Source: Squalus acanthias (Eukaryota). Taken from it: 64,000 nucleotides of DNA. The notes under the pieces were generated by a model, which made no database searches, had not been told where the DNA came from, and was given only the letters and a program-made list of their open reading frames with translations. Shown here one piece after another: positions 1 to 64,000 of the stretch. The stretch is taken from the NCBI GenBank assembly GCA_030390025.1, contig CM059432.1, positions 2,542,001-2,606,000 of the forward strand, in the 5' to 3' direction. The first letter of the stretch is position 1; every line of letters begins with the position of its first letter. Made by a program: the position numbers and the translations under genes.

Positions 1-247
1 ATCTGCACTCTCAATTATCACAGAGAACCTTTGGTGGGAGTCGGGACTTAAGTTTTTGCAAAAACAAACTTAAGATGCAATTTTTTTCCCCCCTTTCCCT
101 TCAAACTCCTGGGTTCTTGATCTATCGGGATTTCCAGTGTCCATCTGAACGGGCAGGTCCGGTAGTTCGCTTTTTTGGTCAGGAGACTTCTTCGACAGCA
201 CCTCCCAAATCTGCGACCAACTACTGCTTTCATAGGAAGGGAAGAGC

Positions 248-600
248 TTACAATGAGACGTCTAGTTTGGCTCTCCATGCGCTGGCCTCCTGAGATGCCG
301 AGTGGAGAAATGAGGTGCCTCCAACGACAGATCTCAGTGGGCAGGTTGACGTGATGTGTTCCACGGTCTGGGACTCACGGCCACAGTCGCGCTTCAGGTC
401 GCCCCTCATCTTCCACTTGTGGAGCGGGTGGCCACATCGCGGATTGGGTAGAGCGCTGTCCGCTGTCTTCGAGGGAGGTCGAAGCCAGGGACCTCTGCTG
501 TTGGGTCAGTGATGAGGTGCTGGTTCTTCATGTTGCCGTGCACCCAAGGATTCCGCCCATCGGGAACAGTGGATCGATTCCAGCTGCAGGAATATTACCT
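248..600 (-). mobile_element. Degenerate 3' end of an Ingi/Vingi-like (I-group) non-LTR retrotransposon ORF
   Basis: Minus-strand translation with one frameshift: ...LITDPTAEVPGFDLPRRQ.../RCGHPLHKWKM..DCGRESQTVEHITSTCPLR..GG...LHSASQEASAWRAKLDVSL*. This resembles the PGFDLPR and CCHC C-terminus of Vingi/Ingi ORFs. Confidence 0.6.
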
Positions 601-627
601 GCTGTTTCCCAGAATTTTTTTTTAAAT

Positions 628-1604
628 TTCATTCATGGGATGTGGGCGTCGCTGGCAAGGCCAGCATTTATTGCCCATCCCTAATTGCCCCTGGAGAAGG
701 TGGTGGTGAGCCACCTTCTTGAACCGCTGCAGTCCGTGTGGTGAAGGTGCTCCCACAGTGCTGTTAGGGAGGGAGTTCCAGGATTTTGACCCAGCGACGA
801 TGAAGGAACGGCCGATATATTTCCAAGTCAGGATGGTGTGTGACTTGGAAGGGAACTTGGAGGTGGTGGTGTTCCCATGCGCCTGCTACTCTTGTCCTTC
901 TAAGTGGTAGAGGTCGCAGGTTTGGGAGGTGCTGCCGAAGAAGCCTTGGCGAGTTGCTGCAGTGCATCTTGTAGATGGTACACACTGCAGCTACGGTGCA
1001 CCGGTGGTGGAGGGAGTGAATATTTAAGGTGGTGGATGGGGTGTCAATCAAGCGGGCTGCTTTGTCCTGGATGGTGTTGAGCTTCTTCAGTGTTGTTGGA
1101 GCTGCACTCATCCAGGCAAGTGGAGAGTATTCCATCACACTCCTTACTTGTGCCTTGTAGATGGTGGAAAGGCTTTGGGGAGTCAAGAGGCGAGACATTT
1201 GCTGCAGAATACCTAGCCTCTGACCTGCTCTTGTTGCCACAGTATTTATGTGGCTGGTCCAGTTAAGTTTCTGGTCAATGGTGACCCCCAGGATGCTGAT
1301 GGTGAGGGATCCTGCGATGGTAATGCCGCTGAATGTCAAGGGGCGGTGGTAAGACGCTCGCTTGTTGGAGATAGTCATTGCCTGGCACTTGTGTGGCGCG
1401 AATGTTACCTGCCACTTATCAGCCCAAGCCTGTATGTTGTCCGGGTCTTGCTGCATGCGGGCATGGACTGCTTCATTATCTGAGGAGTTGCGAATGGCGC
1501 TGAACACTGTGCAGTCATCAGCGAAAATCCCCACTAGTGACCTTATGATGGAGGGCAGGTCATTGATGAAACAGCTGAAGATGGTTTGGCCGAGGGCACT
1601 GCCC
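628..1604 (-). mobile_element. CR1-group LINE 'family B', 5'-truncated (RT C-terminus and 3' UTR)
   Basis: ORF 764-1534 with FADD and LGVTIDQKLNW. The tail GGGCAATAAATGCTGGCCTTGCCAGCGACGCCCACATCCC is shared with other copies in the window. Confidence 0.85.
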
Positions 1605-2093
1605 TATCCCCATATTCCTTGATTCCCCTAGAGTCCAAAAATCTATCGATCTCAGCCTTGAATATACTCAACGACTGAGCACCCACAGCCCTTTGGGGTA
1701 GAGAATTCCAAAGATTCACAACCCTCTGAGTGAAGATATTCCTCCTCATCTCAGTCTTAAATAGCTGACCCCTTATCCGGAGACCATGCCCCCTATATGC
1801 AGGACTACAGGGAAAGGGCGGGAGAGTGGGACTAGCGGCGGTGATCTTGCAGAGAGCCGGCACGGGTTTGATGGGCCGAATGGCTTCCTACTGTGCTGTA
1901 ACCATTCTATTTTATGATTTCTAGACTCTCCAGCCAGGGGGAAACAACCTCTCAGCATCTACCCTGTCAAACCCCCTCAGAATCTTCTATGTTTCAATGA
2001 GATCACCTCTCATTCTTCGAAACTCCAGAGAGTATCGGCCCATTCTACACAATCTCTCATCATAGGACAGCCCTCTCATCCCAGGAACCAATC
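1605..2093 (-). mobile_element. CR1 (HER1-like) LINE 3' fragment
   Basis: Encodes RGHGLRIRG..FKTEMRRNIFTQRVVNLWNSLP, the typical CR1 ORF2 C-terminus. Confidence 0.85.
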
Positions 2094-2304
2094 AAGAGGT
2101 GTTGGATACACGCCCAAATCTGATGCAAACACATTCTGACCAACTAATTCCCCCTCCCACCTGAACCGTTTAAGAATGCAATATAACTGAAATTACTAAA
2201 CACGTTTGTTTTGCTACCTGAACCAAAAAATTACTGTCCAACAATACTGCAACATTTCCGAAAACCAGTCACAAGAAAATCACAAACTGACAGCAGAAGC
2301 GTCT

Positions 2305-2862
2305 CTGATGGCTCAATGTATAAGGTGTGGTGTCATGCAGTTGTACAACCGAGAAGGTTGAGACTCCAGAGACTTGAGCACAGAAATCTAGGCTGACACT
2401 CCAGTGCAGTGCTGAGGGAGTGCTGCACTGTCGGAGGGGCAGTGCTGAGGGAGCGCCGCACTTTCGGAGGGGCAGTGCTGAGGGAGCGCCGCACTGTCGG
2501 AGGGGCAGTACTGAGGGAGCGCCGCACTGTCGGAGGGGCCGTCTTACGGATCAGATGTTAAACCGAGGCCCCGTCTGCTCTCTCAGGTGGACGTAAAAGA
2601 TCCCATGGCACTATTTCGAAGAGGAGCAGAGGAGTTATCCCCAGTGTCCTGGCCAATATTTATCCCTCAATCAACATCACTAAAACAGATTATCTGGTCA
2701 TGATCACATTGCTGTTTGTGGGAGCTTGCTGTGCACAAATTGGCTGCCACGTTTCCTACATTACAACAGTGACTACACTTCAAAAAAACTACTTCATTGG
2801 TTGTAAAGCGCTTTGGGACATTCTGAGGTGGTGAAAGGCGCTTTAGAAATGCAAATTTTTCT
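2305..2862 (+). mobile_element. DeuSINE (SacSINE1-like) with about 4 tandem 33-bp units
   Basis: Degenerate tRNA-like head, Deu-type core (GTTAAACCGAGGCCCCGTCTG...AAAGATCCCATGGCAC), L2-like tail, and repeated units at about 2406-2540. Confidence 0.8.
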
Positions 2863-4069
2863 TGCTCAGGTTGATGGCTTTAAATCACTGGTCTGCATCA
2901 AGTTAGCTCATCTTTGCTGGGGGAGTGGTGGGGCCACGATAATTGATCTCAGTCTGTCTAATCTGTGAGGAGGTGATTGCAATGTATTGAGCGATCTTCG
3001 CTCAGAGAATGTGTGTGGATGTACAGAACTTGGCTGGGGTGTGATTCTGCCCAACCCGCACCCTAACCACCCAGGATAAATATCCTACCGACACTCATAG
3101 TCTAGACTCACACACAAAGACCGTTAAGTTTGAGCTAGTTACTCGAGGGCTGCTAGCACATTTTGGAAGCACATGTCGCATGCAAAGCTGAGATCGATAG
3201 ATTTTTGGACTCTCGGGGAATCCAGGGATATGGGGATCGGGCGGGAAAGTGGAGTTGAGGTCGAAGATCAGCCATGATCTTATTGAATGGCGGAGCAGGC
3301 TCGAGGGGCCGAATGGCCGACTCCTAGCTCTTATGTCATCATATTGAGAAGTACTTCTTCATACAAAAAGAGTGATTAGTACATGGAGTGGGCTTCCAGA
3401 TATATTGGGAGGTGAAAACATACAAAACTGATGGGCAGGAAAAGACCAGTTGGTCCAGCATGTCATGATGGCCAGAGCATCATGACCAGACTCTTTATTC
3501 CTCCCTCCCCTCCCCTCCCCCCAAAACACACTCCACAGCCATGTAATCTCCCCAGAGAGACAAATAAACAGAGGAAAAACTCCAGGGCCAATAAAGAAAA
3601 AAGAAACTCTGGAAAACTCCTCTCCGACCCCCGCAGGCGATCGAAACCCAGTCCGGGAGCTCACAGGGAACTGGAATCAATGAAGGAACAATGAGGTGTA
3701 ATGGCCGGGGTGTGGGGTTCACAACAGGTTCTATAAGGATAGATGAATTAAGATGGGCCGAATGGCCTTCCTCATCTGTAACTATCTGCTGACTCACTGC
3801 TTTTCAAGAGGGGGAAAAAAAGGGAGAAAAATCAGGGGAGTGGAAAGATAGGAAGAGATCAGAAACAGACAGAAGATAAAAGGCTGCGCAACATTCTTCG
3901 ATTCTCTCGGCAATGAAACACAGCTCGGATGGGAAGCACCATCTGAGGAAAGTGGACACTACAGATTATCCAAACAAAATGCATCAAAATATTTTCCATT
4001 GACATGACTGAAAATAACTTATAATAAAAAAGTCTGTGGGATGTTGTCCAGAGGATACATAGAATGGAC

Positions 4070-4388
4070 ATTCGAATGAGACGTTAAACCGAGGCCCCGT
4101 CTGCCCTCTCGGGTGGATGTAAAAGATCCCACGGCCACTATTTCGAAGAAGAGCAGGGGAGTTCTCCCCGGTGTCCTGGGCCAATATTTATCCCTCAATC
4201 AACATCACTAAAAAAAACAGGTTATCTGGTCATTGCTGTTTGTGGGAGCTTGCTGTGCGCAAATTGGCTGCTGCGTTTCCTACATTACAACAGTGACTCC
4301 ACTTCAAAAGTATTTCATTGGCTGTAAAGCGCTTTGGGACGTCCTGAGGTGGTGAAAGGCGCTATATAAATGTAAGTCTTCCTTTCCT
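4070..4388 (+). mobile_element. DeuSINE, 5'-truncated
   Basis: Core and tail closely match the other copies. Confidence 0.8.
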
Positions 4389-4481
4389 TCCGGATATTAC
4401 ATCCATCAATATACGTCACCACCTCATCACCAAGTCTCATCCACAACAAGCCATTCCCTGCTTATATTTATCAGATCAGCT

Positions 4482-5117
4482 CAACAACAACAACTTGTAT
4501 TTATATAGCGCCTTCAACATAGTAAAACGTCCCAAGGTGCTTCACAGGAGCAATTATCAAACAAAATTTAATATCGAGCCACATGAGATATTAGGGCAGG
4601 TGACCAAAAGCTTGGTCAAAGAGGTAGGTTTTAAGGAGCGTCTTAAAGGAGGAGAGAGAGGAGGAGGCGCGGAGAGGTTTAGGGAGGGAATTCCAGAGCC
4701 GAGGGCCTAGGCAGCTGAAGGCACGGCCACCAATGGTGGAGCGATTAAAATCGGGGATGCGCAAGAGGTCAGAATTGGAGGAGCGCAGAGATCTCGGAGG
4801 GTTGCAGGCAATGTTTCCGTTAATTTTTTTTTGGGTGCTCGGCCCCTTTACGATTGAAAATACCGCGCATGCCTGGTTTCTCCTATTGAAAAGACGGCAA
4901 GCCAGCTGTGTGGGAGGTACAGAGCGCTGTACAGCTTAAAGGGAACATTGGCTGTAGGAGGTTACAGAGGTAGGGAGGGGGGGCGAGGCCATGGAGGGAT
5001 TTGAAAACAAGGATGAGAATTTTAAAATCGAGGCGTTGCTCAAACGGGGAGCCAATGTCGGTCAGCGAGCACAGGGGGTGAGAGGGGTGAACGGGACTTG
5101 GTGCGAGTTAGGACACG
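4482..5117 (-). mobile_element. L2 LINE 3' fragment interrupted by a hAT MITE
   Basis: Minus strand reads TIGGRAFSCLGP..WNSLP and ends in the tail AAGGCGCTATATAAATACAAG(TTG)n. Confidence 0.8.
4809..4950. mobile_element. Short hAT-type MITE (CAATGTTCCC family)
   Basis: TIRs CAATGTTTCC / GGGAACATTG. Same family as the copies with perfect 8-bp TSDs. Confidence 0.75.
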
Positions 5118-5529
5118 ACTCCCCATCTCCCTTCCAGTTGCTCGAAGTTAGTTTGGGGACTGCAGACAGTTCATGTCTCCTGTCAATAGTCTTGATGGGG
5201 AACGCACTGCTGCGGTCAGGACTGCTTTTGTAGGAGTTTCCTCCACTCGGGGACGGGAGTACTCTGTACCCCATCGGGTGGCCTTGGCTAGGAACTAACT
5301 ATCGGAGAGTTAGAATATCAGCCAATACCGGACTCGAACACTTTGGGGTGGCAAGGCAGAAGCTTGATCATGAGATACTGCACCCTCTCCCACTTCAATG
5401 GCCACAACATTTAATTCATTGGTTCGATGGATTATGAAATGGACAAGTAAACTCAACTTGTTTTGTTTTTAAGAATTCCCAGTCTTTTTATTCCCATTGT
5501 CTGGGCCAAGAACAGCAAATAAAACAAAA

Positions 5530-5945
5530 AGACTTGCATTTCTCCAGCGCCTTTCACCACCTCAGGACGTCCCAAAGCGCTTTACAGCCAATGAAGTACT
5601 TTTTGAAGTGGAGTCACTGTTGTAATGCTGGAAACGCGGCAGTCAATTTGCGCACAGCAAGCTCCCACAAACAGCAAGGTGATAATGATCAGATAATCTG
5701 TTTTTAGTGATGTTGGTTGAGGGATAAATATTGGCCCAGGACACCGGGGGATAACTCCCCTGCTCTTCTTCGAAATAATGCCATGGGATCTTTTAAATCC
5801 ACCCCAGAGGGCAGAAAACCGGCACCTCCGACAGTGCAGCGTTCTCTCAGTGTTAGCCTTTGTGCTCAAGTCTCCGGAGCGGGACTTGAACCCACAACCT
5901 TCTGACTCGGAGGCGAGGGTGCTGCCCACTGAGCCACGGCTGACA
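5530..5945 (-). mobile_element. DeuSINE
   Basis: tRNA-derived head (TGGCTCAGTGGG, GGTTCAAGTCC) on the minus strand, core with an internal deletion, and tail. Confidence 0.8.
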
Positions 5946-6377
5946 CGATGCCCCCAGATCTCAGCACATCCCACTCTGAACTAGCTCCCCTGAAAGGCGA
6001 TTTTGGTTTTAAATCCTTCCTCTCCCCCCCACCCCACATCCATCAGGCACCCTTGGTTTCCTTCCCAAGTAGTATACGCAAGCCTGCAGGATGACCGTCG
6101 ACCGGCCATGCGACTGTGTGGGCATCACAGCTGAGCCAGATCCTTTATTCACTTGTTGAGTTTTGTAATGACTGGGTTTTCTGACAAAAGATCAGAAGCA
6201 AGAATTCTGGCTGATGTTGGCCCCCAACTCCCTTCCCCAAGCACATCGACACCAATTATAATGCTTCATCCAGGCTGTTAGACTGAATTTCCCCCCCCCC
6301 CCTCTACACTTAAGTACAACAATGTGCTTCAGTCCAGTGGATCAGGCTCCTGTTTGTAAAATAAATTTGATTTTAGA

Positions 6378-6902
6378 ATCATAGAAATTCAGGACACAGA
6401 AGGAGGCCATTCAGCCCAACGTGTCTGTGCCGGCCGACAAAGAGCTCTCCAGCCTAATCCCACTTTCCAGCTCTTGGTCCGTAGCCCTGTAGGTTACGGC
6501 ACTTCAGGGGCATATCCAAGTACTTTTTAAATGTGATGAGGGTTTCTGCCTCTACCACCCTTTCAGGCAGTGAGTTCCAGACCCCCACCACCCTCCTGAG
6601 TGAAAAAAGTTCTCCTCAACTCCCCTCTAATTCTTCCACCAATTACTTTAAATCTATGCCTCCTGGTTATTGACCTCTTTGCTAAGGGAAATAGGTCCTT
6701 CCTATCCACTCTATCTAGGCCCCTCATAATTTTATACCCCTCAATTAAGTCTCCCCTCAGCCTCCTCTGTTGCAAAGAAAACAACCCCAGCCTATCCAAT
6801 CTTTCCTCAGAGCTAAAATTCTCCAGCCCAGGCAACATCCTCGTAAATCTCCTCCGTACCCTCTCCAGTGCGATCACACCTTTCCTGTAATGTGGTGACC
6901 AC
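6378..6902 (-). mobile_element. CR1 LINE 3' fragment abutting the SS18 exon 10 donor
   Basis: ORF 6563-6925 [30 protein letters not shown]. Confidence 0.85.
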
Positions 6903-6936
6903 ATTGATTTGCGTAAACACGGCACACATCCCGTAC

Positions 6937-7064
6937 CTGGTCATACCCATAAGGCCTCTGCTGCTGCTGTGGGGGGCCGGGTTGGGGGGGTCTGTATCCT
7001 CCGTACTGCTGACCTTGAGCTTGAGGATAGTTGGTGTACTGGCTTGGAGCAGCTTGTGAAGGAC
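6937..7064 (-). CDS. SS18: SS18 coding exon (human exon 10 equivalent), 128 nt
   Basis: cag|GT CCT TCA...TAT GAC CAG|gtac. Encodes GPSQAAPSQYTNYPQAQGQQYGGYRPPQPGPPQQQQRPYGYDQ, matching the SS18 QPGY C-terminus. Confidence 0.95.
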
Positions 7065-7848
7065 CTGCAAGCAGAAAAGTATTTCAAATCAATCAAACAC
7101 ACTGAAATATTGTACTTCCCAGTTTCGCAGCCGATTCACACTTGGGTGGTGGGAGGGAGCTGAGAAATAGGGGGCGTAGCCTTAAAATTAGAGCTAGGCT
7201 GTTCAGGGGTGATGTCAGGAAACATTTCTTCACACAAAGTGTAGTGGAAACCTGGAACAGAAGAACTAGGAGCAGGAGTCGGCCATACGGCCCCTCGAGC
7301 CTACTCCGCCATTCAATAAGATCATGGCTGATCTTCACCCTCAACACTTTCCCGCCCGATCCCCATATCCCTTGATTCCCCTAGAGCCCAAAATCTATCG
7401 ATCTCAGCCTTGAATATACTCAGCGACTGAGCCTCCACAGCCCTCTGGGGCAGAGAATTCCAAAGATTCACAACACTCTGAGTGAAGAAATTGCTCAGCT
7501 CAGTTCAAAATGGCCGACCCCTTATCCTGAGACTCTGCCCCCGAGTTCTAGACTCTCCACCCAGGGGGAAACAGCCTCTCAGCATCTACCCTGTCAATCC
7601 CCCTCAGAATTTGATACGTTTCAATGAGCTGTTGAGGTTGGGGGTGATGGGTGAACGGGCCTTGGTGCGAGTGAGGATACAGGCAGCAGAGTTTTGGATC
7701 AGCTCAAGTTTACGACCAAAAGCTTAAAGCAAAGCTGCTATTGCACCAGACAAATTAATAGCCAGGTTTATGTATTTAAAAAGACTTAAAAATAAGGATT
7801 TTTTTTTTTTTACAATATATATGTTAATTGTTGAGAACAGTCTTCCAT

Positions 7849-8298
7849 CTCAGCTGTGGCTCAGTGGGTAGCACTCTCGCCTCTGAGGCCGAAGGTTGTG
7901 GGTTCAAGTCCCACTCCAGAGACTTGAGCACAAAAATCTCGGCTGACACTCCCAGTGCAGTACTGAGGGAGTGCTGCACTGTCGGAGGTGCCGTCTTTCG
8001 GATGAGAGGTTAAGCTGAGACCCCGTCTGCCCCCTCAGGTGGACGTAAAGGATCCCACGGTCACTATTTTGAAGAAGAGCAAGGGGGAGTTCTCCCCGGT
8101 GTCCTGGGGCCAATATTTATCACTCAATCAACATCACAAAAACAGGTTATCTGGTCATTTATCACATTGCTGTTTGTGGGAGCTTGCTGTGCGCAAATTG
8201 GCTGCTGTGTTTCCCACATTACAACAGCAACTGCACTTCATTGGCTGTAAAGTGTCCGGTGGTCGTGAAAGGCGCTATAGAAATGCAAGTCCTTTCTT
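7849..8298 (+). mobile_element. DeuSINE, near full length
   Basis: Pol III A box TGGCTCAGTGGG, B box GGTTCAAGTCC, Deu core, L2-like tail. Confidence 0.85.
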
Positions 8299-8415
8299 TG
8301 TTTATCATTGTTTTGTTTTTAAATTTCCCAACAAACACCAGTGTGTGCGGCAATCTTTGATGCTTTTGGTAAATTCTTGGACTGGATTTTATGGTGAGAC
8401 TTGGAAAAAAAAATA

Positions 8416-8956
8416 TTCATTCTCTGGATGTGGGCGTCCCGACTTGTCCGTGAGAAGGTGCTGGCGGGCCGCCTTCTTAAACCGCTGCAGTCCGTGTGGT
8501 GAAGTGGTTTAGATACAACGGAGTGACTCGCTCGGCTATTCAGAGGGCAGTTAAGAGTGAATCACGTCGGCGTGGGGACTGGAGTCACGAATAGGCCCAG
8601 ACCAGGGAAGGACGGCAGGTTGGTTTCCTACAGTACAACGTTAGTCTGTGTCCAGGATACGCTTCAACAGGGCTTCACCGGCTGGAAAGCACTTTGGGTC
8701 GTCCAGAGGTGGTGAAAGGCGCCGGAGAAATGCAAGACTATCTTTCCTTCCCTAAAGGACAGTCGTGAACCAGTTGGGGTTTTTTTTGTTTTTTGTTGAA
8801 CGTGACAATCCGACAGCTTCATGGGTCACTTTTACTGATAAGAGCTTTTTAAAAAAAAAATTTAAAAATTGAATTCAAATTCCCAAACTGCCTAGGGTGG
8901 GATTTGAACTTACATTGTCTGGATTATTAGACCAGTAACATAACCATTACACCAGC
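8416..8956 (-). mobile_element. tRNA-derived SINE with a Meta-domain-like core and family-B LINE tail, interrupted by a DeuSINE tail fragment (about 8621-8742)
   Basis: Minus strand: GGTGTAATGGTT...GTTCAAATCCC head, core CTGGTTCAC..GTCCTTTAGGGAAGGAAA..CCTGCCGTCCTT..GTGACTCCAG..CTCTTAACTGCCCTCTG, tail CCACACGGACTGCAGCGGTT..GACGCCCACATCC. Confidence 0.65.
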
Positions 8957-9110
8957 GTGCCACAGAAGAGTTGACATGGTGCTAGGCAGTGAGGTGGAAA
9001 GTCGAATCTACACCATGTTCAATTTCTGCCGACCAATAGGATGGGCAATAAATGCCGGCCCGGTCACGGAGGCCCACATCCCAGGATGAATTAAAAAAAC
9101 TGGTCTCGAG

Positions 9111-11708
9111 CAGAGGCTCTCAAACTTCTTTCTCAAATGGATTAGTAATCACGGACCCCCATCTAAAATTTAATTCCAACACTATATATAATATATTTGG
9201 AAGCTGATATTTCCCTACCCACACAGCTGCCGTGGTAGCCAAATTCTCTCTCTATTTTATTTTCCCGCTGATCAGGCACACAGGAGAGGGGGCGCGGCCA
9301 TGTTCAAACTGGCCGCACGTGACCAGATATTACTGCTCGGAATGGTTCGTTGACAAGACGTCGTGCGGCGATTAGAAGAGGATCACGCCAATCATTAGCA
9401 GCACGCTGGCGAGGGATTGGAAATTCTCGCGCGCAACTGCGATGATGGCTGAAAGTGCAGCGTTCAGTACACCAGCACAGACTGTGTGTGGGGTTCAGTA
9501 CACCAGCACAGACTGTGTGTGGGGTTCAGTACACCAGCACAGGGCTGTGTGCAGGGTTCAGTACACCAGCACAGGGCTGTGCGCAGAGTTCAGTACACCA
9601 GCACAGGGCTGTGTGCGGGGTTCAGTACACCAGCACTGGGCTGTGTGCAGGGTTCAGTACACCAGCACAGACTGTGTGCAGGGTTCAGTACACCAGCACA
9701 GGGCTGTGTGTGCGCAGGGTTCAGTACACCAGCACAGGGCTGTGTGCAGAGTTCAGTACACCAGCACAGGGCTGTGTGTGGGGTTCAGTACACCAGCACA
9801 GGGCTGTGTGTGGGGTTCAGTACACCAGCACAGGGCTGTGCGTGCAGGGTTCAGTACACCAGCACAGGGCTGTGTGTGTGTGAGGTTCAGTACACCAGCA
9901 CAGGGCTGTGTGTGTGTGGGGTTCAGTACACCAGCACAGGGCTGTGTGTGTGCGGGGTTCAGTACACCAGCACAGGGCTGTGTGTGTGCAGGGTTCAGTA
10001 CACCAGCACAGGGCTGTGTGTGTGCAGGGTTCAGTACACCAGCACAGGGCTGTGTGTGTGCAGGGTTCAGTACACCAGCACAGGGCTGTGTGCGGGGTTC
10101 AGTACACCAGCACAGGGCTGTGTGTGGGGTTCAGTACACCAGCACAGGGCTGTGTGTGCAGGGTTCAGTACACCAGCACAGGGCTGTGTGTGTGTGAGGT
10201 TCAGTACACCAGCACAGGGCTGTGTGTGCGCGGGGTTCAGTACACCAGCACAGGGCTGTGTGCAGGGTTCAGTACACCAGCACAGGGCTGTGTGTGCAGG
10301 GTTCAGTACACCAGCACAGGGCTGTGTGTGGGGTTCAGTACACCAGCACAGGGCTGTGTGTGTGCGCAGGGTTCAGTACACCAGCACAGGGCTGTGTGTG
10401 TGTGAGGTTCAGTACACCAGCACAGGGCTGTGTGTGTGCGGGGTTCAGTACACCAGCACAGGGCTGTGTGTGGGGTTCAGTACACCAGCACAGGGCTGTG
10501 TGTGTGTGAGGTTCAGTACACCAGCACAGGGCTGTGTGTGTGTGAGGTTCAGTACACCAGCACAGGGCTGTGTGTGTGCAGGGTTCAGTACACCAGCACA
10601 GGGCTGTGTGTGGGGTTCAGTACACCAGCACAGGGCTGTGTGTGTGTGGGGTTCAGTTCACCAGCACAGGGCTGTGTGTGTGGGGTTCAGTACACCAGCA
10701 CAGGGCTGTGTGTGTGCAGGGTTCAGTACACCAGCACAGGGCTGTGTGTGGGGTTCAGTACACCAGCACAGGGCTGTGTGTGTGTGGGGTTCAGTACACC
10801 AGCACAGGGCTGTGTGTGTGTGGGGTTCAGTACACCAGCACAGGGCTGTGTGTGTGTGGGGTTCAGTACACCAGCACAGGGCTGTGTGTGTGTGGGGTTC
10901 AGTACACCAGCACAGGGCTGTGTGTGTGTGGGGTTCAGTACACCAGCACAGGGCTGTGTGTGTGTGGGGTTCAGTACACCAGCACAGGGCTGTGTGTGTG
11001 TGGGGTTCAGTACACCAGCACAGGGCTGTGTGTGTGTGGGGTTCAGTACACCAGCACAGGGCTGTGTGTGTGGGGTTCAGTTCACCAGCACAGGGCTGTG
11101 TGTGTGTGGGGTTCAGTACACCAACACAGGGCTGTGTGTGTGTGGGGTTCAGTACACCAACACAGGGCTGTGTGTGGGGTTCAGTTCACCAGCACAGGGC
11201 TGTGTGTGGGGTTCAGTACACCAGCACAGGGCTGTGTATGCAGGGTTCAGTACACCAGCACAGGGCTGTGTGCGGGGTTCAGTACACCAGCACAGGGCTG
11301 TGTGCGGGGTTCAGTACACCAGCACAGGGCTGTGTGTGTGCAGGGTTCAGTACACCAGCACAGGGCTGTGTGTGTGTGAGGTTCAGTACACCAGCACAGG
11401 GCTGTGTGTGTGTGCGGGGTTCAGTACACCAGCACAGGGCTGTGTGTGTGTGGGGTTCAGTACACCAGCACAGGGCTGTGTGTGGGGTTCAGTACACCAG
11501 CACAGGGCTGTGTGTGGGGTTCAGTACACCAGCACGGACTGTGTGTGTGAGGTTCAGTACACCAACACAGGGCTGTGTGCAGAGTTCAGTACACCAGCAC
11601 AGGGCTGTGTGTGCAGGGTTCAGTACACCAGCACAGGGCTGTGTGTGTGCGGGGTTCAGTACACCACCCCGTGGAATGTCTCCGCTGACCCAGGTTTGAG
11701 AACCACTG
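9111..11708. mobile_element. Non-autonomous hAT (Charlie-type) element containing a minisatellite
   Basis: TIRs CAGAGGCTCTCAAAC / GTTTGAGAACCACTG. Flanks GTCTCGAG / GTCCAGAG match at 6 of 8 and resemble NTCTAGAN. Subterminal GGACCCC-like motifs. Confidence 0.7.
9455..11666. repeat. Minisatellite, roughly 60-65 units of about 31-38 bp
   Basis: Near-invariant GTTCAGTACACCAGCACAGGGCT followed by variable (GT)n and CAGG/CGGG/GGG/GAG. Confidence 0.97.
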
Positions 11709-12072
11709 GTCCAGAGAATAGCACGAGCATCAGAAAGTACAGCACGGTGCCTTACATGGCTGAGCGAGTAAACGCACTGCATGATATGCATACACATCAG
11801 AAAGCTCCCAGCATCACTCGGATTCAGTCTTCCGAGTTTCAGAGCGGAAATCAGCTTGGCTGGTACGAGGGGACTCCACAATTAGCCTGTGCCCCAGGCC
11901 CAGGATGTGTCGCGTCGCTATCTCGATCCTGGTAGCGCACGGGTCTCAGATTCACAATTAACAGTACAGGATCAGATTTGATATCCTGCACAAACAGATG
12001 GGAAAAGGTTACCGAAAACGACAGGCACGAAAAGATCAGCTGGTCCATCAAGCCTGCCCCACACAACACCAC

Positions 12073-12175
12073 CAATGTTCCCTTCAATATAATTTTTGGG
12101 GGCGTGCGGTTTTTTCCAGATTTAAAAGTCGGCGAGCCAGCTGCATTGGCGCGGCGCAGCTTAGAGAGAACACCG
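12073..12175. mobile_element. hAT-type MITE (CAATGTTCCC family)
   Basis: Perfect 8-bp TSD AACACCAC at 12065-72 and 12176-83. Confidence 0.8.
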
Positions 12176-12702
12176 AACACCACCCCCGCTTCCCCCGGCA
12201 CCCCACCATCCATGAAATCTCCTGGGAGAGGCATTCAAAAAAAAGAGAAAAAACCCAGGGCAAAAAATATACCTCGGGAAAATTCCTCCCCAACCCACTC
12301 AGCTGATCCAAAGCAGTCTGGGAGATCAGAGAGATGGTGTGCTATCTATAACGGATGGCTACTTGAATAGGCACCTGTGGACCATCAGTGGCCCCAGCAC
12401 GAGTCACCGCCTTCAGGAGGAGAACATTAGAAAAAATAAGAAATAATGTGTCGCACCTACCAGGCTGATTGGAAACATGGAAACTGGGGGGAAAAAAAAA
12501 GAGGATTGAGAACCTTTTACAGTCTATTTAGAAAATCCAGTGGGGAAATGAGAATAAAAATATATATTTTATTAAATCGCAGCGAGTTGTGATCTGGAAC
12601 ACGCTGCCTGAAAGGGCGGTGGTAGCAGATTCAATAGTAACTTTCAAAAGGGAATTGGAAAATTTTGCAGGACTACGGGGAAAGGGCAGGGGGCAGTGGG
12701 AC

Positions 12703-12916
12703 TAATACAAAAGCAAAAATACCGTGGCTGCTGGAAATCTGTAATAAAAACAGAAAATGCTGTAAACGCTCAGCGGGTCAGGCGGCCTCTGCGGAGAGAG
12801 AAACAGAATCAACGTTTCAGGTCGGTGGCCTTTGCGTTAACTCTGTTTCTCCCTCGCTCCACAGACGCTGCCTGACCCGCTGAGTGTTTCCAGCAATTTT
12901 CTGTTTTTATTTTTAA
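12703..12916. mobile_element. Fold-back Penelope-like fragment (family 1) inserted in a CR1 tail
   Basis: Inverted arms of the family-1 tail (CCACAGACGCTGCCTGACCCGCTGAG). Flanking direct repeat GGGCAGTGGGAC at 12691-702 and 12917-28. Confidence 0.7.
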
Positions 12917-13050
12917 GGGCAGTGGGACCAATTGGGGAGCTCTTGCAAAGAGTTGGGCACACAGGCACGATGGGCCGAACGGCCTGCTTTTAATGCTGTA
13001 CGATCCCACTTACCATCGAACACCAGCATCGGATTTGGGTTTTTAAACAT

Positions 13051-14299
13051 CTTGACTAATCTACTGGAATTTTTTGAGGATGTAACTGGTAGAATAGATA
13101 AGGGAGAACCAGTGGATGTGGTGTATTTGGACTTTCAGAAGGCTTTCAATAAGGTCCCGCATAAGAGATTAGCGTGTAAAGTTAAGGCACATGGGATTGG
13201 GGGTAAGGTACTGACTTGGATAGAGAACTGGTTGGCAGACAGAAAGCAAAGAGTTGGAATAAATGGGTCTTTTTCCGAGTGGCAGGCAGTGACTAGTGGG
13301 GGACCTCAGCTATTCACAATATATATTAATGATCTAGACGAGGGAATTGGATGTAATATCTCCAAGTTTGCAGACGACACAAAGCTGGGTGGGCGTGTGT
13401 GCTGTGAGGAGGATGCAGAGAAACTCCAGTATGATTTGGACAGGTTGGGTGATTGGGCAGAAGCATGGCAGATGCAATATAATGTGGATAAATGCGAGGT
13501 TATCCACTTTGGTGTCAAAAACAGGAAGGCAGATTATTATCTGAATGGCAATAGATTGGGAGAAGGGGAAGTGCAACGAGACCTGGGTGTCCTTGTGCAC
13601 CAGTCGCTGAAGGTAAGCATGCAGGTGCAGCAGGCGGTTAAGAAGGCAAATGGTATGTTGGCCTTCATAGCGAAAGGGTTCGAGTACAGGAACAAGGATG
13701 TCTTGCTGCAGTTGTACAGGGCCATGGTGAGACCACATCTTGAGTATTGTGTGCAGTTTTGGTCGCCTTATCTGAGGAAGGAGGTTCTTGCCATGCAGGG
13801 AGTGCAGCGAAGATTCACCAGGCTGATACCTGGGATGGCAGGAATGACGTATGAGGAGAGATTGGGTCGATTGGGCTTATACTCGCTGGAATTTAGAAGA
13901 ATGAGAGGGGATCTCATTGAAACTTATAAAATTCTAACAGGACTAGGACAGACTAGATGCAGGAAGGATGTTCCCGATGGCGGGGGAGTCCAGAACCAGG
14001 TGTCACAGTCTAAGGATAAGGGGTAAGCCATTTAGGACTGAGATGAGGAGGAATTTCTTCACCCAGAGAGTGGCGAACCTGTGGAATTCTCTACCACAGA
14101 AAGCAGTAGAGGCCAATTCATTAAATATATTCAAGAAGGAGTTAGATATATTTCTTAAGGCTAAAGGGATCAAGGGATATGGGGAGAAAGCAGGGACAGG
14201 GTACTGAATTTGGATGATCAGCCATGATCTCATCGAATGGCAGAGCAGGCTCGAGGGGCTGAATGGCCTGCTCCTATCTTCTATGCTTCTATGTTTCTA
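13051..14299 (+). mobile_element. Young CR1 (HER1-like) LINE, 5'-truncated
   Basis: RT motifs YLDFQKAF and FADD, an in-frame deletion of VPQGSVL, a frameshift near 13950, and the 3' tail CTATGCTTCTATGTTTCTA. Confidence 0.92.
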
Positions 14300-14381
14300 A
14301 AAAGAGTAATTCACAAACCAGCGTGAATCCTCGTCATGATCGTTAGGGCCTAACGAGCGCACGTCCTGACTGGTTGCTTAC

Positions 14382-14501
14382 CATAACCGTGCTGTTGTGC
14401 CGGGTACCCTTGCTGAGCCGTGTACTGCTGCTGCGGATAGCCTTGCTGCTGCGGCGGTCCTTGCTGATAGGCATCTTGCTGCTGGCCGTATTGCGAGTTA
14501 C
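14382..14501 (-). CDS. SS18: SS18 coding exon (human exon 9 equivalent), 120 nt
   Basis: cag|GT AAC TCG CAA TAC...GGT TAT G|gtaag. Encodes GNSQYGQQQDAYQQGPPQQQGYPQQQYTAQQGYPAQQHGY. Confidence 0.95.
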
Positions 14502-15252
14502 CTGCAAAAGACGCGCGTGGCCGCAACGTTATCTTTCAATTCGAAACGAGCTGCGGGTATTAAACGAAGCACAACAGATGAGGGGAAATGAAAATGCAAT
14601 TTTGGCACAGAGGAGAGAGAGAGAGAGAGAGAAAAACACATCTAAAAAAACCAAAAAATCAAACAAAACCGGATTCGGCCACACAAAACCTGCAGTCAAG
14701 CAATCTTTGCACGTTTTAAACGGCAGCATTTTCCAGCAACCCTGCAAAATTAAACCAAGCTGTACACTTACTGGAACGGGAAAAGTTAGAACGTAGCTAC
14801 GCTATAAAATAAAGAGACAATAAAAAAAAAGACAGCTACAAAGAGCACAGACTAGCTACACAAAAAAAAATGTCAGCAAGCCGTTTCCTTACAGGCACTT
14901 ACATACCAAAAATACTGACCCGAGGGACGTGTGTGTGCGTGTGCGTTAATCTTTTTAAAGTCTTTTCTACTTTGAGCGACGCATGTGTGTTTAAGTTTTT
15001 CCAAAGCAAATTTTAAAAAAAAAAATACGAGTTAGAAATGTTAAAACTACTTTTGTAAGCATTGGTGAGGAAATTAATTTTCGAGCTACGTTGTCACGGC
15101 AACAGCCAAACTATTGTTCTACATGAGCTTGTTGGTGGGGGTGGGGGTTGGGGTTGGGGGGGTGGGGAAAGTAGGGAGAAGGATAAGTTTAATTTGGGGG
15201 GGGGGTAAAACGTGTGTATGTGTGTGGGTGTGAAGGTATATATTATATATAC

Positions 15253-15345
15253 CTCCTTCGTAGCAATGTGGTGAGGAATCCTCGTAAGGCCTATCAAAGC
15301 CTTGCTCGGGGAACGATGGTTGCTGATAACTGTAGTCATTAGGCC
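15253..15345 (-). CDS. SS18: SS18 coding exon (human exon 8 equivalent, a cassette exon in mammals), 93 nt
   Basis: tag|GG CCT AAT GAC TAC...GAA GGA G|gtat. Encodes GPNDYSYQQPSFPEQGFDRPYEDSSPHCYEG. Confidence 0.93.
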
Positions 15346-15513
15346 CTACATCAAACAGGAAAGAAGTTAATGGCCTTTTCAGCTACAACCCTACAAGATT
15401 TCAAAAAAGTCACGTGAAAAATTCCACAATGTAAAACTTCAGCATTTATTTTTTTTTTTTTAAAAACGCAAGAAAATTCCTGGAAATACATGTTTTCACA
15501 AACATGTCAAAAG

Positions 15514-15663
15514 CAACGTTCCCCATCTCGCCACCCACAATCTCCTCTTTTTTTGGGTGCCGGCCCCTTTAAGAAGGGTCTGCGCGACCCATTCACAGTT
15601 TCACGACGCGCAAAAAAAAAACTTCCAAAACATTAAAAAAAAGCCGGCCCCGATAGAACGTTG
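15514..15663. mobile_element. hAT-type MITE (CAATGTTCCC family)
   Basis: TIR CAACGTTC / GAACGTTG, perfect TSD GTCAAAAG at 15506-13 and 15664-71. Confidence 0.8.
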
Positions 15664-16153
15664 GTCAAAAGTCCCCCAGTTGCCAGAGCAGGGCCGTCGG
15701 CTCCCCCGAGCCGCGGGAGTGGACTGAACAGAACGGCCGTCAACAACCTGCCTTTAATCCGCGGGACGCCTTGTGTTATTTACAATGTAGAAATCGCGCG
15801 GAGCACAAACGCCGGCATGGTTCGGTTGGGCCGAATGGCCTGTTTCGCTGCTGTACGTTCGACGCAAGTTCTGCTCGGATTACGCGAACCGTCCTTTTAA
15901 GATTTCACAGCTGGTCTTAAACTTTAAAAAGTTCTCTCCTCGGTTCTGTTGGATTGCTGCATATTGTGACGGAATTCGGTTGACGAAAACAAAAACAAAA
16001 AAATCATCGCTCGTTTTCTATCAACTACTCGCCACACAAAACTGCAGCAGGCAACAGAGCATGTACGAGAAAAGAAGTCCTTCACGTTTTCAAAAAGGTA
16101 TTGCTCGCTTGCTTAGAATTAAGACTGGGTACAATTACTTTTTACTAACTGCG

Positions 16154-16521
16154 TCAGATGTGACTCAGTGGGCAGCACCCTCGCCTCTGAGTCAGAAGGT
16201 TGTGGGTTCAAGTCCCACTCCAGAGACTTGAGCACAAGAAGCTAGGCTGACACTCCAGCACAGTGCTGAGGGAGCGCCGCACTGTCGGAGGGGCAGTGCT
16301 GAGGGAGCGCCGCACTGTCGGAGGGGCAGTGCTGAGGGAGCGCCGCACTGTCGGAGGGGCAGTGCTGAGGGAGCGCCGCACTGTCGGAGGGGCAGTGCTG
16401 AGGGAGCGCCGCACTGTCGGAGGGGCAGTGCTGAGGGAGCGCCGCACTGTCGGAGGGGCAGTGCTGAGGGAGCGCCGCACTGTCGGAGCGGCAGTGCTGA
16501 GGGAGCGCCGCACTGTCGGAT
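16154..16521 (+). mobile_element. 3'-truncated DeuSINE whose body is about 8 tandem 33-bp units
   Basis: tRNA head followed by (CAGTGCTGAGGGAGCGCCGCACTGTCGGAGGGG)n at 16261-16520. Confidence 0.85.
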
Positions 16522-16677
16522 GACCACAAATGATTCTTTGCTGACCTGCCTTGTTTTTCTGGTATTCGCCACCTAGAGTTCTGTACTGTGGATGTGTATG
16601 CTTCTTAAATTTGAAAGTAGGCGATCACTAAAATAAAGACCAACTGTACATATTTAGACAATAACCCTGCAGTCACC

Positions 16678-17082
16678 ACTTTAAACATTCACTCCCTCCA
16701 CCACCGGCGCACCATGGCTGCAGTGTGCACCATCTATAAGATGCACTGCAGCAACTCGCCAAGGCTTCTGCGGCAGCACCTCCCAAACCCACGACCTCTA
16801 TCGCCTAGAAGGAAAAGGGCAGCAGGCGCATGGGAACAGCAGCACCTCCAAGTTCCCCTCCAAGTCACACACCACCCTGACTTGGAAATATATCGGCCGA
16901 TCCTTCATCGTCGCTGAGTCAGAATCCTGGAACTCCCTCCCTAACAGCACTGTGGGAGTACCTTCACCACACAGACTGCAGCGGTTCAAGAAGGCGGCTC
17001 ACCACCACCTTCTCGAGTGCAATTAGGGACGGGCAATAAATGCTGGCCTTGCCGGCGACGCCCACATCCCAGGAATGAATAA
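16678..17082 (+). mobile_element. Family-B CR1-group LINE 3' end
   Basis: Encodes AAVCTIYKMHCSNSPRLLRQHLPNP and carries the family-B tail. Confidence 0.8.
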
Positions 17083-17427
17083 AAAATTTTAAAAGTATGG
17101 CATCATTAAGGAGCATTTCTTACCAACTCCATTACTTGCACACAGAAATGGAATAAAAACTGTCCCACTTACCCGGCAAGTGTGCAGAATCCCAGATTAG
17201 AGACCCACACTTACTTCACTCGTTCTACAGGAGTCAAAAGGCCAAAGCTGGCTCTCTGGAAACGAGTTTTCCTCTTTCTGATTACGTTTTGTTGCAATGC
17301 AATAATTAGCGAACAAATTAAGAGGGATGTGGTTGAATCATTCTTGAAAACTGCACCCAATAGCAACTTCAGTATCCAAGAGGCTTACTGACAAAAGATT
17401 GTGGCTTTTAACCATTATAATCACTGC

Positions 17428-20075
17428 ATAGAAACATAGAAGATAGGAGCAGGAGTAGGCCAATCGGCCCCTTGAGCCTGTTCCGCCATTTAATGAGATC
17501 ATGACTGATCATCCAAATTCAGTACCCTGTCCCTGCTTTCTCCCCATGTCCCTCGATCCCTTTAGCCTTAAGAAATATATCTAACTCCTTCTTGAATATA
17601 TTTAATGAATTGGCCTCAACTGGCTTCTGTGGCTGTCTGTGTGGAGTTTGCACATTCTCCCCGTGTCTGCGTGGGTTTCCTCCGGGTGCTCCGGTTTCCT
17701 CCCACAGTCCAAAAATGTGCGGGTTAGGTTGATTTGGCTATGATAAATTGACCCTTAGTGTTAGGGGGGGATTAAATATGTGGGGTTATGGGGATAGGAT
17801 GGGATATGTTAGGGGGAATTAAATACGTGGGGTTATGGGGGTAGGGTGGGATATGTGTACTGTGGGGATTAAAGCAGGGACAGGGTACTGGATTTGGATG
17901 ATCAGCCATGATCGTATTGAATGGTGGAGCAGGCTCGACGGGCCGAATGGCCTACTCCTGCTCCTAGATTCTATGTTTCTATGTGGCAGAGAATTCCACA
18001 GGTTCACCACTCTCTGGGTGAAGAAATTCCTCCTCATCTCAGTCCTAAATGGCTTACCCCTTATCCTCAGACTGTGACCCCTGGTTCTGGACTCCCCCAC
18101 CATCGGGAACATCCTTCCTGCATCTAGTCTGTCTAGTCCTGTTAGAATTTTATAAGTTTCAATGAGATCCCCTCTCATTCTTCTAAACTCAAGCGAATAT
18201 AAGCCTAATCGACCCAATCTCTCTTCATAAGTCATTCCTGCCATCCCAGGTATCAGTCTGGTAAATCTTCGCTGCAGTCCCTCCATCGCAAGAACATCCT
18301 TCCTCAGATAAGGCGACCAAAACTGCACACAATACTCAAGGTGTGGTCTCACCAAGGCCCTGTACAACTGCAGCAAGACATCCTTGCTCCTGTACTCCAA
18401 TCCTCTCGCTATGAAGGCCAGCATACCATTTGCCTTCTTAACCGCCTGCTGCACCTGCATGCTTACCTTCAGCGACTGGTGCACAAGGACACCCAGGTCT
18501 CGTTGCACTTCCCCTTTTCCCAATCTATTGCCATTCAGATAATAATCTGTCTTCCTGTTTTTGCCACCAAAGTGGATAACCTTGCATTTATCCACATTAT
18601 ACTGCATCGGCCATGCATCTGCCCAATCACCCAACCTGTCCAAATCATACTGGAGTTTCTCGGCATCCTCCTCACAGGACACACGCCCACCCAGCTTTGT
18701 GTCATCTGCAAACTTAGAGATATTATATCTAGTTCCCTCGTCTAGATCATTAATATATATAGTGAATAGCTGGGGTCCTAGCACCGATCCCTGCGGTACC
18801 CCACTAGTCACTGCCTGCCACTCGGAAAAAGACCCATTTATTCCAACTCTTTGCTTCCTGTCTGCCAACCAGTTCTCTATCCAAGTCAATACCTTACCCC
18901 CAATATCATGTGCTTTAACTTTACACGCTAATCTCTTATGCGGGACCTTATCGAAAGCCTTCTGAAAGTCCAAATACACCACATCCACTGGTTCTCCCTT
19001 ATCTATTCTACCAGTTACATCCTCAAAAAATTCCAGTAGATTTGTCAAGCACAATTTACCTTTTGTAAATCCATGTTGACTTTGTCTGATCCTGTCACTG
19101 TTTTCCAAGTGCTCTGCTGTTACATCTTTTATAATGGACTCTAGCATTTTCCCCACTACCGATGTCAGGCTTACCGGTCTATAATTCCCCGTTTTCTCTC
19201 TACCACCTTTTTTAAATAGTGGGGTTACATTAGCTACCCTCCAATCCATGGGAACTGTTCCAGAGTCTGCAGAATTTTGGAAGATGACCAGCAATGCATC
19301 TACTATTTCTAGGGCCACTTCCTTAAGTACCCTAGGATGTAGATCATCAGGCCCTGGGGATTTATCGGCCTTCAATCCCGTCAATTTCCCTAACACCATT
19401 TCCCTACAAATACTGATTTCATTCAATTCCTCACTCTCATTAGACCCTATGTTCCCCGACATCTCTGGGAGGTTATTTGTCTCCTCCTTTGTGAAGACAG
19501 AACCAAAGTATGTATTTAATTGGTCTGCCATTTCTTTGTTCCCCATTATAAATTCCCCTGATTCTGACTGCAAGGGACCTACGCTTGACTTCACCAATCC
19601 TTTTCTCTTCACATATCTATAGAAGCTTTTACAGTCAGTTTTTATGTTCCCTGCAAGCTTACTCTCATACTCTATTTTCCCCCTCTTAATTAATCCCTTT
19701 GTCCTCCTTTGCTGAATCCTAAACTGCTCCCAATCCTCAGGTTTGCTGCTTTTTCTGGCCAATTTACATGTCCTCTCCTTGGATCTTATGCTATCCCTAA
19801 TTTCCCTTGTTAGCCACGGTTGAGTCACCTTTTTTGTTTTATTTTTATGCCAAACAGGGATGAACAAATTCTGTAGTTCATCCATGCGATCTTTAAATGT
19901 TTGCCATTGCCTATCCACCGTCAACCCTTTAAGTAACGTTCCCCAATCCATCCTAGCTAACTCGAGCCTCATACCATCGTAGTTTCCTTTATTTAAATTC
20001 TGGACCCTAGTCTCTGAGTCAACTACTTCACTCTCCATCTTAATGAAGAATTCTATCATATTATGATCGCTCCTC
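17428..20075 (-). mobile_element. Young CR1 LINE with a long uninterrupted ORF2 segment (end of APE endonuclease through RT)
   Basis: ORF 17819-20146 contains [38 protein letters not shown] and FADD. The 3' end is split by a V-SINE. Confidence 0.95.
17634..17981 (+). mobile_element. V-SINE (HE1-like), 5'-truncated, with a CR1 tail
   Basis: V-domain GTGGAGTTTGCACATTCTCCCCGTGTCTGCGTGGGTTTCCTCCGGGTGCTCCGGTTTCCTCCCAC. TSD TGTGGC at 17628-33 and 17982-87. Confidence 0.85.
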
Positions 20076-20097
20076 CATATACCAATTTCAGTTGCTA

Positions 20098-20347
20098 GCT
20101 CCAATTCTGGCCTCCTGCGCGTCCCCGATTTCCATCGCTCCACCATTGGTGGCCGTGCCTTCAGCTGCCTGGGTCCTTAGCTCTGGAATTCCCTCCCTAA
20201 ACCTCTCTACATCCTTTAAGATGCTCCTTTAAACCTACCTCTTTGACCAAGCTTTTGGCCATCTGTCCCATTATCTCCTTATGCGGCTCGGTGTCAAGTT
20301 TTGTTGGGACATTAAGGCGCTATATAAATGCAAGTTGATGTTGTTGT
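20098..20347 (+). mobile_element. L2 LINE 3' fragment
   Basis: TIGGRAFSCLGP motif and L2 tail. Confidence 0.75.
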
Positions 20348-20626
20348 CGGGCTATGGGGAAACGGGCGGGGGAGTGGGACGAGCTGAAGTGCTCTTGCAG
20401 AGAGCCGACACGGGCTCGACGGGCCGAATGGCCTCCTTCCTGTGCTGTAACGATTGAGATATTATTTTGATTCAGAATGACAACAGCGACTACACTTCAA
20501 AAATTACTCAATCGGCTGTAAAGCACATTGGGATGGCCTGAGGTGGTGAAAAGCGCGATAGAAATACTTTCTTTCAGTCACTAACTCGACAACGAAAATT
20601 CACTTGTCTCTTCCCAACGCAAAAAG

Positions 20627-20853
20627 TGACGTAAAAAAACTACTAGGCACTTGGTCTAAGCGTTAAACAAAGCTTTAATCAACTGTTTTTCAACATGGAG
20701 ATCTAGTTGTGTCCTTCGCTAGTTCCGGTTAAGAATGTCCCGCGCAAGCTGGGCCCGTGCCCGAGTATTTATACTCTCCTGGACAGCGCCACCAGCAGGC
20801 CGCCCAGTATTATTTCATAAGTCATTTCCACATGAATGACAAGATTCATGTCA
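20627..20853 (-). mobile_element. Putative solo LTR, 227 bp
   Basis: TGAC...GTCA termini, 5-bp TSD AAAAG (20622-26, 20854-58), minus-strand TATAAATA and ATTAAA. Confidence 0.7.
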
Positions 20854-21199
20854 AAAAGCACTCGTCATTTCCGCCTTCCCTGGAAACAGGATTTAAAATC
20901 ATTGAAAAGAAATTTCAAGGTGGTTAATACGTCCCCTTCGCTGAAAGGAGAGATTTTGATCTGTTGTGGTCAAAAATCAGCCCTTCTCCCTTCCTCCAAC
21001 AGCAACGCTCCTGTTTAATGTAAACTTAATATTTAACGTTAAGCTTATTCAGAATGCGGATAGGGATGTGGAGATTGAATACTTATTCAAAATGTTTAAT
21101 GATCAGGAGGCTACTTAATTCAGTCGCCACAAGGTAAGCAGAATGGAAGTTAAGAGAAAGGTCACAGGTTAACGCGAGACCAATGGGAGACCTCCATTT

Positions 21200-21520
21200 T
21201 ACTTATGGCAGTGGGGGAATCTAGAACATAATTTCAGAATAAGGGGTCACCCATTTAAAACGGAGGAGGAGGAATTTCTTCTCTCAGAGGGTCGTGAATC
21301 TTTGGAATTCTCTTCCCCAGAGAGCTGTGGAGGCCGAGTCAGTGAATATATTTAAGGTGGAGATAGACAGATTTTTGAACGGTAAGGGAGTCAAGGGTTA
21401 TGGAGAGCGGGCAGGGAAGTGGAGTTGAGGCCAAGATCAGATCAGTCATGATCTTATTGAATGGCGGAGCAGGCTCGAGGATCCGAATGACCGACTCCTC
21501 CTTCTTATGTCTCATGTCTT
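21200..21520 (+). mobile_element. CR1 3' fragment
   Basis: RRNFFSQRVVNLWNSLP plus CR1 tail. Confidence 0.75.
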
Positions 21521-23957
21521 ACGGCATAAAGATTAAAGGTTGATGGGTCAGAGATTTAAATAAAGCCAGTTTAGGGAATATTTTAAACCATCGCTCTCAT
21601 TCATTACCGATAACATTTGCTTATTGCAGGGACCAATGATGTCCCGCTATTTCGGCCTTCCAGAGGGAATGATAGATTTCTGTTGGGCAAGAGTATCACG
21701 GGTTACGGATCCAAGGCGGGCAAGATGGATTTAAGCCAACGGATCAGCAGTGATCTCACTGAATGGCGCGACAGGCTCGCGGGGCTGAATGGCCTCCTCC
21801 TGTTCCTGTGTTCCGAAGTAGCCACCACCTTCTCGAGGGCAGTTAGGGATGGGCAATAAACGCTGGCCTTGCCAGTGACGCCCACATCCCAAGAACGAAT
21901 AAAATATATTAAAAAAAGACGTGCTGTAGGAACACAACCGAGCTGGGAGCGGCAGAGAGCTGCGTGGCTGTGCAGCTTAGAGGGAACGCTGGACATGACC
22001 TATTCCTTAGAGAGAGCGCGCCAGCATGGATTTTTAATCAGCTCAAGTTTCTTTAAGTGCTCAGTCACGCTGTCCTTAATTATAGATTCCAATAACTCCC
22101 CCCCCCCCCCCCACCCCCGACCCCCAACAGATGCTCGACGAACAGGTACCTGGAAGGCGTTTCAAAACTCTCTTCTCAACTGCACAGTTTAAAGACTGTC
22201 GGTAAAAATAAGTTTCAGAAAATTACATAATTGAAAGGAAGTAAAAAAAGGAAAGCCTCAGCAGCTGTTCTGACAAACGCTCTCCTTTCCCTGTGTGTTT
22301 TCTTTAAATTAGGGAGGGAGTGGGGAGGTTTTGAAAGAGCGAGTAAGAAATTTAAAAACTTATCGGCTGTTTGAGATTTCCCCCGAGCCGACTGCTTTAG
22401 CCAATGATTGCTGGATGGGACATGTAAAATGCTTTTATTTCAAGCCTTCAGGCAATTCTCATCTCCTATTTAGTCAGGAGTGATGTGAAGACTCATGAAA
22501 TCCAGCAAGATAATGTCATCCTGTCTTGATATTTTCGCTGGGAGTGTCTGACGCTCAGCAGCAGCAATGGGAACAGAAGCCCCGGACGGTTATTTTATTT
22601 AAAAGCTGTCATGCAATTTGGTTTGGAAGGCTTGTAATACGTACTATGACATCCCCCAGGAAAACAACAGGAGTAGGGCAACCACATTTAGCTAATAAAT
22701 ACCCGCACACATCAGAACCAATATTTCACAGGCACACACACTCTGCTACCTTTTACAGTTTCGACTAAAAGTCTGCCTACATTATTGATAGCAATCAGTC
22801 TGTAAAAACCTTCCCCATCACTAAATGAGAATCGCGAAACTTTTAATCATAAAGTTGAGAGAGTCTATAAGCAAGTTAAATTTAGATGTATTAAAAAGAT
22901 TCAAGGGAAGACACAGTGCGATAGGTCGGAGTATTAAAGAGACAGAAAGGCAGAAGAGTACACGTCAGAGAATCGCACAACGCAGAGGGAGGCCATTCGG
23001 CCCATCGTGCCTGCTCTTTGAAAGAGCTCTCCAATTAGTCCCACTCCCCCCTGCTCTTTCCCCACAGCCCTGCAAATGTTTTCCTTTTCAAGTATTTACC
23101 CAATTCCCCTTTTGAAAGTTACTATTGAATCTGCTTCCACCGCCCTTTCAGGCAGCGCAGTCCAGATCACAACAACTCGCCGCATAAAATGATTTTTCCT
23201 CATCTCCACCTCTGGCTTCTTTGGCCAATTATCCTAAATCTGTGTCCTCTGGTTACCGACCCTCCTGCCATTGGAAACAGTTTCTCCCGATGTACTCTTA
23301 ACAAAACTCTTGCAAGATTTTTTTTTTTTAAAAACACCTCTCCAGACAAGTCAAGCTGCTTATCCGACTATGAAATTCAAAAACTGTCAGCAGCAAATAT
23401 CCAGATTTCTCCACCGTGCCCACGTACACACACGTGCATCGAAAGATAACAAGTGAGTCAACCCACGCTGACAATTACCTTGCTTTATGTATTTTAAATC
23501 AACAAAATAAGATTGACACTGGGAAACACGTGGAAGAATTAGGGCATGATGCAAGGATTTTGTAAACAGGATTTAAGCCCACAGTCCACACTCCAACAAA
23601 CCGGGAGTGGGCGGGAGAGCAAATTGACGATTTGAAAAATACTATCCACACAATTACGTTTCATTAAATAATGCACACGATTAAACCAGACATGTGTTAT
23701 AGCCTTTTTACAGTATGCGGGGAAAGCAAATAGTGCCTTAATTATATTTTTAAAATATATGTCTGCCTGAATTGAATATATAATCCTAGAAGAGTGAAGA
23801 GACAATCTCAAAAATGTCATGACTCATAGCCAGCTATTTGGCAAACACATTTAGTTTTATTTTTCCTACATTACAACAGTGACGACACTTAGAAAATACC
23901 TTGATGGTTGTGAAGTGCTTTGGGAGGGCCTGAGGTCGCGAGAAACGCGATATAAAT

Positions 23958-24416
23958 GTCAGCCATGACTCAGTGGGTAGCGCCCTCGCCTGAGTCAGAA
24001 GGTCGTGCGTTCAAGCCCCACTCCAGAGACTGGAGTACAAACATTTAGACTGACACTCCAGTGCAGTGCTGAGGGAGTGCTGCATTGTCAGAGGTGCCGG
24101 CTTTCGGATGAAATGTTAAACCGAGGCCCCGTCTGCTCTCTCGGGTGGACGTAAAAAATCCCATGGCCACTATTTCGAAGAAGAGCAGGGGAGTTCTCCC
24201 CGGTGTCCTGGGGCCAATATTTATCCCTCAATCCACATAGCAAAAACTGATGGATCTAGTCGTTATCACATTGCTGTTTGTGGTAGCTTGCTGTGCGCAA
24301 ATTGACTGCCGTGTTTCCTACATTACAACAGTGACTACACTCCAAAAAGTACTTCATTGGCTGTAAAGCGCTTTGGGATGCCGTGAAAGGCGCTATAGAA
24401 ATGCAAGTCTGTCTTT
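23958..24416 (+). mobile_element. DeuSINE, full length
   Basis: tRNA head, Deu core, L2-like tail. Confidence 0.85.
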
Positions 24417-24947
24417 ATTTATTGCCTATTCTATAATGCAATATTTATCAACATTTCAATCCACAGGGGCTGCTCTATAATGATCAGAAAATGCCACGTT
24501 CTATGTATCTCACCTGATCAAATATCTGAAAATAGCTAGTTCCTGACTGAGTCGGATGTACGGAATCCCACTGCAGTTTTATTCATCTTCCCCACCTTCA
24601 ATATTGCATCCTGTTCATACACCATTCTTTGGACAAGATGGTACGCAACTTACTGTCGGAACTTCTATCTCGAACAAGTTAGTGTCCAAGAGTAGTCTGG
24701 TGTGACCCTCTAACCACATCCCCACCAGAAACATCTTTGTGCTTCTTTCAGACAATAAGCCAACATTGGCAACCCCTCCCCACACGGGAAACCGAGATTG
24801 TGTAACTACATTGCACAGGGGCGCAGCGCAGTCACCAGGATGATACCGGGGCTAAAAGGGTTAAATGACGACAACAGGTTGCACGGACGAGGCTCGTATT
24901 CCCGCGAGTGTAGTAGATTAAGGGGCGATCTCATTGAGATGTTGAAC

Positions 24948-25652
24948 ATAGAAACATAGAAGATAGGAGCAGGAGTAGGCCATTCGGCCCCTCGAGCCTG
25001 CTCCGCCATTCGATGAGATCATGGCTGATCATCTAAACTCAGTACCCTGTACCTGCCTTCTCCCCATATCTCTTGATACCTTTAGCTTTAAGAAATATAT
25101 CTAACTCATCCTTGAATATATTTAATGACTTCGCCTCAACTACCTTCTGTGGTAGAGAATTCCACAGGTTCACCACTCTCTGGGTGAAGAAATTCTTCCT
25201 CATTTCTGTCCTAAATGGTTCACCCGTTATCCGTAGATTATGACCCCTGGTTCTGGACTCTCCGACCATCGGGAACATTCTTCCTGCATCTAGTTTGTCC
25301 AGACCTGTCAGAATTTTATATGTTTCGATGAGATCCCTTCTCATTCTTCTATACTCCAGTGAGTATAAGCCCAATCGACCCAATCTCTCCTCATATGTCA
25401 TTCCTGCCATCCTAAGTTTTAAGCCTTGTGAATCTTCGCTGAACTCCTTCCATGGCAAGAACATCCTTCCTCAGATAAGGCGACCAAAACTGCACACAGT
25501 ACTCAAGGTGTGGTCTCACCAAGGCCCTGTACAACTGCAGCAGGACATCCCTGTTCCTATACTCAAACCCTTTCGCGATGAAGGCCAACATACCATTTGC
25601 CTTCTTCACCGCCTGCTGCACCTGCATGCTTACTTTCAGCGACTGGTGCACA
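24948..25652 (-). mobile_element. Young CR1 3' fragment nested in an older plus-strand CR1 (about 24830-26040)
   Basis: ORFs 25039-25464 and 25412-25651. The host frame RLRGDLIE...KSVDRVD resumes after the insert. Confidence 0.85.
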
Positions 25653-26247
25653 AGGATTAAAAGTGTTGATAGGGTCGATGCTATTTCCTCTGGTGAGGGG
25701 GAGTCCAGAACAAAGCGGGGGGGGGGGGGGGGGGGGTGGGGGGGGGGGGGAGGGGGTGCAGAACCTTAAAATTAGAGCCAGGCCGTTCAGGGGTGATGTC
25801 AGGAAGCACTTCTTCACACAAAGGGTAGTGGAAATCTGCAACTCTCTCCCCAAAAAAGCTGTTGAGGCTGGGGGTCAATTGAAGATTTCAAAATTTAGAT
25901 TGATAGATTTTTGCTAAGCAAGGGTATTAAGGGAACCAAGGTGGGTGGATGGAGTTAAGATACAGATCAGCCATGATCTCATTGAATGGCGGAATAGGCT
26001 CGAGGGGCTGAATGGCCTCCTCCTGCTCCTATGTTCTCATTTCTTCCTCTGTTCCATCATGTTCTGTAATTGCAAGGCACACAGCCCACTGGAGGTCCAA
26101 CAGTGTCACTCCACGAAAGGCCAGTACCATATTGCAATCAAGTACACCCCATGGGAACTTCTCAGGCTACAAGTCTCTCAAGTATTTAAAAAAACAATTG
26201 GGATATGGATGGAGTCAATCCATCTGGAAGAAAGGGCAAAGGAAAGA

Positions 26248-26862
26248 CAGACTTGCATTTCTATAGCGCCTTTCACGACCTCAGGACGTCCCAAAGCGCT
26301 TTACAGCCGATTAAGTACTTTTTGAAGTGTAGTCACTGTTGTAATGTAGGAAACGCGGCAGCCAATTGCGCACAGCAAGCTCCCACAAACAGCAATGTGA
26401 TAATGATCAGATAATCTGTTTTTGTGATGTTGATTGATCATCGTCACTGGGTCAAAATCCTGGAATTCCCTCCCTAACAGCACTGTGGGAGCACCTTCAC
26501 CACACGGACTGCAGTGGTTCAAGAAGGCGGCTCACCACCACCTTCTCGAGGGCAATTCGGCCTTGCCAGCGACGCCCACATCCCATAAAAGAACAGAAAA
26601 AAAATATTGGACAGGACACCGGGGATAATTCCCCCTGCTCTTCTTCGAAATAGTGCCATGGCGTCTTTTACAGCCACCCGAGAGCGCAGACGGGGCCTCG
26701 GTTTAACGTCTCATCCGAAAGACGGCACCTCCGACAGTGCAGCACTCCCTCAGCACTGGAGTGTCAGCCTGGATTTTTGTGCTCAAGTCTCTGGAATGGG
26801 ACTCGAACCCACAACCTTCTGACTCAGAGGGGAGGTTGCTACCCACTGAGCCACAGTTAACA
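26248..26862 (-). mobile_element. DeuSINE interrupted by a family-B LINE tail (about 26437-26600)
   Basis: SINE head and tail flank CACTGGGTCAAAATCCTGG...GACGCCCACATCCC. Confidence 0.75.
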
Positions 26863-26899
26863 CCTGAAAAGCAAGAGTCCTCCATGATGCACAACATCT

Positions 26900-27423
26900 C
26901 CTTATTTAAGGAAGGATATACTTGCATTGGAGGCAGTTCAGAGACGATTCACTAGGTTAATTCCAGAGATGAGGGGGTTGACTTATGAGGAAAGGTTGAG
27001 CAGGCTGGGCCTATACTCATTGGAATTTAGAAGAATGAGAGGTGATCTTATTGAAACATAAGATACTGAGGGGGCTCGACAAGGTCGATGCAGAGAGGAT
27101 GTTTCCCCTCGTGGGGAAATCTAGAACGCGGGGGCACAGTTTCAGAATAAAGGGTCGCCTTTTTAGAACTGAGATGAGGAGGAATTTCTTCTCTCTGAGG
27201 GTTGTAAATCTGAGGAATTCTCTGCCGCAGAGAGATGTGGAGGCTGGGTCATTAAATACATTTAAGGAGGAGATAGACAGATTTTTGCAAGATAAGGGAG
27301 TGAAGGGTTATGGGGAGTGGGCTGGGAAGTGGCTTTGAGCCCAAGATCAGCCATGATCTTATTGAATGGCAGAGCGGGCTCGAGGGGCCAAGTGGCCAAG
27401 GCTCCTATTTCTTATGTTCTTAT
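26900..27423 (+). mobile_element. CR1 3' fragment
   Basis: [22 protein letters not shown]...RRNFFSLRVVNL plus tail. Confidence 0.85.
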
Positions 27424-28214
27424 CAATGAATGAATGAATGTGGAAAATCTACGAATAAATGTAAACTAGGTTGCACCAATTATGATTGGAACCAAGACAT
27501 CTCTTTGTGGAATGAACTGCCCCCAAGTGGAATACATGCAGAATTATTCAGAAACACGACCAAGTTCTTGATTCAAAGCGGGAACCTTTTTACTTCTCAA
27601 GCCCAAAGCAGGAGAAGAAAAAAAAGAACAATCCTGACGAAAATGATTTCTAACCCGTTTCGAATTTAACACACATTAAGAGCACGACTAGCTGCACGGC
27701 TGACAAGAGTCTTTGAGAGGAAAAAATGGCGCCTCGCTTTTGCAGCAACATCTCCATCAGCACAACAGCTGGCACTGAAAGGCAGACAGAAGGGATTACG
27801 AGTGCGCCATGGGGGGAGAAGCCTGCAGCGGGAACTGGCAGGGAGGGAGCGAAGCAACATTTACTATTTGTCGGAGACACTCGTCATCTGACACTGGAAA
27901 ATTTATTTAAAATTAGGAAGAGAGAACGAGCACTTCAAATGAATTGAATAGCTCCACCCCCGATTGTGGGAACCAGGATTAGTCCAACTTTCATTCTGTT
28001 ATGGTTTGAATGGTACAACAAAAAAGGAAATAAAATGTTTTAAATGGAGGCTACTGCCACTTGGGTTTGCTATCTTTTCTCTGGTCCGAAACTGGATCGG
28101 GGCATGTCCTGGGGCACTGAACCTTAAACAGGGCACAGGGACCCGCCGGATGTGGAATTAATTCGCATTTATTTTATCTTTCTTTCCCATCTCTCGCTGC
28201 CATACTCCTTTAAG

Positions 28215-28673
28215 TGTCAGCCTTGGCTCAGTAGGTCGCACTCTCGCCTCAGTCAGTATTCTCACTCCAGAGACTTGAGCACAAAGTCCAGGCTGACGCT
28301 CCCAGTGCAGTGCTGAGGGAGTGCCGCACTGCCAGAGGTGCCGTCTCTCGGATGAGACGTTAAACCGAGGCCCCATCTGCCCTCGAAGGTTGACGTAAAA
28401 CGATCCCATGGCCACTATTTCGAAGAGGAGCAGGGGAGTTATCCCCGGTGTCCTGGGGCCAATATTTATCCCTCAATCAATATCACTAAAATACAGATTA
28501 TCTGGTCATGATCACATTGCTGGTTGTGGGAGCTTGCTGTGCATAAATTAGCTGCCGCGTTTCCTACATTACAACAGTGACTACACTTCAAAAAGTACTT
28601 CAGTGGCTGTAAAGCGCTTTGCGATATCCTGAGGTAGTGAAAGACGCTATAGAAATGCAAGTCTTTCTTTCTT
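28215..28673 (+). mobile_element. DeuSINE
   Basis: Head with a deletion, core and tail. Confidence 0.8.
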
Positions 28674-29431
28674 TATACCTCATGTCCTCAATTACTTTAC
28701 TGACATATGGGATCTAGTATTTAAAAAAAAGTTGTAATTGTAACGTATGTTCTATTTGGTTCTGTAGATATACTTTTGAACTATTCACATTATTTCAGCA
28801 TTTGTTCTTTATCAGGTACTATTTCATCGAAAGCGATTCCATTTTTAAAAATATGTGCGTGGTTTGTTTAATTGCTTATTTTTAATAAGGCTTCTTCGGC
28901 AGCACCTCCCAAACCCGCGACCTCTACCACCTAGAAGGACAAGGGCAGCAGGCGCATGGGAACACCACCACCTCCAAGTCACACACACCATACTGACTTA
29001 GAAATACATCGTCGATCCTTCATCGTCGCTGGGTCAAAATCCTGGAACTCGCTCCCTAACAGCACTGTGGGAGCACCTTCACCACACGGACTGCAGCGGT
29101 TCAAGAAGTGGGCAATAAATGCTGGTCTTGCCAGCGACGCACACATCACAGGAACGGATACAAAAAAAATTGTTACAAGGCAGCAAGGGGGGGGGGGGAA
29201 GCTCTCAGCCACTCCAGCTATGCAAATCCCCCCCAAAAAAGACAGACTACAATGCAAATTCCTCCCACGGTTCCAGCGCTGGAGAACTGAACAGATGTGA
29301 TTTATCATGGGAAGAATGTCGGAGTGGGCGGAGAAAGAGAGCAGAATGTTGACTGATTATCCACACTGCTTCTAAGAGGGTGTTAACCAGGAAAAAAAAA
29401 AGTGTTGCACACTCAAAAACGGGACTTGTTC

Positions 29432-30063
29432 TTTTGCATTTCTACAGCGCCTTTCACGATCACCGGACGTCCCTAAATGCTTTACAGTCAATGAAGTACT
29501 TTTTGAAGTGTAGTCACTCTTGTAATGTGGGAAACACGGCAGCCAATTTGCGCACAGCAAGCTCCCACACACAGCAATGTGATAATAGATAGATAGAGTT
29601 ATACAGCACAGAAAGAGGCCCTTCAGCCCATCGTGTCCGCGCCGGCCATCAAGCCCCGTCTATTCTATTCCCATTTTCCAGCACTTGGTCCGTAGCCTTG
29701 TATGCTATGGCGTTTCATGACCATAATGACCAGATAATCTGTTTTAGTGATGTTGATTGAGAGATAAATATTGGCCAGGACACTGGGGATAACTCCCCTG
29801 CTCTTCTTCAAATAATGCCATGGGATCTTTTACATCCACCTGAGAGAGCAGACGGGGCCTCGGTTTAACGTCTCATCTGAAAGACGGCCCCGCCGACAGT
29901 GCAGCACTCCCTCAGCACTGCCCCTCCGACAGTGCGGCGCTCCCTTGGTACCGCACTGGGAGTGTCAGCCTAGATTTTTGTGCTGAAGTCTCTGGAGTGG
30001 GATTTGAACCCACAACCTTCTGACTCCGAGGCGAGAGCGCTGCCCACTGAGCCACAGCCGACA
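29432..30063 (-). mobile_element. DeuSINE with 2 copies of the 33-bp unit and a CR1-tail insert (about 29585-29717)
   Basis: Head at about 30000-30063, units at about 29895-29955. Confidence 0.75.
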
Positions 30064-30242
30064 CTTAAAAATGGACTATTCTGACCATAAAAAAAAATCC
30101 TACACTGCCATGGAAAGTACTCGTACTGTGACATGCCTCAAGCATAACAAGCCAATATTTTCAATAAAATTCACCAGTTCTCTCAGCCCCAATTACTGCT
30201 AGTTCCACTTAATAAGTGTATTTGGATCAGGACACGCTTTCA

Positions 30243-30820
30243 TCACCTCCAGACCTGACTGTTCCGAAACTCACCTGGCCGGCATTCCACCTCCCGTAAA
30301 CTTGAGGTCACCCAAAACTCTGCTGCCTGTGTCCTAACTCGCACCAAGTCCCATTCACCCATCACCCCTGTGCTCACTGACCTACAGTGGCTCCCAGTCA
30401 GACAACGCCTCGAATTTAAAATTCGCATCCTGGTGTTCAAATCCTTCCATGGTCTCCAACCCTCCCTATCTCTGTAAATTCCTCCAGCTCTACAACAGCG
30501 CCAGCGCCACCCCCGAGATCTCTGCGCTCCTCCAATTCCTGGCCTCTTGAGCATCCCCGATTTCCATCGCTCCACCATTGGCGGCCGTGCCTTCAGCTAC
30601 CTGGGCCCAAAGCTCTGGAATTCCCTCCCTAAACCTCTCCACCTCTCTCTCTTCCTTTAAGACGCTCCTTAAAACCTCCCTCTTTGACCAAGCTTTTGAT
30701 CACCTGTCGTAAGATCTCATGTGGCTCGGTGTCAGATTGTGTCTGATAATCACTCCTGTGAAGCGCCTTGGGACGTTTTACTACGTTAAAGGCGCTGTAT
30801 AAATGCAAGTTGTTGTTGTC
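30243..30820 (+). mobile_element. L2 LINE 3' fragment
   Basis: QNSAA.VLTRTKSHSPITPVLTDL.WLPV..RLEFKI. Tail TGTGAAGCGCCTTGGGACG...AAAGGCGCTGTATAAATGCAAG(TTG)n. Confidence 0.85.
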
Positions 30821-31073
30821 AACTTAACATGAAACACTTAAAGACTCTTTAAACTCAGTCTCTCCCATCATATGGCAATAAAAGCTGCTCTTTCATCCAA
30901 CAGGATACAAATCCAGCATTACCACCTCAATGGCACCAAATTTGACATCAGTATTAGAAAGGAGGTGGTTTATCATGATGTTCTCAGTTACGGGGTACTT
31001 TCAGATCAGCTGTTAATGTTCACAAAATATAAATCTTTTCTCCTTTATGCAAGTCTTTCTTTGAAAAAAAGTG

Positions 31074-31558
31074 TGTCAGCCGTGGCTCAGTGGGTCGCAC
31101 TCTCTCTCTCTCTCGCCTCTGAGTCAGAAGGTCATGGGTTCAAGTCCCCACTCCAGAGACTTGAGCACATAAAGCTAGGCTGACGCTCCCAGTGCAGTGC
31201 TGAGAGAGTGCTGCACTGTCGGAGGTGCCGTCTTTTGGATGAGACGTTAAACCGAGGCCCCGTCTGCTCTCTCAGGTGGACGTAAAAGATCCCATGGCCA
31301 CTATTTCGAAGAAGAGCAGGTGAGTTATCCCCCGGTGTCCTGGTCAATATTTATCCCTCAATCAACATCACTAAAACAGATTATCTGGTCATTATCACAT
31401 TGCTGTTTGTGGGAGCTTGCTGTGCGCAAATTGGCTGCTGCGTTTCCCACATTACAACAGTGACTACACTTCAAAAAGTACTTCATTGGCTGTAAAGCGC
31501 TTTGGGACGTCCCGAGGTCGTGAAAGGCGCTGGAGAAATGCAAGTCTTGCTTTCTTTC
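31074..31558 (+). mobile_element. DeuSINE, full length
   Basis: tRNA head with a (CT)n expansion, Deu core, L2-like tail. Confidence 0.85.
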
Positions 31559-32065
31559 TATGTCACATTTGTTGAGAAAGTGGCCCAATGTTGACCATAG
31601 CTAGAGCGCCACACTTGGTACCCCACCCAAAAAGAAATGGAATTTATTCAACTGCACAGAGGCCAACCAGTTCGCTCTATGTTGCTTACAAATCCTTCCA
31701 ATTACCTCCCTGTATATAGGTGCATTTAAGGTGGAAGTGTGCGAGGGAGAAAGGAATAGAAGGATACACAGGCACAGTGTGAGATGAGGGCGAGAGATGA
31801 AGTGAAGAGAGTGGGGAACAGGCTCGTGTGGAGCAGCGGGCCAAGCGGCCGATCTGTGTGCTGTAATATCCTATGTCGCTCTCTCAAACGAGCTGAAAGC
31901 AGCCGGCTATCCTCATGAAAAGCTTCAGCTCCTACCCTAGAAACTAGTCCAACAGAAAGAGTGAACAACAGTCTGCGATTAGACCTAACATTACCTTCAT
32001 GTATGCAACAGAATGTAGCAAGAAAAAATTAAAACAAAAAAAAAAAATTTATAGGCATGTATTAC

Positions 32066-32167
32066 CATCAGAATAATACTGCTGGTTCATGCTCTCTGGG
32101 GTACCCTGTCCATGATTGAACTGATCACTGTAGTAATCTTCCTGCCCTGCATATTGTTGTAGCGGAC
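32066..32167 (-). CDS. SS18: SS18 coding exon (human exon 7 equivalent), 102 nt
   Basis: tag|GT CCG CTA CAA...TCT GAT G|gtaat. Encodes GPLQQYAGQEDYYSDQFNHGQGTPESMNQQYYSD. Confidence 0.95.
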
Positions 32168-32949
32168 CTAAAAAAGTAACAGTCTCGCGTTAAGTGTAGC
32201 CTTCGCCGTTTGGTATTTATTTATAGATATAAAAATATACAGATACAACTAGCTGATTAAATAGAAACTTTTTAAAGTTTTACGGTGTACACGACTTGTG
32301 AACAGTGAAAGAACAATTTCATCAGAACACAGATAGCACAAATTCCATTAAATACGTCCGCTAGTTTTGACAGAGAGAGACACACACAGGCATTTCATCA
32401 CTATACAGGTGCGGTACCGCCGCCCCGGTGTTAAAGAAAGCACACAACAGGTTGTCCGTGAGTCGGCGCAGGCTTTTCACTCGAGAACACAGAATTGGAA
32501 AGCCAACAATTTTCGTTTACGCATTCTTCATTTGCATTGGTAGTTTCATCTCCACCGTCACAGGAATCGCAGACACGACTTGTCCCCTTTTATAAAACCT
32601 GCGCAAGCTTCCCTCCTTGAAACAAGAGTCGAAAGTACTCGACAGGGGACTGCAGTACTGTCTGAAATGACTCATGTCCGCACCGACAAAGTGTAGTTTT
32701 TAGTTTACTAAAACTTTCCATCAACACGGTTTGGAAGAGCAGGGAAGTCGCACATTTTGGGGAGCTCTCATCATTTAGCAAACCCACCTCAGCGTTCCGG
32801 AGACCCGCACTGGAAATCTTAAGACGGAAACGTGCTTATCACCTGCTGTGGAACATAGGAACAGGAGGAGGCCATTCAGCCCCTCGAGCCTGTTCCGCCA
32901 TTCAATGAGATCATGGCTGATCTGCGACCCAACTCCATATACCCGCCTT

Positions 32950-33216
32950 AACCTTTCCCATTACCATCTCGTCTTGCCTTGAGCATCTCTTAATGTCTCT
33001 ACTTACCATAGACCACCCCTTTTGTTCTTTTATTCCTCCCCCTTGCTTTTTTATCTGTTTCATTTCCTGCTTTTTTCTCAGTTCTGACGAAGGGTTTCGA
33101 CCTGAAACGTTAACTCTGTTTCTCTTTCCACGGATGTTGCCCTGGCCTGCTGAGTTTTTCCAGCGTTTTCTGTTGTTGTTTCAATTTTCTAGCATCCGCA
33201 GTATTTTGCTATCGTA
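32950..33216 (+). mobile_element. Short Penelope-like element (family 1) inserted in a minus-strand CR1 tail (about 32850-33497)
   Basis: 16-bp direct repeat TCCATATACCCGCCTT at 32934-49 and 33217-32. Contains a hammerhead motif. Confidence 0.75.
33080..33115 (+). ncRNA. Putative minimal type-I hammerhead ribozyme
   Basis: AGTT-CTGACGA-A-GGGT TTCG ACCT-GAAA-CG-TT-AACT. Conserved core, 4-bp stem I, stem II, palindromic ACGT stem III. Confidence 0.7.
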
Positions 33217-33882
33217 TCCATATACCCGCCTTTGCCCCATATCCCTTAATGGCTTTGGTTAACAAAAATGTATCAAGCTCACATTTAAAATTAATTGATC
33301 TAGCATCAATTGCCAATGGTGGAAGAGAGTTCCAAACTTCCACCACCCTTTGTGTGTTGAAGTGTTTCCTAATTTCACTCCTGAAAGGTCTGGCTCTAAT
33401 TTTTAGACTATGCCCCCTAGTCCTAGAATCCCCAACCAGCGGAAATAGTTTCTCTCTATCTACCCTATCTGTTCCCCTTAATATCTTGAAAACTATACAG
33501 GGCTTCATTACTTAATCTACCCCAAAATAACAAATATTGATAAAAGAAAGGTCAAAGGTAAATCAATCAGTGACATCGGTTTGGTCCTAATGTGACGAGT
33601 GAAACAAGTTCCCAGAAGGTCACCATCACAAAGAGGAATGCTGCAACTGCTCATCCAAGATTGGGGTGGAAAAGTGCAAATTCATCCCTTGAGCGCTAAT
33701 TTCCTTCGGGACTTCACGAAACACTTTCCATAATACATTGGCACAATTAATTATCCGGGAATACTGATGTGAGGTACACACACAAACACAGACATGTGCT
33801 GATATGCCTGTTGGAACAGATTAAACCTAGTATCTGGGCACACAGTTACGCTAGCCAGTATAATGTTACTGGTTGGGCTCAC

Positions 33883-34047
33883 CTTGCTGTGCTGGTCTGT
33901 ACGGGGGCATCTGTCTCTGGCCCATCATGTGATTCGCTTGGTTAACCGGACTCATCATGGCCATGGGCGGCTGGTTCGGGTAATGCTGGCCCCCTCCCTG
34001 TGGCATATTGTATTGCGAGGCAGACGGTTGCTGGTGCATCATGGGGC
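33883..34047 (-). CDS. SS18: SS18 coding exon (human exon 6 equivalent), 165 nt
   Basis: cag|GC CCC ATG ATG CAC...CAG CAA G|gtgag. Encodes GPMMHQQPSASQYNMPQGGGQHYPNQPPMAMMSPVNQANHMMGQRQMPPYRPAQQ. Confidence 0.96.
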
Positions 34048-35084
34048 CTGAAAGACACAGTCATCGTTGAAGCCGCTCGGCGCGCTCTCGTCACGCGCTC
34101 AAGAGAACCGTACAGCACAGGAGGCGGCCGCCACTCGGCCTGTGCCATGTCTTCGAAAGAGCCATCCAGTTAGTCCCGCCCGCCCCACCCCCGCCCCCCC
34201 CCCCCCTGGCTCTTTCCCCACAGCCCGGCAAATTACGTAGAACCTACAGCACGGGCCATTCGGCCCAACTGGTCTATCATGCTCCACACGAGCCTCCTCC
34301 CACCCTACTTCATCTCACCCCAGCAGCATGTCCTTCCATTCCTTTTCTCCCTCACGTGTTTATCTAGCTGCCCCTTAAATGCATCAGTGCTATTCGCCTC
34401 AACCACTTCCTGTGGTAGCGAGTTCCACATTCTCACCACTCTCTGGGGAAAGAAGTTTCTCCTGAATTCCCCATTGGATTTATTTGTGATTTTGCGCCTT
34501 TTCAGCTATTTAGCCAATTCGCTTTTGAAAGTAAGTTACTGCTGAATCTGCTTCCACTTCCCGATCACAACAACTCGCTGCGTAAAAAAAATCTTTTTCC
34601 CCCCACTGGATTTTTTGCCAATTAGCTTACATCTGATTCCTCTGCCACAGGAAGCAGTCGCTCCTTATTTACTCTATTAAAACCCTTCATAACTGGAGAA
34701 CTGGACTCGAGACCCAGTTCTGCATCATGTACTTCAAGTCATTCAGGCAAGAAAATTCAATGCTCGTGTTTAGTCTCTCCCGACAGTACAAAAAGAAAAG
34801 ACTTTCATTTATATAGCGCCTTTCACAACCTCAGGATGTCCCAAAGCGCTTTATATAGAGCTCCCCTGCTCTTTGAAATAGTGCCACAGGATCTTTTATG
34901 TCCACCTGAGAGGACGACAGACGGGGCCCTTGGGTTAACGTCTCATCTGAAAGACGGCACCTCCGACAGTGCAGCACTCCCTCAGCACTGCACTGGGAGT
35001 GTCAGCCTAGATTCGGTGTTAAAATCTCTGGAGTGAGGCTTGAAGCCACAACCTTGTGACTCAGAGGCGAGAGTGCCGCCCACT

Positions 35085-35905
35085 GCTGCTGCCTCAGCTC
35101 GTCTGCGGCTGAAACCCTCGTCCGTGCCTTTGTTACCTCCGTACTCGACTACTCCGATGCTCCCCTGGCCGGCCTGCCATCTACCCCGCCCCTTCTGTAA
35201 ACTTGAACTGATCCAACACTCTGCTGCCCGTATCCTGACTCGCACCAAGTCCCATTCTCCCAGCAACCCTGTGCTCCAATGTCCGGCGGAAGTCGCTCTG
35301 CCTCCTGCGCGGCCTCCCCCCCCCACCCCCAAACACTGCGCGGCTCATTCACATTTCACACATGCGCAGTATCGCCAATGCGAAAGCCGCCAGGCGGCCT
35401 CGCGGGACCTTGCAGCTGAACGGGAAAATTGCTGTGCTCACTGATCTATATTGCCGCACTGGTCCGGCAACGCCACGATTTTAAATTTCTCATCCGTGTG
35501 TTCAAATCCCTCCATGGCCTCGTCCCCTCCCCATCTCTGTAACCTCCTCCAGCCCCACAATCCCTCAGATCTCTGCGCACCTTCAATTCTGGCCTCTTGA
35601 CCATCCCCGATTTCTATCGCTCCGCCATTGGTGGCCGTGCCTTCAGCTGCCTGAGCCCTAAGCTCTGGAATTCCCTCCCTAAACCTCTCCGCCTCTCTCT
35701 CTTCCTTTAAGACGCTCCTTAAAATCTCCCTCTTTGACCAAGCTTTTGGTCACCTGTCCTAATATCTCCTTATGTGGCTCAGTGTCAAACTTTGTCTGAT
35801 AATCGCTCCTGTGAAGCGCCTTGGGACATTTTACTACATTAAAGGTGCTGTATAAATACAAGTTGTTGTTGTTATAGGCTATGTTAAAAGTGCTGTATAA
35901 ATACA
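35085..35905 (+). mobile_element. L2 LINE 3' part with a duplicated tail, interrupted by a MITE
   Basis: KLELIQHSAARILTRTKSHSP. The tail AAGGTGCTGTATAAATACAAG occurs twice, the second copy degenerate. Confidence 0.8.
35277..35431. mobile_element. hAT-type MITE (CAATGTTCCC family)
   Basis: Perfect TSD CTGTGCTC at 35269-76 and 35432-39, CAAT/ATTG termini. Confidence 0.75.
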
Positions 35906-35969
35906 AGCTGTTATTGTTGTTGACGTACTCCAGTTGCAGTTAAGTTGGTTATACAAGCGTTTGAAGTAC

Positions 35970-36185
35970 CTTGGCTTGGCTGCATGTTCATGTTTGTTCG
36001 GGGGCCATAGTTACCCATCGACTGGCCTTGGTTCATATTCATTTGGTTCTGCACTGGCATGCCCTGCGAAGATGGCACTGAATGGTTGTAGCCTCCCATG
36101 GAGCCGTGGCTACTCGTTGGCATGTTGACGGAGGCATTGGCCATGCTGGGTTGGCCTGGTCCTTGCACCGGTATGTGGTTTGGTC
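35970..36185 (-). CDS. SS18: SS18 coding exon (human exon 5 equivalent), 216 nt
   Basis: cag|GA CCA AAC CAC...AGC CAA G|gtac. Encodes GPNHIPVQGPGQPSMANASVNMPTSSHGSMGGYNHSVPSSQGMPVQNQMNMNQGQSMGNYGPRTNMNMQPSQ. Confidence 0.96.
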
Positions 36186-36577
36186 CTGGTAGATGCGGAA
36201 AAAACAAAACAGCTATTACAGAAACTGATCAGTATTATTTTTTTTATCCCTCTTCGAAAGTAACGCATTTGTACTGAAGTAGAGTTAAACCCACTTGCAC
36301 ATTTTACTATCAAGAGTTGCGCAGAGTTACAGGTCGAAGAGTAACCCAGAATGGAAGTCAATCTGAATACAGTTTGCAGCACTGGATGAGCAGAAATTTC
36401 CTCCAACTAAATATTGGGAAGACCAAAGCCATTCTCCTCGGGCCCCGCCACAAACTCCGTTCACTAACCACCGACCCCATCACTCACCCTGGCAATGGTC
36501 TAAGGCTGAACCGCACTGTTAGCAACCTTGGGGTCATAGGTGACCCCGAGACGAGCTTCCGACTGCATAACCGCGCC

Positions 36578-37757
36578 ATCATTAAACAACTAACGGGAGG
36601 AGGAGGCTCCATGAATATCCCCGTCCTCAATGATGGTGGAGCCCAGCACGTGAGTGCAAAAGACAAGGCTGAAGCGTTTGCAACCATCTTCAGCCAGAAG
36701 TGCCGAGTGGATGATCCATACCGGCCTCCTCCTGAGGTCCCCACCATCACAGAAGCCAGTCTTCAGCAAATTCGATTCACTCCACGGGATATCAAGAAAC
36801 AGTTGAGTGCACTGGATACAGCAAAGGCTGTGGACCGTGACTACATCTCGCTGTCGTGCTGAAGACTTGTGCAACAGAACTAGCCGCGCCTCTAGCCAAG
36901 CTGTTCCAGTACAGCTACAACACTGGCATCTATCCGACAATGTGGAAAACTGCCCAGGTATGTCCTGTCCACAAAGAGCAGGACAAATCCTGTCCGGCCA
37001 ATTACCGCCCCATCAGTCTACTCTCAATCAGCAGCAAAGTGACGGAAGGTGCCGTCGACAGTGCTATCAGGCAGCACTTACTCACCAATAACCTGCTCAC
37101 TGATGCCCAGTTTGGGTTCCGCCAAGACCACGCGGCTCCTGACCTCATTGCAGCCTTGGTCCAAACATGGACAAAGGAGCTGAATTCCAGAGATGAGGTG
37201 AGAGTGACTGCCCTTGACATCAAGGCAGCATTTGATCGAATGTGGCATCAAGGAGCCCGAGTAAAACTGAAGTCAATGGGAATCAGGGGGAAAACTCTCC
37301 ACTGGCTGGAGTCATACCTAGCACAAAGGAGGATGGTTGTGGTGATTGAAGGTCAATCATCTCAGCCACAAGACATCGCTGGAGGAGTTCCTCAGGGTAG
37401 TGTCCTCGGCCCAACCATCTTCAGCTGCTTCATCAATGACCTTCCCTCCAACATAAGGTCAGAAATGGGGATGTTTGCTGATGATTGCACAGTGTTCAGC
37501 GCCATTCACAACTCCTCAGATAATGAAGCAGTCCTTGCCCGCATGCAGCAAGACCTGGACGACATTCAGGCTTGGGCTGATAAGTGGCAGGTAACATTCG
37601 TGCCACACAAGTGCCAGGCAATGATCATCTCCAACAAGCAAGAGTCTAACCACCTCATCTTGACATGCAACGGTATTACCATTGCGGAATCTCCCACCGT
37701 CAACATCCTGGGGGTCACCATTGACCAGAAACTTAACTGGACCAGCCACATAAATAC
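36578..37757 (+). mobile_element. Family-B CR1-group LINE RT domain fragment (preceded by an L2 fragment at about 36365-36577)
   Basis: ORF 36856-37839: NYRPISLL, QFGFR, LDIKAAFDR, VPQGSVLGP, FADD. Confidence 0.9.
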
Positions 37758-38160
37758 AAAAAAGTCATGGACCTTTAGCAATACTTATGACCAGTTAACG
37801 ATATCAAAAAAGTCAAATGGCCATACAAACTCTCACTGACACAACTCTGATGTTGTAAAATGTTTTTGCTTCAAGGGGTATAGGAAGATTGAGAGGAATC
37901 GTTAAACACAAGCCCTGCTGTTGTAAATATTGCAATATTAAACTCGAACAGAGGTTTAGCAGTATAGTAATACAGCAATGCAGATTGGTTCGACCACACT
38001 CTGGAGTACTTCAACAGTTCTGGTCTCCAGATTACAAAAAGGATATAGAGGTACTGGAGAAGGTGCAAAAAAAGATTTACAAGCAGGATACCAGAGCTGA
38101 GAGGTTGCACCCATCAGGAAAGGATGAACAGGCTGGGGCTCTTTTCTTTAGAAAAGAGAA

Positions 38161-39203
38161 AGTAGTGAGTGAGGAGGACATAAAAAACCTGCAAGGGGAC
38201 ATAGACAGGCTAAGTAAGTGGGCAGAGATTTGGCAGATGGAATACAACACTGGAAAGTGTGAGGTGATGCACTTTGGCAGGAAAAATCCTAGAGCAATTT
38301 ATTATCTTAATGGCAAGAAACTGGAGAGTACTGAAGTGCAAAGGGATCTGGGGGTCCTGGTGCACGAAACTCAAAAGGTTAGTATGCAGGTGCAGCAAGT
38401 GATTAAGAAGGCAAATGGAATGTTGGCTTTCATTGCTAGGGGGATAGAATATAAAAATAGGGAGGTATTGCTTCAGTTGTACAAGGTATTGGTGAGACCG
38501 CACCTGGAATACTGCATACAGTTTTGGTGTCCTTACTTAAGGAAAGACATCCTTGCTCTCGAGGCAGTGCAAAAAAGGTTCACTCGGTTAATCCCGGGGA
38601 TGAGGGGGTGGTCATATGAGGAGAGGTTGGGTAGATTGGGACTCTACTCATTGGAGTTCAGAAGAATGAGAGGCGATCTTATTGAAACATATAAGATTGT
38701 GAAGGGGTTGGATCGGGTGGATGCGGGGAGGATGTTCCCGATGACGGGTGAGACGAGAACTAGGGGACATAGTCTTAGAATAAGGGGCTGCTCTTTCAAA
38801 ACTGAGATGAGGAGGAACTACTTCACTCAGAGGGTGGTAGGTCCATGGAATATGCTGCCACAAAAAGCTGTAGAAGCTACAACATTAATTAAATTTAAAA
38901 CAGAAATAGACAGTTTCCTAGAAGTAAAGGGCATTAAGGGTTACGGGGAGCGGGCAGGAATTTGGACATGAGTCTAGGTTCGGATCGGTCATGGCCCTGT
39001 GGGTAGTGGAGCGGGCCCAGGGACTGTGTAGCCTGATTCTGCTCCTATTTCGTGTGTGCAATTCTGTTAGATGCAGGAGATGGTTCTGTGATAGATAGTA
39101 GATTGGCGGTTAGGATCAGATCAGCCATGATCTTATTGAATGGCGGAGCAGGCTCGAGGGGCCGATTGGCCTACTCCTGCTCCTATTTCTTATGTTCTTA
39201 TGT
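38161..39203 (+). mobile_element. CR1 3' fragment (distinct subfamily) nested in an older CR1 (about 37975-40330)
   Basis: Open RT C-terminus to 38971. The host sequence GAAAAGAGAA|GGCTGAGGGG resumes at about 39206. Confidence 0.85.
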
Positions 39204-39274
39204 TAAGGCTGAGGGGTGACCTAATAGAGGTCTTTAAAATCATGAAAGGGTTTGATAGAGTGGATACAGAGAGT

Positions 39275-40017
39275 GGCCCAAAAATTAGTCTTGCTACGCG
39301 AGAGTACGCACTGTGTACTCTCGCGTATTCTGTCTCCAATTGCCGGTTTACTGCATGCACTGCGCATGCGCTGAAAACCAGCACTTGGTGATTTCAAAAG
39401 GGGGCGGTTCCTAGGTGAACCGCGTGCGCGCTACAGGCTGCGCGCACGCAGTGCACTTAGTGCTTTGAATGCGCAGGTAAGCATGGAAGATTTTGCACAT
39501 AAAGAAAGGAGGCGTAAGACCCTCTTTTAACAAGGTAAGTAGTTAATTAAGTATTATTTTGAATTTTTTTCAACAGGTATATCTTTTTTTGAGACTTTAA
39601 AGAAAGGTAAGTTTATTTTTATAACTTTTAAAAAGATTTTAAATTTTTTCAAAAATTTAATTTTTTGTTTAAAGTGGTTAATTTATTTAACTATACTTAT
39701 TTTATTAATGTGATGGTTTTTTTTTTAAATTTAATTGAGGTTTAGCTGTTCTTTTGGGGGGTATAGATTCATAGCTTTCACAGCACTTGTTGTGAAAGCT
39801 ATGAATGAAAGATGGTGTGCTGCCATTGGCTCTAACTGAATCATGTGATCCCACAGCTCGCACGAATTAACTGCGTCTGTGGGATACGGAAGCACTGCAC
39901 AGCTGCTGTCTAGAAACTCAAGTTCGTGCGAGCTCGGAATGAAAAGGCAGGCGCGCAGTGAGATATCGCGGGGAAGCCTTACCCCCGCACGAAGGCTCCG
40001 TCTTTAATTTCTGGGCC
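39275..40017. mobile_element. PIF/Harbinger-type MITE, copy 1 (743 bp)
   Basis: TIR GGCCCAAAAATTA / TAATTTCTGGGCC, 3-bp TSD AGT. Removing it restores the CR1 frame DTESVFPLVG. Confidence 0.75.
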
Positions 40018-40549
40018 AGTGTGTTTCCACTTGTGGGGAAGAGCATAACTAGAGGCCATCAATATAAGATAGTCACCAAGAAATCCAATGGGGAATTCAG
40101 GAGAAACTTCTTTACCCAGAGAGTGGTGAGAATGTGGAACTCACTACCACAGGGAGTGGTTGAGGCGAATAGCACAGATGCATTTATGGGGAATCTAGAT
40201 AAACACATGAGGGAGAAAGGAATAGAAGGTTATGCTGATAGGGTGAGATGAAGAGGGGTGGGAGGGGGCTCGTGTGGAGCATAAACACCGGCACGGACCA
40301 GTTGGGCCGAATGGCCTGTTTCAGTGCTGTAAATTCTATACAGTATTTACTAAACGGATATTTCCCGAGTTGCCTAAACTTTTGCCTGCATACTTCAGGA
40401 GATAAATCAGGAACAGCGTGTTCTGCAACACTGTAGTTTACATTATCGGATGGACGGTTATGAGAAAGCACTTTAAGCGCCTTCCCGCGAATGAAGCCGT
40501 GAGTCGTGGCCCATTCACTGTGGTGACTGGATACTTATTCAATCGCCTG

Positions 40550-41232
40550 CAGTCATACCTAGCACAAAGAAAGATGGCTGTAGTTGTTGGAGGCCAATCA
40601 TCACAGCCCCAGGACATCGCTGCAGGAGTTCCTCAGGGCAGTGTCCTAGGCCCAACCATCTTCAGCTGCTTCATCAATGACCTTCCCTCCATCATAAGGT
40701 CAGAAGTGGGGATGTTCGCTGATGACTGCACAGTGTTCAGTGCCATTCACAACTCCTCAGATAATGAAGCAGTCCATGCCCGCGTGCAACAAGACCTGGA
40801 CAACGTTCAGGCTTGGGCTGATAAGTGGCAGGTAACATTCGCGCCACACAAGTGCCAGGCAATGGCTATCTCCAACAAGAGATGGTGTAACCACTGCCCC
40901 TTGACATTCAACAGCATTACCATCACTGAATCCCCACCATCCTGGGGGTCACCATTGACCAGAGACTTAACTGGACCAGCCACATAAATACTGTGGCTAC
41001 AAGAGCAGGTCAGAGGCTAGGTATTCTGCAGCGAGTGTCTCACCTCCTGACTCCCCAAATCCTTTCCACCATCTACAAGGCACAAGTAAGGAGTGTGATG
41101 GAATACTCTCCACTTGCCTGGACGAGTGCAGCTCCAACAACACTCAAGAAGCTCGACACCATACAGGACAAAGCAGCCCGCTTGATTGGCACCCCATCCA
41201 CCACATCAAACATTCACTCCCTCCACCACCGG
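40550..41232 (+). mobile_element. Family-B LINE RT fragment
   Basis: SYLAQRKM..VPQGSVLGP..FADD..YKAQVRSVMEY. Confidence 0.85.
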
Positions 41233-42000
41233 CCCTTTCCCCGTAGCCCTGAAAAAAATTTTCCTTCAGGTACTTATCCAACTCCCTTTTGAAAGCCACG
41301 ATTGAGTCTGCCTCCACCACCCTTTCAGGCAATGCATTCCAGATCCTAACCACTCGCTGCGTAAAAAAGTTTTTCCTCATGTCGCCTTTGGTTCTTTTGC
41401 CAATCACCTTAAATCTGTGTCCTGTTTCTCGACCCTTCCGCCAATGGGAACAGTTTCCCTCTATCTACTCTGTCCAGACCCCTCATGATTTTGAACACCT
41501 CTATCAAATCTCCTCTCAACCTTCTCTGCTCCAAGGGGAACAACCCCAGCTTCTCCAGTCTATCCACGCAACTGAAGTCCCTCATCCTTGGAATCATTCT
41601 TGTAAATCTTTTCTGCACCCTCTCTAAGGCCTTCACATCCTTCCTAAAGTGAGGTGCCCAGAATTGGACACAATACTCCAGTTGAGGCCGAACCAGTGTT
41701 TTATACAGGTTCATCATCATTTCCATGCTTTTGTACTCCATGCCTCTATTCATGAAGCGGAGATGCCGGTGTTGGACTGGGGTGGACAAAAGTGAGAAGT
41801 CGCACAACACCAGGTTATAGTCCAACAGTTTTATTTGAAATCACAAGCTTTCGGAGCAGCTGCTCTTTCGTCAGGTGAAGTGAAGGAGCAGCGCTCCGAA
41901 AGCTTGTGATTTCAAATAAAACTGTTGGACTATAACCTGGTGTTGTGCGACTTCTCACTTCTATTCATGAAGCCCAGGATCCCGTAAGCTCTTTTAACTG
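41233..42000 (-). mobile_element. CR1 3' fragment interrupted by a Penelope-like fold-back element
   Basis: LYKTLVRPQLEYCVQFWAP...[14 protein letters not shown]. Confidence 0.85.
41758..41960. mobile_element. Fold-back short Penelope-like element (family 2) with a hammerhead at 41841-41878 (minus strand)
   Basis: Inverted arms of about 80 bp (41790-41870 and 41882-41960). Direct repeat CTATTCATGAAG at 41746-57 and 41961-72. Confidence 0.75.
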
Positions 42001-42350
42001 CTTTCTCAACCTTTTGACTACACTTCAAAAAGTACTTGATTGGCTGTAAAGCGACTTGGGATGTCCTGAGGTTGTGAAAGGTGCGACAGAAATGCAAGTT
42101 CATCCTTTCTTCAGTTCACTTGAAAATTTTAAGCTGCCATTGTCATCAGTAACCCGAGTCGGTGTGACCAACAGTTATCCATTTTAGACGTGCTCTTGAT
42201 ATTCTCTCTCAGGTTCTGCTCAGTGGTTTCCCCTGTAAGGGGATTCCACATCTGCTGGAATCAAAAGTTTACCTTTACTGTCAGAGATCGGGTCAGGCAA
42301 CAACAGAGCGTTCCTGGGAGGCGGAACAAGAGAACGCCCTAGTCATATCA

Positions 42351-42709
42351 GCAGCTGTTGATGATTCTGTTATTCCCATTGACACCTCCGCTAGAACCAT
42401 CCTTTGTTTCTTTACTTGTTCCATTACCATCTCCTGTCGCCTTGCACCATCATCCCTTTTGTCATTTAATCTTTCCTGCCTTCCACCCGATCACAGACCT
42501 TCCCTTTGTTCATTCCTCCCGCCTTTCCCTGCCCCTGCACTTGCTTAAAAACCTGTTACATCTCTAACTTTTTCCAGTTCTGACAAAGGGTCATCGACCT
42601 GAAACATTAACTCTGTTTCTCTCTCCACAGATGTTGCCTGACCTGCTGAGTATTTCCAGCATTTTCTGTTTCTATTTCAGATTTCCAGCATCTGCAGTAT
42701 TTTGCTTTT
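42351..42709 (+). mobile_element. Short Penelope-like element (family 1), degenerate hammerhead at 42576-42612
   Basis: 15-bp direct repeat GCCCTAGTCATATCA at 42336-50 and 42710-24. Same body as 32950-33216. Confidence 0.75.
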
Positions 42710-42830
42710 GCCCTAGTCATATCAACAGGGAACTGAGTTTGGATGATCAGCCATGATCTCATTGAATGGCGGAGCAGGCTCGAGGGGCTGAATGGCCGAC
42801 TCCTGCTCCTATCTTCTATGTTTCTATGTA

Positions 42831-43243
42831 CAGGAAACTTTCGTTTATCCGGCACCCAAATATCCGGAATTCTCGCTTAACCGGCAAAAATCATCCTCCG
42901 AAAACTCCTCTCAAATAACCGGCAATGTTGCCGAGTCGCAGTCGAGTCTCCGCGAACGCCGAGTGCTCCGAAAAATACTCTCAAATAACCGGCAATGTTG
43001 CCGATCCCGAGTCCGCGAACGCCGATTTAGTCAGTAGGGGTACTTTTCAAAAGTGCCACTACTCGGCCTCCTGGCGCTGTCGCAAGTCCGAAACATTGCA
43101 GTAGCTTGAATAGATTCTCCCGTGCTGCTTGGAGTCTCTTTGTTAAAAATAGCCTCGGTAGATATAACTCTCTGTTATCCGGTACTTTCGATAAACCGGC
43201 ACCACGCCGGTCCCGTCGATGCCGGATAAACGAAAGTTTCCTG
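42831..43243. mobile_element. Tc1/mariner (pogo/Tigger-type) MITE, 413 bp
   Basis: Perfect 24-bp TIR CAGGAAACTTTCGTTTATCCGGCA, TA on both sides, subterminal ATCCGG/AACCGG repeats. Confidence 0.88.
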
Positions 43244-43399
43244 TAACTGGTTACTGTAAACTCGCACGCATCAATCTCCCAAGAGGCAGAACTGATTCTC
43301 TAGTGGGACGAGGCCTGTGAAAAGTCACGGAGCCAGATTTAGACCTGACTCCACAGAGCAGCAATTCCAGACGTCTAACTCCTACTCTAATACATTCAC

Positions 43400-43833
43400 C
43401 CTCCAAGGGCTTGAACTTATCCGAAACTCTGCTTCCCTAATCCTAACTCGCACCAAGTCCCGTTCACCCGTCGCACCTGTGCTCCTGGCCCCGCAACGCC
43501 TCGATTTAAAAATTCTCATCCTCATTTTCAAATCGCCCCCCATCTCTGTAGCCTTCTCCAGTCTCTCAACCCTCCGTGATCTCTGCGCTCCTCCAACTCT
43601 GGCCTCTTGCGCATCCCCCGATTTTCATCGCCCCACCATTGGCGGCCGTGCCTTCAGCTGCCTGGGCCCCCGAGCGCTACCTCTCTTTTCTCCTTGAAGA
43701 TGCTCCTTAAAAACCAACCTCTTTCCTAATATCTCATGTGACTCGGTGTCATATTTTGCTCGCTAATCGCTCCGGTGAAGCGCCTTGGGACGTTTTACTA
43801 CGTTAAAGGCGCTGGATAAATACAAGTTGTTGT
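43400..43833 (+). mobile_element. L2 3' fragment
   Basis: LELIRNSA..ILTRTKSRSP..TIGGRAFSCLGP plus tail. Confidence 0.75.
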
Positions 43834-43957
43834 GTGGCACTAGGTGGACAAGGATAGTCCTGGAGCTGGTTCCTGGCTTGTCGTGAGTCAGTGACCCTGG
43901 TCACAGCAGCGCTGGGGGGCACTACTGAAAAACAATAGCAGCCACGGTTCTTGATTA

Positions 43958-44425
43958 AGAAAGAAAGACTTGCATTTCTATAGCACCTTTCACGACCACC
44001 GGACGTCCCAAAGCGCTTTACAGCCAATTAAGTACCTTTTGAAGTGTAGTCACTGTTGTAATGTAGGAAACGCGACAGCCAATTTGCGCACAGCAAGATC
44101 CCACAAACAGCAATGTGATCATGATCAGATCATCTGTTTTAGTGATGCTGATTGAGGGATAAATATTGGCCCAGGACACCGGGGAGAACTCTCCTGCTCT
44201 TCTTCAAATAGTGCCATGGGATCTTTTACGTCTACCTGAGAGGGCAGACGGGGCCTCGGTTTAATGTCACATCCGAAAGACGGCACCTCCGACACTGCAG
44301 CGCTCCCTCAGTACTGCACTGGAGCGTCAGCCTAGATTTTTGTGCTCAAGTCTCTGGAGTGGGACTTGAACCCACAACCTTCTGACTCAGAGGCGAGAGT
44401 GCTGCCCACTGAGCCACGGCTGACA
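43958..44425 (-). mobile_element. DeuSINE, full length
   Basis: Head, core and tail. Confidence 0.85.
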
Positions 44426-45640
44426 CTTTCAGGAATGTATGTGTACACAGAGATCGAGACTGGGCTCTGCTACGATGTTCCCTGCATCATAGCCCATTTG
44501 AACATGAAAACTGGCTACCTGATGACGGAGCACTGGGAGACTGCAAGCACCTGTGTAAACACAAATTAGTGCCTTTCGGAGAGATGGCGAGAAACTTAAT
44601 GCAGTTACAGCACAGAAGGAGGCCATTCGGCTCATCGTGCCTGTGCCGGCTCTTTGAAAGAGCTCTCCAATTAGTCCCACTCCCCGCTCTTTCCCCATAG
44701 CCCTGCACATTTTTTCCGTTTCAAGTATTTATCCAATTCCCTTTTGAAAGTCACGATTGAATCTGCTTCCACCGCCCTTTCAGGCAGCGCATTCCAGATC
44801 ACAACAACTCGCTGCGTAAAAAAAACTCTCATCTCCCCTCTGGTTCTTTTACCAATTATCTTAAATCTGTGTCCTCTGGTTACCGACCCTCCTGCCACTG
44901 GAAAAAGTTTCTCCTTATTTACTCCATCAAAACCCCTCATGATTTTGAACACCTCTATTAAATCTCCCCTTAACCTTCTCTGCTCTAAAGGAGCAAAATA
45001 CCAGCTTCTGGTTGGCAGACAGGAAGCAAAGAGTTGGAATAAATGGGTCTTTTTCCGAGTGGCAGGCAGTGACTAGTGGGGTACCGCAGGGATCGGTGCT
45101 AGGACCCCAGCTATTCACAATATATATTAATGATCTAGACGAGGGAACTAGATGTAATATCTCCAGGTTTGCAGATGACACAAAGCTGGGTGGGCGTGTG
45201 TGCTGTGAGGAGGATACAGAGAAACTCCAGGATGATTTGGACAAGTTGGGTGATTATACTGCATCTGCCATGCATCTGCCCAATGTGGATAAATGCGAGG
45301 TTATCCACTTTGGTGGCAAAAACAGGAAGGCAGATTATCTGAACGGCAATAGATTGGGAAAAGGGGAAGTGCAACGAGACCTGGGTGTCCTTGTGCACCA
45401 GTCGCTGAAGGTAAGCATGCAGGTGCAGCAGGCGGCTAAGGCGGCAAATGGTATGTTGGCCTTCATAGCGAGAGGATTCGAGTACAGGAGCAAGGATGTC
45501 TTGCTGCAGTTGTACAGGGCCTTGGTGAGACCACATCTTGAGTATTGTGTGCAGTTTTGGTCACCTTATCTGAGGAAGGATGTTCTTGCCATGGAGGGAG
45601 TGCAGCGAAGATTCACCAGACTGATACCTGGGATGGCAGG

Positions 45641-46032
45641 TGTCGTAAGAATGAGCCTTACGCGTGGTGAACTTAAAGTAAGCTTTAATCAACTAAAAAG
45701 GTGCTACATACAAAAGAGGTTGTGGTAACACAATACAGCTTCCTGTGACTCGAACTTTATTGCATCACTTCCTGTGATTAGTCCAGGATAAATACTGGAC
45801 TGATCAGTTGGATCCGGGAGAGGTAGAGTAAGACCTCTTTTGTATGTAGCACCTTTTTTAGTTGATTAAAGCTTACTTTAAGTTCACCACGTGTAAGGCT
45901 CATTCTTACGACAGAGGTCTTACTCTATGCCTCTCCAGGATCCAACTGATCAGTCCAGTATTTATCCTGGACTAATCACAGGAAGTGATGCAATAAAGTT
46001 CGAGTCACAGGAAGCTGTATTGTGTTACCACA
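45641..46032 (-). mobile_element. Solo LTR-like element (194 bp) split by a copy of itself
   Basis: TGT...ACA termini, TSD GCAGG at 45636-40 and 46033-37. Confidence 0.8.
45721..45913 (+). mobile_element. Solo LTR-like element (193 bp), inner copy
   Basis: TGTGGTAA...TTACGACA, TSD GAGGT at 45716-20 and 45914-18, GATAAATA and ATTAAA signals. Confidence 0.82.
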
Positions 46033-46827
46033 GCAGGAATGACGTATGAGGAGAGATTGGGTCGATTAGGCTTATACTCGCTGGAGTTTAGAAGAATGAG
46101 AGGGGATCTCATTGAAACTTATAAAATTCTAACAGGACTAGACAGACTAGATGCAGGAAGGATGTTCCCGATGGTCGGGGAGTCCAGAACCAGGGGTCAT
46201 AGTCTAAGGATAAGGGGTAAGCCATTTAGGACTGAGATGAGGAGGAATTTCTTCACTCAGAGAGTGGTGAACCTGTGGAATTCTCTACCACAGAAGGCAG
46301 TTGAGGCCAATTCATTAAATATATTCAAGAAGGAGTTAGATATATTTCTTAAGGCTAAAGGGATATGGGGAGAAAGCAGGGACAGGGTACTGAATTTGGA
46401 TGATCAGCCATGATCTCATTAAATGGCGGAGCAGGCTCGAGGGGCCGAATGGCCTACTCCTGCTCCTATCTTCTATGTTTCTATGTTGCTCCAGTCTCGC
46501 CACACAACCAAAGTCTCTCAGGTAGGGAACTTTTTTTCTAGACTGTGCAGGAATCTAGGGAGGAACTTCTAACACAACCTGACCAGGAGGCGTACAAGTC
46601 TTTCACCTTGCATATTATCCAAAATTAGTCAGCTGGCTCGGTTTAGCATGTTCCTTGCACAAATACTGTCGGAGCTAAAGCAAAGCTAGAGGGCAGTTTG
46701 ATCAACACCAACCCAGGCCAGAAGGTTCTGGAACCCTCGGACGCGAGACTTTCCCTCAGGCTTGCCCCACGAGGTCATTCGGTTGCTAAGTAACAAGGAC
46801 GCCCAATAGCACGCTTTAAGAACTCAC

Positions 46828-46981
46828 CAGGCATCTGCCCGTTCATCTGGTTTTGCATGTGTGAGGCAGGGGGACCCCCTCCTACCATACTGTCCGCAGC
46901 CATGGCGTGTGCGTGAGGGAGCTGGTTCATTCCGCTCTGGTTCATGCCCCCTGGTCCCAATGGCATGGTCTGTGTGGGAGG
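46828..46981 (-). CDS. SS18: SS18 coding exon (human exon 4 equivalent), 154 nt
   Basis: tag|CCT CCC ACA CAG ACC ATG...ATG CCT G|gtgag. Encodes PPTQTMPLGPGGMNQSGMNQLPHAHAMAADSMVGGGPPASHMQNQMNGQMP. Confidence 0.96.
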
Positions 46982-49114
46982 CTAAAGCAGGACAGAGAAG
47001 AGCAAAAGTTAATCGAAAACTCAAGAATCGCTCCTGGTTAGCTCTCACTTTCACACTTAAGTGCAAGTAGTTACGGTCCTCAACACTCACACCGTCCCCA
47101 CTTATTCCGCACAAGCACCCACATTGGGCAAGTGCCGCAGACCACTTGTCATAGGGCTAAAAAGGTTATGAGGGCAGGTTGCACAGACTGGGCTCGTATT
47201 CCCTCGATTATAGCAGATTAAGGGGCGATCTAATTGAGGTGTTTAAGATGATTAAACAAGTTGATAGGGTAGATAGGGAGAAACTATTTCCTCTGGTGGG
47301 GGGAGTCCAGAACAAGTGGGCATAACCTTAAAACTAGAGCCAGGCCGTTCAGGGTCAATGTCTCTCCCCCAAAAAGCTGTTGAGGCTGGGGGGGTCAATT
47401 GATAATTTAAAAACTTGATAGATTTTTGTTGGTTAAGGGTATCAAGGATATGGAACCAAGGCGGGTAGATGGAGTTCAGATACAGATCAGCCATGATCTC
47501 ATTGAATGGCGAAACAAGCTAGAGGGGCTGAATGGCCTCCTCCTGTTCCTATGTCATTTACATAGACGTCAATTACAAGGGCACCGCTTAAACACAGGAA
47601 CAGGAGGAGGCCATTCAGCCCCTCGAGCCTGTTCCGCCATTCAGTGAGATCGTGGCTGATCTGCGACCTAACTCCATATACCCGTCTTTGGCCCATATCC
47701 CTTAATACCTTTGGTTAACAAAAAACTATCAATCTCAGATTTAAAATCAACAATTGATCTAGCATCGATTGCCGTTTGCGGAAGAGAGTTCCAAACTTCC
47801 ACCACCCTTTGTGTGTAGAAGTGTTTCCTAACTTCACTCCTGAAAGGCCTGGCAGTTGTTTTGCGCTTCCTCCTGTGACCCCGAGACCTCCTGCCGTTGC
47901 CGCGTGCCCTCACTGAGCGGGACACCTTCCGGCCCCGTTTTAAAATTACCGGGACAGTCTGACTGCCTCTTAAACGCATCCGGCTCTTGAACCTCCAGCC
48001 CAAGCTGCCCAGGAAATGCGAACGGTGAGATTTCAAAATCCTTGTTACCGTCATAAAATCTCTCTACCATCAATTTCCTATTTGGTGTGTCTGTTGTCAT
48101 TTAGGTTTTGATGTAACAGCACAGTAAATGCATACAGAACACGAAGTGGAGAGGCGGGGTGGGGGCAGTGTAGAAAGAAAGACTTGCATCAAAACAACTT
48201 CATAATTTAAACGCAGTGTTCCAGATGGGGTCTGACCAAGGCTCTGTCCAACTGAAGCAACACAACTTATATTTATATAGTGCCTTGAACTAATAAAACG
48301 TCCCAAGGCGCTTCACAGGAGTGTTATCAAAAAAAAACTAAATTTGACACCGAGCCACATAAGAAGATAGTAGGACAGGTGATCAAAAGCTTGGTCAAAG
48401 AGGTCGGTTTTAAGGAGTGCCTTAAAAGGAGGAGAGAGAGGTGGAGAGGTTTAGGGAGGGAATTCCAGAGCTTAGGGCCCAGGCAGCTGAAGGCACGGCC
48501 GCCAATGGTGGAGCGATTATAATTGGGGATGTTCAAAAAGCCAGAATAGGCAGAGCTTCTGTACTCCACATTTATACAAAATGTTTATAAAGAAATATTG
48601 GTGGGCAAAAGAACCAGAGGGGAGAGGAGAGAATTAATTTTTACACAACGAGTTGTCATGATGTGGAATGCACTGCTGAAAGGGTGGTGGAAGCAAATAG
48701 CAACTTTTAAAAGGGGAATTGGGCAAGTGCTTGTCCCCTGACTCCGCATTCTCTGATCGGATTCATTCGTCTATTAGCTGGCACCTTATCTGAGGCTTCT
48801 TGGAAATCTAGACATATTACATCTACTGCATTACCCTCGTCTACTCTCTCTCTGTTACCTCTTCAAGAATTCAATGAGGTTGGTCAAGCAAGACTTTCCC
48901 TTTTGAAATCCATGTTGACTACTCATTATTATATTTTTGGTTTCGAGTTGTTTTTCCATTTTCTCCTTTAGTAGGGATTCCATTATTTTTCCTACCACCG
49001 ATGTTAAGCTGACTGGTCTGTAATTCCCTGGACATGTTCTATCTCCGTATAACGTTAACTATCCGCCAATCCTTTGGCACTACACCTTTTTCGAATGAAT
49101 TATTAAATGTGTAA

Positions 49115-50020
49115 CTTTAGGGAGAGAATCCAGAGCTCAGGGCCCAGGCAGCTGAAGGCACGGCCGCCAATGGCGGGGCAAAGGAAATCGGGGATGCTCA
49201 ACAGATCAGAATTGGAGGAGCGCAGAGTTCTCGGGGGGTTGTAGGGCGGGAGGAGATTACAGAGATAGGGAGGGGGCGAGGCCATGGAGGGATTTGAACA
49301 CAAGACTGAGAATTTTTTAATTGAGGCGTTACCGGACCGGGAGCCAATGTAGGTCAGCGAGCATTGGGGTGATGGGTGAACGGGACTTGGTGTGAGTTAG
49401 GACACGGGGCAGCCGAGTTTTGGATGAGCTTAACTTTACGGAGGGTGCAAGGTGGGAGGCCAGCCAGGAGAGTATTGGAATAGTCGAGATTGGAGGTAAC
49501 AAAACCACAGATGAGGGTTTCAGCAAATGAGCAGAGAAGGCTGAGGGGGGACCTGATTGAGGTGTACAAAATTATGAGGGGGGTAGATAGAAAGGAACTT
49601 TTCCCCTTAGTAGAGGGGTCAATAACCAGGGGGCATAGTTTCAAGGTAAGGGGCAGGAGGTTTAGAGGGGATTTGAGGAAAAACTTTTTCCACCCAGAGG
49701 GTGGTTGGAATCTGGAACTCACTGCCTGAAAGGGTGGTAGAGGCAGGAACCCTCACAACATTCAAGAAGCATTTAGATGAGTACTTGAAACGCCATAGCA
49801 TACAAGGCTACGGACCAAGTGCTGGAAAATGGGATGAGAATAGACAGGGCTTGATGGCCGGCGCGGACACGATGGGCCTCTTTCTGTGCTGTATGACTAC
49901 GAGTCGGGCGATGTTAGAGGCGGAAGTAGGCTGTCTTGGTGAGGGGAGGCTATGGGGCTGGAAGCTCAGCTCAGGGTCAAGTAGGACGCCGAGATTACGA
50001 ACGGTCTGGTTCAAAGCTCA
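49115..50020 (-). mobile_element. L2 fragment with a nested plus-strand CR1 3' end (about 49527-49897)
   Basis: AETLI..FVTSNLDYSNTLLAGLP and VRNLGVLLDPELSF flank [14 protein letters not shown]. Confidence 0.75.
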
Positions 50021-50505
50021 GACCGTGGCCAGGGCAGGGGAAGGAGAAGGAATCGGTGACATGGGTACCAGTTCCATTAAACTCTCATCCTGAAATTGTT
50101 GACTTTTTTTTTAAAGTTGCTAAGTATACACATTTGAAGACCAAAATAGTTAACCCCAAAATTGCTACTTCTACTGACTCCATCTTCTGATATGGTTTTG
50201 TGATTGAAATAGAATCGATTCTTAGAATATCACACAGCACAGAAGGAGGCCATTCGGCCCGGCGTGCCTGTGCTGGCTCTTTGAAAGATCAGTCGTGCTC
50301 AGTCCCACATCCCCCCCGCTTTTTGTCCGTCACCCTGCGAGCTCCTCACCCCAAGAACCCGTCCAACTCTAGTTATGGAATCAGCTTCCACCACCTTTTC
50401 GGGTCGAGAGTTCCAGATCCCGATTAACTGTCACCTGTGTATCAGAAATTCTGCAAGTTTGAAAGTTTAAACTTTCTTAAAATTACATTTAAAAAGAATA
50501 CTTAC

Positions 50506-50590
50506 AGCCGGTAAGAGTGACTGCATATTCTGATTGGAATCCGCTATTGTTGCTAGGTAGACCAGATTTCTATGAAGCATTTGTTGGTAC
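50506..50590 (-). CDS. SS18: SS18 coding exon (human exon 3 equivalent, SNH/SSXT domain), 85 nt
   Basis: cag|G TAC CAA CAA ATG...TTA CCG GCT|gtaag. Encodes YQQMLHRNLVYLATIADSNQNMQSLLPA. Confidence 0.97.
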
Positions 50591-50779
50591 CTGGGAGAGC
50601 AAAGAAAACAGTTGCAACAAAAATCAATTACTGTACTTGTTTATCTACTTGGCACTTTAACTATGATTCCACAACCATACAAATATTCCTTTGTTTTGTC
50701 TCCTTTTCTCGGAAAGCTTCGATTCCTGCCAGAGTTTGGTTAACACGTATGTAAATGTGAACAGGCCTATTCAATCATT

Positions 50780-51550
50780 GGCCCAAATATTCGGCCGAAT
50801 ACGGGAGAGTACGCACTGTGTACTCACCCGTATTCGTTCCCAAAGTGCTGGTTTCCTGCATGCACTGCGCATGCGCGGGAAACCGGCACTTCCGGTATGG
50901 CGAAGGGGGCGGTTCCTAGGTGAACCACATGCGCACTAGAGGCTGCACGCACGCAGCACACTTAGGTTTTTTTCCCAGGTTTGAACGCGAAGGTAAGTGT
51001 TGAAGATTTTACACAAGTAAAAAGGAGGCGCAAGACCCCTTTTGAACAAGGTAAGTAGTTAATTAAGTATTATTTTAAATTTTTTTCAACAGGTTTATCT
51101 TTTTTTTTTAGAGGCTTTAAAGAAAGGTAAGTTTATTTTTATAACTTTTAAAAAGAATTTAAATTTTTTCAAAAATTTTAATTTTTGTTTAAAGTGGTTA
51201 ATTTATTTAACTATATAGTTATTTTATTAATGTGATGGTTTTTAAGAAAAATTATTTGTGGTTTAGCTGTTCTTTTGGGGCCGATTTCAATTCATAGATT
51301 TGACAGGTCTCCTGTCAAATCTATGAATGAAAGATGGTCTGCTGCCATTGGCTCTCCATGGCCCACGTGATCCCAGGAGTCGCATCGCACTAACTGCGCC
51401 TCTGGGACACGCGCACACTGCGCGCCGGCACTAGGGAGAGGCCCAGGACCCGAAGTTCCTGTGGGCCCAAAACACAACGGCAGGTGCGGTAGGTAAGAGC
51501 GCGCGCGATCCTTACCCCCGCGGCAAGCCGGCCACCCGAATTTCTAGGCC
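50780..51550. mobile_element. PIF/Harbinger-type MITE, copy 2 (771 bp)
   Basis: TIR GGCCCAAATATTCGG / CCGAATTTCTAGGCC, TSD ATT, colinear with 39275-40017. Confidence 0.75.
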
Positions 51551-51554
51551 ATTG

Positions 51555-51995
51555 TGTCGGCCGTGGCTCAGTGGGCAGCACTCTAACCCGAGTCAGAAGG
51601 TCGTGGGTTCAAGTCCCACTCCAGAGACTCGAGCACAAAAAATCCAGGCTGACACTCCCAGTGGAGTGCTGAGGGAGTGCCGCACTGTCGGAGGTGCCGT
51701 CTTTCGAATGAGACGTTAAACCGAGGCCCCGTCTGACCTCTCAGGTGGACGTAAAAGATCCCACGGCCACTATTTTGAAGAGGAGCAACGGAGTTATCCC
51801 CGTTATCCCTCAAACAACATCACTAAAAACCAGATTATCTGGTCATTATCACATGGCTGTTTGTGGGAGCTTGCTGTGCATAAATTGGCTGCCGCGTTTC
51901 CCACATTACAACAGTGACTACACTTCAAAAAATACTTCATTGGCTGTAAACCGCTTTGGGACGTCCTGAGGTCGTGAAAGGCGCGGTAGAAATTT
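51555..51995 (+). mobile_element. DeuSINE
   Basis: Head, core and tail. Confidence 0.85.
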
Positions 51996-52679
51996 CTTCA
52001 TTTATAGGGTCATTGAAGTCAAGCCCAACTCGGTCATTACTTGATGTCTGAACACACACTCTTTCCAAGAGTTACTATACAATCATACAGCACAGAAGGA
52101 GGCCATTCGGCCCATTGTGCCTGTGCCGGCTCTTTGAACGAGCTCTCCAATTAGTCCCACTCCCCCCTGCTCTTTCCCCACAGCCCTGTGAATTTTTTTC
52201 CCCTTCAAGTATTTCTCCAATTCCCTTTTGAATGTTACCACTGAATCTGCTTCCACCGCCCTTTCAGGCAGCACATTCCAGATCACAACAAGTCGCTGCG
52301 TAAAATTTTTTTTTCATCTCGTAAGAGCAAAACAAATAGGAGCAGGAGGCGGCCATTCGGGGCCCCTCGAGCCTGCTCCACCATTCAATAAGATCAAGGC
52401 TGATCATCTACCTCAACTTCACTTTCCCGCCCGATCCCCATATCCCCTTGATTCCCCTCTGGTTGTTTTGCCAATTACCTTAAATCTGTGTCCCCTGGTT
52501 ACTGACCCTACTGCCACTAGAAACAGTTTCTCCTTATTTACTGCCCTTCATCATTTTGAACACCTCTATTAAATCTCCCCTTAACTTACTCGACTCAGGA
52601 GAACAATCCCAGCTCCCTTGCCTGTGCAATTATGCCATTCACATTCCTACAATGTAGATCAGTGATAGAAATAAGAAAG

Positions 52680-53705
52680 AGGAGCAGGAGTAGGCCATAG
52701 GGCCCCTTGAGCCGTTCAATAAGATCATGGCTGATCATCGACCTCAACTCCACTTTCCCGCCCGATTCCCCATATCTCTTGATTCCCCTAGAGTCCAAAA
52801 ATCTATCGATCTCAGGCTTGAATATACTCAAAGACTCAGCATTCACAGTCCTCTGGGGCAGAGAATTCCAAAGATTCACCACTCTCTGAGTGAAGAAATT
52901 TCTCCTCATCTCAGTCTTAAATGGCCGACCCCTTATCCTGAGACTACGACCCCTAGTTCTAGACTCTCCAGCCAGGGGAATCCCTCAGCATCTACCCTGT
53001 CAATCCCGCTCAGAATCTTATGTTTCAATGAGATCAACTCTCATTCTTCTAAACTCCAGAGAGTTTAGGCCCAATCTACTCAATCTCTCCTCATAGGACA
53101 GCCCTCTCATCCCAGGGATCAATCTAGTGAACCTTCGTTGCACCCCTTCCAAGGCAAGTATATCCTTCCTTAGATAAGGAGACCAAAACTGTGCACAGTA
53201 CTCCAGGTGTGGTCTCACCTGACAAAGGAGCAGCGCTCCAAAAGCTTGTGATTTCAAATAAAACTGTTGGACTATAACCGGGTGTTGTGCGACTTCTCAC
53301 ATTTGTCCACCCCAGTCCAACACCGGCATCTCCGCATCATCACCAAGGCCCTGTACAATTGTAGCAAGACTTCCTTACTCTTGTACTCCAACCCTCTTGC
53401 AATAAAGGCCAATATGCCATCTGCCTTCCTAATTGCTTGCTGTACCTGCTTGCTAACCCTGTGTTCCTGTACGAGGACACCTACATCTCTCTGAACACCA
53501 ACATTTAATAGTTCACTATTTTAAAAATATGCTGTTTTTCTATTCCTACCAAAGTGAATAACCTCACATTTCCCTACATTATATTCCATCTTCCACCTTA
53601 CTGCCCACTCACTGAGTCTATCTATATCCCTTTGCAGACTCTGTGTTCTCCTCACAGCTTACTGTCCCACCCAGCTTTGTATCGTCAGCAAACCTGGATA
53701 CATTG
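52680..53705 (-). mobile_element. CR1 3' part with a family-2 Penelope-like insert (53220-53339)
   Basis: [19 protein letters not shown]. The insert is flanked by a TCACC duplication (53215-19, 53340-44). Confidence 0.8.
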
Positions 53706-54401
53706 CACTATTATTTTAAAAAATAATATAAATCCAAGTCTTTCTTTATTATTTTAAAGTAAATTCACCAATTTAAAATTGCAATTCCCAAATGTCAGTC
53801 TTTATTAAAATAACACAAAATGCTTGGGTTAAACAGTTGCTGGTTTCAAGTTTTAAAATGGTGTTTGAAGAGAGCTATTCCCAGGGACTTGCTTGTAGTA
53901 TTGCCTCTCTGTTGGACTCGGCCGTGCCGAGTTTCACTCTTAAAGGGACATTGTGGTACAGAGATTTTGTATTGTCGCATCACATGTTGGGGTGTTGAGA
54001 GAACAAGTTACACATTGTCTGTGGGAACTGTGGGACCATAGTACCAGACGAGTGAAAATGTTGGAGACGATATGGCAGCTGTGACTAATACTGACATGAC
54101 TGAACAACAGGCTACACGTGAAGCACAGCTGTTTGATGAACTTGCAGCGATACGTTTTTCTTCATCATGCGCCTAATTTCTTCATCTGTTTCTAGCTGGT
54201 CTCACGACAAAGAGCATTTGTTGCAAGTCTTTTAGAGACCAGGGGCTGGGAGGGTGCGGGGTTCGTCTTGACATGACAAAGGACACTTTTTAAAAAAAAA
54301 AGATAAGTATGCATCCTAAAAGCTCGGTAAAAATTCTAGAATCTCTATGTAATGTGGTGGGAGCTCAAAACGAGGGGCCATAAATACAAGATAGTCACCA
54401 A

Positions 54402-54535
54402 CAACGTTGCCACTAAGCGGTGCAGGCTATTTATCGGCTTTTGAAGGGGAGATTTTGAGCACGGGTGAAATTTTGAACGGGCCGTGCAGTCAGTCAAAGG
54501 GATCGCGCACCAAAAAAAAATTAGGGAAAACATTG
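54402..54535. mobile_element. hAT-type MITE (CAATGTTCCC family) in a CR1 tail
   Basis: TSD GTCACCAA / GTCACAAA (7 of 8). Confidence 0.75.
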
Positions 54536-55239
54536 GTCACAAATAAATCCAGTAGGGAATTCAGAAGAAGCTTCTTTACCCAGAGAGTGGTGAGAATGTG
54601 GAACTCGCTACCACAGGGAGTGGTTGAGGCGAATAGCACAGATGCATTTAAGGGGAGGCTAGATAAACACATGAGGGAGAAAGGAATAGAAGGATATGTT
54701 GATAGGGTGAGATGAAGAGGGACGGGAGGAGGATCGTGTGGAGCATAAACACCGGTTCGGCCAAATGGCCTGTCTCTGCTGTACGTTCCATATAATCAGA
54801 TAACCTGACTCATGCAAGTCACAGTAAAACACGCAAGTCCGTTTAGGCACGGTAACAGATATTCCCTTTTCATGGTACAACAGGCAGATTTGCAGAATGA
54901 GACCCCAAAACACTCTGGAATCACGTGTAGTAAAAACCAGAATTTGACTTATTCAGTCACCTTAAAGCGATGGCCTTGAACAATAAGGAGCCATAATCGA
55001 ACACCATTTACATCCTGCATTAATACAATAGGTTTTACGGCATGTTCACTTTAAACATCCAATCCCGCAAATTAAAAAGAATTACCAGCTGCTTGCACAT
55101 TTTTTTATATTAAAATATTAAAAGCAAAAGATTGAATCAAGAAAAATGGCAGAACAGAACTTGGTCAAAAGGGGGAAAAGCCAACCTCAAATGCAAAGAA
55201 AAAGAGAGAAAAAACACCGACTCATCGAATAGTTTTTTT

Positions 55240-57141
55240 TATTCCTGGGATGTAGGCGTCACTGGCAAGGCCAGCATTTATTGCCGATCCCTAATTGCCG
55301 TTGAGAAGGTGGTGGTGAGCCACCTTCTTGAACCGCTGCAGTCCGTGTGGTGAAGGTACTCCCACAGTGCTGTTAGGGAGGGAGTTCCAGGATTTTGACC
55401 CAGTGACGATGAAGGAACGGCCAAGTCAGGATGGTGTGTGACTTGGAGGGGAACTTGGAGGGGGTGGTGTTCCCATGCGCCTGCTGCCCCTGTCCTTCTA
55501 GGTGGAAGAGGTCGCGGGTTTGGGAGGTGCTGCCGAAGAAGCCTTGGCGAGTTGCTGCAGTGCATCTTGTAGATGGTACACACTGCAGCCACGGTGCGCC
55601 GGTGGTGTAGGGAGTGAATGTTTAAGGTGGTGGATGGGGTGCCAATCAAGCGGGCTGCTTTGTCCTGGATGGTGTCGAGCTTCGAGTGTTGTTGGAGCTG
55701 CACTCATCCAGGCAAGTGGAGAGTATTCCATCACACTCCTTACTTATGCCTTGCAGATGGTGGAAAGGCTTTGGGGAGTCAGGAGGTGAGACACTCGCCA
55801 CAGAATACTCAGCCTCTGACCTGCTCTTGTTGCCACAGTATTTATGTGGCTGGTCCAGTTAAGTTTCTGGTCAATGGTGACTCCCAGGATATTGATGGTG
55901 GGGGATTCGGCGATGGTAATGCCATTGAATGTCAAGGGGCGGTGGTTAGACTCTCGCTTGTTGGAGGTAGCCATTGCCTGGCACTTGTGTGGCGCAAATG
56001 TTACCTGCCACTTATCAGCCCAAGCCTAAATGTTGTCCAGGTCTTGTTGCATGCAGACATGGACTGCTTCATTATCTGAGGAGTTGCGAATGGCACTGAA
56101 CACTGTGCAGTCATCAGCGAACATCCCCACTTCTGACCTTATGTTGGAGGGAAGGTCATTGATGAAGCAGCTGAAGATGGTTGGGCCTAGGACACTGCCC
56201 TGAGGAACTCCTGCAGCGATGTCCTGGGGCTGTGATGATTGACCTCCAACCACCACAACCATCTTCCTTTGTGCTAGATATGACTCCAGCCAGTGGAGAT
56301 TTTCCTCCCCCCCCCCCCGATTCCCATTGACTTCAGTTTTACTAGGGCTGCTTGATGCCACACTCGGTCAAATGCTGCCTTGATGTCAAGGGCAGTCACT
56401 CTCACCTCACCTCTGGAATTCAGCTCTTTTGTCCATGTTTGGATCAAGGTTGTAATGAGGTCTGGAGCAGAGTGGTCCTGGCGGAACCCAAACTGAGCAT
56501 CAGTGTGCAGGTTATTGGTGAGTAAGTGCCACTTGATAGCACTGTCGATGACACCTTCCGTCACTGTGCTAATGATTGAGAGTAGACTGATGGGGCGGTA
56601 ATTGGCTGGATTGGATTTGTCCTGCTTTTTGTGGCCAGGACATACCTGGGCAGTTTTCCACATTGTCGGACAGATGCCAGTGTTGTAGCTGTACTGGAAC
56701 AGCTTGGCTAGAGGCGAGGCTAGTTCTGGAGCACAAGTCTTCAGCACGATAGCCGAGATGTTGTCGGGGCCCACAGCCTTTGCTGTATCCAGTGTGCTCA
56801 GCCGTTTCTTGATATCACATGGAGTGAATCGAATTGGCTGAAGACTGGCTTCTGTGATGGTGGGGACCTCAGGAGTAGGTCGATATGAATCATCCACTCA
56901 ACACTTCTGGCTGAAGATGGTTGCAAACGCTTCAGCCTTGTCTTTTGCACTGACGTGCTGGGCTCCACCATCATTGAGGATGGGGATATTCGTGGAGCCT
57001 CCTCCTCCCATTAGATGTTTAATGGTCCACCACCATTCACGACTGGATGTGGTAGGACTACAGAGCTTTGATCTGATCTGTTGATTGTGGGGTCACTTAG
57101 CTCTATCTATAGAATGCTGCTTCCACTTTTTAGCATGCATG
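55240..57141 (-). mobile_element. Family-B CR1-group LINE, longest copy, frameshifted RT
   Basis: ORFs 56274-56897, 56026-56361, 55744-55974 and 55278-55703 plus the family-B tail. Confidence 0.9.
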
Positions 57142-57704
57142 TAGCACAGCACCAAAGGAGGCCATTTGGCCCGTCGAGTCTGCGCCGGCTCTTTCGAAGA
57201 GCAATCCAGTTAGTCCCACTCCCCCGCTCTTTCCCCATATCCCTGCAATTTTTTCTCCTTCAAGTATTTCTCCAATTCCCTTTTGAAGGCTACTGTTGAA
57301 TCTGTCTCCACCACCCTATCAGGCAGTGCATTCCAGATCCTAACCACTCGTTGCGTAAAAAGTTTTCCCTCATGTCGCCTCTGGTTCTTTTGCCAATCAC
57401 CTTAAATCTGTGCCCTCTGGTTATCGACCCTTCAGCCATTGGAAACAGTTTCTCTTTATCTACTCTGTCTAAACCCTTCATGATTTTAAACACCTCCATC
57501 GATTCTCCTCTTAGCCTTCTCTGCTCCAAGAACAACCACCCCAGCTTCTCCAGTTTTAGAATGTACAGTAACATTCTGCTAGAACATACACGAGTAACTA
57601 CCCAGATACAATAAAACAAAAAGTGAATAATTTAAACTATAAAAATATAACTCGTAGAAAAAGCGGGGGAGGAATGAACAGATTCTGTAACAGTATCTTT
57701 ACAA

Positions 57705-58225
57705 CGCTCTCCTGGCCGGCCTCCCACCTTGCACCCTCCGTAAACTTGAGCTCATCGAAAACTCTGCTGCCGGATCCTAACTCGCACCGAGTCCCGTTCA
57801 CCCGTCACCCGTGCTCGCTGGCCGATATTAGCTCCCGGTCCGGCAAACTCTCAAATTTAAAACCTCTGTCGTCTTCAAATCCCTCCGTGGCCTCGCCCCT
57901 CCCTATCTCTGCAACCCCCTCCAGCCCTACAACCCTCCGAGATCTCTGCGCTCCTCCGATTCTGGCCTCCCGAGCATCGTCGATTTCCATCGCCCCGGCC
58001 ATTGCCGGCCGTGCCTTCAGCTGCCTGGGCCCTAAGCTCTGGAATTCCCTCCCTAAACCTCGCCGCCTCTCTCTCCTCCTTTAAGATGCTCCTTAAAAGC
58101 TCCCTCATTGACCAAGCCTGTCCTAATATCTCATGTGGCTCGGTGTCAAATCTGTCTGATAATCGCTCCTGTGAAGCCCCTCGGGACGTTTGAAGGCGCT
58201 ATGTAAAGGCAACTTGTTGTTGTTT
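57705..58225 (+). mobile_element. L2 3' fragment
   Basis: AGRAFSCLGPKLWNSLP plus tail. Confidence 0.75.
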
Positions 58226-58718
58226 ACCGAACCATGCTAATTCAGGAGTGGCGTCTGCACCAGATGTTTTAGGACGTCGCAGTGTTAAAATATTGAGTAA
58301 ATTATGAACACTGTCGGCACTTTGCACAACTCTGAATTGTCTACTTGACTTTCAAAAGTGAGAAACAAAACTGAAGCATCAAGGAGTCATGTTACAGACC
58401 CTCGCCCACGTTGGAGAGAGGAGGGAAGTAGTGGTGAGATGATGCTGAGCTCGGATAGTCAAAGCCGGTGGATTCAACCAGCTGGTGACTGAGGGAGGAT
58501 CTGACGCTGCTGAGAAAGGTCAAGTCAGGAGGAGGAGACAGCAAGATGAGTCACTCAGCAGTCACAAGGAAACAGTCATTTCTAAGGGGGTGGAATTTTA
58601 AAAGCAGAGCAGTTGTGTTAAACTCGTCGAACCTTGGTTAGACCACTCTTGGGAGTACTGTGAACAGTTCTAGTCTCCATATTATAAAAAAAAGGGATGT
58701 AGAGGCGCTGGAGAAGGT

Positions 58719-58851
58719 CAACATTCCCGCTAAGCTGCGACGGCCGCTCACCGGCTTTACTATGGGAATAACCACATATGCGCGAAAATTTGAGTGGGCC
58801 GCGCAGCCAGTTAAAGGGACCGCGCACAAAAAAAAATTACAGGTAACATTG
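58719..58851. mobile_element. hAT-type MITE in a plus-strand CR1 (about 58580-59510)
   Basis: Perfect TSD GAGAAGGT at 58711-18 and 58852-59. Confidence 0.82.
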
Positions 58852-59239
58852 GAGAAGGTGCAAAAAAGATTTACTAGAATGATACCAGAACGGAGAGGTT
58901 ATACCCATCAGGAAAGATTGAACAGGCTGGGGCTCTTTTCTCTCGAAAACAGAAGGCTGAGGGGTGACCTGATAGAGGCCTTTAAAATTATGAAGGGGTT
59001 TGATAGGACAGACGTAGAGAAGATGTTTCCACTTGTGGCGAGACCAGAAGTAGGGACATTCAATATAAGATAGTCACTAATAAATCCAACAGGGAATTCA
59101 GGAGAGACTTCTTTACCCAGAGAGTGGTGAGAATGTGGAACTCGCTACCACAGGGAGTGGTTGAGGCGAATAGTATAGATGCATTTAAGGGGAAGCTGGA
59201 TAAACACACGAGGGAGAAAGGAATAGAAGGATATGCTAA

Positions 59240-59417
59240 ATAACAACAGAAAACGCTGGAAATACTCAGCAGGCCAGGCAGCATCCGTGGAGAGAGAAAC
59301 AGAGTTAACGTTTCAGGTCGATGACCTTTCGTCAGAACTGGAAAAAAAGCAGGAAATGAAATAGATTTTAAAGCAAGTTTAGGGGCTGGGAAAAGGGGGA
59401 GGGGATGAAAGAACAAA
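59240..59417 (-). mobile_element. Short Penelope-like element (family 1) with an intact hammerhead core at 59303-59339
   Basis: Minus strand AGTT-CTGACGA-A-AGGTC ATC GACCT-GAAA-CG-TT-AACT. Confidence 0.72.
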
Positions 59418-59839
59418 CTGATGGGGGTGAGACGAAGAGGGGTGGGAGGAGGCTCGTGTGGAGCATAAACACCGGCACGGACCAGTTGGGCCGAAAGGCC
59501 TGTTTCTGTGCTTAAGTACTTTGTAATATTATAAACATTGCATGCTGTATTTTCATAGCGCCTTTAACATAGTAAAACTTTACAAGGAAGTTCACAGGAG
59601 TGTTATCAAACAAAATTTGACACCAAGCCATATAAGGAGATATTAGGACAGGAATCTTGGTTGAAGGTAGATTTTAAGGAGTGTCTTAAACGGAGAGAAG
59701 TGGAGAGGTTTCGGGAGGGAATTCCAGAGCTCAGGGCCAAGACAGCTGAAGGCACGGCCGCCAATGGTGGAGCGATGGAAATCGGGGATGCACACAAGGC
59801 CAGAACTGGAGGCGCAGAGAGATCTCTGAGGGTTGTAGG

Positions 59840-60007
59840 CAATGTTCCCTTCAAGCTGCACAGCCACGTGGCCCTCCAAGGGTCCCGCGCGGCCCTCCAA
59901 GGGTCCCACGCAGCGGACTTTTAAATAGAAAAAAAACCGCGTATGCGCAGTATTTTGAATGGACCGCAAGGGGCTGTGCGGCCCACAGAGAGTTACAGGG
60001 AACGTTG
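59840..60007. mobile_element. hAT-type MITE in a minus-strand L2 (about 59555-60035)
   Basis: TIR CAATGTTCCC / GGGAACGTTG. Confidence 0.75.
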
Positions 60008-60555
60008 GCTGTGGGAGGTTGCAGAGTTGGGGGATATCAAAACACCTTTACTATTGGCTCCTTAAGTCTAAACGCAACCAATAGGCAGGTTGAACAGAAC
60101 CCTTCAGGTGTCAAGTTAGCAAGAACAAAGAAAACTTGGTGGCAGCATCCCTCGCTACAGACGAGCACTAACTGCACTGACAAAACATAGAAACATAGAA
60201 GATAGGAGCAGGAGTAGGCCATTCGGCCCCTCGAGCCTGTTCTGTAATGTAGGAAAGGCAGCAGACAATCTGCACACAGCAAGCTCCCACAAACAGCAAT
60301 ATGATAATGACCAGATAATCTTTTTTTAAGTATTGGCCAGGATACCAGGGAGAACTCCTGTTCTTCTTTGAAATTGTGGCGTGGGTTCTTTCACATCATC
60401 AGAGGGGGCAAGACGGGGCCTCGGTTTAACTTCTTTTTCAGAAAGACGGCACCTCTGATAGTGCAGCACTCCCTCAGCGCTGCACTGGGGATGTCAGTCT
60501 AGATTTTTGTGCTCAAGTCTCTGGAGTGGGACTTGAACCCACAACCTTCTGACTC

Positions 60556-61535
60556 ATAGAAACATAGAAGATAGGAGCAGGAGTAGGCCATTCGGCCCCT
60601 CGAGCCTGCTCCGCCATTCAATGAGATCATGGCTGATCATCCAAACTCAGTACCCTGTACCTGCCTTCTCCCCATATCCCTTGATACCTTTAGCTTTATG
60701 AAATATATCTAACTCATTCTTGAATATATTTAATGACTTGGCCTCAACTACCTTCTGTGGTAGAGAATTCCACAGGTTCACCACTCTCTGGGTGAAGAAA
60801 TTCCTCCTCATTTCTGTCCTAAATGGCTTACCCCTTATCCTTAGATTATGACCCCTGGTTCTGGACTCTCCGACCATCGGGAACAGTCTTCCTGCATCTA
60901 GTTTGTCCAGACCTGTCAGAATTTTATATGTTTCAATGAGATCCCCTCTCATTCTTCTATACTCCAGCGAGTATAAGCCCAATCGACCCAATCTCTCCTC
61001 ATATTTCATTCCTGCCATCCCAGGTATCAGCCTTGTGAATCTTCGCTGAACTCCTTCCATGGCAAGAACATCCTTCCTCAGATAAGGCGACCAAAACTGC
61101 ACACAGTACTCAAGGTGTGGTCTCACCAAGGCCCTGTACAACTGCAGCAGGACATCCCTGTTCCTATACTCAAACCCTTTCGCTATGAAGGCCAACATAC
61201 CATTTGCCTTCTTCACCGCCTGCTGCACCTGCATGCTTACCTTCAGCGACTGGTGCACAAGGACACCCAGGTCTCGTTGCACTTCCCCTTCTCCCAATCT
61301 ACTGCCATTCAGATAATAGTCTGCCTTTCTTTTTTTGACACCAAAGTGGATAACCTCGCATTTATCCACGTTATATTGCAACTGCCACGCTTCTGCCCAC
61401 TCACCCAACCTGTCCAGATCATCCTGGAGTTTCTCAGTATCCTCCTTGCAGCACACACTCCCACCCAGCTTTGTGTCATCTGCAAACTTGGAGATATTAC
61501 ATTTAGTTCCCTTATCTAGATCATTAATGTATATC
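60556..61535 (-). mobile_element. Young CR1 3' part
   Basis: ORF 60647-61456 is open to the natural stop (GYGEKAGTGY*), with the CTATGTTTCTATG tail. Confidence 0.92.
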
Positions 61536-62082
61536 CTCTGTTGTTCTTCAAAATAGTGCCATGGGATCTTTATACGTCCACCTGAGAGAACAGATGGGGC
61601 CTTAGATTAACTTCTCATCCGACAGTGCGGCACTCCCTTAGTACTGCCCCTCCGAAGGGGCAGCACTCGCTCAGTATTGCCCCTCCGACAGTGCAGCTCG
61701 CTCTCAGTACTGCCCCTCCGACAGTGCTGCGCTCCCTCAGTACGGCCCCTCCGACAGTGCAGCACTCCCTCAGTACTGTCCCTCCGACAGTGCGGAGCTC
61801 CTCAGTACTGTCCCTCCGACAGTGCAGCTCGCTCTCAGTACTGCCCCTCCGACAGTGCAGCACTCCCTCAGTACTGCCCCTCCGACAGTGCGGCCCTTCC
61901 TCAGTACTGCCCCTCCGACAGTGCGGCCCTTCCTCAGTACTGCACCTCCCACAGTGCGGCGCTCCCTCAGTACTGCACTGGGAGTGTCAGCCTGGATTTC
62001 TGTCCTCAAGTTTCTGGCATGGGACTTGAACCCATGACCTTTTGACTCAGAGGCGAAAATGCTGCCCACCGAGTCACGGTTT
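61536..62082 (-). mobile_element. DeuSINE with about 11 diverged 33-bp units
   Basis: Array at about 61620-61975, head at about 62010-62082. Confidence 0.8.
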
Positions 62083-62583
62083 CCATTTCTGTTCCCTTTT
62101 GAAAGCTGCTCGCCTGCAACATCCTCCAGTCTATGGGACGGCTCCACACCCAGGACAGCAACTCTTCTGTCCCCTCTGCAGATGCTGCCTGACCTGCTGA
62201 ATGTTTCCAGCAGCTTCGGTTTCAGGATGGAGAGCTCTGCATTTATTTACCCCACGCGAAGCAGATAACATCGGGTGCACGGAGTAAAATAGAATAAGCA
62301 ATCATTGTTAAACTTTTGAAGATAGCACTCTCAGATTACTGTGCAATTATCTGCCTGATGGAAGGAGTCTCAGCATCAAGCGCTCACTCCTTGGAGATTG
62401 TAGGTGCAATGACATGAAGAACTTTGCCACAACAATCTTTTGCTCGACGATTTTGCGACTGGATTTGCTTCAACACTTCTTGCGGCGAGTCACAAAAAAT
62501 GGCTCAAATCTGTCATTCTCGAAACTGGCCAAAAAATGCAAGAGGTTTGCAAATATCAAATCAAAAAAGAACAAACTTGTATT

Positions 62584-62725
62584 CTGCGTTGCCTCTTAAT
62601 TTTTGTGTGCGCGCGGTCCCTTTAAATTTGCCGCGCATGCACGGTGTCTTCCAGCGGCAACTGCATGCGAGCGGCCCGCGTGGGACCTCCCGATTGTCGC
62701 CCGTACACCCGAGGGGGACACACTG
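62584..62725. mobile_element. hAT-type MITE inserted in a DeuSINE tail
   Basis: TSD CTTGTATT / CTTGCATT (7 of 8). Confidence 0.65.
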
Positions 62726-63530
62726 CTTGCATTTCTATAGCGCCTTCTACGACCACCGGACGTCCCAAAGCGCTTTACAGCCAATGAAGTACTTTTGAAG
62801 TGTAGTCACTGTTGTAATGTAGGAAACGCGGCAGCCAATTTGCGCACAGCAAGCTCCCACAAACAGCAATGTGATAATGGCCAGATCATCTGTTTTTTAG
62901 TGATATTGATTGAGGGATAAATATTGGCCCAGGACACCGGGGAGAACTCCCCTGCTCTTCTTCGAAATAGTGCCGTGTACGTCCACTTGAGAGAGCAAAC
63001 GGGGCCTTGGTTTTATGTCTCAGCCGAAAGACGGCACCTCTGACAGTGCAGCACTCCCTCAGCACTGCCCCTCCGACAGTGCAGCCCTCCCTCAGTACTG
63101 CCCCTCCGACAGTGCAGCACTCCCTCAGTACTGCCCCTCCGACAGTGCAGCACTCCCTCAGCACTGCCCCTCCGACAGTGCAGCACTCCCTCAGCACTGC
63201 CCCTCCGACAGTGCAGCACTCCCTCAGCACTGCCCCTCCGACAGTGCAGCACTCCCTCAGCACTGCCCCTCCGACAGTGCAGCACTCCCTCAGCACTGCC
63301 CCTCCGACAGTGCAGCACTCCCTCAGCACTGCCCCTCCGACAGTGCGGACCCTCCGACAGTGCAGCACTCCCTCAGCACTGCCCCTCTGACAGTGCAGCA
63401 CTCCCTCAGCACTGCCCCTCTGACAGTGCAGCACTCCCTCAGCACTGCCCCTCTGACAGTGCAGCACTCCCTCAGCACTGCCCCTCTGACAGTGCAGCAC
63501 TCCCTCAGTACTGGCACCGGGGGAGTGTCG
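62726..63530 (-). mobile_element. DeuSINE with about 14 tandem 33-bp units
   Basis: Array (GACAGTGCAGCACTCCCTCAGCACTGCCCCTCC)n at about 63041-63512. Confidence 0.85.
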
Positions 63531-63990
63531 GCCAGAATGATTCCCGGACTCCAAGGGTTAAGTTATGAGGAGAGATTACACAAACTAGGGATGTATTCCC
63601 TAGAATTTAGAAGGTTAAGGGGTGATCTGATCGAAGTTTTCAGGATATTCAGGGGAACAGATAGGGTAGAGAGAGAGAAACTATTTCCGCTGGTTTGGGA
63701 TTCTAGGACTAGGGGGCATAGTCTAAAAATTAGAGCCAGACCTTTCAGGAGTGAAATTAGGAAACACTTCTACACACAAAGGGTGGTAAAAGTTTGGAAC
63801 TCTTCCGCAAACGGCAATTGATGTTATATCAATTGTTAATTTTAAATGAGATTGATAGATTTCTGTTAACCAAAGGCATTAAGGGATATGGGCAAAGACG
63901 GGTATGTGGAGTTAGGTCGCAGATCAGCCATGATCTCATTGAATGGCAGAACAGGCTGGAGGGGCTGAATGGCCTCCTCCTGTTCCTATG
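63531..63990 (+). mobile_element. CR1 3' fragment
   Basis: [19 protein letters not shown]...RKHFYTQRVVKVWNS plus tail. Confidence 0.85.
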
Positions 63991-64000
63991 TACAGAGACA

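Follow-up and report, generated by a model that had tools for sequence, protein, structure and literature searches.

A short insertion carrying a minimal hammerhead ribozyme motif in Squalus acanthias, probably the truncated end of a Penelope-like element

A 64,000-nucleotide stretch of the Squalus acanthias genome (contig CM059432.1 of assembly GCA_030390025.1; hereafter the window) contains a LINE fragment that is interrupted by a short element with a hammerhead ribozyme motif. The locus raises the question of what was inserted, a unit in its own right or the remnant of a longer element, and whether the ribozyme is of any use to the copy that carries it. A preliminary description had favoured an abundant non-autonomous retroelement related to Penelope-like elements (PLEs), either retrozyme-like or a solo pLTR.

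The insert was found to be 267 bp long (32950-33216) and to lie between two identical 16-bp repeats, which bears out the size and the flanking duplication initially proposed. Uninterrupted copies of the host LINE site are present twice within the 64-kb window. As the flanks of the insert rejoin there as an unbroken LINE 3' end, the insert represents a true insertion with target duplication. The parts of the locus outside the ribozyme motif are the following:

32851..33494, minus strand: host LINE 3' fragment (ORF2 end and 3' region), split by the insert; its C-terminal peptide is of the type encoded by the RVT_1 ORF at 17819-20176
32934..32949, plus strand: left copy of the 16-bp target-site duplication, present once at the empty sites 63910-63895 and 47673-47688
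32950..33079, plus strand: 5'-truncated pyrimidine-rich part of the focal element, 78% C+T; 97 of 127 aligned bases match the copy at 42351, with deletions
33116..33181, plus strand: pLTR body 3' of the ribozyme, ending at the tail-less 3' end of the copy at 59238 and of the inverted arm at 12835-12912
33182..33216, plus strand: optional 3' extension (the Penelope "tail") of 35 nt, the difference between the two family-1 3' ends
33217..33232, plus strand: right copy of the target-site duplication, an exact match to the left copy

The host LINE is one that we take to be a CR1. The ORF at 17819-20176 (minus strand) is an ORF2 fragment of 785 codons with RVT_1, and several further LINE fragments, belonging to two or more kinds, also fill the window. 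At the 3' end of the host LINE (32853-32894) many contigs from four sequencing runs contained joints going back 35-42 bases, so that this end appears to be often tandemly duplicated in other copies. Tandem repeats of other types were observed as well, namely a long minisatellite of 32-36-bp units at 9450-11700 whose open frames reach 748 codons, and one 33-bp unit that was amplified at 2330-2575, 16184-16561, 61565-62041 and 62953-63579, apparently within copies of a dispersed repeat. Every mapped copy of the two element families described below lies in or beside LINE-type repeats; because 62.5% of the window is self-repetitive, a preference for LINE ends is not claimed. The insert had been described as devoid of recognisable GIY-YIG or RT coding sequence and this was borne out, with no Pfam family matched in any of the 11 reading frames tested (from 27 listed) of the insert and of its copy at 42351.

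Reading of the letters confirmed the motif as first given, including the CUGANGA and GAAA core, the 4-bp stem I and the palindromic ACGT stem III:

33080..33115, plus strand: type-I minimal hammerhead motif; stem I AGTT 33080-83 / AACT 33112-15, core CTGACGA 33084-90, extra A 33091
33092..33103, plus strand: stem II, GGGT-TTCG-ACCT, with G.U as its first pair
33104..33111, plus strand: GAA 33104-06, palindrome ACGT 33107-10 and H17 (T33111), with the cut predicted after GUU at 33111

A descriptor search or an Rfam search had been proposed as a check on this motif. It passed the former in its strict form (stems I and II and a palindromic stem III), which matched the window twice (33084 on the plus strand and 59335 on the minus strand) and was not matched in 300 order-2 Markov control sequences of 64 kb on both strands. 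A loose core pattern was only weakly above chance, with 3 matches against 0.8 expected and 3 of 100 shuffles also reaching 3. The Rfam search returned no hammerhead, neither at the gathering threshold over the window nor over 32900-33300 with E raised to 10, where the two matches obtained were chance matches to other families. The core order CUGANGA / GAAA / UH of a type-I hammerhead is intact in two of the three complete copies of the family to which the insert belongs (family 1). A short helix I of 4-5 bp, an unpaired base between 9 and 10.1 and a palindromic 15.1-16.1 without loop 3 are likewise present, the palindrome being ACGT in family 1 and AGCT in a second family. The G10.1-C11.1 pair has no match in family 1, where it is replaced by G.U in two and by A-U in one of the three copies; the family-2 copy at 53215 does have G-C. 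The UUCG cap reported for stem II was found in the focal copy, where it results from a private deletion and substitution, and was ruled out as a family feature, as stem II has 5 bp and a loop of 3 bases in the two other complete copies. Each of four runs contained the extra A, in 12-49 contigs.

A profile search of the window located five family-1 loci. In addition to the insert these are:

42351..42709, plus strand: copy of 359 bp with tail and a duplication of about 15 bp; core broken (G8>A, 16.2 G>A)
59238..59417, minus strand: copy with intact core, tail-less, with a 2-base AG duplication only
12707..12916: head-to-head unit with a forward tailed arm at 12707-12833 (minus strand) and an inverted tail-less arm at 12835-12916 (plus strand); duplication of 15/16 bases
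62172..62222, plus strand: old scrap of about 50 nt without the hammerhead (E 1.9e-9)

All four related copies that had been proposed, at 12703, 42351, 59240 and about 62160, were thereby found. As hammerhead copies they fared less well, since the core at 42351 is broken, the copy at 12703 starts inside the motif and the one near 62160 is the scrap. The 3' part of the insert is identical to that of a sister copy at 95 of 101 positions (94%). Relative to C3, the 5' ends mapped at four of the five loci were all different (-229, -134, -82 and inside the motif) and the 3' ends fell either at +97 or at +129 to +132, roughly 35 nt apart. The 35-nt tail is present in three of the five arms whose 3' end was mapped. 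No end coincides with the cut site, except roughly that of the inverted arm at 12835. Inverted tail-less arms of this kind adjoin a copy of each family (12835-12916 in family 1 and 41882-41959 in family 2) and are absent from the focal copy. Tandem units each bearing a hammerhead were not found by a search of the whole window or by a second search over 30000-64000, and the longest copy, at 42351, has a 5' end without resemblance to its 3' end. A tRNA-derived SINE is not indicated, as no tRNA was found and neither a B box nor a poly(A) end is present on the element strand.

The second family has two copies in the window:

41759..41959, minus strand: head-to-head unit with AGCT palindrome; forward arm with a tail of about 32 nt, inverted tail-less arm, 14-bp duplication
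53215..53344, plus strand: tailed copy that begins at stem I; its 5-base duplication corresponds to the stem I arm and C3, and its core is broken by G8>A and G12>A

Its forward copies begin at stem I or just before it (-7). Beyond the core no BLAST similarity to family 1 was observed, and yet the layout is the same, with a 4-bp stem I, an extra A, a 5-bp stem II, a four-base palindrome, a tail of about 32 bases and an inverted tail-less arm. When the five complete motifs of both families were aligned, 53 of 55 stem cells paired, as compared with 18-44% in slid controls. Seven of the 11 pairs differ on both sides between the families, which amounts to one contrast between two families and not to independent events; inside family 1, with three complete motifs, no compensatory change was shown. 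Two of the five motifs carry G8>A, one of them together with G12>A, and these changes are CpG-type decay following insertion. Position N7 of the core is variable. It is C in the window and A in 35% of the depth in run X7, and in protein read-throughs of the repeat it falls in a Met codon, which implies U, in 9 of 25 and in a Thr codon in 6 of 25. Motif geometry, the strict descriptor and the paired stems of two families support the identification as a PLE-type minimal hammerhead, as does the published class of such motifs (PMC4209133).

The abundance that had been attributed to the family was supported by contig depth. Summed over two motif bins, depth amounted to 1.4-8.9 million in runs X1, X5 and X7 as compared with 10-30 on unique flank; depth is not copy number, and together with the five loci per 64 kb it suggests a family-1 copy number of the order of 10^5. 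The repeat was also present in contigs of run X6, which is only guessed to be RNA and whose contigs show no transcription, strand or end. In the run contigs the loose ends and joints belonged mostly to the host LINE, and no upstream extension was obtained; in organism B the orthologous insertion site was spanned by none of the contigs. A protein search with the open frame of the 42351 copy gave 27 matches, 26 of which were read-throughs of other copies with unrelated flanks and one a chance match. Alignment of 25 of the 27 (P0005 and P0019 were left out) revealed that in seven read-throughs from other genomes similarity ends at the tail boundary, a class that frameshifts could mimic, and that in 18 it continues; no sequence beyond the long 3' end was shared among the 25. 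Two of the ten records looked up could be named, from Scyliorhinus torazame and Heterodontus francisci. Since these are a catshark and a horn shark, the family is common to sharks of different orders and its assignment to "this shark lineage" was too narrow. Public shark gene models include the repeat-derived peptide (P0019, XP_067897430.1; P0009, GCB70218.1), and these are probably annotation artefacts or exonised copies. A search of published papers gave no description of shark family 1; the supplements of PMC4209133 and 10.64898/2026.07.22.740005 may list it.

Predicted folding was evaluated with ViennaRNA. The focal core was found to pair with the 15.2-1.1 strand at -6.7 kcal/mol as compared with -3.5 kcal/mol for a hammerhead-like fold, the probability of the latter being 0.002, and among dimers the double hammerhead (-3.7) lay far above other structures at -19.9. 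Dimer cleavage is reportedly the topic of Lunse et al. The predicted trap helix speaks weakly against free cleavage of the focal copy, in a model that ignores core contacts, and the ribozyme of this single copy most likely does not cleave. The nearest host exon, a Gln/Pro/Gly/Met-rich coding exon at 35968-36189 with AG and GT borders, is on the minus strand, opposite to the insert. This exon, presumably resembling vertebrate SS18, had no match in Pfam or among PDB sequences.

Taken together, the insert is probably the dead-on-arrival, 5'-truncated terminal module (pLTR and tail) of an endonuclease-positive (EN+) PLE, a module of which some 10^5 copies would be dispersed in cartilaginous fishes. 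By analogy with the PAc element of the anole, the RT/GIY-YIG protein of the parent element would bind its own RNA and cut both strands of the target, here a LINE, with a 16-base stagger. Of two internal start sites, reverse transcription would then use the distal one, giving rise to the tail, and would stop after 267 nt, which would leave the copy truncated at its 5' end. The hammerhead would be selected in the parent pLTR, where tandem units could pair their ACGU palindromes into a double hammerhead, probably with the help of protein; in the focal lone copy it would be a passenger in neutral decay. In each of the two sister copies an open frame runs from the core across the pLTR end and the tail, and on this basis we infer that the ORF may begin within pLTR and tail, as it does in A. 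vaga Pen2a. Scans for longer copies by DNA pattern gave none in metagenome contigs (two scans), prokaryote genomes or viral contigs, collections that hold little shark DNA. RT or GIY-YIG was found in none of the 27 protein matches and a search for longer proteins yielded none. As no RT/GIY-YIG parent has been linked to family 1, membership in the PLEs rests on non-coding signatures. Two points run counter to it, namely the 16-bp duplication, as compared with 8-10 bp in A. vaga, and the missing G10.1-C11.1 pair in all three family-1 copies.

Three other readings were weighed against a truncated PLE end. The insert could belong to a dedicated non-autonomous PLE derivative, a unit of about 360 nt in the manner of a retrozyme monomer or a SINE. 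Its transcripts from tandem arrays would be cleaved by the hammerhead, a PLE protein would insert them in trans, and the window would contain whole and truncated monomers. The longest copy, 359 bp without coding sequence, and the very high abundance would fit this reading, as would the mean retrozyme consensus of 363 bp given for one chondrichthyan, and the dispersed monomers reported, in excerpts of 10.64898/2026.07.22.740005. We nevertheless hold it to be unlikely, given that none of the five family-1 loci has tandem units, that the four 5' ends differ and avoid the cut site apart from the approximate case of the inverted arm at 12835, that the longest copy does not begin as it ends, and that tail and inverted arms call for no separate element. 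Truncated copies of autonomous PLEs look as these do, with single units, variable 5' ends, a 35-nt tail that may be absent and an inverted arm without tail; the retrozyme-like alternative of the preliminary description is therefore not supported and its solo pLTR reading is.

An accidental resemblance to a hammerhead, within a SINE or LINE fragment that has no relation to PLEs, would agree with the failure of the Rfam search, the disfavoured hammerhead fold and the missing parent. It is very improbable in view of the 300 controls without a strict match, a second family of the same geometry with compensatory stems and no BLAST similarity beyond the core, the lack of a tRNA, B box or poly(A) end, and the PLE-type tail and inversion. 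Preservation of the focal copy as a working ribozyme acting on a host transcript is extremely improbable, even though its core and stems are intact and a private change has given it the UUCG loop. At 94% identity to its sister an intact core would, by our estimate, be expected by chance about half the time, and the copy is a lone monomer without stem III that lies opposite in strand to the nearest host exon and is predicted to form the trap helix.

The pyrimidine-rich part upstream of the truncated PLE end's ribozyme offers a further lead:

33060..33081, plus strand: pyrimidine run ending in CAG, with AG as the first two bases of stem I; candidate 3' splice acceptor

Each of the three complete family-1 copies has an acceptor-like run with CAG that overlaps the 5' arm of stem I (33060-33083, 42555-42579 and 59336-59360), in a region that is 72-78% C+T throughout and in which stem I also requires the AG. 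No GTRAG donor was found within the 229 nt upstream of the motif. The intron of D. virilis Penelope ends at helix I, according to excerpts of PMC4209133 and PMC2377424. It is conceivable, if improbable, that the repeat is a ribozyme gated by splicing, in which the acceptor would supply the first two bases of stem I, an N7-dependent trap helix would keep the unspliced monomer off, and splicing together with the PLE protein would switch cleavage on. If so, the roughly 10^5 dispersed copies, possibly of a dedicated non-autonomous unit of about 360 nt, would constitute a genome-wide reservoir of cryptic acceptors and cleavage sites in the pre-mRNAs of sharks.

The copies in the window were compared with known systems on the basis of the papers cited. 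The minimal hammerheads of PLE pLTRs are mostly single copies of truncated PLEs that show no cleavage as monomers and low cleavage as dimers (Cervera and De la Pena 2014, PMC4209133). Those of metazoan PLEs resemble family 1 in being of type I with a 4-bp helix I and an extra base between 9 and 10.1, in having a palindromic 15.2-16.2 without loop 3 and in occurring as single copies dispersed in thousands (PMC4209133). They differ in their conserved G10.1-C11.1, for which family 1 has G.U or A-U, and in a helix II of 7-8 bp in Schistosoma as compared with 4-5 bp in the families of the window; the copy number of family 1 is apparently one to two orders above the 4,000-9,000 of coelacanth and Xenopus (PMC4209133). 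Sharks are not named among the hosts of minimal hammerheads in the excerpts of that paper.

With regard to insertion, the structural traits listed for PLEs are truncation at the 5' end, a truncated copy alongside in inverse orientation and, at one end, a tail of 30-40 bp (10.1101/2021.04.23.441226; PMC3846280), and target duplications of 8-10 bp are given for A. vaga PLEs (PMC3846280). In anole PAc the two internal start sites of reverse transcription delimit the tail, and the protein cuts both target strands; its hammerhead cleaves only with the protein and is not required for insertion in vitro, and RNA ends at its cut site were not seen (PMC11167929). Units of EN+ PLEs (Penelope, PAc/Poseidon and A. 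vaga Pen; PMC11167929, PMC3846280, 10.1101/2021.04.23.441226) share with the copies in the window the 5' truncation, an optional tail of 30-40 nt located about 100-130 nt 3' of the ribozyme core, the inverted tail-less arm, the target duplication and, in the sister copies, a frame open through pLTR end and tail. The window copies differ from them in that no RT/GIY-YIG frame was found, in duplications of 14-16 bp and in the setting of the two 3' ends, which on the ribozyme strand is U-rich rather than AC-rich. Tandem units are what defines a retrozyme (PMC7229834; 10.64898/2026.07.22.740005). The animal non-LTR retrozymes resemble family 1 in being non-coding, 250-360 bp long and PLE-related, with a type-I hammerhead and a large target duplication, whereas family 1 consists of single copies only, with varying 5' ends, tail and inversions, and its hammerhead is minimal and not canonical.

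The class has been known since 2014 and the shark family is an added member of it, the insert being a probable cut-short PLE end with a minimal hammerhead, the main value of which lies in repeat annotation. Its size, its two well-defined 3' ends and its many broken cores also make it good material for the in vivo role of PLE hammerheads, which merits study because the one PLE tested in vitro inserted without need for its hammerhead and showed no RNA ends at the cut site (PMC11167929).

What the first reader, a model, noticed from the sequence alone, without database searches (positions are those of the whole stretch)
41746..41972. Second hammerhead family forming an ~80-bp near-perfect fold-back that pivots on the ribozyme
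Seen: 41790-41870 and 41882-41960 are inverted copies, bounded by a 12-14-bp direct repeat (CTATTCATGAAG) in a CR1. The minus strand at 41841-41878 reads TCAC CTGACGA A AGAGCAGCTGCTCC GAAA GC TT GTGA. This is the family-1 architecture with different stems (stem I TCAC/GTGA, stem III palindrome AGCT), so structure rather than sequence is conserved between the families. The second arm restarts inside the catalytic core. This motif is in the SS18 sense orientation, so it is transcribed in intron 4, although the fold-back would compete with ribozyme folding. Established: Penelope-like insertions often carry inverted partial pLTRs.
Basis: partly seen in the sequence, partly recalled or inferred. 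Interest (0 to 1): 0.72.

Follow-up and report, generated by a model that had tools for sequence, protein, structure and literature searches.

The report
Penelope fold-back joined at RNA start
This 200-base hairpin in an SS18-type intron is one short copy of a very abundant Penelope-like jumping gene, a known shape; its two arms meet just in front of a small self-cutting RNA motif, likely because the copied RNA begins there and not because the ribozyme cuts there, and the motif is predicted to be locked inactive in this copy.

Summary
Arms 41791-41869 and 41882-41959 match at 77 of 79 bases. A 14-bp target duplication flanks them in a LINE remnant. A minimal type I hammerhead lies on the minus strand, the sense of the SS18-type host gene. 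Only one arm has the 32-39-nt tail. This is the published Penelope layout (pLTR plus tail, with an inverted truncated copy). The family is very abundant (12,446 contigs laid in one run). Similar junctions recur in 4 of 4 runs at 12 different offsets, so the pivot is recurrent but not fixed. It is not the cleavage site, which is 37 nt away. It sits at a 4-nt GAAG/CTTC overlap on an initiator-like motif, with a TATA-like box 30 nt upstream in longer copies (thin support). Most likely two cDNAs, primed from the two cut strands at the family's two 3' end sites, ran to the RNA's 5' end and joined. This copy's hammerhead has lost the G10.1-C11.1 pair and is predicted to be buried by 38.6 kcal/mol. 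Enrichment of pivots over other positions was not tested. This scan's notes report the same kind of insert many times, in this and other genomes.

The parts
41745..41758 (.). Target-site duplication, left copy (14 bp); holds an 8-bp palindrome at 41749-41756; its minus strand matches the element's last 7 bases at 6 of 7
41759..41790 (-). Penelope 'tail', on this arm only: 32 nt, or 39 with the 7 bases that overlap the duplication; AC-rich
   Evidence: family 3' loose ends pile at both tail boundaries
41791..41885 (-). Tailed (sense) arm of the pLTR, from the predicted RNA start region through the hammerhead to the tail boundary
   Evidence: upstream bases match family loose ends
41841..41878 (-). 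Minimal type I hammerhead: helix I 41878-41875 with 41844-41841; core CUGACGA 41874-41868; bulged A 41867; A10.1-C11.1 mismatch 41866/41853; GAAA 41852-41849; palindromic AGCU; predicted cleavage between 41845 and 41844
   Evidence: definition from PMC4209133
41879..41885 (-). Junction: initiator-like CTTCACT of the element, predicted +1 A at 41881; 41882-41885 shared by both arms (4-nt microhomology)
   Evidence: loose ends; +1 is inferred
41882..41959 (+). Inverted, tail-less arm; starts at G8 of the core (no CUGA, so no ribozyme on this strand) and ends at the family's tail-less end site
41960..41973 (.). Target-site duplication, right copy
41246..42014 (-). Host LINE remnant (ORF2 C-terminal part) interrupted by the insert
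53215..53340 (+). Second copy of the family: tailed monomer in another LINE remnant; starts at helix I with a 5-nt overlap with the host; both core G8 and G12 read A; antisense to the host gene

Best explanation
This is a short insertion of a very abundant Penelope-like retroelement, made of one tailed arm and one inverted tail-less arm between 14-bp target duplications, and it was likely written as two cDNAs, one primed from each cut DNA strand, that ran to the predicted 5' end of the element RNA just before the hammerhead and were likely joined by a 4-base overlap. Shown: the anatomy; both arms read as antisense cDNA from the 3' end of each target strand; the arms end at the family's two common 3' end sites; similar junctions recur with scatter. 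Inferred: a staggered double cut with 14-nt overhangs at a palindromic site; priming at the tail end, perhaps helped by target-RNA pairing; priming of the other strand at the tail-less site; an RNA start at or near 41881; joining through GAAG/CTTC, which exists because the pyrimidine-rich start mirrors the purine-rich core. The ribozyme is a passenger at the front of the RNA, not the hinge. In the host pre-mRNA the inverted arm is made first and is predicted to bury the hammerhead in a 79-bp duplex, so the copy is likely inert apart from being a possible editing substrate.
For: Layout matches PMC3846280 (passages) and the PMC8557442 Fig. 2 legend. Family 3' loose ends in run X1: 141 contigs at 53340 (tail end), 38 + 18 at 53299/53300 (tail-less end), of 351 partly laid; X6: 127 + 23 and 31 + 17 of 241. 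The two focal arms end at these sites. The anole enzyme cuts and extends both strands and starts at two sites flanking the tail; hammerhead mutants do not change insertion (PMC11167929 part 2). Of 32 listed pieces, 30 run from 41863 or earlier across the junction, in 4 of 4 runs (3 organisms), at 12 net offsets from -8 to +5. A form 5 letters shorter is listed in all four runs (4, 2, 2 and 5 contigs; summed depth 8071 in X1); it fits the second CTTC repeat. Longer copies carry TATATA starting 30 nt before A41881 (X1 rows of 4 and 6 contigs); the same TATA-20 bp-TCACT layout is described for Adineta Pen2a. Target matches the element end at 6 of 7 (background 136 of 127,976 sites). An 8-bp palindrome occurs in 1,754 of 63,986 14-mers. 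Forcing the hammerhead helices costs 38.6 kcal/mol; helix I pair probability about 1e-27 against 0.06 without the inverted arm.
Against: The RNA start is not measured. The TATA-like letters lie beyond the median loose-end length (14 and 17), so they rest on a minority of 10 contigs, and the X6 row reads differently there. No extra cap-templated G is seen at the focal junction. The bridging pieces have fewer than the 31 letters on the short side that the tool asks for. The 71-bp reference can only detect pivots near the focal one, so enrichment over other positions is untested; one search listed only 2 strand-switch joints and is not a control. PMC11167929 found no difference in start site between strands and no primer-RNA homology, so one-sided tails and target pairing do not follow directly from it. 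The arms cannot be told from a snap-back copy: outside the two private changes they are identical. The palindrome is absent from the duplications of the 3 other hammerhead inserts checked (longest 0-4 bp). The family-1 fold-back at 12708-12912 pivots inside the core with no clear overlap. No reverse transcriptase ORF was linked to this family.
Confidence: 0.58

Rival explanations
1. Snap-back self-priming: one cDNA ran off the RNA's 5' end, its 3' GAAG folded onto its own CTTC (12-nt loop) and was extended into a hairpin, which was resolved at the tail boundary. This is close to the self-priming view in PMC3846280.
For: The same 4-nt overlap and short loop; arms identical at 77 of 79; junction scatter of only a few bases; PMC8557442 ascribes the tail to endonuclease resolution.
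Against: Needs a second precise event to stop the copied arm exactly at the tail-less site, which in vitro is a reverse-transcription start site on both strands. The monomer at 53215 shows the same kind of 5' overlap with host DNA, so the overlap does not require a hairpin.
Confidence: 0.22
2. The ribozyme sets the pivot: reverse transcriptase stalls at the folded hammerhead, or the template is a cleaved RNA, so arms stop at the core.
For: The inverted arm does begin at G8, just 5' of stem II. In the family-1 fold-back one arm stops at N7 and the other starts 4 nt before the cleavage site. Both strand-switch joints have one side at 53215 or 53227.
Against: The tailed arm passes the whole hammerhead; the cleavage site is 37 nt away; no listed loose-end row at 53247/53248, against 27, 25, 5 and 35 contigs that run through helix I in the four runs (284 rows not shown); the hammerhead fold is weak (z -0.5 to -2.0); mutants that kill cleavage do not alter insertion in vitro.
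Confidence: 0.13
3. A host-adopted element: a microRNA-like hairpin or an intronic ribozyme that acts on the SS18-type transcript.
For: Host-sense orientation; very stable hairpin; weak Rfam hits to plant miRNA models.
Against: All three Rfam hits are far below gathering score (86/249, 61/140, 48/142); the insert is one of a cloud of similar junctions; the G10.1-C11.1 pair is lost; the minimal form needs a dimer and the only other family copy in the window is antisense and core-mutated.
Confidence: 0.04
4. Assembly artefact (a read folding back on itself).
For: Long palindromes are error-prone; no listed piece carries the two private changes of the tailed arm.
Against: Exact 14-bp duplication of host sequence, tail on one arm only, empty sites in paralogues, similar junctions in 4 of 4 runs.
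Confidence: 0.03

Closest known systems
Endonuclease-positive Penelope-like insertion unit: pLTR with optional 30-40-bp tail, adjacent inverted 5'-truncated copy, target duplication (Adineta Pen2a, PMC3846280, passages; PMC8557442, passages including Fig. 2 legend)
   Same: Head-to-head arms, tail on one end only, duplication, overlap between direct and inverted arm, TATA-like box about 20 bp before TCACT in longer copies
   Different: No ORF and no second direct pLTR; 201 bp in all; duplication 14 bp against 8-10; arm overlap 4 nt against 15; promoter part not included in the insert
Poseidon element PAc of Anolis carolinensis (PMC11167929, parts 1-2 of 4 and passages)
   Same: Hammerhead near the front, AC-rich end 112-119 nt downstream of the core (PAc start site 111-118 bp into its ORF), two end sites flanking a tail
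   Different: No ORF start found at this hammerhead; PAc priming was non-homologous in vitro whereas this target resembles the element end; clade of this family not determined
Minimal type I hammerheads of metazoan PLEs (PMC4209133, parts 1-2 of 4)
   Same: Short helix I, bulged base after A9, palindromic helix III stub, several families per genome with different stems, motifs sometimes close together on opposite strands
   Different: This copy has A10.1-C11.1 in place of the conserved G-C and stem II is 4-5 bp; its partner arm lacks CUGA
Non-LTR retrozymes (bioRxiv 10.64898/2026.07.22.740005, parts 1-2 of 5)
   Same: Short non-coding, hammerhead-bearing, PLE-derived
   Different: Defined by head-to-tail tandems with a hammerhead in each unit; this is a head-to-head pair with one complete motif

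Membership tests
EN+ Penelope-like element insertion | ORF with PLE reverse transcriptase and GIY-YIG endonuclease | not testable with these tools
   The insert has no ORF of its own; no genome is held; DNA pattern scans found 0 loci in two collections
EN+ Penelope-like element insertion | Hammerhead motif in the pLTR | tested here: met
EN+ Penelope-like element insertion | Adjacent inverted 5'-truncated copy, head to head | tested here: met
EN+ Penelope-like element insertion | 30-40-bp tail on one end only | tested here: met
   32 nt (39 with overlap); two family end sites about 40 nt apart
EN+ Penelope-like element insertion | Target-site duplication | tested here: met
   14 bp exact; single in 4 of 4 paralogues aligned
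EN+ Penelope-like element insertion | Dispersed, many copies | tested here: met
   12,446, 6,976, 1,699 and 2,587 contigs laid in four runs, with unrelated flanks; depth is not a copy number
Minimal type I hammerhead | CUGANGA, GAAA and NUH in type I order with helix I | tested here: met
Minimal type I hammerhead | Bulged base between 9 and 10.1; palindromic 15.2-16.2 | tested here: met
   A41867; AGCU; self-dimer predicted at -32.7 kcal/mol, mostly through this copy's palindromic stem II
Minimal type I hammerhead | G10.1-C11.1 pair | tested here: not met
   A-C in this copy; G-C in the inverted arm, in copy 2 and in the family
Minimal type I hammerhead | Self-cleavage (as dimer) | not testable with these tools
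   Folding predicts burial in this copy
Non-LTR retrozyme | Two or more head-to-tail units each with a complete hammerhead | tested here: not met
microRNA precursor | Rfam family at gathering score | tested here: not met

The most novel reading that the evidence does not exclude
Penelope's long-unexplained inverted repeats are twin-primed products: a dimeric enzyme cuts both strands of a palindromic site that resembles the element's own tail end, copies the RNA from two fixed start points, and joins the cDNAs at the RNA's 5' end, which lies three bases before hammerhead helix I. The many shark fold-back junctions would then be a genome-wide record of the transcription start and of the insertion mechanism, with an uncleaved hammerhead as the first 40 bases of the template.
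Probability: 0.4. Interest if true: 0.55.

Novelty: new member of a known kind. Interest (0 to 1): 0.25.

Why it matters
The insert itself is ordinary. Its value is as a data point on an open question: how Penelope-like elements make head-to-head repeats and what their hammerhead does. PMC8557442 calls these features still undefined. If junctions mark the RNA start and not the cleavage site, the template is uncleaved RNA, as in the anole in vitro work, and very many natural junctions can test twin priming against snap-back. Such inserts also put perfect 80-bp duplexes into introns of conserved genes.

Tried and rejected
No whole genome is held, so breakpoints could not be mapped genome-wide. 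A 25-base family pattern found 0 matches in metagenome contigs and 0 in viral contigs. Rfam gave no hammerhead hit in the window; its 7 hits were miRNA models below gathering score, driven by hairpin shape. My first strict hammerhead scan missed the focal motif because of the A-C mismatch; a looser scan found 5 motifs, 3 of family 1 and 2 of family 2. Sequence search of earlier notes gave nothing. All 21 listed runs are contigs, none raw reads, so editing, small RNAs, strand and RNA ends were not testable; X16 is RNA only by guess. No listed piece carries the focal private changes (none starts before 41859), which could mean the allele is absent from those samples, but contigs show presence only, so I draw nothing from it. 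A count of exact 14-mers at 215-bp spacing (91) did not exclude tandem arrays and is not a usable control. Pairing of the second primer with RNA past the tail-less end (5 pairs with 2 wobbles) has a 3% background and is not counted as evidence. The 10-of-12 match between target and extended element end (8 of 127,976 sites) uses five letters from a low-agreement loose-end consensus (0.36) that may itself reflect target preference. Shared alleles between the arms are the family majority at all listed sites and do not separate one template from two. Literature: 5 searches. 'Twin priming' had 0 occurrences in the PLE papers listed; the one paper with 'Penelope', 'shark' and 'hammerhead ribozyme' (PMC6155905) was seen as a listing only. 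Subscription papers and Repbase/Dfam were not searchable, no supplements were read, and the family may well be catalogued.

Full report
Observation. The arms are 41791-41869 and 41882-41959 and differ at 2 of 79 positions, both in stem II of the left arm. The minus strand folds at -152.9 kcal/mol, z = -26 against 200 shuffles. An exact 14-bp repeat flanks the 201-bp insert. Four LINE paralogues that I picked from the window and aligned across the site all lack the insert and carry the equivalent bases once, so the repeat is a duplication of host DNA. The host stretch is the end of a LINE ORF2, 56% identical to a window ORF with an RVT_1 domain; 'CR1' is my recalled label. The host gene is on the minus strand: an SSXT domain exon at 50506-50589 and Q/P/G/M-rich exons at 46981-46828 and 36185-36015. 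The complete hammerhead is therefore in host sense. Exon numbering is recalled from the human gene.

The left arm continues for 32 nt (41759-41790) with no partner on the right. A second copy of the family at 53215-53340 carries the same extension. When that monomer was used as reference, 12,446, 6,976, 1,699 and 2,587 contigs were laid from four runs. Their 3' loose ends pile at two places about 40 nt apart: in X1, 141 contigs at 53340 and 56 at 53299/53300, of 351 partly laid. The focal arms end at these two places. This is the Penelope tail. Passages of PMC3846280 and PMC8557442 describe exactly this unit: a pLTR, an adjacent inverted 5'-truncated copy, a 30-40-bp tail at one end and a target duplication.

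The hammerhead. It has the minimal type I form defined in PMC4209133 (parts 1-2 of 4 read): short helix I, a bulged base after A9, and a palindromic stub of helix III that needs a dimer. That paper already reports several families per genome with covarying stems, and motifs close together on opposite strands. Family 1 in this window (33084, 42580, 59335) and family 2 are such a pair. The family-2 majority has the full core and the G10.1-C11.1 pair (loose ends). The focal copy has A-C there. The fold is no more stable than shuffles (z -0.54; the other three motifs -0.34 to -2.04). In the host transcript the inverted arm is made first. Forcing the hammerhead helices costs 38.6 kcal/mol, helix I pair probabilities fall from about 0.06 to 1e-27, and prefixes already pair with the arm by the time stem II emerges. 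These are predictions. The other family-2 copy is antisense and has A at both G8 and G12, so I found no partner in cis.

Where the pivot is. Upstream of helix I the family continues CTTCACT in all four runs, and these are the focal bases 41885-41879. So the tailed arm passes the whole hammerhead, and 41882-41885 can be read as either arm: a 4-nt overlap. The predicted cleavage site is 37 nt from 41881. No listed loose-end row falls at the cleavage position of the monomer, while 27, 25, 5 and 35 contigs run through helix I; 284 rows were not shown, so this is not a full count. After reading this scan's notes, which proposed that junctions mark the RNA start, I laid four runs on 41850-41920. Of 32 listed pieces, 30 cross the junction from 41863 or earlier, in all four runs and three organisms, at 12 net offsets from -8 to +5; I dropped the two that start at 41870 and 41881. 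A form 5 letters shorter is listed in each run and fits the second CTTC repeat. Limits: the short side of these pieces is under the tool's 31-letter rule, only 32 of 9,150 pieces were shown, and this reference sees only pivots near the focal one. Recurrence is shown; enrichment is not. Loose ends behind 41885 and 41887 (4 and 6 contigs in X1) give the longer element's upstream sequence, with TATATA starting 30 nt before A41881. PMC3846280 describes a TATA box 20 bp before an initiator-like TCACT in Pen2a. The support is thin: the TATA letters lie past the median loose-end length, and the X6 row differs. D. virilis Penelope has a TATA-less internal promoter (PMC2377424, passages), so the layout is not universal. 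The focal junction shows no extra cap-derived G.

Mechanism. Each target strand's 3' end is followed by antisense element sequence: the top strand from the tail end, the bottom strand from the tail-less end. That is the geometry of two target-primed events after a staggered double cut. PMC11167929 (parts 1-2 of 4 and passages) shows that the anole enzyme cuts and extends both strands, starts at two sites that flank the tail, and does not need hammerhead cleavage. It found no strand bias in start site and no primer homology, and the passages I read do not address inverted repeats. Here the target matches the element's last 7 bases at 6 (136 of 127,976 background sites) and holds an 8-bp palindrome (2.7% of 14-mers). 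One site cannot separate annealing from enzyme preference, and the three other hammerhead inserts checked have no such palindrome. I put twin priming with joining at the RNA start at 0.58, snap-back at 0.22, a ribozyme-set pivot at 0.13. The identity as a Penelope-type insertion I hold at about 0.9, although no RT ORF was linked. The best case for the ribozyme reading is the family-1 fold-back at 12708-12912, where one arm stops at N7 and the other starts 4 nt before the cleavage site.

Novelty. The shape and the motif are published. In five literature searches I saw no paper that maps these junctions to the RNA start or invokes twin priming for PLEs; only open-access text was searched and no supplements were read. 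The bioRxiv retrozyme paper (parts 1-2 of 5) defines retrozymes by head-to-tail units, which this is not. This scan's own unchecked notes report the same inserts and the same readings many times, in this genome (813 notes fit 'Penelope hammerhead') and in others; they are leads, not support. Verdict: a real, ordinary member of a known kind, with one testable mechanistic hint. Interest 0.25.

Noticed in passing
window 12692-12931: A family-1 fold-back of the same build: tail on one arm, near-exact duplication of about 15 bp, one arm stopping at N7 of the core and the other starting 4 nt before the predicted cleavage site, no clear overlap at the junction.
   Followed up: partly
window 42555-42580 (also 33084 and 59335 copies): In family 1 a branch-point-like CTAAC, a pyrimidine run and CAG end right at helix I. 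PMC4209133 notes that the D. virilis Penelope intron ends at helix I. Family 2 has an initiator-like motif there instead.
   Followed up: no
window 42336-42354 and 42710-42728: A family-1 insert of about 355 bp with a 19-bp duplication (1 mismatch) that contains TAGTCAT, resembling the centre of the focal target and the loose-end consensus past the family-2 tail.
   Followed up: partly
window 41854-41865: The extra base in this copy turns stem II into a perfect 12-bp palindrome, as a template switch between strands or arms would; the self-dimer predicted pairs through it.
   Followed up: partly
window 53215-53219 and 53340-53344: Copy 2 begins with a 5-nt overlap between helix I and the host LINE, so its duplication and its 5' microhomology cannot be told apart.
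   Followed up: partly
window 45641-46032: A nested inverted-repeat element of about 330 bp (87% self-complementary, with split arms) inside a LINE; no hammerhead core found by the scan; kind unknown.
   Followed up: no
window 47395-47757 and 51285-51332: Further fold-backs without a hammerhead: a head-to-head pair of LINE-like 3' ends around a 50-bp spacer, and a 48-bp near-perfect palindrome.
   Followed up: no
window 9400-11700, 16200-16600, 61600-62050, 63000-63560: Tandem arrays of about 20-24-bp units that give long open frames in several phases.
   Followed up: no
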